Assembly (NCBI GenBank): GCA_947501605.1
Contig: CANMWZ010000018.1
Location: 26,870-90,869, forward strand
Direction of reading: 5' to 3'
DNA length: 64,000 nt
DNA from: Planctomycetota bacterium
GTDB lineage: Bacteria > Planctomycetota > UBA1135 > UBA2386
In this document: positions 1-64,000 of the stretch, in pieces
Position numbering within the stretch: the stretch's first letter is position 1
Layout: the number at the start of each line of letters is the position of its first letter
Program-made: the position numbers and the translations under genes
Notes under the pieces: generated by a model
The model's database searches: none
What the model was told of the DNA's origin: nothing
The model's input: only the letters and a program-made list of their open reading frames with translations

Positions 1-25
1 TCCCAACCCAGCTATCTTCTGCACG

Positions 26-529
26 ATGTCCCCGCTCGAGGCCCGTCTGCTCGTTACCTACCACCACTGGGCGCGCGATCGCGCGACCGAAGCCGTTGCT
101 CGCCTCACAGCGGCGCAGTTCACCCAGCCTCTCGGCAATTCCTTTGCCTCCGTGCGCGACACGCTCGCGCATCTCTACGGTGCGGACGTCGTCTGGCTGC
201 AGCGCTTCTGCGGCAGCAGCCCGAGCGGTCTCCCGCCTGCCGAACAGTTTCTAGACCTTGCCGCGCTGCAGGCCGCGTGGAGCGAAGTCGACGACCGCCT
301 TCGTACCTTCGTCGCGAGCCTCGACGAACCAGCGCTTGCGACATCGATCACCTACCGCGCCTTCAACGGCCAGGACGCCACGCTGCCCTACTGGCAGATG
401 CTCCAGCACCTCGTCAACCACGGCAGCTACCACCGCGGCCAGGTCACGACCCTGCTGCGACAACTCGGCGCGCCAGCACCGCGCGGCATGGACCTCGTCG
501 CGTTCTATCGCGAACGGCAAGTGCACTGA
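26..529 (+). CDS. DinB/YfiT family protein
   Basis: SVRDTLAHLYGAD and HLVNHGSYHRGQVTTLLRQLG are the DinB-family His motifs. Confidence 0.9.
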   Translation: MSPLEARLLVTYHHWARDRATEAVARLTAAQFTQPLGNSFASVRDTLAHLYGADVVWLQRFCGSSPSGLPPAEQFLDLAALQAAWSEVDDRLRTFVASLDEPALATSITYRAFNGQDATLPYWQMLQHLVNHGSYHRGQVTTLLRQLGAPAPRGMDLVAFYRERQVH

Positions 530-755
530 CCTGCGCCCCGGTGGAGCAGACTAGCGGGTGCCCTGGTCGCGCGCGGTGTCGTTCGATCGAGCTAGCCGCC
601 TGTTGCAGCACGCATCCTGCCTGCTTGCGCGGTAGCTGGTCCGATCTCTGCGCCGCGCGAACGGCGTCGAATCTGCAGATCCGACACAGTTTGCGCCACT
701 TGATCTGAAACCAGATCCTGAGCCATCGGCGACGGAGCCGTTCGTCAGCAGGCTG

Positions 756-935
756 CTAACGCAGCTTCGCGATCAGCAGCTTGTCGAGCTTGGCCCGGAT
801 CTTCACGGACTCCTCGCTGCGCGTGAGGGAGTTGCAGATGGCTTTGAGGCTCATGCCTTTGTTGGCCATCTGGTGGAGCTTCTGGATCTCGGTCGGCGTC
901 CACGGCTGACGGTGGCGTTCGAAGCGTTCGGTCAT
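756..935 (-). CDS. Small basic helix-turn-helix (Myb-like) hypothetical protein, 59 aa
   Basis: ATG at 935, MTERFERHRQPWTPTEIQKLHQMANKGMSLKAICNSLTRSEESVKIRA; W-T-x-x-E...L...G-x-S-x-x-x-I...L-x-R-S pattern; it is the 3' end of the 756..1937 ORF. Confidence 0.7.
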   Translation of the reverse strand: MTERFERHRQPWTPTEIQKLHQMANKGMSLKAICNSLTRSEESVKIRAKLDKLLIAKLR

Positions 936-973
936 GGTGAGGTGGTCGGTCAGTGCGGAGAAGGCGGCCAAGC

Positions 974-1082
974 CTAGAAGTGGTTTGTCAAAGCGCCAGC
1001 GGCTGCACCGGTCCTCGGTCGTCGCCGGGGTCGCGGAAGCGAACGATCGGCCCCTGACCGGTCGCCCATGCGGCCGCGGCGC
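974..1082. repeat. Diverged copy of the palindromic intergenic element (left end CTAGAAGTGGTTTGTCAAAGCGCCAGCG)
   Basis: Left end nearly identical to the element at 1975; interior folds back (GCGCCAGCGGCTGCA / TGCGGCCGCGGCGC, CCGGTC / GACCGG); no clear right terminal repeat. Confidence 0.5.
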
Positions 1083-1169
1083 TGCGTGGCAGGCAACGCC
1101 GACGATGGTCAGGCTCGACGACTGGATCTGCTCGCCCTGGCGCCAAAGCCGCGGCATGCTGCGGGCATC

Positions 1170-1862
1170 TTGCGCACCACTTCGCTGCTGCTCGCGGTTG
1201 CCTTCTCGATCGCTGGTTGCCACACGGCAGAGGCGAACGTCGACGCCGCTCCCTACACGTTGGTCTATCTCAAGACCGGCCCGACCAAGGGCCTGAGCAA
1301 AGAGCGGCAGCAGGAGGTGTTTGCCGGGCACTTCGCGAACATGGAACGGCTCGCGCAGCAAGGCCACTTGGTGCTCGCGGGTCCGTTCGGCACGCGCAAG
1401 ACCGACGCGTCCCTGCGCGGCATCTTCGTGCTCGCGACCGGCGACGAGGCGAAAGCGCGCGCGCTGGCCGAGACCGATCCCGGCGTGGTGGCGGGCGTGT
1501 TCGTGTTGGAGTACCACGCGCTCGCGACCGCGGCAGCTCTGCCGAAGTGGGTCGCTGCGGAGATGGCGCGCGACGCGGCGTTGAAGGCGACGGGGAAGAC
1601 GCCAAAGCCTGGCGAGTTTGGGCGCGGATTTGTGCTCTTGATTGGCGAGGATGGAGCGAGCGTTCGCCGCGAGTTGACCGGGCAGAAGGGCGTGTTGCTG
1701 CTGGCGAGCTATGACGAGAAGGGCGCCTTTGCGGTGCTCGATGCGGTCGATTGCGGTGCGGCAACGACGAAGTTCGGTGCAGTCTTGCCAAAGGTCGGCG
1801 CGCATCGGCTGGAAGACTGGTTTGCCAGTCGCGGGCTCGAGCAGTTGCCGCTCATGAAGTGA
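1170..1862 (+). CDS. YciI/YCII-related protein, probable lipoprotein
   Basis: FAGHFANMERLAQQGHLVLAGPF...RGIFVL...DPGV YCII-like motifs; TTG at 1170 gives a signal peptide with lipobox IAGC; start uncertain (ORF open from 1068). Confidence 0.7.
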   Translation: MRTTSLLLAVAFSIAGCHTAEANVDAAPYTLVYLKTGPTKGLSKERQQEVFAGHFANMERLAQQGHLVLAGPFGTRKTDASLRGIFVLATGDEAKARALAETDPGVVAGVFVLEYHALATAAALPKWVAAEMARDAALKATGKTPKPGEFGRGFVLLIGEDGASVRRELTGQKGVLLLASYDEKGAFAVLDAVDCGAATTKFGAVLPKVGAHRLEDWFASRGLEQLPLMK

Positions 1863-1974
1863 CCACGGCACCAAGCCGAGCCCGCAACGCGACTGCTCCC
1901 GTGTAGACACGCACGTGGAGCGGCCAAGCCTTGGCAAAGACGGCGCATCTTCACGGTTCCTGCGGAGTCGCAGG

Positions 1975-2139
1975 CTAGGAGTGGTTTCTCAAAGCGCCAG
2001 CGCCTGCGGCCGGCACGTCGGTCGATGGCTGTGTCGCGAACTCCCAGCGGAATCCACGGATCCCGCCATCAGTCCGCTCCTTGTCCTCAACTGTCGTGGC
2101 TCGGTCGCGCGCGCAGGCCATTTGGGCAACCACTCCGTG
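1975..2139. repeat. Palindromic ~160-nt intergenic element (MITE/REP-like or structured leader), copy 1
   Basis: Imperfect terminal inverted repeats CTAGGAGTGGTTTCTCAAAG...TTTGGGCAACCACTCC; highly similar to 3391-3556. Confidence 0.75.
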
Positions 2140-2211
2140 GAAGGCGCCTCGTCGCCCTGCCATGCGGTGGTGCTGCTTCCTCTTCTCCACACAGACTTCG
2201 CGATTCCTCCA

Positions 2212-3321
2212 ATGCGTCATCTCACTATCCCCACGGGGCTCCTTCTCAGTCTTTCCGTTGCCAGCATGTCGGTCTCGGCTGCGGCCCAAGTCTTGGCCAG
2301 CGACAGCTTTTCCTATGCCGGGGCGCTGACGGCCAACGGTTGGGCGGCACACAGCGGTGCTGGCGCGAAGCTGATTCTCTCGAATGGCTCCATCGCGACG
2401 TTGAACCAGGGCCCGGGCTCGGGCGAAGACGTCAACTTGGCGTTCCCCGCGCTGACCGCGACCGACACGGTGTTCGCCTCGTTCACGTTGAATGTGCCGT
2501 CGGGCACCCCGGTCACGCCGCCCGCCGCCGGTCTCTACTTCGCGCACTTCAAGGACACGACGACACTGTTCCGCGCCCGCACCGGCGTCGTGGCGCCAAC
2601 TGCTGGCGGCAACTTCCGTATCGCGATCCATGCCGACAACGCCAACCTCTCGCTCGGCACGTCGTGGCCGACGGAGCAGGTGTTCAATACCGACTACAAG
2701 GTCGTCATCAGCTGGAACGCGGCGACCGGTCAGTCGCAGCTGTGGATCGATCCGACGGCTGTGACGGATCCGTCGATCTCCCACACGGGCACGTTGGTCG
2801 GCACGATCATCTCGCAGTTCGCGCTGCGTCAGGCGAGTGACTACACCGGCTTCCTCACCATCGACGACGTGCTCGTCGGCCGCACGTTCGCCGATGTCTG
2901 TGGAACTCCGGGTAGCTACACCACCTTCGGCGCCGGCTGCGCCAGCTCGGTCGGTGTCGCAACCAACACGGCGAGCCCGGTCCCCGCGATCGGTGTCACC
3001 ACGGTGGTCACGCTCTCGCCGGTGCCGAACCCCGGCGTCGGGCTGCTCCTGATCGGCTCGAGCAACACGTTCTCGAACTCGTTCGGCCCGCTGCCGCTCG
3101 ACCTCACGTTCTTCGGTGCGCCTGGCTGCAGTGGTCGCGTCAGCGATGACGTCGCGCAGTTCTTCGGCATTGGTGCGGGCAGCATCAGCTTCAACGTCGG
3201 CATCCCGAACGACCCGTTCTTCGTCGGCCTCCAGCTCTACACCCAGGGCCTCGTGTTCGAGAACGTGAACGCGCTCGGCATCGTGTTCTCGGATGCCGCG
3301 ACGATGGTGATCGGCGGTTGA
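2212..3321 (+). CDS. Secreted beta-sandwich (lectin-like) protein with conserved C-terminal domain, paralog A
   Basis: Signal peptide MRHLTIPTGLLLSLSVASMSVSAAAQ; beta-rich N-domain; C-terminal FGAGC...LYTQ...SDA domain; paralog of 3631..4728. Confidence 0.8.
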   Translation: MRHLTIPTGLLLSLSVASMSVSAAAQVLASDSFSYAGALTANGWAAHSGAGAKLILSNGSIATLNQGPGSGEDVNLAFPALTATDTVFASFTLNVPSGTPVTPPAAGLYFAHFKDTTTLFRARTGVVAPTAGGNFRIAIHADNANLSLGTSWPTEQVFNTDYKVVISWNAATGQSQLWIDPTAVTDPSISHTGTLVGTIISQFALRQASDYTGFLTIDDVLVGRTFADVCGTPGSYTTFGAGCASSVGVATNTASPVPAIGVTTVVTLSPVPNPGVGLLLIGSSNTFSNSFGPLPLDLTFFGAPGCSGRVSDDVAQFFGIGAGSISFNVGIPNDPFFVGLQLYTQGLVFENVNALGIVFSDAATMVIGG

Positions 3322-3390
3322 GCCCAAAGCGGAGAGTTGGCAACGCCTGCGTCCAACGGACGTAGGCGCACAATCGCCATACTGCGGGCC

Positions 3391-3556
3391 GTAGACGTGG
3401 TTTCTCAAAGCGTCTGCGGCTGTGGCCGATCCCGACGGCCGATGGCTGTGTCGCGAACTCGCCGCGGAATCCACGGATCCCGCCACGAGTCCGCTCGTGG
3501 TCCTCGACTGTCGTGGCTCGGCCGCGCCCGCAGGTCCTTTGGGAAACCGCTTCTGG
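3391..3556. repeat. Palindromic ~160-nt intergenic element, copy 2
   Basis: GTAGACGTGGTTTCTCAAAG...CTTTGGGAAACCGCTTCTGG; arms pair along most of the length. Confidence 0.75.
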
Positions 3557-3630
3557 CGACTGCGGCCGCGCTAGAACGCCCAGTCAGCGGCCCGATCCCC
3601 TATCCTGCGTCGCTACCCAGACGATCCAGA

Positions 3631-4728
3631 ATGCGCCACTTCGCCACCACATTCCTCAGTGCGGCTCTCGCCCTTTCGACCGCCGCTTCGGCTCAGCAAC
3701 TGCTGCGCGACGACTTCGCCTACGCCGGCCCGCTGACCAGCAACGGCTGGTTTGCACACAGCTCGGGCGGCCAGCGTACCATCGTGTCGTTCGGCGACTA
3801 CGCGATCTTGAGCCAGGGCACGGGCGCCGGCGAGGACCTCAGCCGCGGGTTCCCGCAGCTTGCGGCGACGGACTCGGTCTACGCCGCGTTTCGACTCAAC
3901 GTGCCGTCAGGCAACGCGGTCAATCCGGCATCCGCCGGGCTCTACTTCATCCACTTCAAGGACGGTACCACGGGCTTCCGTGCGCGCACGGGTGTGCTCG
4001 CGCCGGCGTCAGGTGGTGCGTTTCGGTTGGCGATTCATGCCGACAGTGCCAATCTCGGCCTCGGCGCTGCGTGGCCATCGGATCTTGCGTTCGACACCGA
4101 CTACCTGGTCGTCATCGGCTTCGATGGCGCGCTCAATCGAGCGACGCTTTGGGTCGATCCGATCACTGCAGCCTCGCCTTCGATCGGACACACCGGGACG
4201 CTGCCGACCCCGTTCGTGACCGCCATCGCGCTGCGGCAGAGCAGTGAATACACCGGCTCGCTCCGCATCGACAACCTGATCGTCGGGCGCACCTTTGTGG
4301 ATGTCGCCGGCGCCGGCCGTAGCTACGTGACGTTCGGCGCGGGCTGCTCCGGCTCGGTCGGGGTTCCGTCCAACACCGCGAGCCCGCTGCCTCGCCTTGG
4401 TCGCACGACGACGATCACCATCGGCAACGTGACGGTGCCCGCCATCGCGCTGCTGCTGGTCGGCACCAGCAACACGTTCTCGCCGTCGTTCGGTCCGCTG
4501 CCGATCGACCTCACGGCGTTTGGTGCGCCGGGCTGCTCAGGCCGCGTCAGTGATGACGTAACGCAGTTCTTCGCTCTTGGCTTTGCCGGCGTGCCCTTTG
4601 ACGTGGCGATTCCCAATGACACCTACTTCATGGGGCTGCAGCTCTACACGCAGGCACTGGTGTTCGAGAACGTGAACCCGTTGGGGCTCGTGCTCTCGGA
4701 CGCTGCGACGTTCGTCATCGGCGGCTGA
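3631..4728 (+). CDS. Secreted beta-sandwich (lectin-like) protein with conserved C-terminal domain, paralog B
   Basis: Signal peptide MRHFATTFLSAALALSTAASAQ; colinear similarity to 2212..3321. Confidence 0.8.
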   Translation: MRHFATTFLSAALALSTAASAQQLLRDDFAYAGPLTSNGWFAHSSGGQRTIVSFGDYAILSQGTGAGEDLSRGFPQLAATDSVYAAFRLNVPSGNAVNPASAGLYFIHFKDGTTGFRARTGVLAPASGGAFRLAIHADSANLGLGAAWPSDLAFDTDYLVVIGFDGALNRATLWVDPITAASPSIGHTGTLPTPFVTAIALRQSSEYTGSLRIDNLIVGRTFVDVAGAGRSYVTFGAGCSGSVGVPSNTASPLPRLGRTTTITIGNVTVPAIALLLVGTSNTFSPSFGPLPIDLTAFGAPGCSGRVSDDVTQFFALGFAGVPFDVAIPNDTYFMGLQLYTQALVFENVNPLGLVLSDAATFVIGG

Positions 4729-4826
4729 CCGGCGCATATCGCCGACGCGCTGCAGGCGAACGCTCGTCCGCTGCAGGTGCGGAACCGCGCCGTCCCGGAC
4801 CGAGTCGTTCCGGGCAGGGGACGGCG

Positions 4827-4856
4827 GCGAGCCCACGCTAGGTGGCGCGGGCTCGC
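4827..4856. terminator. Hairpin between convergent genes
   Basis: GCGAGCCCACGC-TAGGTG-GCGCGGGCTCGC stem-loop; no U-tract. Confidence 0.4.
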
Positions 4857-4863
4857 GGGGCCA

Positions 4864-5859
4864 TCAGCCCTTGGTCGAGAACTTCCCCAGCATCTCCTCG
4901 GCCTGCTGGGCGGCGTGCGTACCGGCGTACTTCTTGGTGCTCTTGAACTTCTCTAGTTCTTCGACCAGCTTGCGTCGTTGCGCGACCTTGCCGGCGTCGA
5001 ACTTGCCGACCACCTTCTCGAGCGCCTTCGAGGCCGCGATCTCGTCCTTGACGTGCGCGTCCTTGGCAAAGCGTTCGAGCTCTGACTTGGCCGCGTCGGC
5101 GGGCGGCAGGCCGGCCCAGTCCTTTTGCAGGCGCTCCAGCTGATTCAAGGCGGTGTAGAAGTCCGGACCCTTGCCCAGCGTCTGCACGCGAGCCGTCGCG
5201 CGCTCCATCCGCTTCTGCAGCTCCGCTTGCTGGCTTTCGTAGACTGTCCGCAGTTCCGCGTCGACGGTCGGTTGCCCCAGCATCTTGGTGAGGTAGTCAC
5301 CGAGCTTCTTGAACTCCTTCTTCTGCCAGAGGCTGCGAATCGCGTCGAAACGCGAATCCACCGGCATCTTGGGCGAGAGCGAGACGTTTGCGAGCTGCTC
5401 CTCGATGAATGCCTCCGTCGGCATGCGATCGTCGGGCACAGTCAGGATCGTGCCATCGGGCGCAATGCAGTAGACGCTGGGGAAGAAACCGATGCGGTAC
5501 TGCTCGTTGACGCCCTTGGCGCAGACGAACGGGTACTTGGCACCGAGTTTGGTGATGAAGGTCTCTTCGATCAGGCTTTCGTTCTCATCGGACACGCCGA
5601 TGAGTAGCAACCCCCGCTCCGCGTACTTCTCGTGAAGTTCGTTGAGGTGCGGGACGGCTGCCTTACACGGGCCTCACCAGGTCTGGGCGAAGTCGAGGAT
5701 GACCAGCTTGCCTTCGAACTCGTCGAACTTGGCGGGGCCGTCGTTCCAGACCTTGGCGATCTCGAAGGCCGGAGCCGGCGAGCCCTTCGCGAGCTGGGCT
5801 GGCGCCGCGGCGGCAAACAGCAGCGTTGCGGCGGTGGCGAAATGGATGTTCTTGTTCAT
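4864..5859 (-). CDS. Exported TlpA/ResA-like thiol-disulfide oxidoreductase, putative selenoprotein (UxxC), with helical C-terminal extension, 331 aa
   Basis: ATG at 5859 with signal peptide, GSPAPAF...GKLVILDFAQTW-TGA-GPCKAAVPHLNELHEKYAERGLLLIGVS...FPSVYCIAPDG; the TGA (5674-5676) occupies the first Cys position of the thioredoxin CxxC and the frame continues to 4864. Confidence 0.85.
5643..5676 (-). promoter_or_regulatory. Candidate bacterial SECIS-like hairpin starting at the UGA
   Basis: UGAG(GCCC)GUGU-AA-GGC-AGCC-GUC-CC-GCAC-CUCA can pair UGAG/CUCA, GUGU/GCAC, GGC/GUC; folded by eye only. Confidence 0.4.
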
Positions 5860-5997
5860 GGTAATGGCGGCCCCGCAGCGGGAGCCGAGCGGCGGAGGAT
5901 ACTCGTTCATCCGTCGATGCCCAAGGTGTCCCTCTTGCTCGTCGGCAAATGACCCGTCCCAAGTCCGTAGCCTTGCTATGCTCTCCGCCCGCTTCGC

Positions 5998-8900
5998 ATG
6001 ACCCCAGCCTTCGACCCATTCGAGCGTCAGGACCGTTTCCCCATCCTCCGAACGCTGCGCGATCGCGTGCTCGTGTTCGACGGCGGCATGGGGACGATGA
6101 TTCAGCGCGCCACCCTCACCCTTGACGACTTCCACGGCAAGGAGGGCTGCAACGAGATCCTCGTCCGCACCCGCCCCGATGTCATCGAGGACATTCACTC
6201 GGCCTACTTTGCCGCGGGGGCGGATGTCGTCGAGACCAACACCTTCGGCGGCATGCCCTACGTGCTGGGCGAGTTCGACATGGCCGACGAGGCCTTCGAA
6301 CTGAACCGCATCGGCGCCGAAGTCGCGCGCCGAGCCGCTGACAAGTTCAGCACCAAGGCGAGGCCGCGCTTTGTTGCCGGTTCGATGGGGCCCGGCACGC
6401 GCCTCGTGACGCTCGGTCACATCTCGGTCGACGAGCTGTACGACGCGTATCGAGTGTTTGCCAAAGGCCTCATCGCTGGCGGCGTCGACTGTCTCAACAT
6501 CGAGACCTGCCAGGACATCCTCCAGGTCAAGATGGCGATCCTGGCGTCGCGCGACGCCATGGCCGAACTCGGCCGCGAGGTGCCGATCTTCTGCACAGTG
6601 ACCATCGAGACGACCGGAACGATGCTGGTCGGCAGTGACATCGCTGCCGCGCTGACGACACTGGAGCATCTGCCGGTGGACGTGGTCGGCCTCAACTGCG
6701 CCACGGGTCCAGACTTGATGCAGGAGTCGGTGCGCCACCTCGGCAAGTTGTCGACGCGTTCGGTGATGGTGATGCCCAATGCCGGCTTGCCGCGCAATGT
6801 GGGCGGCGTCGCGGTCTATGACCTCACGCCCGAGGAGCTCGGCGCGTTTCATGCTCGCTTCGTCCGCGAGTTTGGCGTCAGCATCGTCGGCGGCTGCTGC
6901 GGCACCACGCCGGAGCACATCGCCGCGGTGCAGAAGGCGGTTCAGGGACTCGTGCCCTCGGAGCGCCCCCGCGACTACTTGCCGCAGGTCGCGAGCCTGT
7001 TTCACTCGGTGCCGTTGACGCAGGACCAGGGGCCGCTGCTCATCGGCGAGCGCACCAATGCGAACGGCAGCAGGAAGTTCAAGGAGCTGATGCTGGCTCA
7101 AGACATCGAGGGCATGCTGCAGATTGCCAAGGAGCAGTCACACGAAGGCGCGCACGTTCTCGACGTCTGCACTGCCTACGTCGGCCGCAATGAAGTTGCG
7201 GACATGACCAACCTGCTCCGGCCGCTGGTCCAGAAGGTCACCGCGCCGGTGATGATCGACAGCACGCAGCTCGACGTCGTCGAGGCCGCGCTCAAAGTCA
7301 CGCCCGGTCGCGCGATCATCAACTCGATCAACCTCGAAGACGGCGAAGAGCGCGCTGACGCGCTGTGCCGGCTCGCCGTCCGCTACGGCGCGATGTTCGT
7401 CGCCCTGACCATCGACGAGGAGGGCATGGCGAAGACTGCGCAGCGCAAGCTGGAGGTCGCGCAGCGAATTCACGACATCGTCGTCAAGCGGCACGGCATG
7501 AAGCCGCAGGACCTGATCTTCGACCCGTTGACCTTCACGATCGGGTCCGGCGACGAAGCCTCGCGTGACGCGGGCGTTCAGACACTGCTCGGCATCAAGC
7601 TGATCAAGGAACAGATTCCGGGGGTCCGCACGATCCTTGGTCTCTCCAACATCAGCTTTGGTCTCGATCCGTATCCGCGGCAGATCCTCAACTCGGTCTA
7701 CCTCGCCGAAGCGATCCGTCACGGGCTCGACGCCGCGATCGTGCACGCGAGCAAGATCGTGCCGATCCACAAGCTCGACGAAGACGACCGCGTGGTCACT
7801 CTCGATCTGATCCACGACCGTCGCCGCGAAGGCTACGACCCGCTGTTCAAGTTCATCGAGCGGTTCTCCGGCCAGAAGCGCATCGAGTTCGGCAAGGGCC
7901 AGAACGAGATGGACGTCGCGGTCGAGGAGCGGCTGAAGCGACGCATCATCGACGGCAATCGCATCGGCATCGAGAAGCACCTCGAAGAGGCGATGACGAA
8001 GCACAAGCCCCTGGAGATCATCAACGAGATCCTGCTCGATGGCATGAAAGTCGTCGGCGACCTGTTCGGCAGCGGTGAGATGCAGTTGCCGTTCGTGTTG
8101 CAGAGCGCCGAGGCCATGAAGGCTGCGGTCGGTTACTTGCAGCAGTTCATGGAGAAGCTCGACGGCGAAGAGAAGGGCACCCTCGTGCTCGCGACCGTGC
8201 GCGGCGACGTGCACGACATCGGCAAGAACCTCGTCGACATCGTCGTCAGCAACAACGGCTACCGCGTCGTGAACCTCGGTATCAAGGTCCCGATCGAGCG
8301 GATCCTCGAGGCGGCGCGCACGGAGAAGGCCAACGCAATCGGCATGAGCGGCCTGTTGGTCAAGTCGACTGTCGTGATGAAGGAGAACCTCGAGCTGATG
8401 AGCCAGCGCGGGATCGCGACGCCGGTCATCTGCGGCGGCGCAGCGCTCAATCGCGCCTACGTCGAACTCGACCTTCGCGCGGCGTACACCACTGGCCCGG
8501 TCTATTACGGGCAGGACGCGTTTGCCGGGCTGCACATCATGGACGAGCTCACGGGCCGTTCGAAGGTGCCGACGCTCACCGAATCCAAGGAGCCGCAGGT
8601 ACGGGCGACCAATCGCCGCAGAATGACGCGCGCCGACAAAGAGAAGATGTTGGAGCACGCTTACACCGAGTTCGCCGACAGCGGCGTTCCGCGTGCAGAG
8701 CGGGTGCCGACACCGCCGTTCTGGGGGCCGCAGCTCGTCAGCACCGCGGAGCTCGATCTCGGCACGGTGCTTCAATACGTCAACAAGAAGGCTCTCTTCC
8801 GCCTGCAGTGGCAGTATCGCCAGGGCAAGCGCAGCGAAGAGGACTACAAGAAGTTCGTCGCCGAACACGTCGAGCCGAGATTCCGCGAATGGCAGAAGCG

Positions 8901-9513
8901 TGTGCGGGAGAACGCCATGCTCGAGCCTCGTGTCGTCTACGGCTATTGGCCGTGCTACAGCGAGCGCAACGCGCTCGTGGTGCTCGATCCCAAGGATCAC
9001 GCCCGCGAACTGTGCCGCTTCGACTTCCCGCGCCAGCCGGGCGGTCGCCGGCTGTGCATGTCGGACTTCTACCGCCGTCGCGACGACGGTCCGGATGTGG
9101 TCGGGTTCTCGCTCGTGACGATGGGTGCGCGCGCGACCATCGAGAGCGAGCGCTTGTTCAAGGAGAACCGCTACGACGAGTACCTCCACTTCCACGGCCT
9201 CGCGGTCGAGGGCGCCGAGGCACTCGCGGAGTACTGGCACAAGCGCATGCGCCAGCAGTTGTCGATCGCGGCCAATGACGCCCCGGACGTCGACGATCTG
9301 TTCAAGCAGCGCTATCAGGGCAGCCGCTACTCGTTCGGTTACCCGGCCTGCCCGAACCTCGAAGATCAGGACAAGCTACTGCGGCTGCTCGAGGCAACCC
9401 GCATCGGTGTGACGTTGAGCGAGGAGTCGCAGCTGGTGCCCGAGCAGAGCACTTCGGCGGTCATCTGCCACCACCCGGCAGCGAAGTACTTCAACGTCAG
9501 CGTCACGACCTGA
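5998..9513 (+). CDS. metH: Cobalamin-dependent methionine synthase
   Basis: DGGMGT, GLNCATGP, GGCCGTTP Hcy-binding domain; IGERTNANGS pterin domain; GDVHDIGKN B12 motif; RYSFGYPACP activation domain. Confidence 0.97.
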   Translation: MTPAFDPFERQDRFPILRTLRDRVLVFDGGMGTMIQRATLTLDDFHGKEGCNEILVRTRPDVIEDIHSAYFAAGADVVETNTFGGMPYVLGEFDMADEAFELNRIGAEVARRAADKFSTKARPRFVAGSMGPGTRLVTLGHISVDELYDAYRVFAKGLIAGGVDCLNIETCQDILQVKMAILASRDAMAELGREVPIFCTVTIETTGTMLVGSDIAAALTTLEHLPVDVVGLNCATGPDLMQESVRHLGKLSTRSVMVMPNAGLPRNVGGVAVYDLTPEELGAFHARFVREFGVSIVGGCCGTTPEHIAAVQKAVQGLVPSERPRDYLPQVASLFHSVPLTQDQGPLLIGERTNANGSRKFKELMLAQDIEGMLQIAKEQSHEGAHVLDVCTAYVGRNEVADMTNLLRPLVQKVTAPVMIDSTQLDVVEAALKVTPGRAIINSINLEDGEERADALCRLAVRYGAMFVALTIDEEGMAKTAQRKLEVAQRIHDIVVKRHGMKPQDLIFDPLTFTIGSGDEASRDAGVQTLLGIKLIKEQIPGVRTILGLSNISFGLDPYPRQILNSVYLAEAIRHGLDAAIVHASKIVPIHKLDEDDRVVTLDLIHDRRREGYDPLFKFIERFSGQKRIEFGKGQNEMDVAVEERLKRRIIDGNRIGIEKHLEEAMTKHKPLEIINEILLDGMKVVGDLFGSGEMQLPFVLQSAEAMKAAVGYLQQFMEKLDGEEKGTLVLATVRGDVHDIGKNLVDIVVSNNGYRVVNLGIKVPIERILEAARTEKANAIGMSGLLVKSTVVMKENLELMSQRGIATPVICGGAALNRAYVELDLRAAYTTGPVYYGQDAFAGLHIMDELTGRSKVPTLTESKEPQVRATNRRRMTRADKEKMLEHAYTEFADSGVPRAERVPTPPFWGPQLVSTAELDLGTVLQYVNKKALFRLQWQYRQGKRSEEDYKKFVAEHVEPRFREWQKRVRENAMLEPRVVYGYWPCYSERNALVVLDPKDHARELCRFDFPRQPGGRRLCMSDFYRRRDDGPDVVGFSLVTMGARATIESERLFKENRYDEYLHFHGLAVEGAEALAEYWHKRMRQQLSIAANDAPDVDDLFKQRYQGSRYSFGYPACPNLEDQDKLLRLLEATRIGVTLSEESQLVPEQSTSAVICHHPAAKYFNVSVTT

Positions 9514-9544
9514 GTCGTCCGCAGCACGCGCCGTAGAAATGCAG

Positions 9545-9579
9545 ACGCCGGTGATGCCGACCTGCGGCACCACCGGCGT
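9545..9579. terminator. Hairpin between convergent metH and array gene 1
   Basis: ACGCCGGTG...CACCGGCGT inverted repeat. Confidence 0.5.
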
Positions 9580-9609
9580 TGCTGTTGATCTACTCGCGAG
9601 CGCGCGGCG

Positions 9610-11355
9610 TCAGATCCCGATCGTCCAACGAACGCCGTTGGAGACGCGGTAGCCAAACGCATTGGCCGTGAGGTCGTCGCTGATCGCTTGCGACATCAGT
9701 TGCACGCCGACGAAGGCGGGCGTGTTGGGGATCGCGATCAGGTAGGTCGTGGTTGGCGCGCCGAGCGTCAGGTTGAAGTACGAGAGCAGCTCCGGCAGCG
9801 CGATGTAGGCCGTGCAGCCAGTGAGGCCGAAGCCATCGAGCGGGAAGCCGCCGGGGAGTTCGTTGCTGATCAACAAGATGCTGAAGACACCGTTGGGCAG
9901 GCTCGCGATGTTGTTGGTATCCAGCGTGTAGTTGCTGCCGATGGTCGGAACCGAGCCGGTTGGGACCGACAGGGTCAGCGGGAACACCTGGGTGCCCGGT
10001 ACGGTGAGACCATTGACGGTTGACAGGTCGGCGGCGCCGGAGTTCTGCACGTTGCCGCCGCGCGAGTATCCCGCCAGGAAGAAGCCGGTGTTCAGCGACA
10101 CGTTCTGCCAGCGGATCGTGAACTGACCCGTCGGGCTGAGCGCGATCTGGACGTTGATGGGGGTCGCCGCGCCGTACTCCGGCACGTTGCGCCAGCTGAT
10201 AACGAATTCGCCAGTGCCGGCGTCGAGCGCGTGCTCAACCGTGCCGCCAGAGGTCGGATCGAGGTCTTCCCACCAAGCTGCAATGCGAGCCGGTCCGCTG
10301 ACGAGCACAGCAGGGTCTCCCGTGCAGCACCCGTCACCCGGATCCGTACCGCCGATGGTCAAGAAGCCGTTCGACGACACATAGATCGAGGTCTCGTTGG
10401 CGCCGTTGAACGGGAACGCGAACGGCAAGGGGACCAAGTGCGAACTGTCATCGAGTGCCAGCAGTGGGGTTCCAGCGCCAGCGAACCACACCGGCGAAAG
10501 GCCGGGCAGCGCGATGTAGTCGTTGCCCGACGGCAAGAAGCTGAGGTTGAGGCCGCTGAGGTCGGGGGCGTTGTTGGCGCTGAACTGCTCATAGAGCGTG
10601 GGCGAAGCCGCAGCCGGGCAGCCAGCGCCGACTACGGTCGAGGTGGCGACGTTCGACGTGCACGTGACGTCGGTGACGACGTAGCCAGGGTTGGTCGGCG
10701 TGAACAGCCACTTCGAGTTGGCGTAGGGCAGGAGCTGGCCGGGAGCACGCGTGATCACTTGGGCAAATGCGTTGGTCGCGATGTTCAGCGGGCGCGTGGC
10801 GAAGTTGACGGTCGGTGTCGCCACACCAGGACTCGCGCCGATGATCGCGGTGTTGGCCTGGAACGTCGACGTCGTGCCCAACGTGCCGTAGGCCACCGTG
10901 AAGGTGTTGTTGGCGAAGAGCGAGATCTGCATCGTGCCTGGCAACGTCGTGCCGTAGGTGTAGACGCGGATCCACGAAACGCGCGCGACGCCCGGCGTCG
11001 AGTTGTCGAAGTAGACCTGGCCGCTGCCCGCAATCGTGGGGTTGAAGTCGTTCCAGTAGGGGCAGATGCGCGCGCCGCCGGTCGCCATCTCAGCGAGCGT
11101 TGGCGAGTAGTCGCCGCCGTTCAGCGTCGACACGTTGGTGGAGCCGAGCACGAGGTAGCCGTTGGCGCACACCGAGATGCTGCTGTGGACAACACCGTTG
11201 TAGGTGAACGAGAACCCGAGGGGCAGCGGTGCCGTGACCTGGTCGTCACCGAGTGCGAGGCTGGGCCCGAAGTTGGTGTCGAAGCACGGACTCTGGGCCA
11301 ACAGAGATGCAGCAAAGCTGGCTGCGAGAGCGGACGAGAGAAGGCTGCGGAGCAT
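9610..11355 (-). CDS. Secreted protein, two nidogen(NIDO)-like domains plus conserved C-terminal domain (array paralog 1)
   Basis: AGGAG RBS, signal peptide MLRSLLSSALAASFAASLLAQ; repeated LGF/LPF-x-F-x-Y/F-NG...V-x-x-NG-Y/F motif. Confidence 0.8.
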   Translation of the reverse strand: MLRSLLSSALAASFAASLLAQSPCFDTNFGPSLALGDDQVTAPLPLGFSFTYNGVVHSSISVCANGYLVLGSTNVSTLNGGDYSPTLAEMATGGARICPYWNDFNPTIAGSGQVYFDNSTPGVARVSWIRVYTYGTTLPGTMQISLFANNTFTVAYGTLGTTSTFQANTAIIGASPGVATPTVNFATRPLNIATNAFAQVITRAPGQLLPYANSKWLFTPTNPGYVVTDVTCTSNVATSTVVGAGCPAAASPTLYEQFSANNAPDLSGLNLSFLPSGNDYIALPGLSPVWFAGAGTPLLALDDSSHLVPLPFAFPFNGANETSIYVSSNGFLTIGGTDPGDGCCTGDPAVLVSGPARIAAWWEDLDPTSGGTVEHALDAGTGEFVISWRNVPEYGAATPINVQIALSPTGQFTIRWQNVSLNTGFFLAGYSRGGNVQNSGAADLSTVNGLTVPGTQVFPLTLSVPTGSVPTIGSNYTLDTNNIASLPNGVFSILLISNELPGGFPLDGFGLTGCTAYIALPELLSYFNLTLGAPTTTYLIAIPNTPAFVGVQLMSQAISDDLTANAFGYRVSNGVRWTIGI

Positions 11356-11490
11356 GGGACTCCTGAGAGGGGTGTATGGCCAGTGGGGGACAATGGGAGC
11401 TGGCCGGGGTGGATTGCGACGAACGCTGTCCCCTTGGGGTTCCATCTTGCCATACCCGCGATCCCGTGCCTGTGGGGTTGCAGCACAAAT

Positions 11491-11531
11491 GACGACGCCC
11501 GGCCGACCGCGAGGGTCGTCCGGGCGTCGTC
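11491..11531 (-). terminator. Intrinsic terminator of paralog 2
   Basis: GACGACGCCCGG...CCGGGCGTCGTC stem followed by ATTTGT on the minus strand. Confidence 0.6.
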
Positions 11532-11549
11532 GTTCGGGCGCGAGCTAGA

Positions 11550-13310
11550 TCACAGACCGAGGATCCAGCGGACGCCGTTCGACACGCGGTAGCCGAAGGC
11601 ATTTGCGGTCAGGTCATCGCTGATCGCCTGCGACATGAGCGTCACGCCGGCGAAGGCGGGGACGTTTGGGATCGGGATCGAGAACGTCGTGGTTGGCGCG
11701 CCAAGCGTCAGGTTGAAGTACGACAGCAGCTCTGGCAGCGCGATGTAGGCCGTGCAGCCAGTGAGGCCGAAGCCATCGAGCGGGAAGCCGCCGGGGAACT
11801 CGGTGCTGATCAACAGGATGCAGAAGATGCCGTTCGGCAGGCTCTGGATGTTGGTCGCATCGAGCGTCATGGTCTGGCCGAGCTGCGGCAGGCCCGTCGG
11901 GGTCAGTTCGAGCGGAACCGAGATCAGGCCGCTGACCAGCTGGCCGCTGACCGCCGAAATGTCGGTGACACCCGGATCCCCCGTGTTGCTGCCGGCGGAG
12001 TAGCCGGAGATCCACGTGTGACCTTGGTCGCTCACCGACTGCCAACGGATGGTGAACAGGCCGCTCGGGTTCAGCGCGATCTGGAAGGTCTCTAGCGGGC
12101 CTGCAAAGAACTCGGGGACCTGATTCCAGGTGATGACGTACTCTCCAGTCGCGACGTCGAAATCGGCGAAGACGCCGCCGCCGGGGCCGGCGCCCGGAGG
12201 ATAGATGTCCGCCCAGAAGCCCGAAATGCGCGGTGGCCCGGAGAGCATCGTCAAGACGTCGCCTGAGCAGCAGCCGCTGAACGGATCCGTAGCACCCAGC
12301 GTGAGGAAGCCGTTCGACGAGACGTAGATCTGGGTCTCGACCCCGCCGTTGTATGGGAACGGGAACGGCAACGTGATCTGGATCGTCTCGTCGTCGTTCA
12401 TCAGGAGGTTGTTGGTGAACCCGGCGTACCACGTCGGGGCCACGTTCGGCAGGGCTAGGTAGTCGATAGCCCCCGAGGGCACGAAGCTCAGGTTGAGGCC
12501 GCTCAGGTCCGGCTGGTTGCCGAAGGTGTCGAAGATCTCGTAGAGCGACGGGCCGCTGCGACCAGGGCAGCCGCTACCGACGACCTCCGTCGAAGCGGGG
12601 CCGGGGAACGAGTTCGGCGTGCAGGTGAGGTCCGAGACTACGTAGCCTGGGGACGTCGGCGACCACAGCATCTTGAAGCCGAAGGGGATCGGCAGGCCGG
12701 GCGTTGTGCCGACGAAATCGCTGAACGAGTTCGAGGCGGTGACGACGGGCCGGGTCGCCAGCGAGATGGGATTCGAGACCGCGCCGAAGCCCGGGCTCGC
12801 GCCGATCAGGTAGTCCGTGCTGAACGCACCGATCTCGAGGGTCGGGCCGTAGGCGATGGTGACGCTGTTGCTGGCGTCGAGTGTGAGCTGGAAGCTGTTC
12901 GGCGTCGTGGTTGCGAATGCGAACACGCCAGCCCAAGAGATTCGGGCGACACCGGGCGTCGAGTTGTCGAAGTAGACGTGGCCGCTGCCGGTGGCACCTG
13001 GATTGAGGTCGGTCCAAAAGGCGCAGATGCGTGGATCACCGGCCAGCAGCTCCGCTTCGGTCGGGGTGTAATCGCCGCCGAACTGAGGGTTGACGCTGCC
13101 GAGCCAGATGTACCCATTCGAGCACACCTGAATGTCCGTGTAGGTGACGCCGTTGTAGGTGAAGTTGAAGCCGAGCGGCAACGGTGCCGACGTGTCGTCG
13201 TCGAAGAGATTCAGGTCGGTGCCGATCGTGAGATCGAAGCACGGGCCCTGCGCAGGGAGCGTCGCGAAGAGAGTCGTCGCGATCGCGGCAGTCAGAATGC
13301 TGCGAAGCAT
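11550..13310 (-). CDS. Secreted double NIDO-like protein (array paralog 2)
   Basis: AAGGA RBS, MLRSILTAAIATTLFATLPAQ; same architecture as paralog 1. Confidence 0.8.
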   Translation of the reverse strand: MLRSILTAAIATTLFATLPAQGPCFDLTIGTDLNLFDDDTSAPLPLGFNFTYNGVTYTDIQVCSNGYIWLGSVNPQFGGDYTPTEAELLAGDPRICAFWTDLNPGATGSGHVYFDNSTPGVARISWAGVFAFATTTPNSFQLTLDASNSVTIAYGPTLEIGAFSTDYLIGASPGFGAVSNPISLATRPVVTASNSFSDFVGTTPGLPIPFGFKMLWSPTSPGYVVSDLTCTPNSFPGPASTEVVGSGCPGRSGPSLYEIFDTFGNQPDLSGLNLSFVPSGAIDYLALPNVAPTWYAGFTNNLLMNDDETIQITLPFPFPYNGGVETQIYVSSNGFLTLGATDPFSGCCSGDVLTMLSGPPRISGFWADIYPPGAGPGGGVFADFDVATGEYVITWNQVPEFFAGPLETFQIALNPSGLFTIRWQSVSDQGHTWISGYSAGSNTGDPGVTDISAVSGQLVSGLISVPLELTPTGLPQLGQTMTLDATNIQSLPNGIFCILLISTEFPGGFPLDGFGLTGCTAYIALPELLSYFNLTLGAPTTTFSIPIPNVPAFAGVTLMSQAISDDLTANAFGYRVSNGVRWILGL

Positions 13311-13435
13311 GGGTTCCTTGAAAGATGGGGGGCGTTCACCTCTGCGACGTCGGGAGCCGTGCGCAGGTGCAGTCGATCCTAGAGATAATGGCACACTTAG
13401 CGATGAGGCCACCGGCGGCAGTGTGTCGCCAAAAT

Positions 13436-13479
13436 GCAAAACGCCCGGGGCACCGGCGAGCGGGCCACGGGCGTTTTGC
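13436..13479 (-). terminator. Intrinsic terminator of paralog 3
   Basis: GCAAAACGCCCG...CGGGCGTTTTGC stem followed by ATTTT on the minus strand. Confidence 0.65.
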
Positions 13480-13526
13480 GGACGGGCGCGCGAGCCGCGT
13501 CCGTCACCGTCCTCAGAGCGCTTGGC

Positions 13527-15293
13527 TCAGAGGCCGAAGTTCCAGCGGAGACCGTTCGACACGCGGTAGCCGAAGGCGTTCGCGGTGAGGTCGTCGCTGA
13601 CGGCCTGCGACATCAGGCTGACGCCGTAGAAGGCGTTGTCGTTCGGGATGCTGATCGGCCACGACGTGGTCGCTGCGCCCAGCGTCAAGTTGAAGAACGA
13701 CGCGATCTCTGGCAGCGCGACGTAGGCCGTGCAACCTGTGAGGCCGAAGCCGTCGAGCGGGAAGCCGCCCGGGACTTCGGTGCTGATCAGCAGGATGCAG
13801 AACACGCCGTTCGGCAGGGTCTGGACGCCGGTCGCATTGACCGTGAACGTGCCGCCGACTTGCGGGCGCGAGTTCAGGGCCGCCGCGATCGACAGCGGCG
13901 TGACCGTCGCCGGGATGTTGTTCGAGTAGTAGCCCAACGGCTGCGTCAGCACCAAGTAGTCGAGGCCGGTGTTGAACATCACGACTTCGAGGCCAGTCAT
14001 GTCGATCGGCGACGCGTTGTTCGCGAACGTCTGGTACATCGTCGTGGCGTTGACGCCGGCGACGCCCGAGATGTCCGTGACACCCGGATCCGCAGCGCCG
14101 CCACCGACCGAGAAGCCGGTGAGCGCCACGCGCGTGGCGCTGACGATGCCGACGTTCAGGAAGCGCATCGTGACGGTGCCCGTCGGCGACAGCGCGATCT
14201 GGAAGTTGTTCGCCGGCTGCGGGGTGGCGCCGAACTCACCAGCGGAGACCCAGTTGATCACGTACTCGCCCGTGATCGCATCGACGTAGGCGTTGACTTC
14301 GCCGTTGCCGGTCGCCGACAGGTTGAGGTCCTGCCAGAAGGCCGCGAGGCGCGTCGGGCCCGTAAGCAGCGTGGCGGGGCTACCGGCGCAGCAGCCAGAG
14401 CCTGGGTTGGTCGTGCCGAGGGTCAGGAAGCCGTTCGACGAGACGACGATGTTGTTGAACGTGCCCGTCGGTGCCGGGAACGCGAACGGCAGGGTGAGTG
14501 CATGCGTGGTGTCGTCACCGGCGTTGAGGGCCGGGCTCACAAGGGCTGGGCAACCGACGCCGACGACTGCCGAGCTGGCCGGGGGCGGCAGCTGGTTCGG
14601 CGTGCAGGTGACATCCGAGATCACGAAGCCGGGGTTGGTCGGGGTCCACAGCATCTTGAAGTTGCCGTAGGGGATCGGGACGCCGTTCACTGCCGGAATC
14701 GCTTCCGAGAACGTGTTCGACGTCGAGATGATCGGGCGCGTGGCGAACGAGACCGGGTTGGCCACCGAGGCAGCACCGGGGCTGGCGCCGATGAGGACGG
14801 TCGTGTTCAGCGTGCCGGGAACGGCCGCGGCGCCGTAGGTGACCGTGACGCTGTTGCTGGCATCGAAGCTGACCTGGAAGTTGATGCCAGTCGTCGTGCC
14901 GAAGGCGAACACACCGGCCCAAGTGACCGTGGCGACGCCCGGCGTCGAGTTGTCGAACCAGACTTTGCCGCTGCCGACCGCGCCCGGGTTGAAGTCGCTC
15001 CAGAGCGGGCAGATGCGCGGCGCACCGGCGAGCAGTTCGGCCTCGGTCGGCGAGAAGTCACCGCCGGCGATGCCGGTCGTGCCGAGCCAGATGTAGCCGT
15101 TCGAGCACACGCTTACCTGCGTGTAGGCGACACCGTTGTAGGTGAACGTGAAGCCGAGGTTCTGGGCCGCCGACGTGGAGTCGTCGATCAGCGCGAGATC
15201 GGTGCCGAGAGGGAGGCTGAAGCACGGGGCCTGGGCGCCGAGTGAGGCGGCGAGGGCCGTTGCAACGGCGGTCGTGAACAAACTACGAATCAT
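13527..15293 (-). CDS. Secreted double NIDO-like protein (array paralog 3, internally rearranged)
   Basis: GAGGA RBS, MIRSLFTTAVATALAASLGAQ; same domains with one subsegment relocated. Confidence 0.8.
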   Translation of the reverse strand: MIRSLFTTAVATALAASLGAQAPCFSLPLGTDLALIDDSTSAAQNLGFTFTYNGVAYTQVSVCSNGYIWLGTTGIAGGDFSPTEAELLAGAPRICPLWSDFNPGAVGSGKVWFDNSTPGVATVTWAGVFAFGTTTGINFQVSFDASNSVTVTYGAAAVPGTLNTTVLIGASPGAASVANPVSFATRPIISTSNTFSEAIPAVNGVPIPYGNFKMLWTPTNPGFVISDVTCTPNQLPPPASSAVVGVGCPALVSPALNAGDDTTHALTLPFAFPAPTGTFNNIVVSSNGFLTLGTTNPGSGCCAGSPATLLTGPTRLAAFWQDLNLSATGNGEVNAYVDAITGEYVINWVSAGEFGATPQPANNFQIALSPTGTVTMRFLNVGIVSATRVALTGFSVGGGAADPGVTDISGVAGVNATTMYQTFANNASPIDMTGLEVVMFNTGLDYLVLTQPLGYYSNNIPATVTPLSIAAALNSRPQVGGTFTVNATGVQTLPNGVFCILLISTEVPGGFPLDGFGLTGCTAYVALPEIASFFNLTLGAATTSWPISIPNDNAFYGVSLMSQAVSDDLTANAFGYRVSNGLRWNFGL

Positions 15294-15436
15294 GGTTTCC
15301 TCGATGTACAGGGGGCTGCATTGGCCGGAAACGGTGCATAGGGCTCCGGTTCTGGGGGCTTTGCTTGGATGAAGCCTACGCGCGAGAGGTTCCCTCACAA
15401 TGGCCCGATGTAACTGCGGAGTCTCCCCGAAATGCG

Positions 15437-15475
15437 GAACGCCGGTAGTGCTGGCGACCAGCACTACCGGCGTTC
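15437..15475 (-). terminator. Perfect 18-bp hairpin downstream of paralog 4
   Basis: GAACGCCGGTAGTGCTGG-CGA-CCAGCACTACCGGCGTTC. Confidence 0.7.
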
Positions 15476-15513
15476 AGGACGCAGGGCGCAGCAGGCGCGC
15501 CCGATCTGGCCGA

Positions 15514-17268
15514 TCAGAGGCCGCCGATGTTCCAGCGGAGGCCGTTCGACACGCGGTAGCCAAAGGCGTTGGCCGTCAGGTCGTCACTGATCGCCTGGGT
15601 CATGAGCGACAGGCCCAGGAACGCATTGTCGTTCGGGATGCCGATCGTGAAGGTCGTGCTCGGGGCGCCGATCGTCAGGTTGAAGAACGACGCGATCTCT
15701 GGCAGCGCGACGTAGGCCGTGCAGCCCGTGAGACCAAAGCCGTCGAGCGGGACGCCGCCCGGGATCTCGGTGCTGATCAGGAGGATGCAGAACACGCCGT
15801 TCGGCAGGCTCTGGATACCGCTGGCGGTGGAGCTGAAGGACAGACCGATGGTCGGGCGGGTGCCCGAGGCAAAGCCGAGCGACAGCGGAATGGTGCGGCA
15901 ACCGAGGTTGACGCCATTGAGTGCCGACACGTCACTGCTGCCGGGGTTCGTCGCACCGCCACCGCTGCTGTAGCCAGTGAGTTGGGTGCCGCCGGCGAAT
16001 GCCAAGGCGACCCAGCGGATCGTGAACTGGCCCGACGGGCTCAGGGCGATCTGGAAGGTCTCGGTGTTGGTTTGGCCGAACTCGCGGACCGCGTTCCATG
16101 TGATGCAGAACTCACCCGTCACGGTGTCGAGGTCGGCAAAGACCGCACCGCCAGCGGCGGGGTTCAGGTCTTCCCACATGCCAGCGATGCGCGGCGAGCC
16201 GGCGAGCAGCGCCACGGGGTCACCCGCGCAGCAGCCCGAGCCCGGATCCGTGCCATCCAGCGTGATGAAGCCGTTCGACGAGACCCAGACGTTACTGACC
16301 GTGCCGCCGCCGTGCGGGAAGGCGAAGGGCAGCGCGACATTGCTCGTGCTGTCGTCGGTGAGCAACAGGTTGTTGGCGGCGCCAGTGAAGAACGTCGGCG
16401 AGATGCCGGGGACCACGAAGTAGCCGCCGCAGCCGTTCGGGACGAACGACTTGTCGAGGCCGGCGAGGTCGATCGAGGCCGGGACCGTGAACGTCTCGTA
16501 GACCGAGACGCTGGTCGCGGTCGGGCAACCGGTGCCGACGACCGCTGCGCTACCAGGAAGCGGCAGCGGGATCGCCGTGCACGCGACGTCGGTGATCACG
16601 AAGCCCGGGGACGTCGGGGTCCACTGCATCTTCGTGTTGGCGTACGGCGCCACGGTGCCCGTGGGATTGAGGATGACCTGATAGGTCGTGTCCGAAGCGC
16701 TGATGATCGGACGCGGCGTCAGCACGATGTTGTTGGCAACCGCGCCGCCACCCGTCGTGGCACCGATGATCGTCGTGCCGCCCTGGGCCGTCGACGACGG
16801 GCCGAGCTGACCGATCGTGACCGTCACGCTATTGGTGAGGTCCAACGTGATCTGCATGTCGGTCTTGATCGTCGTGCCGAACGTGTAGACGCCGGCCCAC
16901 GTGACGCGGGCGAAACCCGGGGTCGAGTTGTCGAAGTAGACGTGGCCGCTACCGACGATAGTGGGGTTGAAGTCCATCCACGCGCCGCAGATGCGCGGGC
17001 CCTGCGCCAGCAGTTCGGCTTCGGTCGGGTTCCAATCGGCAACGGCATTGGCCGCGCCAAGCCACACGTAGCCGTTCGAGCAGACGCGGACTTGCGTGTA
17101 GGCAACGCCGCCGTAGGTGAACGTGAAGCCGAGATTCAGAGCTGAAGACGTGGTGTCGTCACCCAGGTTGAGATCGGTGCCGGCCGGCAAGTCGAAGCAC
17201 GGGGCCTGGGACGTGAGACCAGCAGCAAAGGTTGCTGCAACAAACGTAGTGAGCAAGGTACGGAGCAT
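15514..17268 (-). CDS. Secreted double NIDO-like protein (array paralog 4)
   Basis: GAGGA RBS, MLRTLLTTFVAATFAAGLTSQ; same architecture. Confidence 0.8.
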   Translation of the reverse strand: MLRTLLTTFVAATFAAGLTSQAPCFDLPAGTDLNLGDDTTSSALNLGFTFTYGGVAYTQVRVCSNGYVWLGAANAVADWNPTEAELLAQGPRICGAWMDFNPTIVGSGHVYFDNSTPGFARVTWAGVYTFGTTIKTDMQITLDLTNSVTVTIGQLGPSSTAQGGTTIIGATTGGGAVANNIVLTPRPIISASDTTYQVILNPTGTVAPYANTKMQWTPTSPGFVITDVACTAIPLPLPGSAAVVGTGCPTATSVSVYETFTVPASIDLAGLDKSFVPNGCGGYFVVPGISPTFFTGAANNLLLTDDSTSNVALPFAFPHGGGTVSNVWVSSNGFITLDGTDPGSGCCAGDPVALLAGSPRIAGMWEDLNPAAGGAVFADLDTVTGEFCITWNAVREFGQTNTETFQIALSPSGQFTIRWVALAFAGGTQLTGYSSGGGATNPGSSDVSALNGVNLGCRTIPLSLGFASGTRPTIGLSFSSTASGIQSLPNGVFCILLISTEIPGGVPLDGFGLTGCTAYVALPEIASFFNLTIGAPSTTFTIGIPNDNAFLGLSLMTQAISDDLTANAFGYRVSNGLRWNIGGL

Positions 17269-17488
17269 GGGTTCCTCGATGTACGGGGGGTAGGCACGCG
17301 AGGCGCGCACTCCGCCATGAGCCGGAGTGCGGGACTGCGAGCGCCGGAGGATACCAGCGGATCGCTGTCTCGCTAGTGGGGCCTCCCCATCCCCAGCCGA
17401 GGCAGAGGTTGCCCGCGAGGGACGCGGACTTGCGGCGCTACGGACCTGCTGCGAACTTCGTAGGGCTCAGATGCGCCGTAGCGAACCG

Positions 17489-19243
17489 TCAGAGGCCGAG
17501 GTTCCAGCGCAGGCCGTTGGAGACGCGGAAACCAAAAGCGTTGGCGCCGAGATCGTCACTCACCGCCTGTGACACCAGGGACACGCCGGCGAAGGCTGGG
17601 TTGGACGGGATCGCAATCGAGTAGGCAGTCGTTGGCGCGCCAAGCGTCAGGTTGAAGTAGGACAGCAACTCCGGGAGGGCGACGTAGGCGGTGCAGCCGG
17701 TGAGGCCGAGCCCGTCGAGCGGGACACCGACCGGAACCTCGAGGCTGATCAAGAGGATGCAGAAGACGCCGTCTGGCAGCGGCTGGATGCCGCCAGCGTT
17801 GACGGTGAAGGTCGTGCCGATCGAGGGGCGCGAGTTGGCGGCAGCCGCGATCGTCAGCGGCGCCCGGACCGTGGCACTGATGGTGCGGCCATTGACGGCA
17901 GTCAGGTCCGTCGAGCCGGTGTCGGGAGTGCCGGTGCCGCGCGAGTAGCCAGCGAGGTAGCTGCCGCTCGTGCGCGCCACGTTTTGCCAGCGCGTTGTCA
18001 TCATGCCGCTTGGGCTGAACGCGATTTGGAAGGTGTTGGGGCTGCTCGTGCCGTACTCGACCACCGCGTTCCAGGTGACCACAAAGTCACCGGACGTGGC
18101 GTCGAAGTCGGCGTAGACCGCGCCGCCGGCGGCGGGGTTCAGGTCTTCCCACCAGCCGCACAAGCGTGGCGAGCCCGCGAGCATCGTGGCGACGTTCGGC
18201 GTGCAGCAGCCACTGCCGGGACTGGCGCCGCCAATCGTCAAGAAGCCGTTCGATGACACGTAAATCGTCGACTCGCTGGAGCCGTTGAACGGCAGCGGGA
18301 AGGGCAGCGTGATCGGCACGGCCGCGTCGTCACCAAGGAACAGGTTGTTGCTGAAGCCCGCGAACCACGTCGGTGAGATGTTGGGGATCGCGATGTAGTC
18401 CGTGGCGCCGGCCGGCAGCAAGCTGAGGTTGAAGCCATTCAGGTCCGCGGCGTTCGTTGGCGTGAACAGCTCGTAGAGCGAAGGGCCGCTGCGGCCAGGG
18501 CAGCCGTCACCGAGGATCTGCGAGCTCGCCGGCACCGGCAACGAGTTCTGTGTGCAACTGACATCAGTGATGACGAAGCCCGGGCTGGTCGGCGTCCACA
18601 ACAGCTTGACGTTGCCGTAGGGGATCGGAACGCCGCTCACCACCGCGAGGGCTTCATGGAACGTGTCCGAGGTCGAGATCATCGGTCGCGTGGCCAGCGA
18701 GACCGGGTTCGAGAGCGCGGCGGCACCAGGACTGGCGCCGATGACGATCGTCGTGTTCAGCGTGCCGGGGACGGCCGGGGCGCCATACGCGATCTGGATA
18801 CTGTTGGTCTGATCGAACGTGACCTGGAAGCTCGCTGGCGTTGTGGAGCCGAACGGATAGACCCCAGCCCACGTCACGCGGGCGCTGCCTGGCGTGGCGT
18901 TGTCGAAGTAAATGTGGCCGCTGCCGGGCGCACTGGGATCAAAGTCGCTCCACATCGGGCAGATGCGCGGCGCGCCGGCGAGCAGCTCGGCGGCAGTCGG
19001 CGAGAAGTCACCGCCGGCGATGCCGGTCGTGCCGAGCCAGATGTAGCCGTTCGAGCAGACACTGATCTGCGTGTAGACGACGCCGTTGTAGGTGAACGGG
19101 AAGCCGAGACTCAGAGCGGGCGACGTCATGTCGTCGGTCAGAGCGAGGTCGGTGCCGAGCGCGAGATCGAAGCACGGGCTCTGGGCTGCGAGCGCGGCGG
19201 CGACGCCCATGGCGAGCACAGAAGCGGCGATTTGACGGATCAT
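17489..19243 (-). CDS. Secreted double NIDO-like protein (array paralog 5)
   Basis: MIRQIAASVLAMGVAAALAAQSPCFD start at 19243 (3' part of the 1198-aa ORF); same architecture. Confidence 0.8.
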   Translation of the reverse strand: MIRQIAASVLAMGVAAALAAQSPCFDLALGTDLALTDDMTSPALSLGFPFTYNGVVYTQISVCSNGYIWLGTTGIAGGDFSPTAAELLAGAPRICPMWSDFDPSAPGSGHIYFDNATPGSARVTWAGVYPFGSTTPASFQVTFDQTNSIQIAYGAPAVPGTLNTTIVIGASPGAAALSNPVSLATRPMISTSDTFHEALAVVSGVPIPYGNVKLLWTPTSPGFVITDVSCTQNSLPVPASSQILGDGCPGRSGPSLYELFTPTNAADLNGFNLSLLPAGATDYIAIPNISPTWFAGFSNNLFLGDDAAVPITLPFPLPFNGSSESTIYVSSNGFLTIGGASPGSGCCTPNVATMLAGSPRLCGWWEDLNPAAGGAVYADFDATSGDFVVTWNAVVEYGTSSPNTFQIAFSPSGMMTTRWQNVARTSGSYLAGYSRGTGTPDTGSTDLTAVNGRTISATVRAPLTIAAAANSRPSIGTTFTVNAGGIQPLPDGVFCILLISLEVPVGVPLDGLGLTGCTAYVALPELLSYFNLTLGAPTTAYSIAIPSNPAFAGVSLVSQAVSDDLGANAFGFRVSNGLRWNLGL

Positions 19244-19383
19244 TGGATAGGTGGGTTCGTGGTCACGCCTGCCCGCTGCCGGATGCAGGTCGGAAATGGC
19301 GACGAAGCGACTCGCCAATGGAAGGCTACTCTGGGGCGCACCGGCGGGCGGGCGCGGGCTCCGCGCCGGTTCCTTCGTGGGAC

Positions 19384-21000
19384 TCAGTAGCGGACGCTGG
19401 CGCGCGCGTGCGGCCCAACAGCGCCCGTGACGTCGGCTGTTCCCCATGGGCGGGCGACGATCAGGTCGATGCCGAGGATCACCGAAACCAGGATCAGGGT
19501 CCTTGCGCGCGACCAGTTGGGAATCGTGGGAACGAGCGGTGCGAGCGCCGCAGACCAGAGCAAGGCAAGTGCTGGAATGCACAGCGCGCCAAGTCGCGCA
19601 TAGCCGAAGAACACGGTTGCGACCGCGAGTTTCGTCAGCAGCCAGAGCGCGAGAGCGGCCGCCGCTGGTTCGCGACGCAGGCGCCATGCGCCCGAAACCG
19701 CAAGCAGCAGCAACGAAGTGCGCCAGGCGACTGCGAACCAGTTGTCGGCGACGACGAGGTCCACAGGCTCGCGCGTGCCGCTGCGGCCGAGCGGCAGATT
19801 GGCGAGACCCAGGCCCGCGGTGGCGCCGCGCCACGCCTGCGCGATTTTGCGCGTGACGAGATCCAATGCGCCACCGGGGTGCCCGACGACCCAGTCGAGC
19901 CCGAGCCGGTAGCCGTCGTTCACGGCCCGCAAATGTGGTGGGTACGAGAGTTCGAGTTCTCGCGGCAGCACGTTCAGCAATCCCGCTGGATAGCGATCGA
20001 GTCCACCAGTGAGCGGCGGTCGGCGATCGAGTGGTCCGCGCGTGAAGCCGCCGTCGCTCTCGCTGCAGTTGGCGAGGAAGAAGTTGAGCGGGCCGTACAG
20101 CGCGATCAGCGGCGTGTGCAACGGCGCGGGCATGTAGCCGTAGGCCTCGGTGACGATGCGCAGGTCGCCTGGCGTCACGCGCGCGCCAGCACGGACCCGG
20201 ACGGTGTCGCCGACGAACGCCGCGGTCGAGAGTTGCGCAAATGGCGGTAGCGCGCGAACTGCTGCAAGGGCCTCGTCCGCCCAAGGCAACGAACCGGGCA
20301 ACGGCAGCCTCGGCGCGCTGCTGCCGATCTTGCCGCTGTTGAAGTCGGCGATCGTGCGATGCACATGCAGTTGCCAGGGCAGCAAGACGAGCACGAAGGT
20401 CGCGATCGCCACGCCGAGGTCGCGAGCGCGCGAGTTCTGCTTTTGCCACAGCAGCCATGCGATGCTGGCGACGAAGCAGAGCAGATGGTCGGCGCGGAAC
20501 AGGCATGCGACTGCGTGCAGCATGGCCCAGCGCACGGCCGCCGCTGGCGCCGCCCCGGTGCGCAACCGGTCGAAGTCGGCGAGCGTCAGGACGAACAAGA
20601 GCAGATACGGGATCTCGCCGTGCACGCCGTTGCCGAGGACGATCAAGGCGTTGCTGAGGGCGCAGATCCAACCCGCGGCGAGTGCAATCGGTGCCGCGAA
20701 GGTGCGTCGCAAAGCGAGGTAGAGCAGTGGCGCGACCAGCGCTCCGAGGGCGACCATCAAAGCGCGTGGCAACAGCGCATCCACGCCGCCGTCCCACGTT
20801 GCGCGCGCGAGCCAGCCCATCGCCGGTGGGCGAAACGGGAGCGCTGCTTCGAGGCCCGCGGTGCCGTTCGCGAACTGTTGCCAGTATGGCGCGTCCCCCT
20901 GGTACGAGGCTTCGAACGGCGCGCTCCGCTGCGGTGACGCAAGCCAGTGCACTGCACGCACAGTCAGGCTGGCGGAGAACAACGCAACGGCGTGACGCAT
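19384..21000 (-). CDS. Polytopic membrane glycosyltransferase (GT-C, PMT/ArnT-like)
   Basis: First TM followed by GD-x-x-Y-W, PFRPP, multiple TM helices, E-x-P-Y, LFRAD, FGYAR patterns typical of GT39/ArnT-like proteins. Confidence 0.65.
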   Translation of the reverse strand: MRHAVALFSASLTVRAVHWLASPQRSAPFEASYQGDAPYWQQFANGTAGLEAALPFRPPAMGWLARATWDGGVDALLPRALMVALGALVAPLLYLALRRTFAAPIALAAGWICALSNALIVLGNGVHGEIPYLLLFVLTLADFDRLRTGAAPAAAVRWAMLHAVACLFRADHLLCFVASIAWLLWQKQNSRARDLGVAIATFVLVLLPWQLHVHRTIADFNSGKIGSSAPRLPLPGSLPWADEALAAVRALPPFAQLSTAAFVGDTVRVRAGARVTPGDLRIVTEAYGYMPAPLHTPLIALYGPLNFFLANCSESDGGFTRGPLDRRPPLTGGLDRYPAGLLNVLPRELELSYPPHLRAVNDGYRLGLDWVVGHPGGALDLVTRKIAQAWRGATAGLGLANLPLGRSGTREPVDLVVADNWFAVAWRTSLLLLAVSGAWRLRREPAAAALALWLLTKLAVATVFFGYARLGALCIPALALLWSAALAPLVPTIPNWSRARTLILVSVILGIDLIVARPWGTADVTGAVGPHARASVRY

Positions 21001-21026
21001 GCAGTGGGGGTGCGGTCTTGAAACGA

Positions 21027-21055
21027 ACCGGGGCGCGGTTGTACCGCGCCCCGGT
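21027..21055 (-). terminator. Intrinsic terminator of the metallopeptidase gene
   Basis: ACCGGGGCGCGGT-TGT-ACCGCGCCCCGGT perfect 13-bp stem then TCGTTTC. Confidence 0.6.
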
Positions 21056-21109
21056 CGTCGCGTCAGCGGTGCGCGCAGCAGCCACTTGGCCGCTGCACCG
21101 CGCGCTGCA

Positions 21110-24100
21110 TCACGGAACGAACAGACTCTTGTGCTGGTTCGACAGCGTGAAGCTGCCGTCCGGCTCGAACACCAACACCTGCGTGTAGAGCAGGATGCCC
21201 TGCGCGGGCATGCCCGGGAACGACGGGAAGTTCAGGCTGTAGAGCCCGGTCGGACCTGAGAAGTCAGTGAAGAAATCGAGCGTGCCACCGACCGAGGCGG
21301 TCGGGAAACCAGGAGCGCTCGTCGGGCCGCCAGTGTCACCGAGCACCAGCACGAACAACTTCGCGGCACCGTTGGTGGTGATTGCGATGTTGACGTTCTG
21401 GCTGGCGCTGGACTGTTCCGGCGTCATCTGCAGAGTGGCCGCGAGCGGCGGCACGGTACGCGTGCCGAGTTCGAGGTCGTCGATCGTCCAGCCGCCGAGT
21501 TGCAGACCGCCGTCCGTGATCAGGCGGAACTCGACCTGCACCGATGGATTGTTGTCTGCCATCGGCAGCGCGTACTCGAAGGTCTGCCACGACGTGTCGA
21601 TCAAGTTGCCGGTGGTCGGGTTCTGCCAGACGAGCACCCCGTTCACGTTGATCTGGGCCTGATCGAAGACGGCTTCTTCGACCGTGAGCCAGCGCTTGAA
21701 GCGCAGCACGACGCCCGAGCGGCCGGTGCAGTCGATGATCGGTGACCGCACGAACTCGTTGATGCTCGCCGGGTAGGCACCATTGGCCGTGCCGGTGCCG
21801 AGGTCGGTCGCCACCGCGCGCGTGCCGGTCGGAGCGCCGAGCGGATCGGCCCAGGCGATGCCGAGCGAAGTGCCCAACTTGCCGTTTGGCGCGCCGAACT
21901 GCCAGTCGACCGTGCCGGTCGTGCTGGAGCGGCCAGTGGTCCAACCCGCGGGTGTGCCAGCACCTTCGAAGCCCTGCGAGAAGAACTGGACGTAGGTGCC
22001 ACCGAGGCTGCCGCTCACCGTGTAGGTGAGTTCGCCGGTCAGCGGGAAGCGACCTGTTCCAGTCGTGCTCGTGGCTTCGACGTGGTAGCTGATCTGGCCC
22101 GAGGACAGGCCCGGCAGCATCGAGCGGTAACCCGTCAAGGTGCCGTCCGTCACCATGTTGCGCGTCTGCGTGGGCCCACCGGCGGCCGAGTAGACAAGGC
22201 GCATCTGCGTGATCGCGCCGAGGTCGTTGGCGATGCCCTGGGCGCTGACGAGGCGCGAGTTGTAGCGGTCGCCCGTGTTCGTCAGTGCCGTGTGTACGAC
22301 GGTCACTGGCTGGAACGTGGGGAACGGGATCGCCTTGATGTTGGCCGCGGCGCTGAGTTCGGTGTAGTGCGGGACGCCGTTGAACAGGTTGCCGTCGTCG
22401 TCATCCGCGATGAACACTTCACGCACGGCGTCGACGCGCGTCTGCGCGTTGGCGACCAACGTGCCGATGACGATGTCGTTCGTCAGTGCGATTGCTGCAG
22501 GGCTGCCAAGGCTCGTGCGCAGTTGCTGACGCAGTTGCCAGGCAAAGCCCATCCACACCTGTCCCGCTGTGTGCGGCGAAGTGCCGGAGGCCGGCCACAG
22601 CAGCGTGTTGTTGCCACTGCGCAGCGCGACGTTCGCGGTCTGGAAGCCACTGCCGAGCGACGGGCTGTCGACGAGGTAGAGGCCGACGACGTCGCCCCAG
22701 CCTTCGCTCAAGCCTTCGGCGTTCGAGTTGAAGATGCCACCGTAGCGCTCGTCGATGCCGTGGCCCCATTCGTGGGCGATGACCGTCGAGAATGCCGTGT
22801 TCGCGCAACCGCCGCCCTGGGCGTAGAAGTTGATCGTGTTGCCCGTGTAGTAGGCATTGCACGTCGACGCGATGTTGACCGTCGGCGTGATGCCGCTTGC
22901 GGTCGCGAGTTGCGCCGAGTTGCCGAGGATCGAGCGGCAGAACTCGTTGGTCCGGTCGATCCAGTAGCTGGTCGTGACGTCCGAGGCCTGTTCGGGCGTG
23001 TCCGTCGAGGCGCCCAGCTGGACCGTGTTCGGCACGCCTGGCGTGATCGTGAAGGTGCCGCCAGTCGACTGGCCCCCGATCAGCGTGGCGTGGTGGCGAC
23101 CGTCGAGCGCGCCGATCGTGATGTTGACCGGTACTGCGATGTCGACCGTGAACTGGCCGTTGTTGTCCGTCGTCACGTTGCCGATGCCCGGAACGTTGAC
23201 CACGAGGCCGGGGATTCCGGCGTTGCTCAGCGCGCTGAAGGCGTCGTTGCCGGTGCGGGTCCACTGCTGGACCGTCACCGTCGTCTGGACGAGGGCGCTG
23301 CCGTCCTTGCCCTTGATCGAGGCCGCGAGGCGAGCCGTCTCGGAAAGGCTGCAATTGGCCATGCCGCACTCGTGCTTGTCGGTGCGGAAATGGAGGACGT
23401 TGCCGTTCTTGGCGTCGATGTAGTAGCGGCCGATCGGGCCGAGGCCTTCGGCGTCGACGTTGCTGACCGGGACTTCCCAGGCCAGGTAGATCGGTGCCGC
23501 GTCCTGAGCTTCCACGTCGCCCCAGATGACGAGCCGCAGTTCGCGCGGCTTGCCGGGCTGGGTGACGCCGGTCGGCTGCTGGCCGAGGGCCATCCAGGCA
23601 CGCGCAGTCGCCTCGGCTTCTGCGATCGTCGGCATGACGTCGAAGTTGGCGGGGACTTGCCAAGCGGTGCTGCCGATCATGGCGAGCACGCCCTTCATGT
23701 TGATGCGGACGTCGGCGCGCCCGTCGATGCAGGGCAGACTGCGGAAGTACTGGTCAAAGGTGAACGACCAAGTGCGACCCATGCGCGCACCGATGCTCTC
23801 GCGAAACTCGGAGACGCCGAGGCCGAGAAGGTCACCGTGCTCGCCAAGGGCGAGGTTGGCGTGGCGGCGGGCCTCTTCGATCGAGTTGCCGCGCCAACCG
23901 GCGAGCGTGGCGCCGGAGCCGTAGATGGCGCGTGGGGTGTTGGTTGCAACTGTCCATTGCGCCAGCCATTGGCCGCCGAGCCGTTCGCTCAGTGCTGGGA
24001 AAGGCATGGGCTGGAAGTTCTTCGAAAGGGGCACCTGCTTGGTGTCCTGTGCCATGGCGAAGGACGCCAAGATCAGACTGAGAAGCGGCGTGAAACGCAT
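21110..24100 (-). CDS. Secreted M4/M36-type zinc metallopeptidase with propeptide, beta-sandwich domains and conserved C-terminal domain
   Basis: Signal peptide MRFTPLLSLILASFAMAQ; CNAYY, VIAHEWGH and LSEGWGD gluzincin motifs. Confidence 0.85.
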   Translation of the reverse strand: MRFTPLLSLILASFAMAQDTKQVPLSKNFQPMPFPALSERLGGQWLAQWTVATNTPRAIYGSGATLAGWRGNSIEEARRHANLALGEHGDLLGLGVSEFRESIGARMGRTWSFTFDQYFRSLPCIDGRADVRINMKGVLAMIGSTAWQVPANFDVMPTIAEAEATARAWMALGQQPTGVTQPGKPRELRLVIWGDVEAQDAAPIYLAWEVPVSNVDAEGLGPIGRYYIDAKNGNVLHFRTDKHECGMANCSLSETARLAASIKGKDGSALVQTTVTVQQWTRTGNDAFSALSNAGIPGLVVNVPGIGNVTTDNNGQFTVDIAVPVNITIGALDGRHHATLIGGQSTGGTFTITPGVPNTVQLGASTDTPEQASDVTTSYWIDRTNEFCRSILGNSAQLATASGITPTVNIASTCNAYYTGNTINFYAQGGGCANTAFSTVIAHEWGHGIDERYGGIFNSNAEGLSEGWGDVVGLYLVDSPSLGSGFQTANVALRSGNNTLLWPASGTSPHTAGQVWMGFAWQLRQQLRTSLGSPAAIALTNDIVIGTLVANAQTRVDAVREVFIADDDDGNLFNGVPHYTELSAAANIKAIPFPTFQPVTVVHTALTNTGDRYNSRLVSAQGIANDLGAITQMRLVYSAAGGPTQTRNMVTDGTLTGYRSMLPGLSSGQISYHVEATSTTGTGRFPLTGELTYTVSGSLGGTYVQFFSQGFEGAGTPAGWTTGRSSTTGTVDWQFGAPNGKLGTSLGIAWADPLGAPTGTRAVATDLGTGTANGAYPASINEFVRSPIIDCTGRSGVVLRFKRWLTVEEAVFDQAQINVNGVLVWQNPTTGNLIDTSWQTFEYALPMADNNPSVQVEFRLITDGGLQLGGWTIDDLELGTRTVPPLAATLQMTPEQSSASQNVNIAITTNGAAKLFVLVLGDTGGPTSAPGFPTASVGGTLDFFTDFSGPTGLYSLNFPSFPGMPAQGILLYTQVLVFEPDGSFTLSNQHKSLFVP

Positions 24101-24381
24101 TCTTTGGAACCTGGTGGTGGGAGAGACCCGGCGATGCCGGGCTTGACTGCTCCAGTCCAAAGGGCAGGGTGTGGACCAGATCCGGGCAGGGAGAGGATTA
24201 GTCTGGTGGGTTTTCCTAGGTTGTCAAGTTGGGGCAGTTTCTTGGAGTTGCGCGCAGCAGTGGCGAGCCGCTTCGATCGCTGGCATCGGGAGCAAGGTCA
24301 TGCCCGACAATCGGCGCGCTGTGCGGTTGCGGCGCACGGGATAGGCTTCTGCGCCCCACGCCCCGTTGCGCCTCCATCCTG

Positions 24382-25716
24382 ATGACCACCAACCAAGCCC
24401 TCGGGCAGCCTCCGGATCCGGCGAGCAACGCTGGTTTTGGGTCAGTGCTCGGCGTGCGTCTGTGGTTGGAGGAAGCTGGGCTCGCGGCCGCGGCGGGCAT
24501 CGTCGCCTACCTGCTGTCGTGTCTGATTGAGCCGGCGCGATCCGTTCCGCACGGCTTCGGCATCCAGTGGGCAACGATGTCGGAGGCGCCGTTCGAGTTC
24601 ACCGGCCAGCTGCCGCATCGGCTGCTGACCCCGCTGCTCGCGCATCTCGTCGGCTTGCAGGGCACGAGCTACACCGACTTCACCCGCCTCTCCGGGGCGG
24701 CGATGCTGGCGCTGGTCTTCTTCGTTGCCCGCCGGCGAGGGGCGCTGCGGATCGACGCGTGGTTGATCACGCTGGCGATTGCGGCCACCGGCGCGATCCA
24801 GATCTACAAGCGCGGGATGATCGGCTACTGCGACAACGTCGGCTTCTCGTTGTTCCTGCTCGCCTGGTTGTTCCGCGGTCATGGCCTCGTGTTCTGGCCG
24901 CTCTACTTTCTCAATCTCGTCAATCACGACATGGCAGCGTTCTTCCTGCCGTGGATGTGGTTTCTGCGGCGCGAGGCCGGCGCCTTGCGCCGGTACGACG
25001 CGATCGGCGCTGGGCTCGTGCTGTTCGGCTACTACCTGTTCCGGCTCTACGTTTCGCAGCACGCAGCGAGTTGGGAGTACGACGAGGGATACTTCCTGGC
25101 GAACTGCTTCTTGCCCTTCAATTTCATCTGGCTGTGGTACTTGGCTGCATGTCACTTGATGCTGCAGTTCGGCCCGATGCTGACGGTCGTGTTGTGGCAT
25201 GCGTGGTGGCCGCGACCTGCGCACGAACGGATGCACACAGGTCTGATCTTGCTCGGCATGGGCGCGGTGTTCGGCTTCGCCTACGACGTGCATCGCCACG
25301 GCAACCTGATCTTCCTGCCGCTGCTGTTCGCCTCGACACGCTTCCTCGTCGACGCGCGGAGTCGAGCGTTCTACTGCGGCCTGATCGCGCTCCAGATCCT
25401 CTGCTATCGCACCTACTCGTGGCGGCCGGCATCGGAAGACCCGTGGGCCTTCCAGTCACCGGGGTGGATGTTCGATCAGATCACCGGCGTCATGGTGTTT
25501 CAGAACGGCGGCCACCGCATCATTCAGCCGGAGCATCGGTTTGACTTGTCGGTCCACTGGGACCTGCTGACGCAGTCGTTGCCGATGCTGGCGCGCGAGA
25601 TGATCGGCTTCGCGTACGGCGCGCTCCTGGTCGTGGCGCTCAGTCGCTGGTTTGTGCGCGCCAACATCGGCGGTCCACGGTGGCGCGCGCTGCCCCGCCG
25701 CCATGCAAACGGGTGA
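24382..25716 (+). CDS. Polytopic membrane protein (possibly GT-C-like)
   Basis: About 10 hydrophobic helices; LPHRLLTPLLAHL loop, D and NHD motifs; start uncertain. Confidence 0.6.
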   Translation: MTTNQALGQPPDPASNAGFGSVLGVRLWLEEAGLAAAAGIVAYLLSCLIEPARSVPHGFGIQWATMSEAPFEFTGQLPHRLLTPLLAHLVGLQGTSYTDFTRLSGAAMLALVFFVARRRGALRIDAWLITLAIAATGAIQIYKRGMIGYCDNVGFSLFLLAWLFRGHGLVFWPLYFLNLVNHDMAAFFLPWMWFLRREAGALRRYDAIGAGLVLFGYYLFRLYVSQHAASWEYDEGYFLANCFLPFNFIWLWYLAACHLMLQFGPMLTVVLWHAWWPRPAHERMHTGLILLGMGAVFGFAYDVHRHGNLIFLPLLFASTRFLVDARSRAFYCGLIALQILCYRTYSWRPASEDPWAFQSPGWMFDQITGVMVFQNGGHRIIQPEHRFDLSVHWDLLTQSLPMLAREMIGFAYGALLVVALSRWFVRANIGGPRWRALPRRHANG

Positions 25717-25728
25717 CGGCGAAGCCGG

Positions 25729-27207
25729 TCAGGGTTGCCAGCGCGGCGCTAGCAGTCGGCGCTTGCCGTCGCGCGAACGCGAGACATCCTCGTCGCTGAA
25801 CTGGCGGTCCCAGAGCTGACACGTCACTTCCTTGTGCTTCTGGTCGAGACCTTCGCAGTAGTTCGTGAACTTGCAGCGGCGCACTTCGTTGCCGCGCCCG
25901 AGTTCTGTCTTGCGGAACCAGTCTGGGTCGGCGAGCGATTGCCGCGCGCTGGCGACGATGTCGGCGTCGCCGTTCGCCAGGATGGCCTCGGCCTGTTCGA
26001 ACGACGCGATGCCGCCCGCCGCGACGATCGGCGTCGAGAAGCCAGCCTCGCGCACCGCGCGGCGGACCGCGCTCGCGAACGGCACGTTGCGCGAGAATGG
26101 CCCGCGTTCGTCGCTGCGCACTGTCGGCATGCACTCGTGGCCCGAGGGACCGGTGTACGGATACGCAGCTTCGCCGATGTTCGGCTGCTTGGCGTCGTCG
26201 AACTTGCCGCCGCGGCTGATCGACAAGAAGTCGAAGCCCGCCTTGGCGAACGCCACGCCGTGGTGCGCGGCGTCGGCGACGGTGCTGCCGCCAGCGATCA
26301 CCTCGTCGCCGAGAAATCGCACGCCGGTGCAGAAGTCGCGGCCGACTGCCGTCCGCACCGCGGCGAAGACTTCGAGTGGGAGTCGCTGCCGGCCTTCGAT
26401 CGAGCCGCCATAACCGTCGCTGCGCACGTTGGTCCGCGACAGCAACGAGGCCATCGTATAGGCGTGCGCGAAATGCAGCTCGACGCCGTCGAAGCCGGCC
26501 GTGCGGGCGCGCATGGCGGCGGCGGCGAACAGCGGTGGTAGGGTCTGCGGCAAGTCGCGCACATGTGCGAGGTGCAGGTCATCGACCTGTTCGCGTTGGC
26601 CGAAGTCGAGGTCGCGAAGTTCGCGCTCCGTGAGTGCTGCGCGCTGTGCCGCTGTTGGCATTGCTGCCAGCGTGGCGCGAACCGCGGCATCGTCCGGCAG
26701 CGGCGAGCCTGCGTGCGCCGCGGCGGCCACGCGATGGCGATCCGTGAGTTGCAGGAATCGTGCGAGGAACTTCTCCGGCTCGGGGCGTCGCCTTATCGAC
26801 AGGAAGTCGAGGATCTGCACGAAGAGCCGTGTGCGGCCGCTGCTCCGCTCGCGCACGAGGCGCACGAGTTCGCGAAGGCCATCGAGAAATCGATCGTGGC
26901 CGATGCGCAGCAATGGCCCGCTCGGCACATCGCGGATGCCAGTCGCTTCGACGACGAGCACGCCAGGCTGGCCGTCGGCAAAGCGGCCATACCAGTCGAG
27001 CACGTTTTGCGTGACGAACCCATCCTCGCTCGCCCGCCACGGCACCATTGCCGGGACCCACGTGCGCGTGCGTGCCGTGACCGGACCGAGCTGCACTGGC
27101 GAGAACCAGCGCGATGCAGCGGCTTGCTCCGCTGTCGGCCACTGCGCGTCCGGTAGTTGGTGCCAGACGACTCTGCTGCGTGCGTTCGGATCCGAAGGGG
27201 CGCTCAC
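25729..27207 (-). CDS. NADH:flavin oxidoreductase (Old Yellow Enzyme family)
   Basis: GFDGVELHFAHAY, NVRSDGYGGS, ARQSLADPDW; C-terminal CKFTNYC...C cysteine cluster. Confidence 0.9.
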   Translation of the reverse strand: MSAPSDPNARSRVVWHQLPDAQWPTAEQAAASRWFSPVQLGPVTARTRTWVPAMVPWRASEDGFVTQNVLDWYGRFADGQPGVLVVEATGIRDVPSGPLLRIGHDRFLDGLRELVRLVRERSSGRTRLFVQILDFLSIRRRPEPEKFLARFLQLTDRHRVAAAAHAGSPLPDDAAVRATLAAMPTAAQRAALTERELRDLDFGQREQVDDLHLAHVRDLPQTLPPLFAAAAMRARTAGFDGVELHFAHAYTMASLLSRTNVRSDGYGGSIEGRQRLPLEVFAAVRTAVGRDFCTGVRFLGDEVIAGGSTVADAAHHGVAFAKAGFDFLSISRGGKFDDAKQPNIGEAAYPYTGPSGHECMPTVRSDERGPFSRNVPFASAVRRAVREAGFSTPIVAAGGIASFEQAEAILANGDADIVASARQSLADPDWFRKTELGRGNEVRRCKFTNYCEGLDQKHKEVTCQLWDRQFSDEDVSRSRDGKRRLLAPRWQP

Positions 27208-27220
27208 GAGGCGCGACAGC

Positions 27221-28309
27221 CTACTTGTCGGTGCTCGGCACTGCTGCCGTCCATTGCGCGAACGCCATCCCGTCCGGTCCTTTGCCGCCGGGGATGCGGT
27301 CCGTGACGGTGAAGGTCTTCAGGTCGATCACTGCGAGGAACTCACCGCGCTGGCACGCAATCCAGGCAAACGCCCCGTCGGGCTGCACGCAGATGCCGAT
27401 CGGCACGGGACTGAGTTCGGTGTTGTCCGCGAGTAGATCGACCGTGTGGGCGAGAGTCTTGGTTGCGGCGTCAAACACCTGCACACAACCGGCCTCGGCG
27501 CACGACACCAGCGCGTGCGCTCCGTCGGCCGTGAAGGCGACACGGATTGGGAACGACGCGGTCTCGAGTGTGGTGGTCACGGCCCGCTTCTGTGCATCGA
27601 CGACGCTGATGGTGTTGGCACTGCGGTTGCCGACCCAGATCGAGCCGTCGCGAGGCGAGATCGCCAGACCTTCGGCGCCGTCGCCGGTCGGCAGCACGCT
27701 GGCGGTCTCGGCGCTGCCATCGACTGCAAACCAGCCGAGTGAACCGTCCTGGATGCTGGTGCCGTAGGCCGTTCTGCCGTCAGGCGAGAGGTCGACCATG
27801 TGGAGTGTTGGCTGCGCGGTCTTCAGTGACCGAACGACCTTCTGGGTTTCGAGATCGACGACGAGCAGTCGGCGCAGCATCTCGCTGGTGACGACCACGT
27901 GGCGTCCATCGGGCAGGAAACGCAGGCCGTGCGGGCGCAGAAAGGTGCGCTGTTTGACTTTGCCATCGACCGTCTCTGCGTCGCTCAGTCCGATCGTGGC
28001 GAGGACGCGCGCATTCGGGATGTCGATCACGGTCAGCGTGCTACCAGGGCGCTGGTCGCCGTAGTCGCTCACCACCGCGGTGCGGCCGTTGGGTGCCACT
28101 GCAACTTCGTGCGGGCCGTTGCCAACCGGCACGGTGGCGACCAGCGTGCGGGTGGTTGGGTCGAACAACTGCGCGCGCGCGGCGGACTTCTCCAGCACGA
28201 TGAGGCGGGATCCGCCTCCGGGTGCTCTCGTGTCGGTGTTCGGCTCCTGAGCAGTGGCACACAGAAGCAGGCCGGGCGAGAGCAAGAAGACGAACAAGAC
28301 TGGAAGCAT
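27221..28309 (-). CDS. Secreted YncE/YVTN beta-propeller protein
   Basis: Signal peptide; repeats VGNGPHEVAVAPNG, PHGLRFLPDG, GAEGLAISP, GKGPDGMAF. Confidence 0.85.
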   Translation of the reverse strand: MLPVLFVFLLSPGLLLCATAQEPNTDTRAPGGGSRLIVLEKSAARAQLFDPTTRTLVATVPVGNGPHEVAVAPNGRTAVVSDYGDQRPGSTLTVIDIPNARVLATIGLSDAETVDGKVKQRTFLRPHGLRFLPDGRHVVVTSEMLRRLLVVDLETQKVVRSLKTAQPTLHMVDLSPDGRTAYGTSIQDGSLGWFAVDGSAETASVLPTGDGAEGLAISPRDGSIWVGNRSANTISVVDAQKRAVTTTLETASFPIRVAFTADGAHALVSCAEAGCVQVFDAATKTLAHTVDLLADNTELSPVPIGICVQPDGAFAWIACQRGEFLAVIDLKTFTVTDRIPGGKGPDGMAFAQWTAAVPSTDK

Positions 28310-28386
28310 GGAGTTCAAAGCGACGGGCGCGGCTTGCACAATGCAGCGCGCCTTCGCTCCTCTACCTACGCGCGTCCCCTGCTCTC

Positions 28387-30456
28387 GTGCGAATCCCCAC
28401 CCGCCATTTTCAGGCTGTGCTGCTGTCTACTCTTGCCGCCGCCACTGCGGCGCAGCAGCCGAACCCGCCGCGGCCGGCGTCCACCGCACCTGCAGCCAAG
28501 CAGCCATGCGAGTCAGACTCAGGGAAGGACCAGGAGGCGCTGCTCGAGTCTGCACTGCAGCGCTGGGCGGAAGCGTCGAAGAAGCAGGATGCAAAGCGCT
28601 TGGCGGCGCTGCGAACGCTGGCGGCGTTTGACGACCCGCGCGTGACCGAAGTTCTGCTCGACGCACTTCGACGGTCCGGCGGCGATTGGACGTCATCGCA
28701 GATCGCGGATGCAATCGGCCTGAAGCCGCGTGCCAACGTGCTCACGCCGCTACTCGATCTGCTCGCAGCAAAGGGCACGCAGCCAGGGTTGCGCACGGCG
28801 GCGTGCCGCGCCATCGCGCGCCAGGGCAGCCGCGGCATCGACGCGTTGATCGCGATCGCAGCTGATGACACCGGCACCCAGTCGCACGAACTGAAGGTGG
28901 CGGCGATGAATGGACTGAGCGCTTGTGGTGAGGAGCGTGCGTGGCGCGGCCTCGCGCCACTCGCACTGCGCGGCAACTCCACAGAGCAACTCGCCGTCTT
29001 GCGACTTCTGGCCGCGGCCAAGGATGTGAAGGCGGTGACGCAAGTGCGCCTTCGACTGCTCCAGGACAGCGATGACGTGCTCGCAGCCGCAGCGTGGCGG
29101 CAGCTCGCGGCGGAGGGTCATGCCAAATCACCGAGCGCGTTCGATGACCTGATCGGGCGGATGGGCGAGTCGCCCAGGCCAGCCGCGTGCGTCGAGTTGA
29201 TCCAAGGACTCACCTACGGCATGCGACCGTCGACGTTCGAGGACTTCCTTCGCCTCGCCAGCAACTCTTCGCCGATGGTCTATGCCGTGCTTTCGGCAAC
29301 GGCCGGCGACTTTGCCAAGGACGGCAAACTCGTGCATTGGCTGCTCGAGGATGCGATCGACGGTGCGAGCGAGCCGTCGCGGTTGGTGATTCTCGCGATC
29401 CTCAGCAAGGCGAGCGTCGAGGACCTGAAGCCGATGGTCGGCAAGATCCGCGCCGGATTGGCCAAGCCGACGCGAGAAGCAGTCGAACTCGCGATTGCGA
29501 CGTTGCCGGCACTGATCGCAGATCCCGCTTTCGAGCAGGACCTGCAGCGTATGGTCGACTCACAGGACCCACCGTTGCGCACGACGGGGCTCACGCTGAT
29601 GTTGAACCTCGGCATCGACAGTGCTGTTCCGATTGCGCAGAGGCAGCTCGCCGCCAAGGAATGGGAGCTGCGCTCGGTGTGCTACCGCTACCTGGGCAAG
29701 TTCCGCAGTCTCGGGTCCATTCCGCTGCTGATCGATCGATTTGGCAAGGAGGACGGCCGCTTGCTGGCCGAGTTGTCCGAGGCCTTGTTCGTTCATGCTG
29801 GCGTCCGTTGCTGGAGCCGCGACGAGTGGGACGACTGGTGGCAGAAGAGCAAAGCCGGTCACGCACTGCCAGCCTGGGAGAGCGTGCACACGGCCAAGAA
29901 GAGTGCGTCAGGCGGCGGCTCGACGGCGGCGTACTACGGCATCCCGATGGTCAGCCGACGCGCCGTGTTCTTGATCGATACCTCAGGGTCGATGAGCGCG
30001 CCGATCGGGACCGATCGCAAGAGGACGCGGCTCGACGAAGTGAAGAAGCAGTTGCGCGCGTCGGTCGAGAAGTTGCCCGATGACCAGCTGTTCAACATCT
30101 ACTTCTATGCCGGCGGCGTGAACCCGATGTGGCCGCAGCTGCAGAAGGCGGTCGGCGCCGATCGCAAGGCGGTGCTCGAGCGAGTCGAGAAGACCGCGAT
30201 CGGCGATGGCGGCACCAACATCTTCGATTCGATCGAGCGCGCGTTCGCCGATCTCGAGGTCGACACGATCTATCTGCTCAGCGATGGTGCGCCGACGGCG
30301 GGTCGCGTCATCGAGCCATCGCAGCTTGCCGATCAGGTGCGCCGCTGGAACTACGCGCGTCAGATCGTGATCCACTGTGTGGCCGTCGGCACCCGTTCGG
30401 AGTTGCTCGAGCGCCTCGCCAAGGAGTCTGGCGGCGAGTACGTGTTCGTGCAGTGA
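28387..30456 (+). CDS. HEAT-repeat plus C-terminal VWA domain protein
   Basis: Helical HEAT-like repeats; VFLIDTSGSM MIDAS motif, GGTN, YLLSDGAP; start (GTG 28387) uncertain. Confidence 0.85.
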   Translation: MRIPTRHFQAVLLSTLAAATAAQQPNPPRPASTAPAAKQPCESDSGKDQEALLESALQRWAEASKKQDAKRLAALRTLAAFDDPRVTEVLLDALRRSGGDWTSSQIADAIGLKPRANVLTPLLDLLAAKGTQPGLRTAACRAIARQGSRGIDALIAIAADDTGTQSHELKVAAMNGLSACGEERAWRGLAPLALRGNSTEQLAVLRLLAAAKDVKAVTQVRLRLLQDSDDVLAAAAWRQLAAEGHAKSPSAFDDLIGRMGESPRPAACVELIQGLTYGMRPSTFEDFLRLASNSSPMVYAVLSATAGDFAKDGKLVHWLLEDAIDGASEPSRLVILAILSKASVEDLKPMVGKIRAGLAKPTREAVELAIATLPALIADPAFEQDLQRMVDSQDPPLRTTGLTLMLNLGIDSAVPIAQRQLAAKEWELRSVCYRYLGKFRSLGSIPLLIDRFGKEDGRLLAELSEALFVHAGVRCWSRDEWDDWWQKSKAGHALPAWESVHTAKKSASGGGSTAAYYGIPMVSRRAVFLIDTSGSMSAPIGTDRKRTRLDEVKKQLRASVEKLPDDQLFNIYFYAGGVNPMWPQLQKAVGADRKAVLERVEKTAIGDGGTNIFDSIERAFADLEVDTIYLLSDGAPTAGRVIEPSQLADQVRRWNYARQIVIHCVAVGTRSELLERLAKESGGEYVFVQ

Positions 30457-30474
30457 CCAGCGGGTGGCGCGGGC

Positions 30475-31512
30475 TCAGGCCTGCGCGCGGTCTCGTATTG
30501 CTGTGACGATTCGCTGCAGCAACACCCAGCCGGCCTCGAGTTCTGCACCGGTGATGCGTTCTTCGTCGGTGTGTGCGAGCGTGATGCTGCCGGGGCCAGC
30601 GAGCACGATGGCGCGGTTGCGAGCAAACTGCCGGAGACGGGGCGCATCGCTGCCAAACGGCACCGGCTTGTGGGTGAAGCCCTGCAGCGGCGGATAGTGG
30701 TCGGCTTCGCAGGCGCCAAGCAGTTCGACCTCCGCATGCTCGGGCGCGAAAGCGCGGGCGGTCGACTCGAATTCGCAGCCGGGCAGGGTGCGGACGAACA
30801 CCTCCGCCGCCGCGAATGCAGCCACGACGTTGGGGGCGGCGCCGCCAGTGACGGTGCCAAGGTTCCAAGTCTCGGCGCCGAGTTCTGAGTCTTCACGCCC
30901 GGCGAAGGAGCGCAGTCGTTGCAGCCAGTCGATCAGCTCCCAAAGTGCGGAGCGGCCGAGTTCGGGTGTGCCCGAGTGTGCTGGCACGCCATTGGTCTTG
31001 AGTCGCAGGTGCAGTGTGCCGCGCTGTCCGGTCGCCAGCACGTTATCGGTCGGTTCGCCGTTGATGACACCAAGGACATCGCCGCAGCGCGCGCGCAAGT
31101 CGAGAGCCGCCTTCGCACCAATGCTGTCGGTCTCCTCGCCAACGACGCCGAGCCAAGCGACGTCGGTTTGTCCGGCAGCGAGCATCGAGCGGATCGCGGC
31201 GAGTTGCGTGACGATCTGCCCCTTGGCGTCGCAGGCGCCGCGGCCGTGCAGCAGGTCGCGCTGCAACCTTGGCTCGATGTAGGGCGGCACCGTGTCGAGG
31301 TGCGTGCTGAACAAGACCGATGGTTTGTTGCACCAACGCGCGAGCACGTTGCTGCGACCGGGCGCAACGCGCTGCAGTTCGACGTCAGCGCCGAGTTCGC
31401 GCAGTACAGCGTGCAGCGCGGCGAGTCCGCGGTCCTCGTGCCCCGTGGTGGTGTCGTCGGCACACAGCGCCTCGAGACGGTCGAGCATCCAGCCTCGCAG
31501 ACCGTCTGTCAT
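30475..31512 (-). CDS. M20 family metallo-hydrolase (ArgE/DapE-like)
   Basis: STHLDTVPP, GRGACDAKG, GEET, NGEPT, AHTDEE. Confidence 0.9.
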   Translation of the reverse strand: MTDGLRGWMLDRLEALCADDTTTGHEDRGLAALHAVLRELGADVELQRVAPGRSNVLARWCNKPSVLFSTHLDTVPPYIEPRLQRDLLHGRGACDAKGQIVTQLAAIRSMLAAGQTDVAWLGVVGEETDSIGAKAALDLRARCGDVLGVINGEPTDNVLATGQRGTLHLRLKTNGVPAHSGTPELGRSALWELIDWLQRLRSFAGREDSELGAETWNLGTVTGGAAPNVVAAFAAAEVFVRTLPGCEFESTARAFAPEHAEVELLGACEADHYPPLQGFTHKPVPFGSDAPRLRQFARNRAIVLAGPGSITLAHTDEERITGAELEAGWVLLQRIVTAIRDRAQA

Positions 31513-31522
31513 GGCAACTGGT

Positions 31523-31876
31523 TCAGGCGAGCTTGGTGATGCCGGCGTAGGCCGCGAAACCAGCGATCGCGAGCGCGACGATCCACCCCAGTGGGCGGGG
31601 GATGACTCCGCGACGGACCAGCACAGGCAGGACTGCGGCGAAGACCCAGGCGCCGATCTTGGCCCAGATCCAACTTTGCCAGTCATTGGGTGCGGAAAGT
31701 CCGAGCCGCGAGAGCATGCCAAAACCGGCGACCAGCAGCAGCAGCAGGCCGACGCCGTGGAAGATCATCGATGCCTTGTGCGGCGCGTCCTTCGGCGACG
31801 CCAGCGCCACGCCGGTCGAGATCATCAACAGGGCGAGGCCCAGGACGTGGAGGACCCTGTACAGTTCGAGCGTCAT
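31523..31876 (-). CDS. Small 4-TM membrane protein (SirB2-like)
   Basis: YRVLH, HGVGLLLLLVAGFG, WIWAKI. Confidence 0.7.
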   Translation of the reverse strand: MTLELYRVLHVLGLALLMISTGVALASPKDAPHKASMIFHGVGLLLLLVAGFGMLSRLGLSAPNDWQSWIWAKIGAWVFAAVLPVLVRRGVIPRPLGWIVALAIAGFAAYAGITKLA

Positions 31877-31939
31877 GCGCCGCAGGGTAGATGTGTCGCG
31901 TGGCGAAGTCGAGCCCGCAGCACGAGCTGCATGGCGGGT

Positions 31940-33058
31940 TCAGCGAGTGAACTTGGCGATCGCTCCGACTACGTCGATCTGCTCGGCCTCCGTCAGGCCC
32001 TGGAAGATCGGCAGGGCAAGGCTGGTAGCTGCGGCCTTCTCGGCGACCGGGAAGTCCCCGGGCTTGCCGTTCAGGTAGCGGAAGCACGGCTGCAGATGGA
32101 ACGGGATCGGATAGTAGACCGCACTGCCGATGCCCTGTTCGCGCAGGTGCTGCAACAGGTCGTCGCGATGCTCTTGCGGCACGCGCATGACGAACTGGTG
32201 GTAGGCGTGTCGATCGCCGACGTCGGTTGGCAGTTGCAGCCACTCGGTCACTGTCGTCTTGGCGAAGAGGGTCCGATAGCGCGCGGCGTTGTCGCGGCGC
32301 GTCGCCGTGATCTTCTCGATGTCGCGCAGCCGAACGCGCAGGGCCGCCGCCTGGATGGCGTCCATGCGGAAGTTGCCGCCGACGATGTTGTGCTTGTAGA
32401 GCTCGGCCTGGCCGTGGTTCCGCAGCATCTTGCAGCGGTCGTAGAAGTCCCTGTCGTTGGTTGTCAGGAAGCCGCCATCGCCGATGCCGCCGAGGTTCTT
32501 GGTCGGGAACGTCGACCAGCCCGAGCACAGGCCGTCGTTGCCGCACATGCGGCCCTTGTACTTGGTGCCGATCGCTTGCGCGGCGTCTTCGATCAGTGGC
32601 ACGCCTGCCTTGCGGCAGATCGCGCTGATCGAGTCCACGTCGAACGGAGCGCCGAACAGGTGCACGGCCATGACGGCCTTGACCTTCTTCGAGCGCTTCA
32701 GTGCCTCTTCGAGCCGTTGTGGGTCGATGCCCAAGAACGTGGGCTCGACATCGACGAACACTGGCGTCGCACCCGTTCGCGCGACGACGCCGGCCGTAGC
32801 GAAGAACGAATACGTCGGCAGCAGCACTTCGTCCCCTGGGCCGATGCCGAGTGCCATGAGCGGGCACAGCAACGCATCGGTGCCGGACGACATCGAAAGG
32901 GCATGGGCACACCCGAGGTAGGCGCAGAGCTCTTGCTCGAAGCGCTCGACCTCGGGTCCGAGGATGTACTGGCCGCTTCTGACGACGGCGCTGATGACGG
33001 CTTCGATCTGGGCGAGCTGTGCCTTGTCGCGGCACAGGTCGATCATTGGCACGGGCAT
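31940..33058 (-). CDS. DegT/DnrJ/EryC1/StrS PLP-dependent aminotransferase
   Basis: SSGTDAL, IEDAAQAIG, STFPTKNLGGIGDGG, LALPIF. Confidence 0.95.
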   Translation of the reverse strand: MPVPMIDLCRDKAQLAQIEAVISAVVRSGQYILGPEVERFEQELCAYLGCAHALSMSSGTDALLCPLMALGIGPGDEVLLPTYSFFATAGVVARTGATPVFVDVEPTFLGIDPQRLEEALKRSKKVKAVMAVHLFGAPFDVDSISAICRKAGVPLIEDAAQAIGTKYKGRMCGNDGLCSGWSTFPTKNLGGIGDGGFLTTNDRDFYDRCKMLRNHGQAELYKHNIVGGNFRMDAIQAAALRVRLRDIEKITATRRDNAARYRTLFAKTTVTEWLQLPTDVGDRHAYHQFVMRVPQEHRDDLLQHLREQGIGSAVYYPIPFHLQPCFRYLNGKPGDFPVAEKAAATSLALPIFQGLTEAEQIDVVGAIAKFTR

Positions 33059-33131
33059 GGGCGGGCAGGATAGGGGCCCGCCGCGCGCATGGAAGAGCGG
33101 GCAGCGGGTTGCGTCGGCAGCCCGCGGTGCG

Positions 33132-35939
33132 TCACTGCGCGCGCAAGTTCGTCTGCAGGCCGTCCGACGACGACAGGCCTTGCGGCTGGCAGGCGTCGAA
33201 CCACGCGAACTGCGTGTAGATCGGCAAGCCGTCGTAGAGCAGCAGGCTCGGCAGCGGCAGCAACCGTGCGGCCGTGCCCTGCGCGTCAGCCGCGAGGAAC
33301 TCAACCCACGCCGAGGGGTTGGCGAGATCGACCAGCACGGTGACTCCGGCGATCGGCACGTTTGCCGAGGCGAAGCCGAGTGCGAAGAAGCCGGCGCCGC
33401 TTGCGGGGGCGTTGTCGCCGACAAGGGCAAACGTCGCGCTGCCGAGGCGGGCTTCGCTGTTGGCGCGAATGCGCGGTGCACCTGGACAACCGTTGGTCGC
33501 GATGCCGTACTGGATCGACTGCTCGTCGCCATCCAGTGCGTTGTCGAGGTCGCGATCGCGCGCCATGCGCTGGCCCGCACCCGGCGGCACGCCGGTGAAG
33601 GTCAGCGCGGCATTGCCTGCCTGCGCCAGTGCGACGAGCTGCGTGCGCGTCTGCGCCACGAAGCCCGTGGCGTTGCCCTGGAAGGAGCCAAGTGAGGTCG
33701 AGTAGAGCAGGCCGCGGACGACGCTCGAAACCGTGCCTTGGGCGACGACGTCAAGGTCTCCGGCGATCGCGCGCGCGATCAGCAGATCCAGGTCGGCAAG
33801 GGCCGCCGCGTTGGTCGCGTTCGATTGGTCGATCGTGACCTGCAGGCCGACGGCCGGCGCCGTGCCGGTGTCCATGGCCATGACGAAGGGGACGATCTTC
33901 GACATCACGTTCGCGCCCAGCGCCGAGCGCCACGGGTTGAACACTGGCAGGGCGAGGAAGTCCGCGACGGTGCCCACCGAGCCATCGTGCGTGTAGCCAA
34001 AGCCGCTCTTCTGCGGACCCGCCGTCCGCGTCAAGCCGACCTTGCGGTACATGTTGCGCAACTGTGCGACCTTCATCTGCTGCGGCTCTTGCAGGATCGA
34101 GCCAGTGACAACCTGTCGGTTCGTGCCGGTGAGGTTGCCGACGTCGTGGGTGTGGCAGGTGTTGCAGCTGATCGTGACGAATCCGCCAAGGTTGCTGGCG
34201 GTCGCGTCAAACGCCACCTGGCCTTCGGACTCGCTGGCGCCAGCCGGCGTGGTGCGCAGCGTGCGCGTCTTCAGCTGGTTCGGGTTCGGCGGGAACGCGA
34301 TGCTGGTCGCGAACTGCGCGTAGAGGTTCATGTCTGCAGTCGACAGCAGCGAGCCGCCCATCAGCGAGTTGAAGGCGCCATTGAACGCCTGGAAGTTGAC
34401 GCGATCGCCGCGCCAGTGGAACGGCGCAGTTGCCGACAGACCCTTCAGAGTCTGCGTCGTCATCGCGCCCTTCATCGGGTGGAACGACGACAGCGGCAGA
34501 AGGTTGAACGGGCTGACGGTGTTCACCGGCGCCGAAGCCATGGTGCCGCTCGGATCGCCGAGGTCCCATGAGAGGCCGTCGAGGTCGCCATCGGTGTGGC
34601 ACGAAGCGCAGCTCATCGTGCCGTTACCGGCGAGCTTGGCGTCGTAGAGGAACTTGCGGCCGTCGCGGATATTGGTCGGCGTCGGGTCGTAGGAGCCGAG
34701 CGCCACTTCGCCTAGCAGTGCATTGCTGCTGGTGTCGATCACACTGATCGACGACGAGAGCTTGTTGTGCACGTAGAGGCGCTGGGTTGCTGTTGCCAGT
34801 GCGAGGCCACGCGGGCCGCGCTTGTTGATGGTGTTGATGAGCGCGCCCGGCGTGCCGCCCATTTCGATGCGCGCGAGCACATTGCCACTGCCGTCGAGCA
34901 CGCCGATGCGGTCGGTGCCCTGCGCGGCGACGTAGATGCGACCGACGGCGGCGTCGATGGCGACGCCGTAGGGTTCGGCAAGGGCCGTCGACAGCGCTGC
35001 GTTGTTCGGCAGCAATGCGTAGTTGATGCCCGGGTTGAGGTCGATCGGCGTGACCACCGGCGAGGCGCCCGTGGTGATGCGCGTGATCCGGCTGTCGATC
35101 GCGTGGCCCTTGAGCACCGGCTCGAACGCGACCAGGTTGCGCGCTTCGGTATTGGCAACCCAGAGATCGCCGGTCAGAGGGTTCACAGCGATGCCGGTGT
35201 TGGTGGTCCCGACGGCGCGGAAGTTGCGCGTGACAGTCAGCGACGCGACGTCGATTTCGGCGATGTCGTTGTCAGGCAACGTGAACGGGATCTGCGCGGC
35301 CCACGCTGGGTCGTCGGCGCGGACGATCTTGCTGGTCAGCGGCGCGGCCGGCAGCGACGTATTGGTGGGCGCCGGTTGTGACTGGTTTGGAACCGTGGTG
35401 GTGCCGTTACCCGAGCGCTGCACGACGGCGTAGACCTTGGTTCCGGCAGCGTTGACCGCGAGGTTGCGCGGGTCCTTGCCGAATACCGCGACAGAGCCCA
35501 GCGACGCGCGAGACGTCGCATCGAACACGGCGACGCGATCGCTGGCTGCCGCTGTCACGAAGGCTTTGCCGCCCGCGAACACGACGTCCGATGGCTCGTC
35601 GGCGACTTGCAGAGTGGCGACGACGCGACCCTGAGCCAGCGACACGATGCTGACCGAGTCAGAGAGGTGGTTGACAACCCAGACTTCGTCGCTGGTGCGC
35701 GGATTGACGGATACTGGCTCGAGGCCGACGGGGATCTCGTGCAGCAGCACCGGCGCGTTCGGGTTCTGCAGGCTGTAGACGCAGAGCCGTTGGTCGGCAG
35801 TGTGCGCTGCAAACAGCCGCGTGCCATCGGCGGAGAGGCGGATCGAGCTGACGATCGGACTCTCGTAGTTGACGAACGACTGCGCATTGGCCGCGACCGT
35901 CAGGAGCACTGCTGCCGCGAGGACATGGGATCGATGCAT
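33132..35939 (-). CDS. Secreted beta-propeller plus diheme cytochrome c protein with conserved C-terminal domain
   Basis: Signal peptide MHRSHVLAAAVLLTVAANAQ; YVTN-like repeats; CASCH and CNTCH; PFHWRGDR. Confidence 0.8.
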   Translation of the reverse strand: MHRSHVLAAAVLLTVAANAQSFVNYESPIVSSIRLSADGTRLFAAHTADQRLCVYSLQNPNAPVLLHEIPVGLEPVSVNPRTSDEVWVVNHLSDSVSIVSLAQGRVVATLQVADEPSDVVFAGGKAFVTAAASDRVAVFDATSRASLGSVAVFGKDPRNLAVNAAGTKVYAVVQRSGNGTTTVPNQSQPAPTNTSLPAAPLTSKIVRADDPAWAAQIPFTLPDNDIAEIDVASLTVTRNFRAVGTTNTGIAVNPLTGDLWVANTEARNLVAFEPVLKGHAIDSRITRITTGASPVVTPIDLNPGINYALLPNNAALSTALAEPYGVAIDAAVGRIYVAAQGTDRIGVLDGSGNVLARIEMGGTPGALINTINKRGPRGLALATATQRLYVHNKLSSSISVIDTSSNALLGEVALGSYDPTPTNIRDGRKFLYDAKLAGNGTMSCASCHTDGDLDGLSWDLGDPSGTMASAPVNTVSPFNLLPLSSFHPMKGAMTTQTLKGLSATAPFHWRGDRVNFQAFNGAFNSLMGGSLLSTADMNLYAQFATSIAFPPNPNQLKTRTLRTTPAGASESEGQVAFDATASNLGGFVTISCNTCHTHDVGNLTGTNRQVVTGSILQEPQQMKVAQLRNMYRKVGLTRTAGPQKSGFGYTHDGSVGTVADFLALPVFNPWRSALGANVMSKIVPFVMAMDTGTAPAVGLQVTIDQSNATNAAALADLDLLIARAIAGDLDVVAQGTVSSVVRGLLYSTSLGSFQGNATGFVAQTRTQLVALAQAGNAALTFTGVPPGAGQRMARDRDLDNALDGDEQSIQYGIATNGCPGAPRIRANSEARLGSATFALVGDNAPASGAGFFALGFASANVPIAGVTVLVDLANPSAWVEFLAADAQGTAARLLPLPSLLLYDGLPIYTQFAWFDACQPQGLSSSDGLQTNLRAQ

Positions 35940-36276
35940 GGGAGAGGCCTGGGGGGAGAAGAGAATCGTAGACTCGTGGGCGTGGACGGTTTCGCGGCCG
36001 TCCGCGGTCCCGCGAGCAGGCTGGGCGGAGGCACAGGAGCATAACTCCTGACCAGCGATTTGGGGCCCGTGCGAGTGGCGCTTCGTTGCCGTCCGTTCGG
36101 TCGACCGCCTTGCCGGCCGGGCGAGGCCTCTCGCGCCGAGTGAATGACCGGTGGCGCCGCAGTCGTGGGGCGAGACGACCGTGCTGGTGGCATGTGCCAG
36201 TGCGCCGATCCTAGAACGGGACTCTGCGACCCGGCAGCGAAGCCGCCTGCTTCCGCTGGTCCGATAGGTCGTGACG

Positions 36277-37023
36277 ATGCCCGACCCTCGGCCAGTCCGT
36301 CGCCTTGCCCTCGCCGCGATGGCGACCGCTCTTGCGTTCGTTGCCGTGCACTGCCTGTTCTTCCTGACGTGGACCATTCAGCGGCGAACGCCGATGGCAG
36401 TGAAGAACTGGTTTGACCTGCGCAATGACTACAGCCTGCCGTCGTGGTTTGGCTTCCTGTGCCTGTCTGCCGCTGGCATTGCCTGCCTGCGTTGGGGGCA
36501 GCGCTCGGGCCGGCGAGGCATCCTCACGACAGGCGTGTTGTTCCTATTCCTCACCGTCGACGACCTGTTGATGCTGCACGAGCGCATCGGTGGGCTGTTT
36601 GCCGAGAGCCTGAGTCGGACGGGCACCTACGCCTGGGTTCTGGTGCTCGTCATTCCGCTCTGCCTCTCCGGGCTGGTCGCTGCATGGTCCTGCTGGTCGG
36701 CGCTCGCTGGCGACCGTCCAGCGCGAAGGATGCTGTTTGGGGGCTTTGCCTGCCTCGGCACTTCGATGGTGATCGAGGCCTTCGAGCAGAAAGTGACGCA
36801 CTCAGGGCTCCGTTGGCGCGAGCTCGATCTGGTGCTCTACACCCAGGTCGTCGAAGAGACCTTGGAGATGGTCGGCCCACTGTTGGTTGCATGGGCTGCC
36901 GCCGAAGCGTGGCGGAGAACTCCGCAGCGGCCGCGGCGTGCACCGCGGACGATGGCCGCGGCCGCGGCCGTGCTGGTGGCAGCGCCGCAGGAGCAAGAAC
37001 AAGAGGTTGGTTGCGGCGTGTGA
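36277..37023 (+). CDS. Membrane protein
   Basis: 6-7 TM helices; DDLLMLHERIG and EETLEM motifs. Confidence 0.7.
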   Translation: MPDPRPVRRLALAAMATALAFVAVHCLFFLTWTIQRRTPMAVKNWFDLRNDYSLPSWFGFLCLSAAGIACLRWGQRSGRRGILTTGVLFLFLTVDDLLMLHERIGGLFAESLSRTGTYAWVLVLVIPLCLSGLVAAWSCWSALAGDRPARRMLFGGFACLGTSMVIEAFEQKVTHSGLRWRELDLVLYTQVVEETLEMVGPLLVAWAAAEAWRRTPQRPRRAPRTMAAAAAVLVAAPQEQEQEVGCGV

Positions 37024-37026
37024 GCC

Positions 37027-37932
37027 TCAGGATGGCCCAGACGAGTTGGCGCGCGCTTGCCGGTCGAGGTCCCTCTTGAACTCGGCAATGCGCATGCGCC
37101 GCATGCCCATGACGACGCCGAAGCCAGCGCCCGCGATGCCGATGCAGCTGCCACCAATCGCACCGATCCATGCGGCGTACTCACCGATGCCGGTCCAGCA
37201 CATGACCGAGAAGGCCGTGGCGAACACCAATGGCATGGCGATCCCGAGCATCCAGAACAAGCCGAGGATCTTCGCGTCGCGCAGCGAATCGTACATCTGC
37301 GCCAGATCTGGGTTGCCGGCAGCATCGAGCGGCTCCGGTTCGAGCAGCATGCGCCGCAACACCCACGGCAGGATCGCGGCGATGAGCAGGACTTGCGACG
37401 CATAGCCCGCTAGCTGCATGAGCCATGCGCGCTGCAGGCCGTCATTCTCGAACGGTGCCCCAAGTGCGCGCGCACTGATGGCGGCCAGACCTGCGATCGC
37501 AGCGAGTGCGAACATCCACCAGTGGCTCCGGCGAAGCGGGCTCTTCCGGGCGCGGTTCACGAGACCCGCGATGCGAACGCTGTCAGAGGGTCGAAAGCCA
37601 GACTCGTCCGCCATGCCAGTCTTGGCCCGCAGAATGGGCGTGGCGAGCACGAACCACAGCGGGAAGAACATCATCCAGCCCATACGGGCGACCCACGGCA
37701 GGACGCCGCCGAGGGGATACTGTCGACTCAGCAGGAACGAGCCGAACCAGAGTGTCACCGCCGTCAGCGTTGCCAAGAGGAGCACGATGGTGCGAGCCCG
37801 AATCAAGGCGTGGGCTGCCGGTGTCGCGTCGCGCGTGCGGACAAACAACACGACAAGCAGAGGCATCAACAACATCAACGGCACGAAGATCAGCGTGAAC
37901 AGGTTGCCGAGTACGGACGCGGGGTCGTTCAT
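37027..37932 (-). CDS. Membrane protein, co-transcribed with the GntR regulator
   Basis: About 7 TM helices; starts 12 nt after the GntR stop. Confidence 0.7.
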   Translation of the reverse strand: MNDPASVLGNLFTLIFVPLMLLMPLLVVLFVRTRDATPAAHALIRARTIVLLLATLTAVTLWFGSFLLSRQYPLGGVLPWVARMGWMMFFPLWFVLATPILRAKTGMADESGFRPSDSVRIAGLVNRARKSPLRRSHWWMFALAAIAGLAAISARALGAPFENDGLQRAWLMQLAGYASQVLLIAAILPWVLRRMLLEPEPLDAAGNPDLAQMYDSLRDAKILGLFWMLGIAMPLVFATAFSVMCWTGIGEYAAWIGAIGGSCIGIAGAGFGVVMGMRRMRIAEFKRDLDRQARANSSGPS

Positions 37933-37944
37933 GGTCGTTCTCGA

Positions 37945-38346
37945 TCAGGCGTTGATGTAGGTCTGGTTCCAGAGCTTCGCGAGTTGGCGTTCGATCAGCG
38001 TGCGCGTGTCGGCAAGCGACATCCCGGCGATCTTGGCGTCGGCGAGTGCTGCCGCGACCGAGACTTCGATGCGCTTGCGCTCGACTGCCGGGCGCCCGGA
38101 TGGGCGTTCGGTCGTCGACAGCACGACCGTGCCGCGCCCGCGCGCGGACGCCAACAGGCCAGCGTCGGTCAGTTCGCGATAGGCGCGGGCAACGGTGTTC
38201 AGGTTGATGCCCAAGTCATTGGCGAGCTGGCGAACAGGCGGCAGTTCGTCGCCGGCGACCAGCTTGCCACTGGCGAGCAGTCGGCGCAGTTCGGCGACGA
38301 TCTGGTCGTGCAGTGGTACCTGGCTGCTCAGCGAGACGACGATCAC
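37945..38346 (-). CDS. GntR family regulator (YtrA subfamily)
   Basis: PLHDQI...GDELPPVRQLANDLGINLNTVARAYREL...RGRGT; short C-terminus. Confidence 0.93.
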   Translation of the reverse strand: MIVVSLSSQVPLHDQIVAELRRLLASGKLVAGDELPPVRQLANDLGINLNTVARAYRELTDAGLLASARGRGTVVLSTTERPSGRPAVERKRIEVSVAAALADAKIAGMSLADTRTLIERQLAKLWNQTYINA

Positions 38347-38352
38347 GAGCGC

Positions 38353-38380
38353 AAAGTATCACACTATGCGACAAGTGCAA
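38353..38380 (-). promoter_or_regulatory. Putative promoter and overlapping operator of the GntR operon
   Basis: TTGCAC-16nt-TACTTT-6nt-GTG start (leaderless geometry); imperfect inverted repeat TGTCGCA-TAG-TGTGATA within it. Confidence 0.45.
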
Positions 38381-38848
38381 GGGGGTGGGGACGACCCAGC
38401 TTGGCGACTGGCCGCGCCCGATGGCGGCAAACCTCGCAGCGGCCCCAACAACACGGAGTTTCTCGCGCACCTCGACCGCCATCGGCGACCTGCCGCAGGC
38501 GACGCACGAGTGACGTCCACCGGCAGAGAGTCGGTCGCTGGCCCCGGTGCTTCTGCACCGCAGTAGCGGCGAGCGCCACGTCGTTGCGCCACGTGCGGCG
38601 AGGATGAGGCTCGCGGAGTCACGCCGGCAACTGGTGGATGGGCTGCGCCGAGTCGACGGGCGCACGACGGGCGCCATCTACGTGCCGCATGTCGGGCTCG
38701 GCAAGTTGCCATTTCCCCAGTGAGTGGCTTGCTTTCGTTGCCACGAAGCTCGGCACGCGATGCAGATCCGCGAGTTCGCAGGCCAACTGGCGGCCAAGTG
38801 ACCGCACTGGCGTTGTTGGGCGGGCTCGTCTGACCTAGCCCCGCAGCG

Positions 38849-41800
38849 TCACTTCTGCTGGAGGTGACCCTGGCGCCAGCGGTCGGCGAGTGCCTGAATC
38901 GACTCTGTCAGGAGATCGGCAACGGGCATCTGTTCCAGCAGCGACTCGTCGAATGACGGCTCCGTCTCGGTGACGGAGTCGGAGAGTGCGGCGAAGCGGT
39001 TGCGATAGGTCGACAGCACACTGCGCACGGCGGAAGCAGGAAGCCGGTCGGCGAAGCGAACGTGCAGCAGAGTGATCCCGGTGGTGACGTTGCGGTCGAT
39101 CTCCGGCACGAGGATCACCGTGCGATCGTCGCTGCGACCCTTGGCGACGAGGCACTGCTTCTCCATCGCGACGAGGTGCTTGGTTCCCCGTAGCTGCGGG
39201 TTCTTCCCGGTGCGAGAACGCAGCTGTGTCGCGACGCCGCGTTGATCGACGACGTGAATCGTCGCCGTGCCATTCTCGAGGTCGCCGTCGATGCGGTACC
39301 GGGTCGAGCCGAGCACTTCGACGGTGGCGGCGTCGAGGCCCGCGAGCGCCCGAAGGTCGCGGTAGACGATGTGGTCGCGCACGGCGCCAGCAGCAATCGT
39401 TGCGCGTACGAGTGGCACCGTGAGCAGCGTCTCGTCCGAGCGCGAGATGCCGACGGTCACTGTCTTGGCTTGGTGCTTGATCGCATCGACCGGGCGTGTG
39501 AGCTGGTCGATCGCTGCGGTCAGTTCCTCGGTCAGTGCGTCGACCACGACTCCAGGCGATCCCGGATGGCCGAACTCGACCGCGAAGGAGTCGAGCGGCA
39601 TCAATGCCAACGCATAGTTGAACAGGGAGGTCAGGCTCGCAGATGTTCGGGCTTCCAGGGCGCCGTCATAGCGCCCGAGCATGAGGTCCTTGCGGAAATC
39701 GATCCAGTGCGGCAGCAGTCGTGGTTGTAGGTAGTGCAGTGGCTCGGCGCGCAACTCGCGCTTCGATGCAATCTCTTCGATGGCGCCGCGAGCGCGGCGC
39801 AATGGCAGCGCGAGCATGTCGATTGCGAGCGCGGCGCGGTAGCCGAACAGGTGGCCGGCCATCGTCGACAAGACAAACGCGAGAGACGGGTGCGCGACCG
39901 GAACGCTGATCGTGGCGGTCGCAGCTGCGAAGCGCTTCTCTCCGGTCGTGGCGATCACGATCGGCGCGGCCTTGTGGGCCTGGTAGATCGCGATCTCCTT
40001 GGCAACGTCGTCGGCGGTCGAGCCGGTGAGGCCCGCAGCGCAGATGAGGATCATCGGTTCGCAGGAGAGATCGATGTGCTTCTTGTCTTCGGTCGCGTCG
40101 CACGCGATCGACTTGTAGCAAAGCTCACTGAGCTTGATGCGGACCTCGGCCGCAGCGACGCGGTTCTTGCCGTTGCCGACCAGTGCCCAGTGGCGTCGTT
40201 GCGGCGCGTGCGCTGTCGCGATCGCGGCAATCGCGTCGTCCTGCGCCAGAACCTCGCGCATCGCCTTGGGCAGCTCCAGCAAGGCGCGCAAGAGCGAGTC
40301 CTCGGCGGCGTCGTCAGCGACGCCGGCGGCGCGGGCGAGCGTGAGTGCCAGGATCCAGCCCGCAGCGCACTGCGCATAGAAGGCCTTGGTGCTGGCGACG
40401 CTCATTTCGATGTCGCGTCCATCGCTCGTGAACACGACGCCGTCGGCCTTGTCGCAGAGGTCGCTGCCGCGACGGTTGACGATCGCCAGGACGGGTGCGC
40501 CGCGGCCTCGAACCAGATCCACGGTGCGGTTGGTGTCAGTAGTCGTGCCCGACTGCGAGATCGCGATGATGAGCGTGTCGCGCATGTCGTCGCCGAGGCC
40601 GAAGCCCGACAGCTCCGTGGCCGGCAGCGCGCGAATGTCGATGGGAGTCTTTGCCAAGGTCTCCGCGAGCGCGGCGGCGACCGCCTGGCCGGCAACAGCA
40701 GCCGTGCCCTGGCCGATCACCAGGATGCGACGGAACTGGCCCGCGCGCAGTGCCGTGGTGACCTTCTCCGGCAACGACGTCGAGGGCAATGCAGCGCGCA
40801 CTCCGTTGCCTTCACGCACGATGCGACCACGCAGCGTCTTCTGCAGCGAGACCGGAGCTTCGCTGATCTCCTTCAGCAGGAAGTGCGGGTAGCCGGCGCG
40901 ATCGATGTCACGCGTGGTGACTGTGGCGGTCACTAGGTGCTTGCTCTGCAACGGCAGCGGCGTGCCGTCGAAGGCCTCGCGCGCGATGCCGCCAAGAGTG
41001 CCTGCGCGTCGGCGATCGAGGACGATCACCTGCCCCCGACTCGCGGACGGGTTCTGCGGGTTGCCAGCAGTCTCTCCGTCCATGCGCAGATACTGACGGC
41101 AGTCCTCGATCACACCGTACGGTTCGCTGGCAACCACGAAGGTGTCGTCGGCGATGCCGATGTACAGGGCCTGACCCGAGCCACGCAGCGACAGTGCGAG
41201 GCGGTGTGGTTCGGACGCAGATGCTGCAGCGACCGCGACCGAGCCGTCAAACGTCGAGACCGTGCGGCGGAACGACTCGGCGAACGCGACGCCGCCCTGC
41301 ATGTGGCGAGCCACCAGGGTCGGGATGACCTTGGCATCGGTGGTGATCTCGGGCGCGATGTCGAGCCCGTGCCGCTGCACCAGTTCTTGATGGTTGTCGA
41401 CGTCGCCGTTGAGCACGCCGATCAGGTAGGGCGTGCCGCGCGGCGTCTGTTCTTCGCTGTTCAGCGGATGGGTGTTGGGCTGACTGATGACGCCGACGCT
41501 GGCCCAGCGAGTGTGGCCGAGCACGAGCGCTTCGGCGTTGTCGTTCTGCAGCAAGGCGCGCAGCAAGGTGTCCTCGCGGATCGCGGAACGCAGTGCTTTG
41601 ACGTTGTCGCCGAGTTCGCCGATCTCGGCCGCGTGCTTGTAGACCAGGTCGATGGCCGTCTCGAGGACTCGAACGGAGCGATGGCCGAAGAGCGGGTCGT
41701 CGGTGCGTGATTGCGCAATCCTACGGATCTCCGGCGAGTTGGTATCGATCCCCGTGATCAGCACGCTCACCCCGGCCGAGTCGCGCCCGCGGACCTCCAG

Positions 41801-42286
41801 TCGGTCGAGTGCCGCCAGGGCGGTTTGAATGCTGGACCATGAGGTCGCGGCGGCAGGGCCGAGCGCGCCGGGCCCGGCAAGGTCGCGCACGGCTTCGGCG
41901 TGCTGTAGGCGGTCTTTCCAAACGGACCAGAGCGCGTCCTTCAGACGGACGAGTGCTGCGTTGCGCTGTTCGAGTTGGTCGTCGAGGGTCAGCGACGCGT
42001 CCTGGTCGAGCGTGCGTTCAAACGCTGTGACCTGTTGGTGCAGTGCCTCAAGCTGCTGCTTTGCCGTGGCTGCAGCAGCGGGTGCGTCGAGCAGGCAGCG
42101 CAGACCGGGTACGGAACGGAGCTCGCGATCGAGGTCAGCGAGCGCAGTTGCCGCCGCCGTCAGGTTCTTGGCGTCGAAGCCCTGCGCGATGGCTCTCGTG
42201 GCAACGGCGACGGCTTGTTCGAGGACTGCGACTGCCGGCGGCGCTTGCCGCGATCTCTGCCGCAACACGGCGATGATGCCACACAT
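38849..42286 (-). CDS. glmS: Long-form glutamine-fructose-6-phosphate aminotransferase (GlmS-like)
   Basis: N-terminal MCGII, RGRDSAG, GHTRWA, NGD, SQSGTT, VASTKAF, IKLSELCY; 1145 aa. Confidence 0.8.
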   Translation of the reverse strand: MCGIIAVLRQRSRQAPPAVAVLEQAVAVATRAIAQGFDAKNLTAAATALADLDRELRSVPGLRCLLDAPAAAATAKQQLEALHQQVTAFERTLDQDASLTLDDQLEQRNAALVRLKDALWSVWKDRLQHAEAVRDLAGPGALGPAAATSWSSIQTALAALDRLEVRGRDSAGVSVLITGIDTNSPEIRRIAQSRTDDPLFGHRSVRVLETAIDLVYKHAAEIGELGDNVKALRSAIREDTLLRALLQNDNAEALVLGHTRWASVGVISQPNTHPLNSEEQTPRGTPYLIGVLNGDVDNHQELVQRHGLDIAPEITTDAKVIPTLVARHMQGGVAFAESFRRTVSTFDGSVAVAAASASEPHRLALSLRGSGQALYIGIADDTFVVASEPYGVIEDCRQYLRMDGETAGNPQNPSASRGQVIVLDRRRAGTLGGIAREAFDGTPLPLQSKHLVTATVTTRDIDRAGYPHFLLKEISEAPVSLQKTLRGRIVREGNGVRAALPSTSLPEKVTTALRAGQFRRILVIGQGTAAVAGQAVAAALAETLAKTPIDIRALPATELSGFGLGDDMRDTLIIAISQSGTTTDTNRTVDLVRGRGAPVLAIVNRRGSDLCDKADGVVFTSDGRDIEMSVASTKAFYAQCAAGWILALTLARAAGVADDAAEDSLLRALLELPKAMREVLAQDDAIAAIATAHAPQRRHWALVGNGKNRVAAAEVRIKLSELCYKSIACDATEDKKHIDLSCEPMILICAAGLTGSTADDVAKEIAIYQAHKAAPIVIATTGEKRFAAATATISVPVAHPSLAFVLSTMAGHLFGYRAALAIDMLALPLRRARGAIEEIASKRELRAEPLHYLQPRLLPHWIDFRKDLMLGRYDGALEARTSASLTSLFNYALALMPLDSFAVEFGHPGSPGVVVDALTEELTAAIDQLTRPVDAIKHQAKTVTVGISRSDETLLTVPLVRATIAAGAVRDHIVYRDLRALAGLDAATVEVLGSTRYRIDGDLENGTATIHVVDQRGVATQLRSRTGKNPQLRGTKHLVAMEKQCLVAKGRSDDRTVILVPEIDRNVTTGITLLHVRFADRLPASAVRSVLSTYRNRFAALSDSVTETEPSFDESLLEQMPVADLLTESIQALADRWRQGHLQQK

Positions 42287-42305
42287 GGATGCTTTCGACT
42301 CCTGG

Positions 42306-43517
42306 TCAACGGGCCTGCGCCGCGATCGATACGAACTGCTCTAGACGCTGACGAAGGGCGCCGGCGAGCGACGGATCGCCTGACTCTTCGATCGCAGCGG
42401 CTAGTTGCTTGAGCCAGTCTGCCGCAGGTTGCGGCAAGGCTGAGGGTGCGACCGCAGCCTGCGGCCGATCCGTTCGCAACTGCAGGCGAAGCTTGTCGCA
42501 GATGACCACACCGTTCTCCTGTGGTAGCTCGAGCGCCGTCGCGGTGCGCAGCAGTTTGGTCCAGTGCGCAGGGGCGATCTGTCGCGAATGCGAGCAGTCT
42601 GGCGAGGGCCCTCCCTGCACGAGTCCGTCGGCGGACCACCGCAGGAATAGGTCGCCGTTCTTGCAGGAGAGGATCTCGATCCCGCCCAAGAATGTGAGGT
42701 TCGGGTCGGCCTGCGTAACCGTGGCTGGCGTGCTGCCGCCATCTTTGGCCGCGATGGCGTCCGCGAGGCGAAGGCGCGCCGGCGCGTGCTCCTGATCGGT
42801 GGCGTCAATGCGGTAGCCGCAGTCCGTGCCGAGCAGAGCCGTGAGCGCGGTGAGAGCTTCGGCGGCGCGACGCTTGCCCCACGGGTCGCCGAGAAAGGTG
42901 CGTCGGTCACTGAGGGCCGTGAAGAGTTCGCGCGAGTTGCCGCGTAGTGCCGCGAGTCGTGTGCGCGCGCGCGGATCAGACTCCACGGTGCGTACGATCT
43001 GGCCTGGCGCAGTCTCGACGTCGAAGTCGCGAGTCGGGTCGTCGGCGAGCCAGCGCGCAAACGTGCGCATCAGCCACGCCGGGTCCTCGACGAACTCGGC
43101 GAACACCGGAGCGAACTTCGCCCGCAGCGCCGCTTCGTTGTGCGCGCGAAGTGCCAGGCCGCGCAGCGCCTGTGCGCGCCAGTAGAAATCGCGATCGAGC
43201 GCCCACTGCTGGAGCAAACCGAGCACAGCTTCGCCGTTACCACCCGCATCGGCGATCGCTTCGACGAGGGCGACGGGCAACGAGTTGAGCCCGAGTTTGT
43301 CGGTCCAAGCGCGCACGGCTGGCATCGCGGCGTCGCCACCCGCTGCGACCTTCTTGCTTGCCGACAGGCGCAAGCCGTAGCGGGCGTGCGTGCACGCGCG
43401 TTCGACGTGCTTCTGCCAGTCCTCGCTGTTGGGCGCGGTCGCATCTTGAGCGGCCGTCGTTGCGGTGAGGCAGGTCAGCAACGCCACCAGCGCGGGTCTC
43501 GGAAACGTGCGGCTCAT
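42306..43517 (-). CDS. Secreted HEAT-repeat-like hypothetical protein
   Basis: Signal peptide MSRTFPRPALVALLTCLTATTAAQ; ATG overlaps the upstream stop; helical repeats. Confidence 0.7.
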   Translation of the reverse strand: MSRTFPRPALVALLTCLTATTAAQDATAPNSEDWQKHVERACTHARYGLRLSASKKVAAGGDAAMPAVRAWTDKLGLNSLPVALVEAIADAGGNGEAVLGLLQQWALDRDFYWRAQALRGLALRAHNEAALRAKFAPVFAEFVEDPAWLMRTFARWLADDPTRDFDVETAPGQIVRTVESDPRARTRLAALRGNSRELFTALSDRRTFLGDPWGKRRAAEALTALTALLGTDCGYRIDATDQEHAPARLRLADAIAAKDGGSTPATVTQADPNLTFLGGIEILSCKNGDLFLRWSADGLVQGGPSPDCSHSRQIAPAHWTKLLRTATALELPQENGVVICDKLRLQLRTDRPQAAVAPSALPQPAADWLKQLAAAIEESGDPSLAGALRQRLEQFVSIAAQAR

Positions 43518-43921
43518 TGCACCGAGTCGGCGTCGAGGACGTAGATGGAGACGACCTCGTCTTCTTCGGTTTGTTCGCCGACGTAGAGCTTCCCGGTCAC
43601 CTGCACGATCCCGGCCTTGATCTCCATCGTGGTGCCTTCCGCGAGAGCGCAGAAGACGATCTCGTTCAGCTTCGGGGTGCCGTTGCAGCCGCAGGCATCG
43701 TTGATCATCAGGAACTGTCCTACCGGCCCGCTGCCTGGTACCTCGCGCGCCATGAAGCCGGACAGTTGGACGATCTTGCCGTCGAGTGCCGTGACTTCGT
43801 CGGGCAGTTTCATGCCCTTGGAGAACTCGAAGCCGGCCAGCACCGCGAAGTTGGTGCGCACGGGGTCCTGCATCAGCAGGCACAGTGGCAGCAGGAGCGC
43901 AAACGACTTCATGTGGCGCAT
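43514..43921 (-). CDS. DUF3299-like OB-fold protein
   Basis: LPDEVTALDGKIVQLSGFM...FLM...ACGC...P..NEIV...VTGKLYVG. Confidence 0.7.
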   Translation of the reverse strand: MRHMKSFALLLPLCLLMQDPVRTNFAVLAGFEFSKGMKLPDEVTALDGKIVQLSGFMAREVPGSGPVGQFLMINDACGCNGTPKLNEIVFCALAEGTTMEIKAGIVQVTGKLYVGEQTEEDEVVSIYVLDADSVQ

Positions 43922-43947
43922 GCTAGCGCGCGAGCCCGGCCGCCGAC

Positions 43948-44169
43948 TCATGTCGCTGGGTTGGCATCCAGCTTGATCACTTCGACGGGACAGTCCTTGG
44001 CGGCCTGCTCGATTTCGTCTTGGAGCTTGCGGAAGTGTGCCGCCGCGTCGGGGCGAATGATGCAGGTGCCGTCGCCGTCGACTTCGAAGACTTGGGGCGC
44101 AAGGTCTTCGCAGACCTTGCACGAGATGCAGCCTTCTTCGATCCAGACACGGCGGATGGGGGACGTCAC
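43948..44169 (-). CDS. Single-cluster ferredoxin
   Basis: CISCKVC...APQVF...CPVEVI. Confidence 0.9.
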   Translation of the reverse strand: MTSPIRRVWIEEGCISCKVCEDLAPQVFEVDGDGTCIIRPDAAAHFRKLQDEIEQAAKDCPVEVIKLDANPAT

Positions 44170-44336
44170 GGCGGCCTGCTTAGCCCGCCGCGGCGCTGCG
44201 ATCTACGGGGGATCTGCGGGCGGCTCCGAAAGCCGGGATTGTCGCGTGCCAGCGTGGCGTGCGAGTATCGATGCCATGGGGCGGGCGCGCGCTGCAAGGC
44301 TGAGCAACTCCTGAACAAACTTGACAAAGTAGATAG

Positions 44337-44351
44337 TTAGACGCAGTCTAA
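44337..44351. promoter_or_regulatory. Palindromic operator TTAGAC-GCA-GTCTAA (Fur/PerR-type), next to TTGACA -35 at 44321
   Basis: Perfect 6-3-6 palindrome 5 nt upstream of the regulator ATG. Confidence 0.7.
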
Positions 44352-44356
44352 GAGAT

Positions 44357-44758
44357 ATGGATCACCCCGCTGTCGTCCGCCTGCTCGAGGCCCATGCGAT
44401 CCGCCCCTCCGCGCAGCGGGTTGCGATCGCCGGCTACGTGCTCGCGACCGCCGAGCATCCCTCCGCCGATCAGGTCTGGCGCCGCGTCAAGCTGGAGTTC
44501 CCAATGGTCTCGCGTGCGACCGCCTACAACACTCTTAAGTTGTTCGTGGAAAAAGGGTTGCTTCGTGAACTCGTGTTGGCTCCAGGCTACGCGGTCTACG
44601 ATCCAAACACTGCACCGCACCACCACTTCCTCGACGAAGATCGCGGCTCGATCCACGATGTCCCGTGGTCGGCCCTGACCGTCGACCTCGTGGGCGACTT
44701 GCCCGACCTCGAGGTGCGCAACGTGAGCGTCGTGCTACGAGGCCGACGCCGCAGCTGA
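44357..44758 (+). CDS. Fur family transcriptional regulator (PerR/Irr-like)
   Basis: QRVAI, EHPSADQV, SRATAYNTL, HHHF; lacks CxxC; upstream of ahpC and dps. Confidence 0.9.
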   Translation: MDHPAVVRLLEAHAIRPSAQRVAIAGYVLATAEHPSADQVWRRVKLEFPMVSRATAYNTLKLFVEKGLLRELVLAPGYAVYDPNTAPHHHFLDEDRGSIHDVPWSALTVDLVGDLPDLEVRNVSVVLRGRRRS

Positions 44759-44791
44759 CCTTGGCCGCCGACCCTCGAACATGCCCCTCTC

Positions 44792-44806
44792 TTGGACAGA
44801 GTCCAA
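44792..44806. promoter_or_regulatory. Second operator copy TTGGAC-AGA-GTCCAA upstream of ahpC
   Basis: Perfect 6-3-6 palindrome with compensatory change relative to 44337. Confidence 0.7.
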
Positions 44807-44833
44807 AACAACACAGAGTGCACAGGAGTCACG

Positions 44834-45373
44834 ATGATCACCGTAGGAGACCGATTTCCCGCCTTCCGCATCACCGCCACCCTGTCTCGCGAGTCGGGCA
44901 AAGAGTTCGCGCAGCTGACGGACCAGAGCTTTCCAGGCAAGTGGCTTGTGCTGTTCAGCTGGCCGCTCGACTTCACCTTCGTCTGCCCGACGGAGATCGC
45001 TGAGTTCGGCCGCAGGAACGCGGACTTCCTAGGCCGCGACGCCCAGCTACTCGGGTTGTCGCTCGACTCGGAGTATGTCCATCTCGCCTGGCGCAACCAG
45101 CACCCGGATCTAGCGACCTTGCCGTTTCCGATGCTCGCCGACGTGAAGCGCGAACTCTGCACCGCCCTGGGAATTCTCCACCGCGATGCAGGCATCCCGT
45201 TGCGTGCGACGTTCGTCGTCGACCCACAAGGCTTGGTCCGCTTCGTCTCGGTCCACGATCTCGATGTCGGTCGCAACGTCGACGAGGTGCTGCGCACCCT
45301 CGACGCGCTGCAGACCGGAGAGATGTGTCCGTGCAACTGGAAGAAGGGCGAGAAGACCCTGGAGATGAAGTGA
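44834..45373 (+). CDS. ahpC: Peroxiredoxin AhpC
   Basis: AGGAG RBS; DFTFVCPTEI, GRNVDEVLR, CPCNW. Confidence 0.92.
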   Translation: MITVGDRFPAFRITATLSRESGKEFAQLTDQSFPGKWLVLFSWPLDFTFVCPTEIAEFGRRNADFLGRDAQLLGLSLDSEYVHLAWRNQHPDLATLPFPMLADVKRELCTALGILHRDAGIPLRATFVVDPQGLVRFVSVHDLDVGRNVDEVLRTLDALQTGEMCPCNWKKGEKTLEMK

Positions 45374-45748
45374 TTGCGGCACTGAGCGCTGCTGGTGGCA
45401 GTGACGTGAGGCCCGAGGTCATGGCCGATGCTCAGGCGGTTGCTGCGCTGATGGCGATGAACAACGCCTGCGACCGCGTTCGCCACATGGTGCAGCAGCC
45501 GTCCTACCAGCCGTTGCCGCCGCGCCTGCAGAAGCTGGCCCTGGCGCAGGCCAACACGACAGTCCCCGAGCTCTTCGGTCTCGCGGTCAGCGTCATCGAT
45601 GGATGTGATCCCTGCGTCGTTGCCCGCCAGCGCCTTGTCATCGAAGCCGGGTCGACCGAGGGCCAGGTGAACGATGTCCAGCCGCATTGCTGCGACGGTC
45701 AATGCCGTTGCGACCGCCGCCGCCATGAGGAGGGACGTCGTCGCGTGA
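45370..45748 (+). pseudogene. ahpD: Degraded alkylhydroperoxidase AhpD
   Basis: AALMAMNN..R.RHMV, ELFGLAVSVIDGCDPC; N-terminal part missing; catalytic His replaced by Arg; +1 frameshift near 45679, after which RIAATVNAVA continues in another frame. Confidence 0.75.
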
Positions 45749-45810
45749 ATGTCATGAGCTGCGGCCCAGGGCCAGCTCTCCGAACCCCTAACTACCCCAG
45801 GAAAACGATC

Positions 45811-46287
45811 ATGTATGCATCTCCGACCCCGCTACCGCTCGAAGCTCGCGCTGCGATCGTGAAGTCGCTCAACGCGGTGTTGATCGACGGTCTCGACCTG
45901 CATTCGCAGATCAAGGTTGCGCACTGGAACATCAAAGGTCCGCACTTCGCGGCGCTGCACCCGTTGTTCGACACGTTTGCCACCGAGTTGTCGGTGCACA
46001 ACGATGCCATCGCCGAGCGCGCCGTCACGCTCGGCGGCGTCGCGGTTGGTACCGTGCGGCAGGTGGCGCAGCAGTCGGGTCTGCCCGAACTGCCGGCCCA
46101 GGCAACGCGCGACTTGGAACTCGTCGAGCTGCTCGCATTGCGCTTCGAGAAGTATCTCGGCGGTGTGCGCATCGGCCGCGATGTTGCCGGCGAGTCGGGC
46201 GACGAAGAAGCGGTCGACCTGTTGACCCAAGTGGTGCAGGACTTCGAGAAGCACGCGTGGTTCCTGCGCGCGACTCTTGGTCGCTGA
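45811..46287 (+). CDS. dps: Dps DNA-protecting ferritin-like protein
   Basis: KVAHWNIKGPHFAALHPLFD, DAIAER, EKHAWFL; own ATG with AGGA RBS. Confidence 0.93.
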   Translation: MYASPTPLPLEARAAIVKSLNAVLIDGLDLHSQIKVAHWNIKGPHFAALHPLFDTFATELSVHNDAIAERAVTLGGVAVGTVRQVAQQSGLPELPAQATRDLELVELLALRFEKYLGGVRIGRDVAGESGDEEAVDLLTQVVQDFEKHAWFLRATLGR

Positions 46288-46484
46288 GTCGCGGGCAGAG
46301 AGGCGACCCCATCGCTGTTCGCGCTGGGGCGGTGCGCCGTACGCGGCAGCCCGAGGGGCGGCAGTCCTTCGAGCTCGGGCGTGACCGGTGGGTGCTGCAA
46401 AGGAAACGTGAGTTTCTCTGCTTCGCCGCACGATCTCGTTCGTAACCTGCCCGCCTGTTTTCCCGACCGAGGTCTAAATACCAC

Positions 46485-47468
46485 ATGTTCGCCCGTCCTA
46501 GCGTTCTGTTTGCTGTTGCTCTTACCTTCGCTCCTGCCGCAATCGTGGCCCAAGAAGGAGGCGCGGCACCGGCAGCCGAGTGGCTGCAGAACTTCGCTGA
46601 CGCCAAGGCCAAGGCCGCGGCGGCTGGCAAAGACCTGCTGGTCGACTTCACCGGGTCCGATTGGTGCGTTTGGTGTCAGCGTCTTGACGCGGAAGTTTTC
46701 GAGAAGGCGGACTTCCAGGCCGAGATCACGAAGAACTTCGTGCTGGTCAAGCTCGACTACCCGCAGAACCAGGAGTTGGTGACCGCGGAGATCAAGGCAC
46801 AAAACGCCGAGCTCCAGGCCAAGTACAAGGTCCAGGGCTTCCCGACGATCTTCCTCATGGATGCCGAGGGCAAGCCCTACGCGCAGACGGGTTATCAGGA
46901 AGGCGGGGACGCGAAGTACCTCGAGCACGTCAGCGGGATGCGCAGCAACAAGGTTGGCCGCGACGAGCATTTCGGCAAGGCCAAGGACGCCAAGGGCATC
47001 GATCGCGCCACGCACCTCGCCGCCGGTCTCGAAGCACTGAAGAACGACGAGATGGTCCTCGCGCACTACCGCGCCGAGATCGACGAGGTCATGAGCCTCG
47101 ACGCCGACGGGAAGGCTGGCCTCAAGGGCAAGTTCGAGGCCAAGGTCGCGAAGGCCGAGCTCGAGGGCAAGTTTCAGGAGCTGGCGCAGGCCGGTGATTG
47201 GGACGGTGTCGACAAGCTGATGGCCGAGATGCTCGAGAAGTTCAAAGGCAACGGCGAACTCGAGCAGATGGCGACGTTCTACCGCGCCGTCGTGCTGATC
47301 GAGTCGAAGCAGGACTTCGACGGCGCGCTCAAGCTGGTCGATGCAGCCTTGGCGTTTGCGCCGGAAAGCGACATGGGCAAGCAGCTGCCGCGTATCCGCA
47401 AGAACATCGAGAAGATCCAGAAGCAGTCGCAGGGCGGCGACGAAGAGAAGAAAGACGGCGGCAAGTGA
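46485..47468 (+). CDS. Exported thioredoxin-fold protein with helical C-terminus
   Basis: Signal peptide; DFTGSDWCVWC, GFPT. Confidence 0.88.
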   Translation: MFARPSVLFAVALTFAPAAIVAQEGGAAPAAEWLQNFADAKAKAAAAGKDLLVDFTGSDWCVWCQRLDAEVFEKADFQAEITKNFVLVKLDYPQNQELVTAEIKAQNAELQAKYKVQGFPTIFLMDAEGKPYAQTGYQEGGDAKYLEHVSGMRSNKVGRDEHFGKAKDAKGIDRATHLAAGLEALKNDEMVLAHYRAEIDEVMSLDADGKAGLKGKFEAKVAKAELEGKFQELAQAGDWDGVDKLMAEMLEKFKGNGELEQMATFYRAVVLIESKQDFDGALKLVDAALAFAPESDMGKQLPRIRKNIEKIQKQSQGGDEEKKDGGK

Positions 47469-47602
47469 TGCTGTCGTTCTGAGCGCGGGCCTCGCGGTTC
47501 GTGCCGATGACCGTGCCCTTGCGGGGCGCGAACGCGCGGCGTTCGCGCCCCGCTGCAATTGCGGCGCGATCGTCGGGTGCTACGTTCGCCGGAATGACGT
47601 CC

Positions 47603-48631
47603 ATGCGCTGCGTCGTCGTGCGTGAACACGGCGGTTTCGACAGGCTGCTCCTCGAAGAGCGTCCGGTGCCTGCTCCCGGCCCGGGTCAGGTCCGCGTCAA
47701 GCTCGCTGCGATCGGCCTGAACCACCTCGACACGTGGGTGCGACGCGGCGTTCCGGGCCACACGTTTCCGTTGCCGCAGATCCCCGGAAGTGACGGTTGC
47801 GGCTTCGTCGATGCGCTGGGCCTCGGCGTGACCAACTGCAAGGAAGGCGACGAGGTCGTGGTGCTGCCGGGAGTGTCGTGCGGCGTCTGCGTCGCCTGCG
47901 CGTCAGGATCGGACCAGTTGTGCCGTCACTACCACATTCTCGGCGAGACGGGCGATGGTCTGTGTGCCGACTACGCCGTTGTGCCCGCTGCCAACGTCGC
48001 GCCCAAACCGCACGGCCTTGGCCGGGCCGAGGCCGCGAGCATCTGCCTCGTGTTCTTGACCGCGTGGAACATGCTCGTCCGTCGAGCCGAGTTGCGCGCC
48101 GGTGAGACGGTACTCGTGCATGCTGGTCTCTCGGGCGTCGGCAGTGCCGCCGTACAGATCGCCAACGTGCTCGGGGCGCGCGTGATCGCTACCGCTGGTG
48201 GCGAGCGCAAGTGTGGACTCGTGCAGGCTCTCGGCGCCCATCACGTGATCGATTATCGCAGCAAGGACTTTGCGACCGAGGTCCGTACGCTGACCGGCAA
48301 GGCCGGCGTCGACGTGGTCTTCGAACACGTTGGCGCCGCGACCTTCGAAGGCTCCATCAAGTGCCTCGCGCGCGGCGGCAGATTGGTCACTTGCGGCGCG
48401 ACCACTGGTGGAACTGTGCAGATCTCACTGCATCAGGTGTTCTTCAAGAGCCTCTCGATCCTCGGGAGCACGATGGGCAGCAAGGGTGATTTGCGCACGA
48501 TCCTGAAGATGTTCGATCAGGGCCGCTTCCGCGCCGTGGTCGATCGCACGCTGCCGCTCGCCGAGGTCGGTGAGGCGCATCGGTTGCTCGAGGCCCGCGA
48601 GGCATACGGCAAGATCGCGTTGCTGATCTGA
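47603..48631 (+). CDS. Zinc-binding alcohol dehydrogenase / quinone oxidoreductase (MDR family)
   Basis: GLNHLD, PGSDGCG, CGVCVACASG...C, SGVGSAA, GKIAL. Confidence 0.9.
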   Translation: MRCVVVREHGGFDRLLLEERPVPAPGPGQVRVKLAAIGLNHLDTWVRRGVPGHTFPLPQIPGSDGCGFVDALGLGVTNCKEGDEVVVLPGVSCGVCVACASGSDQLCRHYHILGETGDGLCADYAVVPAANVAPKPHGLGRAEAASICLVFLTAWNMLVRRAELRAGETVLVHAGLSGVGSAAVQIANVLGARVIATAGGERKCGLVQALGAHHVIDYRSKDFATEVRTLTGKAGVDVVFEHVGAATFEGSIKCLARGGRLVTCGATTGGTVQISLHQVFFKSLSILGSTMGSKGDLRTILKMFDQGRFRAVVDRTLPLAEVGEAHRLLEAREAYGKIALLI

Positions 48632-48710
48632 CGCGGCCTGTCCGGTGACCTGGCCAGCGTTCCGCGATGCGGCGTTCGGGTTCGTGCCGGTGCGCCCGTA
48701 GCATCTCGCA

Positions 48711-51383
48711 ATGCGCCCGCTCGCCCTTTCGCTGTCGTTCGTACTGGTAGTGATTGCCTCGACGATCACGCCCGCGCAAGTCCCGAGTCCGACTGCGTTC
48801 CTCGGTCACGAAGTTGGCGCCGACCATCGGCTGTGCAACCACACCGACTTGCTGCGGTACTTCGAGGCAATCGACGCGGCGAGTGATCGTGTCAAGCTCG
48901 TCGACATCGGCACCTCAAGTTACGGCCGTCGCATGACCATGGCGGTGATCACCTCACCGGAGAACCACCAGCGTCTCGAAGAGTTGCGCCAGATCGCGGT
49001 TCGCTTGTGTCGGGCTCGCGATGACGAGCAATCGGCCGAGTCTCTGGTCGAGCAGGGTCGCGCTGTCGTCTGGATCGATGCCGGGCTGCACGCGAATGAG
49101 TCGATCGCCGCTCAGAACATCATCGAACTCGTCTGGCAGATGGCGTCGCGCGAAGACGAAGAGGTCCGTCGCATCCTCGACGAGGTTGTGTTGCTCGCGT
49201 GCCCGGTCAATCCCGACGGCCTCGAACTGGTGGCGAATGCCTACACGGCGACGGGTTCGCAGGACATCCCCATCCTCTACCAGCGCTACATCGGCCACGA
49301 CAACAACCGCGACTACTACATCAGCAACCAGCTGGAGACGCGCAACGTGAGCCGTGTCTTCTTCACCGACTGGTGCCCGCAGATTGTCTACAACCATCAC
49401 CAATCAGCACCGAGCGGCACGATCCTGTTCACGCCGCCGTTTCGCGACCCTTTCAACTACAGCGCTGACCCACTGGTGATGCGCGGCATCGATTGGGTTG
49501 CTGGTTCGATGAATCGCCGGTTTGCCAGTGAGCAAAAGCCTGGGGTCATCTCGCGCGGCGGCGCGCCTTACTCCGGCTGGTGGAATGGCGGCCTGCGTTC
49601 GACCTGCTACTTCCACAACATCATCGGCATCCTCACCGAGGCCTTCGGGCATCCGGACCCGACGCGCATCGTGCAGACGATCGATCGCCGATTGACCTCG
49701 GGGGACTATCCAGATCCCGTGCCGACGCAGATGTGGCACGCGCGCCAGACCATCGAGTACCTGCAGACCGCGAACTTCGGCATCCTTGACCATGCCTCGC
49801 GCTACCGCCGCGAACTGCTGCGCGACATCTATCGAATGGGGCGCAACTCGATCGCGCGAGGTGGGCGCGACCACTGGACCGTCACGCCAAAGCTGATCGC
49901 CATGGCGAAGGCGAAGGAGGCGGCACAGGAGGATGCGAACGTTGTGTTCGCCGATCCAGCCCTGCGCGACCCGCGGGCCTACGTGTTGCGTGCCGATCAG
50001 CGCGACTCCGCTGCCGCGGTGCGCATGGTGCAAGCGCTGCAGCGCTCCGGCATCGAGGTGATGGTCGCCAACGAGCCCTTCGTAGCCGAGGGGCAATCGT
50101 GTCCGCGAGGTTCGTTCGTGATTCACACGGCACAGCCGTTTCGGCCACACGTGATCGACTTGTTCGAGCCACAGGTGCATCCCGACGACTTCAAAGACGG
50201 CAAGCCCGTGCCGCCGTACGACTCCGCGGGTTGGACGCTGTCGATGCAGTTCGGCGTCGACGTGATCCGGTGTCGAGACTCGCTCGATGGACCGTTCCAG
50301 CCGGTGGCTTCCGTGGTCGGCTTCGGCACCGCGCAACTGCCGCCGAGCACGCACGGGTGGCGCATCGATCCCGCGAGCAGCCATGCCGTGATCGTGGTCA
50401 ATCGCCTCCTGGCCGCGGGAGCTCGAGTCGAGCGCGAAGTCGTTCGCGGTGGTGGTTACATCGTGCCGCGGCAGGACGGTGTCGAAGCGAAGCTCGCGGT
50501 AGCTCTCGAAGGTCTTGGTTTCGTGCCGGAGGCGTTGGCGACCGCGCCGTCGCCTGGCATCCAGCAGCGCGCGCCCCGTATCGGTCTCTTCGACGTGTGG
50601 GGTGGCCACATGCCCACTGGCTGGAACGAGTGGCTCTTCTGCGAGTTCGAGTTCCCGATGCAAACCGTGTTCGGCGATCGCATCGCGCGCGGCGACCTGC
50701 GCGCGGATTTCGACGTGTTGATGTTCCACACCGGATTGCCCGGCGGACGCGATCTACAGAAGCCGCCGCGGCCAGTGGATGGCGAGCAGCTCGCCAAGCT
50801 ACAGAAGGCTCTGCCGCCGTACGATGACTGGTCGACGCTGTCATCGCGCGCGACGCGGCTCACCAGCGATTCGACCTGGGCGCCGCTGCGCGCATTCGTC
50901 GAAGGCGGCGGAACGCTGATGGTGTTCGGTGGCGAATGCGAGAAGGTCGTGCGCCAGTTCGAACTGCCGATCGAAGTCGGTACGTGGGTCGAGGATGCCA
51001 GCGCCGAGGGCGGTCGCCGCCGCACCCGCAACGAGGAGTTCTACGTGCCAGGTTCGCTGCTCGCGGTCGAGTTCGAAGCAGCGCATCCATTCGCAGCCGG
51101 GAGTCCGGAGAACGGCGTGGCGATGTTCACGCGATCGAGTGCCGTCCTGCGGCCGACCACGGATGCCGTGCAGGTGATCGCGCGTTACCGCAATACGGAC
51201 ACGTTGGCGTCGGGCTGGGCCGTTGGCCTCGAGCACGTCGCCGGACGGGCTGCGATCGCCGTGGTCCCGCAGGGCAAGGGTCGCGTGGTGTTGTTCGGCG
51301 CCGACGCCACCTACCGAGGACAGCCTCTAGTCACGATCCGCGTGCTCTTCCAAGCGCTGCATGCGGCCGTCGTCCCTGACTGA
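48711..51383 (+). CDS. Secreted M14 zinc carboxypeptidase family protein
   Basis: GLHANE, NPDG, HDNNRD, NHHQ; C-terminal GATase-like domain. Confidence 0.88.
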   Translation: MRPLALSLSFVLVVIASTITPAQVPSPTAFLGHEVGADHRLCNHTDLLRYFEAIDAASDRVKLVDIGTSSYGRRMTMAVITSPENHQRLEELRQIAVRLCRARDDEQSAESLVEQGRAVVWIDAGLHANESIAAQNIIELVWQMASREDEEVRRILDEVVLLACPVNPDGLELVANAYTATGSQDIPILYQRYIGHDNNRDYYISNQLETRNVSRVFFTDWCPQIVYNHHQSAPSGTILFTPPFRDPFNYSADPLVMRGIDWVAGSMNRRFASEQKPGVISRGGAPYSGWWNGGLRSTCYFHNIIGILTEAFGHPDPTRIVQTIDRRLTSGDYPDPVPTQMWHARQTIEYLQTANFGILDHASRYRRELLRDIYRMGRNSIARGGRDHWTVTPKLIAMAKAKEAAQEDANVVFADPALRDPRAYVLRADQRDSAAAVRMVQALQRSGIEVMVANEPFVAEGQSCPRGSFVIHTAQPFRPHVIDLFEPQVHPDDFKDGKPVPPYDSAGWTLSMQFGVDVIRCRDSLDGPFQPVASVVGFGTAQLPPSTHGWRIDPASSHAVIVVNRLLAAGARVEREVVRGGGYIVPRQDGVEAKLAVALEGLGFVPEALATAPSPGIQQRAPRIGLFDVWGGHMPTGWNEWLFCEFEFPMQTVFGDRIARGDLRADFDVLMFHTGLPGGRDLQKPPRPVDGEQLAKLQKALPPYDDWSTLSSRATRLTSDSTWAPLRAFVEGGGTLMVFGGECEKVVRQFELPIEVGTWVEDASAEGGRRRTRNEEFYVPGSLLAVEFEAAHPFAAGSPENGVAMFTRSSAVLRPTTDAVQVIARYRNTDTLASGWAVGLEHVAGRAAIAVVPQGKGRVVLFGADATYRGQPLVTIRVLFQALHAAVVPD

Positions 51384-51629
51384 TCCTGGGTTGGGCGTCC
51401 GCAATGCGGTCGATCCGGTAGTGCCGTCGCCTCGAACCGTCGCCGACACCGCGGCCCTGAAACCCTTGCACGCACGAGGCAGCGGTTACATCGGTTACGG
51501 TCCCGAAGGGGGACTCAGAGCGACCGCAGCACGGACCGAACTGCTGCTAGCGCGCCGGTTAGGTCGCGCCGCGTTACGAAGCATGGCGCGGGCGACGAAC
51601 GGCACGGTCCTTGACGAGGTAACCGGTCT

Positions 51630-53978
51630 GTGTCTTGGGTCAGCTGGATCACTCCTGCGGTTGTTGTTGCGATCGGCATCGCCGCATTGTTGCGGCGGCG
51701 CTCCGATCTGCGGCAGCAGAGCCATGTACTCGCCGAGCGTGCCAAGGCGAAGGCGCAGGGCAGCCACGAAGCGAGGTTGCTGCACCCAAAGATCGATCTG
51801 GCGAACTGCATCGGTTGCGGCGCCTGCGTGCGTGCGTGTCCGGAAGAAGGCGTGCTCGCGCTTGCCTTCGGCCAAGCCGTTGTCGTGCACGGCGCTCGCT
51901 GCATCGGTCATGGTCGATGCGCCGACGCGTGTCCGACCGGCGCGATCGCGCTGACGCTCGGCGACATCAAGGATCGCAAGGACCTGCCGGCAATCGACCC
52001 TCAGCACGAGGCTGTCACGGTTCCTGGTCTGTTCCTCGCCGGCGAGATCACCGGGTTCTCGCTGGTGCACACGGCGGTGAAGCACGGTGCGCTGGTGGCC
52101 AGCGAAGTGCGGCGACGCGTGGCTGCGCAGGCCACTACACTTGCCCAGGCGGGTGCGGCCCGCAGGTTCGGTCGCGTGGCCGTCGGAGTCGGCGGCGGTG
52201 AAACTGGCGAGGTCGCAGACGATCCGACTCCTGCCCCCAAAGTACTCGATCTCATCGTCGTCGGACTGGGCCCTGCGGGCTTGTCGTGCGCGCTGGCTGC
52301 CAAACAACACGGCCTGCGGTTCTTGTGCATCGAGCAAGCGGACGCCATCGGCGGCACGGTCGCGGCCTACCCGCGCAAGAAGCTGGTGATGACGCAGCCG
52401 ATGGACTTGCCGCTTCATGGCAGGCTGGATCGGCTCGAGTATCAGAAGGAGGAGCTCGTCGAGTTGTGGGGCCAGCTCGCGCACCAGCATCGACTGCCGG
52501 TGAAGACCGGTGTCCAGGTAACCGGCATCACGCGCGACGACGACGGCGTGTTCGCAGTTGCGACGAGTTTCGGTATCGCCCGCGCTCGCCATGTCTGTTT
52601 GGCCGTGGGACGACGCGGATCGCCGCAGAAGCTGCTAGTGCCTGGCGAAGACCTGCCGAAGGTCGCCTACTCATTGCTCGATGCCGAGAGCTATCACAAC
52701 CGCGCGATTCTCGTCGTCGGTGGTGGCGACAGTGCCATCGAAGCGGCACTCGCACTTGCGGAGCAGCCGGGCAACGTCGTCACGCTGAGTTATCGCAAGC
52801 CGGTGTTCACGCGCATCAAGGCGCGCAACCAACAGCGCATCGAGAAGGCGATCGAGGAGCAGCGCATCGAAGTGTTGCTGGACAGCAACGTCGTCGAGAT
52901 CCGACCGGATGCAGTGACCCTGCGATGCAGCGGCGCCACCGGGCAAGACACGGACGTCGAGCGCAGCAACGACGAGGTCTTCATCTTTGCCGGCGGCAAG
53001 CCACCGTATCCACTGCTCGAGGGCGCTGGGGTGTCCTTTGATCCAGCGCTGCGTCCACCCGAGCAAATCGATGTGGATCGCGGCACCGGACTCCTCGTCG
53101 CGCTGGTTGCGACCCTTCTGGGTTGCGTTGGGCTGCTCGTCGTGCGCATCGCGGGCAGCGGCTACTACGACCTTCCGGTGGTCGAGCGCGACCTGTCCGA
53201 GTGGCATGCCGTGCTGCGTCCACAGGGCGCATTCGGCCTGTTCACCGGTCTGGTCGCTGCGACTCTGTTCGTCGTCAACTTGCTGTATCTGGCGCGCCGT
53301 TCGCCGCGATTCTCGCGGTGGCTGCCCGGCAGTCTGCGCGGGTGGATGTCCGTGCACGTTGCGACCGGCTTCTTCGCGCTGCTCTTTGCGTGCGTGCACA
53401 GTGCCTTCCACATTCGCGACGCGGTCGCCGGCCATTCGTTGGTGGTGATGGCCATCGTGGTGACGACCGGCGCCATCGGGCGCTGGTTCTATTCGTTCGT
53501 GCCGAAGGCGCAGAGCGGGCGCCAAGCGGACCTCGAAGACCTCGGCTCGCGTGTTGCGGCGATTGCCGGCGAGTGGGACGAGGTTGGTCGCGGCTTTGGC
53601 AATCGCGTTCGCCAAGACGTCGAGTCGTTGGTCAGCGCCGATCACTTCGGCCGCAACCTGATCGACCGGGTGTTCTCGCTTGCCAACGGCCAACTGCGGC
53701 TTCTTCGCCTCATTCGACGGGTTCGCAAGCAAGGTGTCGCCGAGGGTGTGCCCGATGGCGAGTTGCAGCGCATCCTCGTGCTGGCCCGCCGCGCGCATCG
53801 CATCGCGCTACAGCTCACGCACTACGAAGAGGTTCGCGGCATCTTGTCGTCATGGCGGTGGATGCATCGCTGGCTCGCGTTGTTGCTCGGCATCCTGGTC
53901 GCCGTGCATGTGTTCACCGCCATTCGCTTTGGCGGCGTCGACTTCGGCGTACTGAGCCTGCTTGGAGGTGACAAGTGA
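51630..53978 (+). CDS. Fusion: TM - 2x[4Fe-4S] ferredoxin - permuted TrxB-like FAD/NAD(P)H oxidoreductase - diheme-b membrane domain
   Basis: CIGCGACVRACP, CIGHGRCADACP; PGLFLAGE; VGLGPAG; VGGGDSA..SYRK; five C-terminal TM helices with two H-x13-H pairs. Confidence 0.85.
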   Translation: MSWVSWITPAVVVAIGIAALLRRRSDLRQQSHVLAERAKAKAQGSHEARLLHPKIDLANCIGCGACVRACPEEGVLALAFGQAVVVHGARCIGHGRCADACPTGAIALTLGDIKDRKDLPAIDPQHEAVTVPGLFLAGEITGFSLVHTAVKHGALVASEVRRRVAAQATTLAQAGAARRFGRVAVGVGGGETGEVADDPTPAPKVLDLIVVGLGPAGLSCALAAKQHGLRFLCIEQADAIGGTVAAYPRKKLVMTQPMDLPLHGRLDRLEYQKEELVELWGQLAHQHRLPVKTGVQVTGITRDDDGVFAVATSFGIARARHVCLAVGRRGSPQKLLVPGEDLPKVAYSLLDAESYHNRAILVVGGGDSAIEAALALAEQPGNVVTLSYRKPVFTRIKARNQQRIEKAIEEQRIEVLLDSNVVEIRPDAVTLRCSGATGQDTDVERSNDEVFIFAGGKPPYPLLEGAGVSFDPALRPPEQIDVDRGTGLLVALVATLLGCVGLLVVRIAGSGYYDLPVVERDLSEWHAVLRPQGAFGLFTGLVAATLFVVNLLYLARRSPRFSRWLPGSLRGWMSVHVATGFFALLFACVHSAFHIRDAVAGHSLVVMAIVVTTGAIGRWFYSFVPKAQSGRQADLEDLGSRVAAIAGEWDEVGRGFGNRVRQDVESLVSADHFGRNLIDRVFSLANGQLRLLRLIRRVRKQGVAEGVPDGELQRILVLARRAHRIALQLTHYEEVRGILSSWRWMHRWLALLLGILVAVHVFTAIRFGGVDFGVLSLLGGDK

Positions 53979-56014
53979 ACCTCCGTCGCTGGCTGCTGCC
54001 CGTTACTTCGCTGGTCGCGGTGTTGGCGATCACGGCCTGGGAGTTCGCGAGTTCGCGAACGGGCCCAGGGCCGCTGCATCCTGCGCACCATGAACTCGAC
54101 AGCATGTTCGGTTCGGATTGTTCGAGCTGTCACAAGGCCGGCGCTGGCGTCGATCCTGAGGGCTGCATCCGGTGTCACGAGCCGATTGGGGCGCAGCGCA
54201 CCGCGCGCCACGGATTGCATGGGAGCCTGTCGAAGAAACAGTTCGAGGACTGTGCCCAGTGCCACAGCGAGCACCATGGTGCCACGAGTGCCTTGATCGC
54301 GCCGCAGGCCTTCGCCTACGCCGGTGTTCATGATCCTGCCGCCTACGACCATCGTCACGTCGCCGACTACCACCTCAGCGGCGCGCATGCCGTGCTCGAT
54401 TGCGACCAGTGTCATCCAGCCGCGAACGCACCGATGCCGCCTCACGGTGGTCGCTTCCTCGGTCAGCAACAGGCCTGCGCCGCTTGCCACGAAGACGTTC
54501 ACCGTGGCGTGTTCGGGGTCGATTGCGAAGCGTGCCACGGCCAGGTGGAGAAGTTCCGCTCGGCCCCGGGGTTTCTGCACAGCATCTTCCCGCTGGTCGA
54601 CGCGCACGCTCGCGTGGCCTGTGAGAAGTGCCACGAGCCCGGGACAGTTCGGGCGACCGAGGCGCTGAGCAAGGCGCCACTGCCGGCGCGAACGTGTGCG
54701 GAGTGTCACGTGGATCCGCACCACATGCGGGCGAACGTGCCGGCGAAAGCGATCCTGCTCGGTGACACCGCCGATTGTGCGCGTTGTCATGCATCGACGA
54801 AGTGGAAGGACGCGCGCGTGACGCCGGCGAAACATGCCGAGTTCGGCTTCCCGCTGCGTGGTGGTCATGCGAAGGCCGAATGCAACAAGTGCCACGGCGA
54901 TGCGAGCCACCCGAGCAAGCACGGCGACTCGCTGCCGCAGCTCGAGGCGTGTGCTCGCTGTCACGAACATCCGCATCGCGCCGCGTTCGTGCAGGCCGCG
55001 GTGGCGGTGCAAGGACCAGCCGATGGTTGTGCGAAGTGCCATGTCGACGAGCAGGCCGACTTCCACCTCGCCTCGACGACGGTGGCACAGCACGCAGCCA
55101 CGGCGTTCCCGCTGGTGGAGCCGCATGCCAAAGTCGAGTGCAGCAAGTGTCACGGCGAGCCAGAGAAGGGGCTGCGGAAGAGCTATGCCGAGCGTTTCCT
55201 GAGCCGCGTTCCGACGGACTGCCGCGCGTGCCATGAGGACGTTCATGCCGGGCAGTTCGACCACGACGCGCGCTACGCGCAGTGCACGGCGTGTCATCAG
55301 CCGCTGGCGTTCGCGCCAAACGCGTTCGGGACGACGATGCACCAGAAGACCGCGTTCCCACTGACGGGAGCTCACGATGCCGTGGCCTGTTCGCGGTGCC
55401 ACGACAAAGTGAAGGACGAGGTCCGGGCCTTCCACGACACGAGCCACCAATGCGCTGACTGCCACGAGGACGTGCACCAAGGCGAGTTCGACAAGTCGGG
55501 CAAGCCGGCGACGGTTGGCGGGCGCACCGGCTGTGCTCGATGCCACGACACCTCGGCGTTCTCCCCGGTGAAGACATCGACCTTTGACCACGGGATGTGG
55601 ACCGGCTACCGCCTCGAAGGCGCTCATGCTCGCAACGACTGCGGGAAGTGCCATCTGCCGAATGCCAGTGCCGCAGCAACCGTGGTCACGGCGAAAGCCA
55701 CGCAGCGTCGGCTCGGCAAAGCAGCCGGCAAGAACTGCGTTGACTGCCACCGCGACCAGCACCAAGGCCAGTTCGGTCAAGGCAAGACGATCGACTGCGC
55801 GCGGTGCCATTCGACCGAGGACTTCCACAAACCACGGTTCGACCACTCTCGCGACAGTCGGTTCGCCCTCGACGCCCAGCACGCTCCGTTGGCATGTGAA
55901 GCGTGCCACAAGACCTACGAGTCACCCGCTGGCCCGGTGGTTCGCTACAAGCCGCTCGGTGTCGAGTGTGGCGACTGCCACAAGCTCGCCAACAAGCGCC
56001 AGGGGGGACGATGA
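53975..56014 (+). CDS. Periplasmic multiheme cytochrome c, 23 CxxCH
   Basis: N-terminal signal/TM; 23 CxxCH counted by hand, arranged as triheme repeats; GTGA overlap with upstream gene. Confidence 0.92.
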   Translation: MNLRRWLLPVTSLVAVLAITAWEFASSRTGPGPLHPAHHELDSMFGSDCSSCHKAGAGVDPEGCIRCHEPIGAQRTARHGLHGSLSKKQFEDCAQCHSEHHGATSALIAPQAFAYAGVHDPAAYDHRHVADYHLSGAHAVLDCDQCHPAANAPMPPHGGRFLGQQQACAACHEDVHRGVFGVDCEACHGQVEKFRSAPGFLHSIFPLVDAHARVACEKCHEPGTVRATEALSKAPLPARTCAECHVDPHHMRANVPAKAILLGDTADCARCHASTKWKDARVTPAKHAEFGFPLRGGHAKAECNKCHGDASHPSKHGDSLPQLEACARCHEHPHRAAFVQAAVAVQGPADGCAKCHVDEQADFHLASTTVAQHAATAFPLVEPHAKVECSKCHGEPEKGLRKSYAERFLSRVPTDCRACHEDVHAGQFDHDARYAQCTACHQPLAFAPNAFGTTMHQKTAFPLTGAHDAVACSRCHDKVKDEVRAFHDTSHQCADCHEDVHQGEFDKSGKPATVGGRTGCARCHDTSAFSPVKTSTFDHGMWTGYRLEGAHARNDCGKCHLPNASAAATVVTAKATQRRLGKAAGKNCVDCHRDQHQGQFGQGKTIDCARCHSTEDFHKPRFDHSRDSRFALDAQHAPLACEACHKTYESPAGPVVRYKPLGVECGDCHKLANKRQGGR

Positions 56015-57690
56015 AGCCGGCACGTGCAGAACTGATGGCTGCGGTCGCACTGCTGGCGCCGGTCATGATGGCGCAGCAGTCGCCGCAGACCGTTGTCGTG
56101 CAAGTGCACGTGACGAGCGTGTCGGGGCGAGACGTGTACCTCGACCTCGGTCGCACTGCTGGGCTTGCGCCGGGCCAGACGGTTCGGCTCTATCCATCCG
56201 GGACTGCCGAGGTGCAGGCGCTGATTCGCACCGTGAGCGCTACTTCGTGTCGCGCCGAACTGGTGCCGGGCGCCATTGCACCAACCGTCGGTTCTCGCGG
56301 CGAAGTCGAGGTGCCGAAGCCAAAACCGTCGGCGTCGCCGCAGGGCAGTGGTTCGAGTTCGCAACCTTCGACCTCGCGCCCGGTGCCCGCGCACCCGCCG
56401 TGGCAACGCCAAGTCGACCCGCTGCGGCCAGACCAGCCCCTCTTGGTTCCTACCTTCGGCCAGAAGCCAGATGACCGGCCAGCGACATTGGACGGCCGGG
56501 TCTTCTTGTCGAGTCAGTACTCGCGCGACGACGGTGGCGATCGAGCCAATTCGTATTGGCTCACGCGCATGGGGTTCGCTGGCGAAGCGAACAATGCGAT
56601 GGGCTACGGCGAGCGCACGCGCTTTGCCGGTGAGGTCAACGACCGCCGTGCGTCGGTTCCTGGAGAAGTCGACGACGGCGATTCGCGATTGCGCATCGAC
56701 CAACTGTCGACTTCCTTCGGCACCGAACGCTGGTCGCCGTACGGAGCCGAGGTCGGCCGGTTTCTGTCGCAGCACTTGCCTGAGATCGGATTGGTCGATG
56801 GCGCCGAAGGCGTGATGCGCTACGGCAATGGTGTGCGCATCGGTGGTGGCCTCGGCGCCTACCCGGTGCCGTACCCGGATCGGCAGTCAGGGGACGACGT
56901 GGGGATCCACGCGTTCATCGACTACACCAGCGACGAGCGACGGACGTTTGCAGCGGCCGCTGGTGTGCAAAAGACGTGGCATCTAGGTGCGGCGGATCGC
57001 GACCTGCTGCTGTTCCGAGTCGAGAGTCATCCTGCCGAGGGCGTCACGTTGTTCGGCAGCGCCAAAGTCGACTGGTACACCGGCGGCGACGATCGCAAGA
57101 GCGGAGGATTTCAGGTCACGGAGTTCTTCGGGCAGGCGCGCTGGGATGGTGTCGACAAGGGCGCTGGTCTCTCGCTGTCGCACTTCGCCTGGCCCGACTT
57201 GCTGCGCGGGGAGTACAAGAACCTCCCGGACGAGCTCGTCCGCGATGGCAAAGTTGATCGCTTGTCGCCCTCGCTTTGGTTCCGCGTCCATCAAGACGTG
57301 CGGCTCAGCGGGCGCTTCGACATCTGGCAAGACCAGGATGCGAGCGGCACAGCGTTCGAACTCGGGGTCGACTGGAACAACATTGCCGCCAGTGGCACTA
57401 GCCTCACGGCGCAGGTGTTTCGAACCGACGGCGGCGCCCAATCCGGCCCGGGCCTTCGCCTGCTCGCGCGGCGGCAGATAGGCGAGGTCTTCGTCAACGC
57501 CGGCTATCGCTGGTACGGTTACGACGTCGAAGGGCTGCTTGCGGGCCCGGAGTCTTACACCCGTCAGTCGATCGATGTTGGCGCCTCGTGGATGGTGGGC
57601 GAGTGTGATCTAAATCTTCAGCTCGAACATTGGTTCGGCGACCAGGAGAACGCGTATGCAATCGCTCTCTATGCACAGTGGCGATTCTGA
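56011..57690 (+). CDS. Outer-membrane beta-barrel (porin-like) protein
   Basis: ATGA overlap; signal peptide; small N-domain and Pro/Ser linker; amphipathic beta strands; C-terminal ALYAQWRF beta-signal. Confidence 0.75.
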   Translation: MKPARAELMAAVALLAPVMMAQQSPQTVVVQVHVTSVSGRDVYLDLGRTAGLAPGQTVRLYPSGTAEVQALIRTVSATSCRAELVPGAIAPTVGSRGEVEVPKPKPSASPQGSGSSSQPSTSRPVPAHPPWQRQVDPLRPDQPLLVPTFGQKPDDRPATLDGRVFLSSQYSRDDGGDRANSYWLTRMGFAGEANNAMGYGERTRFAGEVNDRRASVPGEVDDGDSRLRIDQLSTSFGTERWSPYGAEVGRFLSQHLPEIGLVDGAEGVMRYGNGVRIGGGLGAYPVPYPDRQSGDDVGIHAFIDYTSDERRTFAAAAGVQKTWHLGAADRDLLLFRVESHPAEGVTLFGSAKVDWYTGGDDRKSGGFQVTEFFGQARWDGVDKGAGLSLSHFAWPDLLRGEYKNLPDELVRDGKVDRLSPSLWFRVHQDVRLSGRFDIWQDQDASGTAFELGVDWNNIAASGTSLTAQVFRTDGGAQSGPGLRLLARRQIGEVFVNAGYRWYGYDVEGLLAGPESYTRQSIDVGASWMVGECDLNLQLEHWFGDQENAYAIALYAQWRF

Positions 57691-58969
57691 CTCGGGGCAG
57701 CCGAGAGCGAAGTGGCGGCGCTGGACCAAGGTCCTGGCCGTCGCGACGTTCGTGTTGTGGGTCGCTTGCGACAGCCTTGTACCCGTGCAAGGCTGGGATG
57801 ATTCGCTTGGACCGGTGATCCCGCACGACACCTTCCCGGCGAATTGCTCGCTGTGCCACACTGGCGGCAACTGGCAGACGATGCGACAGGACTTCGCGTT
57901 CGATCATGCGAAGGAAACCGGTGTGCCACTGGAAGGGGCGCACAAGGGTGCTGCGTGCCTACTGTGCCACAACGACCGCGGTCCGGTCGCGCAGTTCGCG
58001 GCCCAGGGTTGCGCCGGTTGTCACTCCGATCCGCATCGCGGGCAGCTCGGTCGCAACTGCACCGACTGCCATGATCAGCGGACGTGGCGGCCGAGTGAAG
58101 TGATCGCCAAGCACGATCGCACGCGGTTGCCGTTGGTCGGTGCGCATGCGTCGACGGCGTGCTTTCGTTGTCATCCAGGTGCACAAGTTGGCAACTTCTC
58201 CGGTGCGAGTCCGGACTGCGACCGCTGCCATGCGGGTGAGTTCTCGCGGTCGTCGTACGACCATGTCGCCGCCGGCTTCACTTCGGACTGTCAACGCTGC
58301 CACCGGCCAGTCGGCTGGATCCCGGCGCAGTTCTCGCACCCGCAGTCGTTCCCGTTGACGTTCGGCCATGGCAACCGCGCCTGCACCGAGTGCCACCTTG
58401 CGGGCGTCTACACCGGCCTCAGCACGACCTGCTCGTCGTGCCACACCGACGATTACATCGCGACCAGGAATCCGCCCCACGCGGCGAACAACTTCTCGAC
58501 CAACTGTGCCTCGTGCCACAACACGCGCGGTTGGGGCGGCGGCAACTTCCAGCACACACCGACCTTCCCCCTGACGAACGGTCACGCCGGCCGCGCCTGC
58601 ACGGCCTGCCACACGGGGGGCGTGTTCAGCGGCCTCAGCACCACATGCTCGTCCTGCCACCTGGATACCTACCAAGCGACGCGCAACCCAAACCACGTCA
58701 CCTACAACTTTCCGACCAGCTGCGAACAGTGTCACACCACGCGCGCGTGGGGCGATGGCACGTTCACCCATGCGTTCCCGATCACGACTGGTGCGCACCG
58801 AAACATGGCGTGCGTCAACTGCCACACGACGAGCATCGGCACGCAGTTCGAGTGCATCCAGTGCCACACCCACCGCCAGTCGGCGATGGCGAGCGTACAC
58901 AATGGCGTCGGCGGCTACCAGTGGCTGAGCAGTCGCTGCTACGCCTGCCACCCGAACGGGCGCGGCTGA
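57671..58969 (+). CDS. Multiheme cytochrome c lipoprotein, 16 CxxCH
   Basis: RAKWRRWTKVLAVATFVLWVA-C lipobox-like signal; 16 CxxCH counted by hand; internal tandem repeats. Confidence 0.9.
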   Translation: MHSGDSDSGQPRAKWRRWTKVLAVATFVLWVACDSLVPVQGWDDSLGPVIPHDTFPANCSLCHTGGNWQTMRQDFAFDHAKETGVPLEGAHKGAACLLCHNDRGPVAQFAAQGCAGCHSDPHRGQLGRNCTDCHDQRTWRPSEVIAKHDRTRLPLVGAHASTACFRCHPGAQVGNFSGASPDCDRCHAGEFSRSSYDHVAAGFTSDCQRCHRPVGWIPAQFSHPQSFPLTFGHGNRACTECHLAGVYTGLSTTCSSCHTDDYIATRNPPHAANNFSTNCASCHNTRGWGGGNFQHTPTFPLTNGHAGRACTACHTGGVFSGLSTTCSSCHLDTYQATRNPNHVTYNFPTSCEQCHTTRAWGDGTFTHAFPITTGAHRNMACVNCHTTSIGTQFECIQCHTHRQSAMASVHNGVGGYQWLSSRCYACHPNGRG

Positions 58970-58976
58970 GTCTGCG

Positions 58977-59681
58977 TCAGCGTTCGCAGCGACCGAGGCG
59001 CACGATCGCGCCAGGTCGCAGCACGAACGCGTCGACGTGTCCCGACCGCCGGTCGCCGGCTGCGGTCACGGCGATGGCGTGAAGGTGGAAGGCGGTGCCG
59101 TGGTGCGTCAGCGATCCCGCCGCGTCCGGCGCGTAGAAGCCGACGAGGCGCACCGTCGTGCCGGCAGCGGCCGACCAGAGATGCGGCTGCGTCGCCGGTG
59201 TGGTTGCGCCATGCGGGCAGGCGCCGCGCGCCACGTGCACGTTCAGTTGTTCGACGACGCCGGTCACGTCGACCGTGGCCAGTGGCGCAAAGCGGGCGGC
59301 GAGCCGCGCGAGGCTCGATTCGTCGAGTCGTCCGGTCTCGGTCGCCGCCTCGCTGCTGTTCGGCGTGGCGATCGACAGCAGCGTGGCGTGGTAAGTACCG
59401 ATCGCAGTCACGTTCGTGACGACGTGTTCTGGCGCCGTGGCGATCTGCACTTCGCCGTCGACGATCGTGACTTCTCCCAGCAGACCTTCGAGTGCCCCGA
59501 CGCCGATCGTGGCGGGGGCGAGCGTCAGATCGGCGAGGCGAACGCGGGGCTCGGTATGGCCGTCGCGCATCACTTCGCGCATGCCGCCGAACTGCTGGAG
59601 CCGAGGTCCCGGTGTGACCGTACACGCCACAAGGGCGAGCGCAGCCGCAAGAGCGCACGCCCTGCGCTCGTCGCGGATCAC
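58977..59681 (-). CDS. Alpha-acetolactate decarboxylase-fold lipoprotein
   Basis: ALVAC lipobox; GVGALEGLLGEVTIVDG, VGFY, FHLH...SGHVD; GTG overlaps the htpG stop. Confidence 0.65.
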   Translation of the reverse strand: MIRDERRACALAAALALVACTVTPGPRLQQFGGMREVMRDGHTEPRVRLADLTLAPATIGVGALEGLLGEVTIVDGEVQIATAPEHVVTNVTAIGTYHATLLSIATPNSSEAATETGRLDESSLARLAARFAPLATVDVTGVVEQLNVHVARGACPHGATTPATQPHLWSAAAGTTVRLVGFYAPDAAGSLTHHGTAFHLHAIAVTAAGDRRSGHVDAFVLRPGAIVRLGRCER

Positions 59682-61579
59682 GCGCCGGCCATGAGTTCGG
59701 CGACCTTCTTGGCAAATCCAGCGGGGTCGCTTGGCAGCACGCCTTCGGCGAGCAGGGCTTGGTCGTGCAGCAATCCCGTCCACTGCACGAAGCGAGTCTC
59801 ATCGCTGTCGGCGAGCGACTTCATCTTCAGCAGGACCGGGTGCGTCGGATTGACTTCGAGGATGCGCTTTTGCTCCGGCATCTCGTGGCCGGCATCGCGG
59901 AGGATGCGTTCCATGTGCGCGCTCATGCCGTGCTCGTCGCTGACGAGGCATGCCGGCGAGTCGGTCAGGCGGTGCGTCACGCGGACCTCCTTGACCTTGT
60001 CGTCGAGGGTCTTGTGCATGCGCGACAGAACGGCACCGAGGTCCTTCTGCTGCTGCTCCTTGTCCTTCTTCTCGTCTTCGGACTCAGGCAGGTCGAGCGC
60101 GCCCTTGGCGGCCGACACCAGCGGCGAGCCGTCGAACTCGCGCAGGACATCGACGACCCACTCGTCGATGGGATCGACCAAGAACAGGACCTCGCGGCCG
60201 TGCTTCTTGAGTGCCTCGATGTGCGGGCTGCTCTCGGCGGCCGACAGGCTGTCGGCGGTGACGTAATAGATGCCCTTCTGGCCCTCGGGCATGCGCGCCT
60301 TGTAGTCGGCAAACCCGGTGAGATCGGTTCCGCGTGTGGTGCGATAGCGCAGGAGACCAGCTAGCTGCTCGCGCGAGCCGGTGTCGTGGTAGACGCCCTC
60401 CTTCAGTACGCGGCCGAACTCGCCCCAGAACTGCAGGTAGCGGTTGCGCTTCACCTTCTCGCCGTCGGCTTCGACCTCGGTCTCACCTTCCTTGGCGAGT
60501 TCTTCGAGCAGAGCCAGGGTCTTCTGCACGACCTGCTTCTTGATGAAGCGCGTGGTCGCATCCTTCTGCAACACTTCGCGCGAGACATTGAGCGGCAGGT
60601 CTTCGCTATCGACGACGCCGCGCATGAAGCGCAGCCATTCGGGCAGGATCTCCTGCGCGTCATCCATGATGAACACGCGCTTCACGAACAGTCGCACGCC
60701 GCCCTTCTTCTTGTCGACCAAGTCCTGCGGCGCCTTCTCGGGGACGAACAGCAGGCCCGTCAGCTCGTGCGTGCCCTCGACTTTGAAGTGCGTCCACGCC
60801 AACGGGTCATTCCAGTCATGGCTCGTGTGCTTGTAGAACTCGACGTACTGCTCCTCGGTGACCTCGCTCTTCGACCGAGTCCAGATCGCGCTGGCGGCAT
60901 TGATCGTCTGCCATTCGAGCTTCTTGTCGTCCTCTTCGCCGCGCTCCATCTGCAGTCGGATCGGCCACCGCACATAGTCGCTGTACTTGCGAACGACCGT
61001 CTGAATCGACCAATCCTCGAGGTACTCCTTGGCGTCGTCCTTGAGGTGCAACACGATGTCCGTGCCACGGCTGGCACGAGCGCCCGGTTTGATTTCGTAG
61101 TCGCCCTTGGCCTCGCTTTGCCAGATCCACGTGTCGTCACTGCCCGCCTTGCGTGAGGTAACCGCGACCGTGTCGGCGACGAGGAAGGCGCTGTAGAAGC
61201 CGACGCCGAACTGGCCGATCATCGCGACGTCTTTCTTTTGCTCGGACGACAGCGATTGCATCAGCTTCTTGGTGCCCGAGCGCGCGATCGTGCCGAGGTG
61301 CGAGATCAGTTCGTCCTTCGACATGCCGACACCGTTGTCGCGGATCGTCAGCGTGTTGTGCTCCTTGTCGATCACCAGCTCGATGCGCAACTCGTGGTCG
61401 CTGCCGAGCAGGGATGAGTCCTGCAGTGCCTTGAGGTTGAGGTGGTCGATCGCGTCGCTGGCATTGCTGATCAACTCGCGCAGGAAGACCTCGCGATGGC
61501 TGTAGAGCGAGTTGACGACGATCGACAACACCTCGTTGACTTCAGCCTGGAATACGTGCTTCTCGACGGTCGTGCTCAT
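59678..61579 (-). CDS. htpG: Hsp90 chaperone HtpG
   Basis: YSHREVFLRELISNASDA, DNGVGM, IGQFGVGFYS, DSEDLPLNVSRE. Confidence 0.97.
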   Translation of the reverse strand: MSTTVEKHVFQAEVNEVLSIVVNSLYSHREVFLRELISNASDAIDHLNLKALQDSSLLGSDHELRIELVIDKEHNTLTIRDNGVGMSKDELISHLGTIARSGTKKLMQSLSSEQKKDVAMIGQFGVGFYSAFLVADTVAVTSRKAGSDDTWIWQSEAKGDYEIKPGARASRGTDIVLHLKDDAKEYLEDWSIQTVVRKYSDYVRWPIRLQMERGEEDDKKLEWQTINAASAIWTRSKSEVTEEQYVEFYKHTSHDWNDPLAWTHFKVEGTHELTGLLFVPEKAPQDLVDKKKGGVRLFVKRVFIMDDAQEILPEWLRFMRGVVDSEDLPLNVSREVLQKDATTRFIKKQVVQKTLALLEELAKEGETEVEADGEKVKRNRYLQFWGEFGRVLKEGVYHDTGSREQLAGLLRYRTTRGTDLTGFADYKARMPEGQKGIYYVTADSLSAAESSPHIEALKKHGREVLFLVDPIDEWVVDVLREFDGSPLVSAAKGALDLPESEDEKKDKEQQQKDLGAVLSRMHKTLDDKVKEVRVTHRLTDSPACLVSDEHGMSAHMERILRDAGHEMPEQKRILEVNPTHPVLLKMKSLADSDETRFVQWTGLLHDQALLAEGVLPSDPAGFAKKVAELMAGA

Positions 61580-61921
61580 GATGTGTAGTTCGGTTGTGGG
61601 GCGAAGAGGATCGCGGGGTGTAGGACGCGGTGCAAGGGGCGGGAACCGGGGTCCAGGCGCAGGGAGATCATGGGGGCTGGCCGACTCAGGGCGGCTTGGT
61701 CGTTCGCCGACTTCGACCGGGCGGAGCCATCACCCGGGAGCGGCGGCATGTGCGCGCATACGTTCGGTCGAGCGTGGTGGCCCGGTAACCGCGGCAGGTG
61801 CCATGTGGGAGGCATCGCAAGGCTGGGCGTCTGCTGTTCCCGCCCGGTGCGGTCTGCTGCCGCGCAAGTTCGAGGTCGGCGCCATCGCGACTCGGGTGCG
61901 GCGCGAACGCAACAGCGCTCG

Positions 61922-62701
61922 TCAGGCCAGTTCGCGAGTCAGCAGGTCAACCGCTGCGACAATCTCGCCGGCAAAGGTCCGCCGCGCCTGGGCGACGACA
62001 TCGACCCCCTCGCACTCGGGATAGAAGTGCGTCAACCACAGCGCTCTTGCCCCGGCCTTGGCCGCGTGTTCGCCAGCGAGGCCTGGTGTCAAATGGCCTT
62101 CGACGCGCTGCGCATCGGGGAAGGCGGCGTCGCACACGAACAGGTCGACGCCCCGTGCCAGTTCGACCAGCTCTTCGCATTCGTCGGCATCGCCGCTGAA
62201 CGCCGCACTGGCACCGGACGCACTCGTGAAGCGATAGCCCAGGCTCTGCGCCGTGTGGCGGATCGGCACGGCCAGCACGTCCATCCCACCGAACTGGATC
62301 CGGCCCGGGCTCAGCTCGCGAACGTGTAGCTCGTAGTCGCGCGGCAAGGTCCACGGCCAGACCTGGGCCAGTGTGTCGAGGAAGCGGACGAGGCCGGGCG
62401 CGGCGAACAGGTGCAGCGGTTTGCGGCCGCGGTAGCGCGGGCTGCGCAGCGCGAACAGCAACGGTCCGAGATCCGCGCAATGGTCGGTGTGGTAGTGGGT
62501 CAAGAACACCGCGTCGATGGCGTCGAGGTCGAGGCCGGTTTGCGCGAGACGTCGCAGCGTGCCCGGGCCGCAGTCGACCAGAACCGCCGCGCGGCTGCTC
62601 TGCACCAAGTAGCCAGCCGGAAACCGGTCCTTGACCGGGATCGCCGTACCAGAACCGAGCACGGTCACGCGCAGCCCGGCGAACGACGCGGGCACGGGCA
62701 T
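61922..62701 (-). CDS. MBL-fold metallo-hydrolase (RNase Z/AtsA-like)
   Basis: LGSG, DCGPG, THYHTDH, FSGD, GHLT, LTHFYP. Confidence 0.88.
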   Translation of the reverse strand: MPVPASFAGLRVTVLGSGTAIPVKDRFPAGYLVQSSRAAVLVDCGPGTLRRLAQTGLDLDAIDAVFLTHYHTDHCADLGPLLFALRSPRYRGRKPLHLFAAPGLVRFLDTLAQVWPWTLPRDYELHVRELSPGRIQFGGMDVLAVPIRHTAQSLGYRFTSASGASAAFSGDADECEELVELARGVDLFVCDAAFPDAQRVEGHLTPGLAGEHAAKAGARALWLTHFYPECEGVDVVAQARRTFAGEIVAAVDLLTRELA

Positions 62702-62705
62702 CGAC

Positions 62706-63323
62706 TTACTTCGAGAAGGCGCGGCGCGCGGCTTCGTAATCTTCGGGCGTGTTGCAGGTGCGCAAGAACTTCAGGTCCTTGTCGAACGCGCGCATCGCGG
62801 CTTCGTCGAGGATCTTGGTCCTGACCTTCTCGGCCACGGTGCGCGGCGTGTCGATTCCGGCCGCCAGTAGCGCTTCGATCGCCGGCAGGCAGTCCAAGCG
62901 GTAGACCGCGCAGAGTGGCTGCAGAGTGTCGCCCGTCTTGGGCACGACGCATTGGAAGTCGCCGAGGTGACCCACCAGCCACGCGACCGTGTCGCTGGTC
63001 AGGAAGGGGGCGTCGCAGCCAGTGACGAAGATCGCGTCCTGCGGGCCCAAATCGCCGCCTGCGAGCAGCTTCTTCATACCGGTGGCGATGGCCTGGAGCG
63101 GCCCCTTGTCCGGCTGGTCGTCGTGGACGAAGGCGAGTTCCAGCGACAGGGGGGGCAGTTGCTGGGCCGAATCCCTGGTGACCACCAGCACCGGCCAAGC
63201 GCAATCGAGCAAGACGTCCGAGGTGTGGCCGAGCAGAGTGCTGGTGCCGAACGCCAGCGACTCCTTGGGCTTGCCCATGCGCCGACTGCGTCCACCTGCC
63301 AGAATGAGCGATCCGACTAACAT
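62706..63323 (-). CDS. mobA: Molybdenum cofactor guanylyltransferase
   Basis: ILAGGRSRRMGKPK, GPLQAI, GCDAPFL, QPLCAVY, NTPEDY. Confidence 0.9.
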   Translation of the reverse strand: MLVGSLILAGGRSRRMGKPKESLAFGTSTLLGHTSDVLLDCAWPVLVVTRDSAQQLPPLSLELAFVHDDQPDKGPLQAIATGMKKLLAGGDLGPQDAIFVTGCDAPFLTSDTVAWLVGHLGDFQCVVPKTGDTLQPLCAVYRLDCLPAIEALLAAGIDTPRTVAEKVRTKILDEAAMRAFDKDLKFLRTCNTPEDYEAARRAFSK

Positions 63324-63380
63324 GCAGCGAGTTCTCCTTGCTTGGCCGCTGCTGCTCAAGAACCTTCCTCGCGAATGTCC

Positions 63381-63692
63381 ATGCCCGAGCCGACGCCAAA
63401 GTCCGCAGATCTCGTTTCTCCGTTCACCCTGCGCGTCGGCTGGAAGGACGGTGCCGTCACCGATCTTGGCGCCCGCCAGCTGCGGTTGGCGTGCCCATGT
63501 GCCAACTGCATCGAGGAGGGGACGGGGCGCAAGATCCTCGATCCAGCGACGGTGCGGCAGGACATCTTGATCCTCAGTGTCGAACTGGTGGGTCGTTACG
63601 GCCTCACCTTTGTCTGGAGCGACGGTCACAAGACCGGGATCTTCACGTTTCCCAAACTGCGCGATCTCGGCGAGGCCGGGGGTGCCTCGTGA
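63381..63692 (+). CDS. DUF971 family protein
   Basis: W.DG...LRLACPCANC...VGRYGL...WSDGH.TGIF. Confidence 0.88.
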   Translation: MPEPTPKSADLVSPFTLRVGWKDGAVTDLGARQLRLACPCANCIEEGTGRKILDPATVRQDILILSVELVGRYGLTFVWSDGHKTGIFTFPKLRDLGEAGGAS

Positions 63693-64000
63693 GCGAACTC
63701 TGGTCCTGGGCTCGGTGTGAGGAGACGCTCGGCAGGCTGTTCGAGCGGCTCGACTGGCATGCGCTCGGAAAGCTCTACTTCCGCGACAGCGGCGAAGATC
63801 GGTGGGCGGTGATGGGGCCACGGGCGCTGACCCTCGGCCTCGATTGGGCCCGGGCGCTGCTCAAGCGCTTGCCGCACGAGGGCGCTTCCTTGCACGTTGG
63901 CGCCGGTATCGCCGAGCTGCCAGTGCTCTTTGCCGAGCGCTTCGTTCGCGGCCGCCGCGTGGTCGCCGTCAACGCCCGGCTGCGCGAGTGCGAGATCGTG
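63689..64000 (+). CDS. Partial ORF, possible SAM-dependent methyltransferase (runs off the window)
   Basis: GTG overlapping the DUF971 stop; open to the window end; SLHVGAGIAEL resembles SAM-binding motif I. Confidence 0.5.
   Translation, partial: MSELWSWARCEETLGRLFERLDWHALGKLYFRDSGEDRWAVMGPRALTLGLDWARALLKRLPHEGASLHVGAGIAELPVLFAERFVRGRRVVAVNARLRECEIV

Follow-up and report, generated by a model that had tools for sequence, protein, structure and literature searches.

In an uncultured freshwater planctomycete, four genes (g1 to g4) form an operon-like cluster on the forward strand of the analysed stretch of DNA (64,000 nucleotides, hereafter the window) at positions 51630..58969. We lean towards reading this cluster as a NOX-like, quinone-independent wire from NADPH to the cell surface, which probably serves to export reductant and not to conserve energy. 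To our knowledge, the Gram-negative conduits that have been studied well (MtrCAB, Geobacter Pcc) all take their electrons from quinols.

Results and Discussion

Organization of the gene cluster

The ORF calls place g1 at 51630-53978 (782 aa), g2 at 53975-56014 (679 aa) and g3 at 56011-57690 (559 aa from the ATG at 56011), all on the forward strand, with a GTGA overlap between g1 and g2 and an ATGA overlap between g2 and g3. The last gene, g4 (57656-58969, also forward), starts either at 57656, overlapping g3 by 35 nt, or at 57671, overlapping it by 20 nt. These coordinates bear out the four overlapping genes described in an earlier note on this DNA, the 20-nt overlap given there requiring the g4 start at 57671; the 23 and 16 CxxCH motifs counted there in g2 and g4 were likewise reproduced. 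Shuffled g2 and g4 contain on average 0.29 and 0.19 such motifs, with a maximum of three in 2000 shuffles, which rules out chance motifs, and a wrong-frame artefact is ruled out by homologues at 40-75% identity.

A single DNA contig covers 47566-61213 with one letter different, but the window may itself derive from the run that yielded this contig. The cluster gave no sigma-70-like promoter, and sites resembling terminators are no more frequent there than in shuffles (three vs 5.3). Concerning transcription, two RNA runs (X11, X12) are flat over all 30 bins, with genes equal to gaps, as DNA carry-over would be. A third run (X17) yields a contig at 58340-58768, i.e., in the 3' part of g4, with little or nothing over g1-g3.

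The flavin and ferredoxin parts of g1

The g1 product begins with a membrane anchor helix (aa 1-43; 51630..51758), recognized by a hydropathy peak at aa 3-21 and an AlphaFold helix at 3-43, and by hydropathy this anchor is common to the stand-alone flavoprotein of Emticicia. The ferredoxin-like domain that follows (aa 53-106; 51786..51947; Pfam Fer4 families) has the predicted Fe-S ligands C60/C63/C66/C101 and C91/H94/C97/C70, all eight of which are invariant in the 44 fused homologues. The second motif reads C91-x2-H94-x2-C97-x3-C101, and because His replaces Cys in 44/44, cluster II is not a standard four-Cys cluster; of the two ferredoxin clusters claimed earlier, both are thus present as motifs, the second in an atypical form. 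The second position of motif II is His in 114 of 120 aligned flavoproteins, and the second Cys of motif I is changed to Thr, Ser or Ala in 27 of the 51 split forms listed. In the AlphaFold model of g1 (pTM 0.62), confidence is low over the ferredoxin domain (pLDDT 43-70).

The FAD/NAD(P)H domain (aa ~108-472; 51951..53045) is TrxR/YpdA-like according to matches with profiles and solved relatives. It matches Pfam Pyr_redox_3 with an E-value of 5e-40. Among solved structures, Bdr/YpdA comes first (7a7b, E 4e-36, aligned to 7a7b residues 4-268 only), other close solved relatives being annotated as TrxR and ferredoxin-NADP reductases. The segment aa 108-166 aligns with residues 282-327 of a Sphingobium homologue that is not permuted, where this stretch comes after the core, and also matches the C-terminus of GltD; judged from these alignments, the domain is circularly permuted. 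The FAD and NAD(P)H sites proposed earlier are upheld as motifs, those for NAD(P)H being invariant among the 44 fused homologues, as are the post-Rossmann, NADPH-type arginines R389 and R395. The redox-active CxxC that TrxR carries between the FAD and NADPH motifs was found in none of 116 homologues, and together with the invariant arginines this absence would suit electron transfer to Fe-S clusters, not disulfide chemistry. An assignment to thioredoxin reductase is ruled out by this lack and by the model score (69 vs 343 bits), and one to YpdA by a score of 146 bits against a cut-off of 339.9.

The membrane domain of g1

The C-terminal part of g1 (aa 482-782; 53073..53978) is, on the AlphaFold model and its motifs, a five-helix membrane domain of the PCC3/PCC4-type IMP kind, predicted to bind two b hemes. 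Its helices are modelled at 486-508, 534-557, 569-590, 599-650 and 709-767, TM4 and TM5 being separated by a helical insertion on the cytoplasmic side. All 44 fused homologues retain W572/H576/H590 and W742/H746/H760, and both W-x3-H-x13-H motifs are kept in all 57 membrane domains, split forms included, which confirms the two H-x13-H pairs reported before. On TM4, G614-x2-G617 is invariant among the 44 fused forms, 23 of which have T and 21 A in front of it; at the first position of the corresponding SGXXG, the IMPs of Emticicia and Sphingobium have S. Stand-alone IMP homologues are about 290 aa long. PF01794 (Ferric_reduct) scores 22.9 bits against g1, under the Pfam cut-off of 28, and is matched by 51 of the 57 IMP members at E up to 0.1. 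When the IMP profile was compared with solved structures, no match reached significance (best E 0.17), and an Atlas search with the IMP gave only leads, all below 0.9. An Atlas structural neighbour of 687 aa (TM 0.63), commonest in Pseudomonadota, is a lead only with regard to homology with the type PCC3 proteins.

The cytochromes and the barrel

The g2 product (53975..56014) carries an N-terminal export helix and 23 CxxCH motifs at 29.5 aa per heme, together with 40 His outside the motifs. Its N-terminal ~280 aa are homologous to the 7-heme partners of porin-less IMP modules, and triheme repeats follow. Signal peptides were assessed by hydropathy and by eye; on this basis, the N-terminal helix of g2 has no clear cleavage site in planctomycetes and looks cleavable in the split relatives (by eye). 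From its sequence, g2 is likely anchored to the inner membrane and likely to span the periplasm.

AlphaFold models g3 (56011..57690; pLDDT 91, pTM 0.83) as a barrel of 22 strands between aa 159 and 558 with a small N-terminal beta domain. A C-terminal Phe is present in 129 of 150 homologues, and the best Foldseek matches are usher pores and porins, i.e., outer-membrane barrels, at TM <=0.42; the model and these matches support the outer-membrane barrel suggested earlier. No Pfam or NCBIfam family matched g3. A complex prediction for g3 with g4 (score 0.01, mark 0.32) is evidence neither way.

The triheme-repeat cytochrome g4 (57656..58969; 16 CxxCH, 27.3 aa per heme) is a predicted lipoprotein. 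The lipobox Cys is present, but the lipobox is non-canonical (W-V-A-C) and followed directly by Asp. Among 40 planctomycete homologues, 25 have a strict lipobox, and the other 15 have, by eye, a Cys after a hydrophobic stretch. The Asp occurs in the window and in three close relatives and is absent from the 25 strict-lipobox homologues; in enterobacteria, Asp at position +2 after the lipobox Cys is an inner-membrane retention signal. In split non-planctomycete relatives, g4 resembles a plain secreted protein, which, like the Asp, counts against the preferred reading. The homologues of g2 mostly have 17, 20, 23 or 26 hemes, whereas those of g4 range from 7 to at least 67, as expected if the width of the periplasm limits g2 and not g4. 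Putatively, g4 is located at the cell surface.

Linkage and distribution

In loci picked by the porin alone, a flavoprotein, an IMP and multiheme cytochromes lie within ~9 kb in 40/40 cases, of which 23 are fused and 17 split. Since gene order is rearranged in five of these loci (L113-L115, L118, L125) and the parts nevertheless stay together, the linkage is not merely inherited gene order. Among loci picked by g1, 34 of 79 have all four genes in the order of the window, the remainder being mostly contig-cut or split. Conserved four-gene synteny, which had been named as a check, is thus strong, although the genomes counted are kin and the counts not independent. With FastTree, 69 fused forms group together (support 0.8) with two short ORFs inside, one of them contig-cut; the root is arbitrary, and no order of fusion and split events is claimed.

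At 50% identity, the family comprises 1,158 clusters. By record title, the hosts belong to Planctomycetota, Calditrichota/KSB1/Zixibacteria and Bacteroidota. Porin matches at E <1e-30 occur in 49 of 401 Planctomycetota genomes, and in a second phylum 35 of 114 genomes have matches at E up to 1e-15; a tally of 166/401 was rejected, the listed matches weaker than ~1e-20 being mostly short and in the N-terminal region. Of the 5147 homologues of g4, none of the 120 listed carries a proteobacterial name, and in plasmid searches with g4 Emticicia alone came up. In the cultured Emticicia oligotrophica DSM 17448, plasmid NC_018749 carries the cluster in full together with ccsA. In Sphingobium, Bradyrhizobium, Alteromonas and Pontibacter, the IMP family is paired with other flavo-Fe-S partners and a 7-10-heme cytochrome (HMM E 6e-22 to 4e-15), and the module of Bradyrhizobium BTAi1 sits, as a single case, among the NADPH-producing pentose-phosphate genes gnd, zwf and tal. 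The genome of the window's host has genes for assembling cytochrome c as well as for two heme-copper oxidases and a PntB transhydrogenase.

Proposed electron path and alternative explanations

Following the motifs seen in g1, NADPH would reduce FAD, from which single electrons would pass through the two Fe-S clusters, both of atypical kind, first to an inner and then to an outer heme b, presumably held by the invariant ligands H576/H746 and H590/H760, respectively. The outer heme b would reduce the N-terminal module of g2, the repeats of which would span the periplasm; the outer membrane may be crossed via a cytochrome sitting inside the barrel formed by g3, and g4 would pass the electrons to outside acceptors, with Fe(III), humic quinones or O2 as possible sinks. 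Because moving electrons outward costs membrane potential while the protons stay inside, such a wire would export reductant, or dump electrons, and not conserve energy. Of the quinone-free NAD(P)H-to-surface wiring put forward in the earlier note, the outward part accords with the barrel, the synteny and the invariant heme-b and NAD(P)H motifs, whereas the reverse direction, which it also allowed, is unlikely on bioenergetic grounds.

A broader version, which we entertain tentatively and hold to be rather doubtful, is that several phyla of oxygen-respiring bacteria from fresh water and the sea perform an EET which is non-respiratory and independent of quinones. It would be driven by an NADPH:cytochrome c oxidoreductase in a single chain, an analogue of NOX in which a TrxR-fold flavoenzyme, circularly permuted, and a His-ligated ferredoxin have been put to new use.

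Quinone linkage was proposed for the PCC3-type IMP, which was likened to a quinone-active cytochrome b in the sections of PMC5566968 used here. If this applied to the window, the IMP would exchange with the quinone pool in a respiratory terminal branch, and the flavin/Fe-S part would be a side input (NAD(P)H:quinone reductase) or a branch. The weak matches of Ni_hydr_CYTB to 17 of the 57 IMP members agree with this, but the ferric-reductase membrane domain is the stronger Pfam likeness (51/57), and a purely quinone-fed conduit needs no pyridine-nucleotide enzyme, yet one is found in every porin-picked locus; we regard this explanation as unlikely. It is also improbable, in our estimation, that the NADPH electrons are delivered to g2 and g4 within the envelope, as in a heme capacitor or reductase with the barrel as substrate entry or assembly aid. 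Three-gene modules of this IMP family that lack a porin are known (also in Table S6 of PMC5566968), and the +2 Asp of g4 in the window points the same way; the spread of heme numbers in g4 at a nearly constant g2 argues against it, as does the wide g3 barrel, the best structural matches of which are protein-passing ushers (low TM).

An inward wire, in which outside donors such as Fe(II), reduced humics or electrodes feed the reduction of NAD(P)+, seems very improbable. The presence of PCC3 in iron oxidisers, as stated in the same parts of PMC5566968, and the ability of multiheme wires to run both ways, as described in the portion of Hoover et al. 2023 (PMC10734462) drawn on here, are in its favour. 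Because inward electrons move against the membrane potential, however, donors near or below about -0.45 V would be needed for NADP+, as we infer from textbook values, and for the PCC3 genes of S. lithotrophicus ES-1, the data taken from the supplement of PMC8788666 show lower levels with Fe(II)-citrate than with thiosulfate.

If the preferred reading, an outward NADPH-wired conduit, is true, the cluster provides a low-potential surface output independent of the respiratory chain, could explain the reduction of metals, humics or oxygen by heterotrophs not regarded as electroactive, and offers a compact four-gene part for bioelectrochemistry. If the NOX-analogue version is true, about 1 in 8 sampled Planctomycetota genomes would belong to electroactive organisms, and conduits of the PCC3 type would call for a revision of the quinone model. 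With E. oligotrophica DSM 17448 as a cultured carrier, the system is testable now.

Comparison with known systems

The layout predicted for the cluster, with a periplasmic multiheme cytochrome, a barrel and an outer lipoprotein cytochrome, is shared with MtrCAB and Geobacter Pcc. Both of these systems are quinol-fed through separate proteins. Homology to MtrCAB was rejected, with model scores far under the cut-offs (DmsE/MtrA 55.5 vs 192.2 bits, OmcA/MtrC 20.6 vs 209.3; g3 without an NCBIfam match), in agreement with the earlier statement that the cytochromes are not of the MtrA/MtrC type. That comparison, made with MtrCAB and Geobacter Pcc only, missed the nearest published system, PCC3/PCC4 (PMC5566968, as far as excerpted here).

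As described in those excerpts (He et al. 2017), PCC3 consists of an IMP, an MHC in the periplasm, an extracellular MHC and a porin, the IMP having ~300 aa, five helices, WX3HX13H on TM3 and TM5 and SGXXG on TM4. By description only, it resembles the present cluster in its four-part plan with a second large MHC, in the ~300-aa five-helix IMP with two WX3HX13H motifs and a TM4 GxxG, and in repeat-rich cytochromes with fewer than 30 aa per heme; PCC3, too, is a conduit of putative function. Despite this similarity, the IMP in the window is fused to a flavin/Fe-S enzyme, a feature unmentioned for PCC3 in the sections of PMC5566968 and PMC10734462 considered, although the former notes 'another redox protein' beside related IMPs. 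In ES-1 (Slit_0867-70 and Slit_1446-49, from the portion of the PMC8788666 supplement used), the order is IMP-MHC-MHC-porin, which is kept in most split relatives, whereas in the window the porin precedes the second MHC (IMP-MHC-porin-MHC). Furthermore, the second MHC is here a predicted lipoprotein, and the heme series is 17/20/23/26 and not 21/24/27 as in PCC3.

The PCC4 and porin-less 'MHC + IMP + other redox protein' clusters comprise an IMP with two HX13H, an MHC and a redox protein of 412-805 aa (Table S6 of PMC5566968, in the part cited). The plasmid modules are sized and laid out like them and are homologous to the membrane domain of g1 and the N-terminus of g2. Such clusters differ from the one in the window in mostly lacking a porin or outer cytochrome and in having 7-10 hemes; their redox protein is unnamed in the stretches of the PMC5566968 text drawn on, and modules on plasmids often have a flavoprotein of another type in its place.

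With NOX/FRE, g1 shares a weak PF01794 likeness and the predicted outward path, which leads from NAD(P)H over FAD to a pair of b hemes bound by H-x13-H helices. In NOX/FRE, the dehydrogenase is C-terminal and of the FNR type, whereas in g1 it is N-terminal, of the Pyr_redox_3/YpdA type and equipped with Fe-S clusters, and c-type cytochromes are the predicted recipients of its electrons. The nearest solved relatives of the flavin domain are Bdr/YpdA and the TrxR-like ferredoxin-NADP reductases, which likewise lack the CxxC; the g1 domain differs from them in being circularly permuted, membrane-anchored and fused to Fe-S clusters. The novelty of the cluster is the cytoplasmic input module travelling with it, not the conduit.

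The operon and its genomic surroundings

The four overlapping reading frames that the earlier note had described are all present on the forward strand, with the overlaps it reported: gene 1 (51630-53978), a flavin/Fe-S/membrane fusion, gene 2 (53975-56014), gene 3 (56011-57690) and gene 4 (57656-58969). The start of gene 3 is most likely the ATG at 56011, that of gene 4 lies at 57656 or 57671. The CxxCH numbers claimed for gene 2 (23) and gene 4 (16) were borne out, shuffled proteins containing at most 3 (2000 shuffles). The genes share the GC content of their flanks and are single-copy in their own genome (4.65 Mb, 91%-complete). The nearest relatives of gene 1 (71-74% identity) are Planctomycetota records, and matching DNA occurs in lake-water and freshwater-sediment metagenomes, nine of which are flagged as possible sources. 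By gene content (two COX1) the host is oxygen-respiring; its genome also encodes transhydrogenase and cytochrome c assembly genes.

The operon is flanked by an M14 peptidase (48711-51383) and an acetolactate-decarboxylase-like protein (58977-59783), for neither of which membership in it is indicated. Situated 4-7 kb upstream (44357-47468) are genes which, from motifs in their translations, we take to encode a Fur/PerR-like regulator, a peroxiredoxin, a Dps-like and a thioredoxin-like protein. A single RNA run yielded a 1.4-kb contig over 46472-47913, and in one DNA run 40 bases are missing from the interval 47525-47566, where an alcohol-dehydrogenase-like ORF begins. Elsewhere in the same genome, an ORF with 18 CxxCH is found (G000:C1:354936-356597), as well as a second multiheme cluster unrelated to genes 1-4 (L086, G000:C21:38000-56500). 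The latter comprises paired-CXXCH cytochromes (with 13, 11, 5 and 4 hemes) together with two NHL proteins and a protein of 659 aa for which Pfam has no family; its further members are a di-heme peroxidase, a multi-domain cytochrome with 8 CxxCH and a gene for cytochrome c assembly. This cluster resembles DFE/Uet-type conduits.

Gene 1

Gene 1 opens with an anchor helix; ferredoxin and flavin domains follow, and a membrane domain of five helices forms the C-terminal part (AlphaFold model: pLDDT 80.6, pTM 0.62, ferredoxin part weakly modelled). The flavin domain is nearest to Bdr/YpdA and to TrxR-like ferredoxin-NADP reductases, remaining under the family cut-offs of both. Judged from sequence, it is circularly permuted, because residues 108-166 match the tail of an unpermuted Sphingobium homologue and of GltD; the permuted order is kept in 115 of 120 homologues, the other five not being scorable. 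CxxC is absent from flavin domains of this type (0 of 116 homologues). R389 and R395 are invariant and occupy the site of the 2'-phosphate-binding arginines of TrxR, which makes NADP(H) the likely substrate. In the second Fe-S motif, His replaces Cys in 114 of 120 homologues.

In the membrane domain, TM3 and TM5 each carry an invariant W-x3-H-x13-H and TM4 an invariant G-x2-G, and 51 of 57 members weakly match the ferric-reductase membrane family. With the flavin inside the cell, H576/H746 would face the cytoplasm and H590/H760 the periplasm, as in a trans-membrane di-heme wire.

Genes 2-4

The N-terminal approximately 280 residues of gene 2 are homologous to the 7-heme cytochromes accompanying porin-less modules of the inner-membrane protein (IMP, with W-x3-H-x13-H), which suggests that this part docks on the IMP; the remainder consists of triheme repeats. 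Complete gene 2 homologues possess 17, 20, 23 or 26 hemes in 63 of 65 cases, one exception being an unrelated neighbour.

The beta-barrel proposed for gene 3 is supported by a predicted structure of 22 strands, and counting amphipathic strands independently also gives 22. Structure comparison places it next to ushers and porins, with TM at most 0.42, and thus it has no close solved relative.

Concerning gene 4, its designation as a lipoprotein is retained as a prediction for planctomycetes, whereas homologues of other phyla look plainly secreted; the +2 Asp found in the window is restricted to close relatives. The number of hemes in homologues ranges from 7 to at least 67. Very long outer cytochromes are those of L047 (at least 67 CxxCH), L070 and L076 (43 each), L080 (40) and L094 (37), and L092 has two outer cytochromes. 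In a subtype (L062, L099, L100, L106-L110, L112, L120, L124, L126, L127, L129), a short outer cytochrome of 7 or 10 hemes is followed by a protein of about 930-1050 aa that contains 11 CxxCH, matches cytochrome families of Pfam only weakly and is possibly a dedicated terminal enzyme.

Conservation of the cluster

The four-gene synteny that had been claimed exists in full order in 34 of the 79 loci found from gene 1, the remaining ones being mostly cut by contig ends or split forms, with a separate flavoprotein (about 435 aa) and IMP (about 290 aa), in records of Calditrichota, KSB1, Zixibacteria, Latescibacterota and others. At L037, a porin match is absent from the 2 kb remaining beyond gene 2, and L025 contains two tandem operon copies. 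Among 40 of about 70 strong porin matches, chosen across the score range, all 40 loci possess flavoprotein, IMP and cytochromes (23 fused, 17 split), counts that overstate independence, the compared genomes being kin. Gene order is altered at five of these loci, and the fused forms cluster together in the tree. The entire cluster with ccsA is also situated on a plasmid of Emticicia oligotrophica. The operon is real, conserved and widespread.

Related IMPs have other flavo-Fe-S proteins as partners, together with a small cytochrome. On a Bradyrhizobium BTAi1 plasmid with three IMP homologues, a module without porin (2Fe-2S protein, IMP, 7-heme cytochrome) lies among gnd, zwf and tal (L084:514-9160), and one of the same kind is situated immediately upstream of [NiFe] hydrogenase genes on an Alteromonas macleodii plasmid (L083:4995-8478). 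On a Pseudoalteromonas plasmid (L081:9785-12139), glycosyltransferase genes surround the gene of a related flavoprotein whose Fe-S motifs are C-terminal; the IMP is absent from this record.

Proposed electron path

Genes 1-4 are best read as an electron wire from NADPH to the outside. NADPH would reduce the FAD of gene 1, from which electrons would pass over two Fe-S clusters and two b hemes to gene 2, and further through a barrel-held cytochrome to gene 4 and an acceptor outside the cell. This reading stands on motifs, predicted folds and gene linkage, from which we infer cofactors, direction, contacts, location and acceptor. Electron flow towards the outside would be favoured by the membrane potential yet consume it, and would therefore constitute export of reductant, not a coupling site.

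A quinone-linked PCC3 (a porin-cytochrome cluster type) is an improbable alternative, and a reductase confined to the periplasm appears slightly less probable still. The inward wire, in which electrons from outside would reach NADP+, is the least credible of the three, as NADP+ reduction would demand donors of very low potential.

Comparison with known systems

For a pyridine-nucleotide flavoprotein as conduit input, no description was found in the largely open-access literature covered. Supplementary Figure 4 of He et al. 2017 (PMC5566968), which concerns the PCC4 redox genes, may already include a similar flavoprotein. PMC11475568 gives an Ignavibacterium album neighbourhood of 532 aa/20 hemes, 421/16 and 542/0, which by size only is likened to a cluster of this type, and PMC6344600 describes novel, unnamed PCC types in Bacteroidetes and Verrucomicrobia. 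Further comparison literature comprises bioRxiv 2025.02.27.639646, PMC10734462, PMC8788666, PMC7399161, PMC9386147 and PMC13608581.

Genes 1-4 share with PCC3 the predicted barrel, the large, putatively periplasmic cytochrome and the five-helix IMP with W-x3-H-x13-H on two helices, and may share its extracellular cytochrome; of the SGXXG motif that PCC3 has on TM4, both Gly are invariant, the first residue being T or A in the fused forms. They differ in gene order and by the fusion. They are PCC3-type and not proven PCC3 members, because the assignment is by architecture and motifs and not by homology to type PCC3 sequences. Their input side is NOX-like, on an otherwise PCC3-like conduit.
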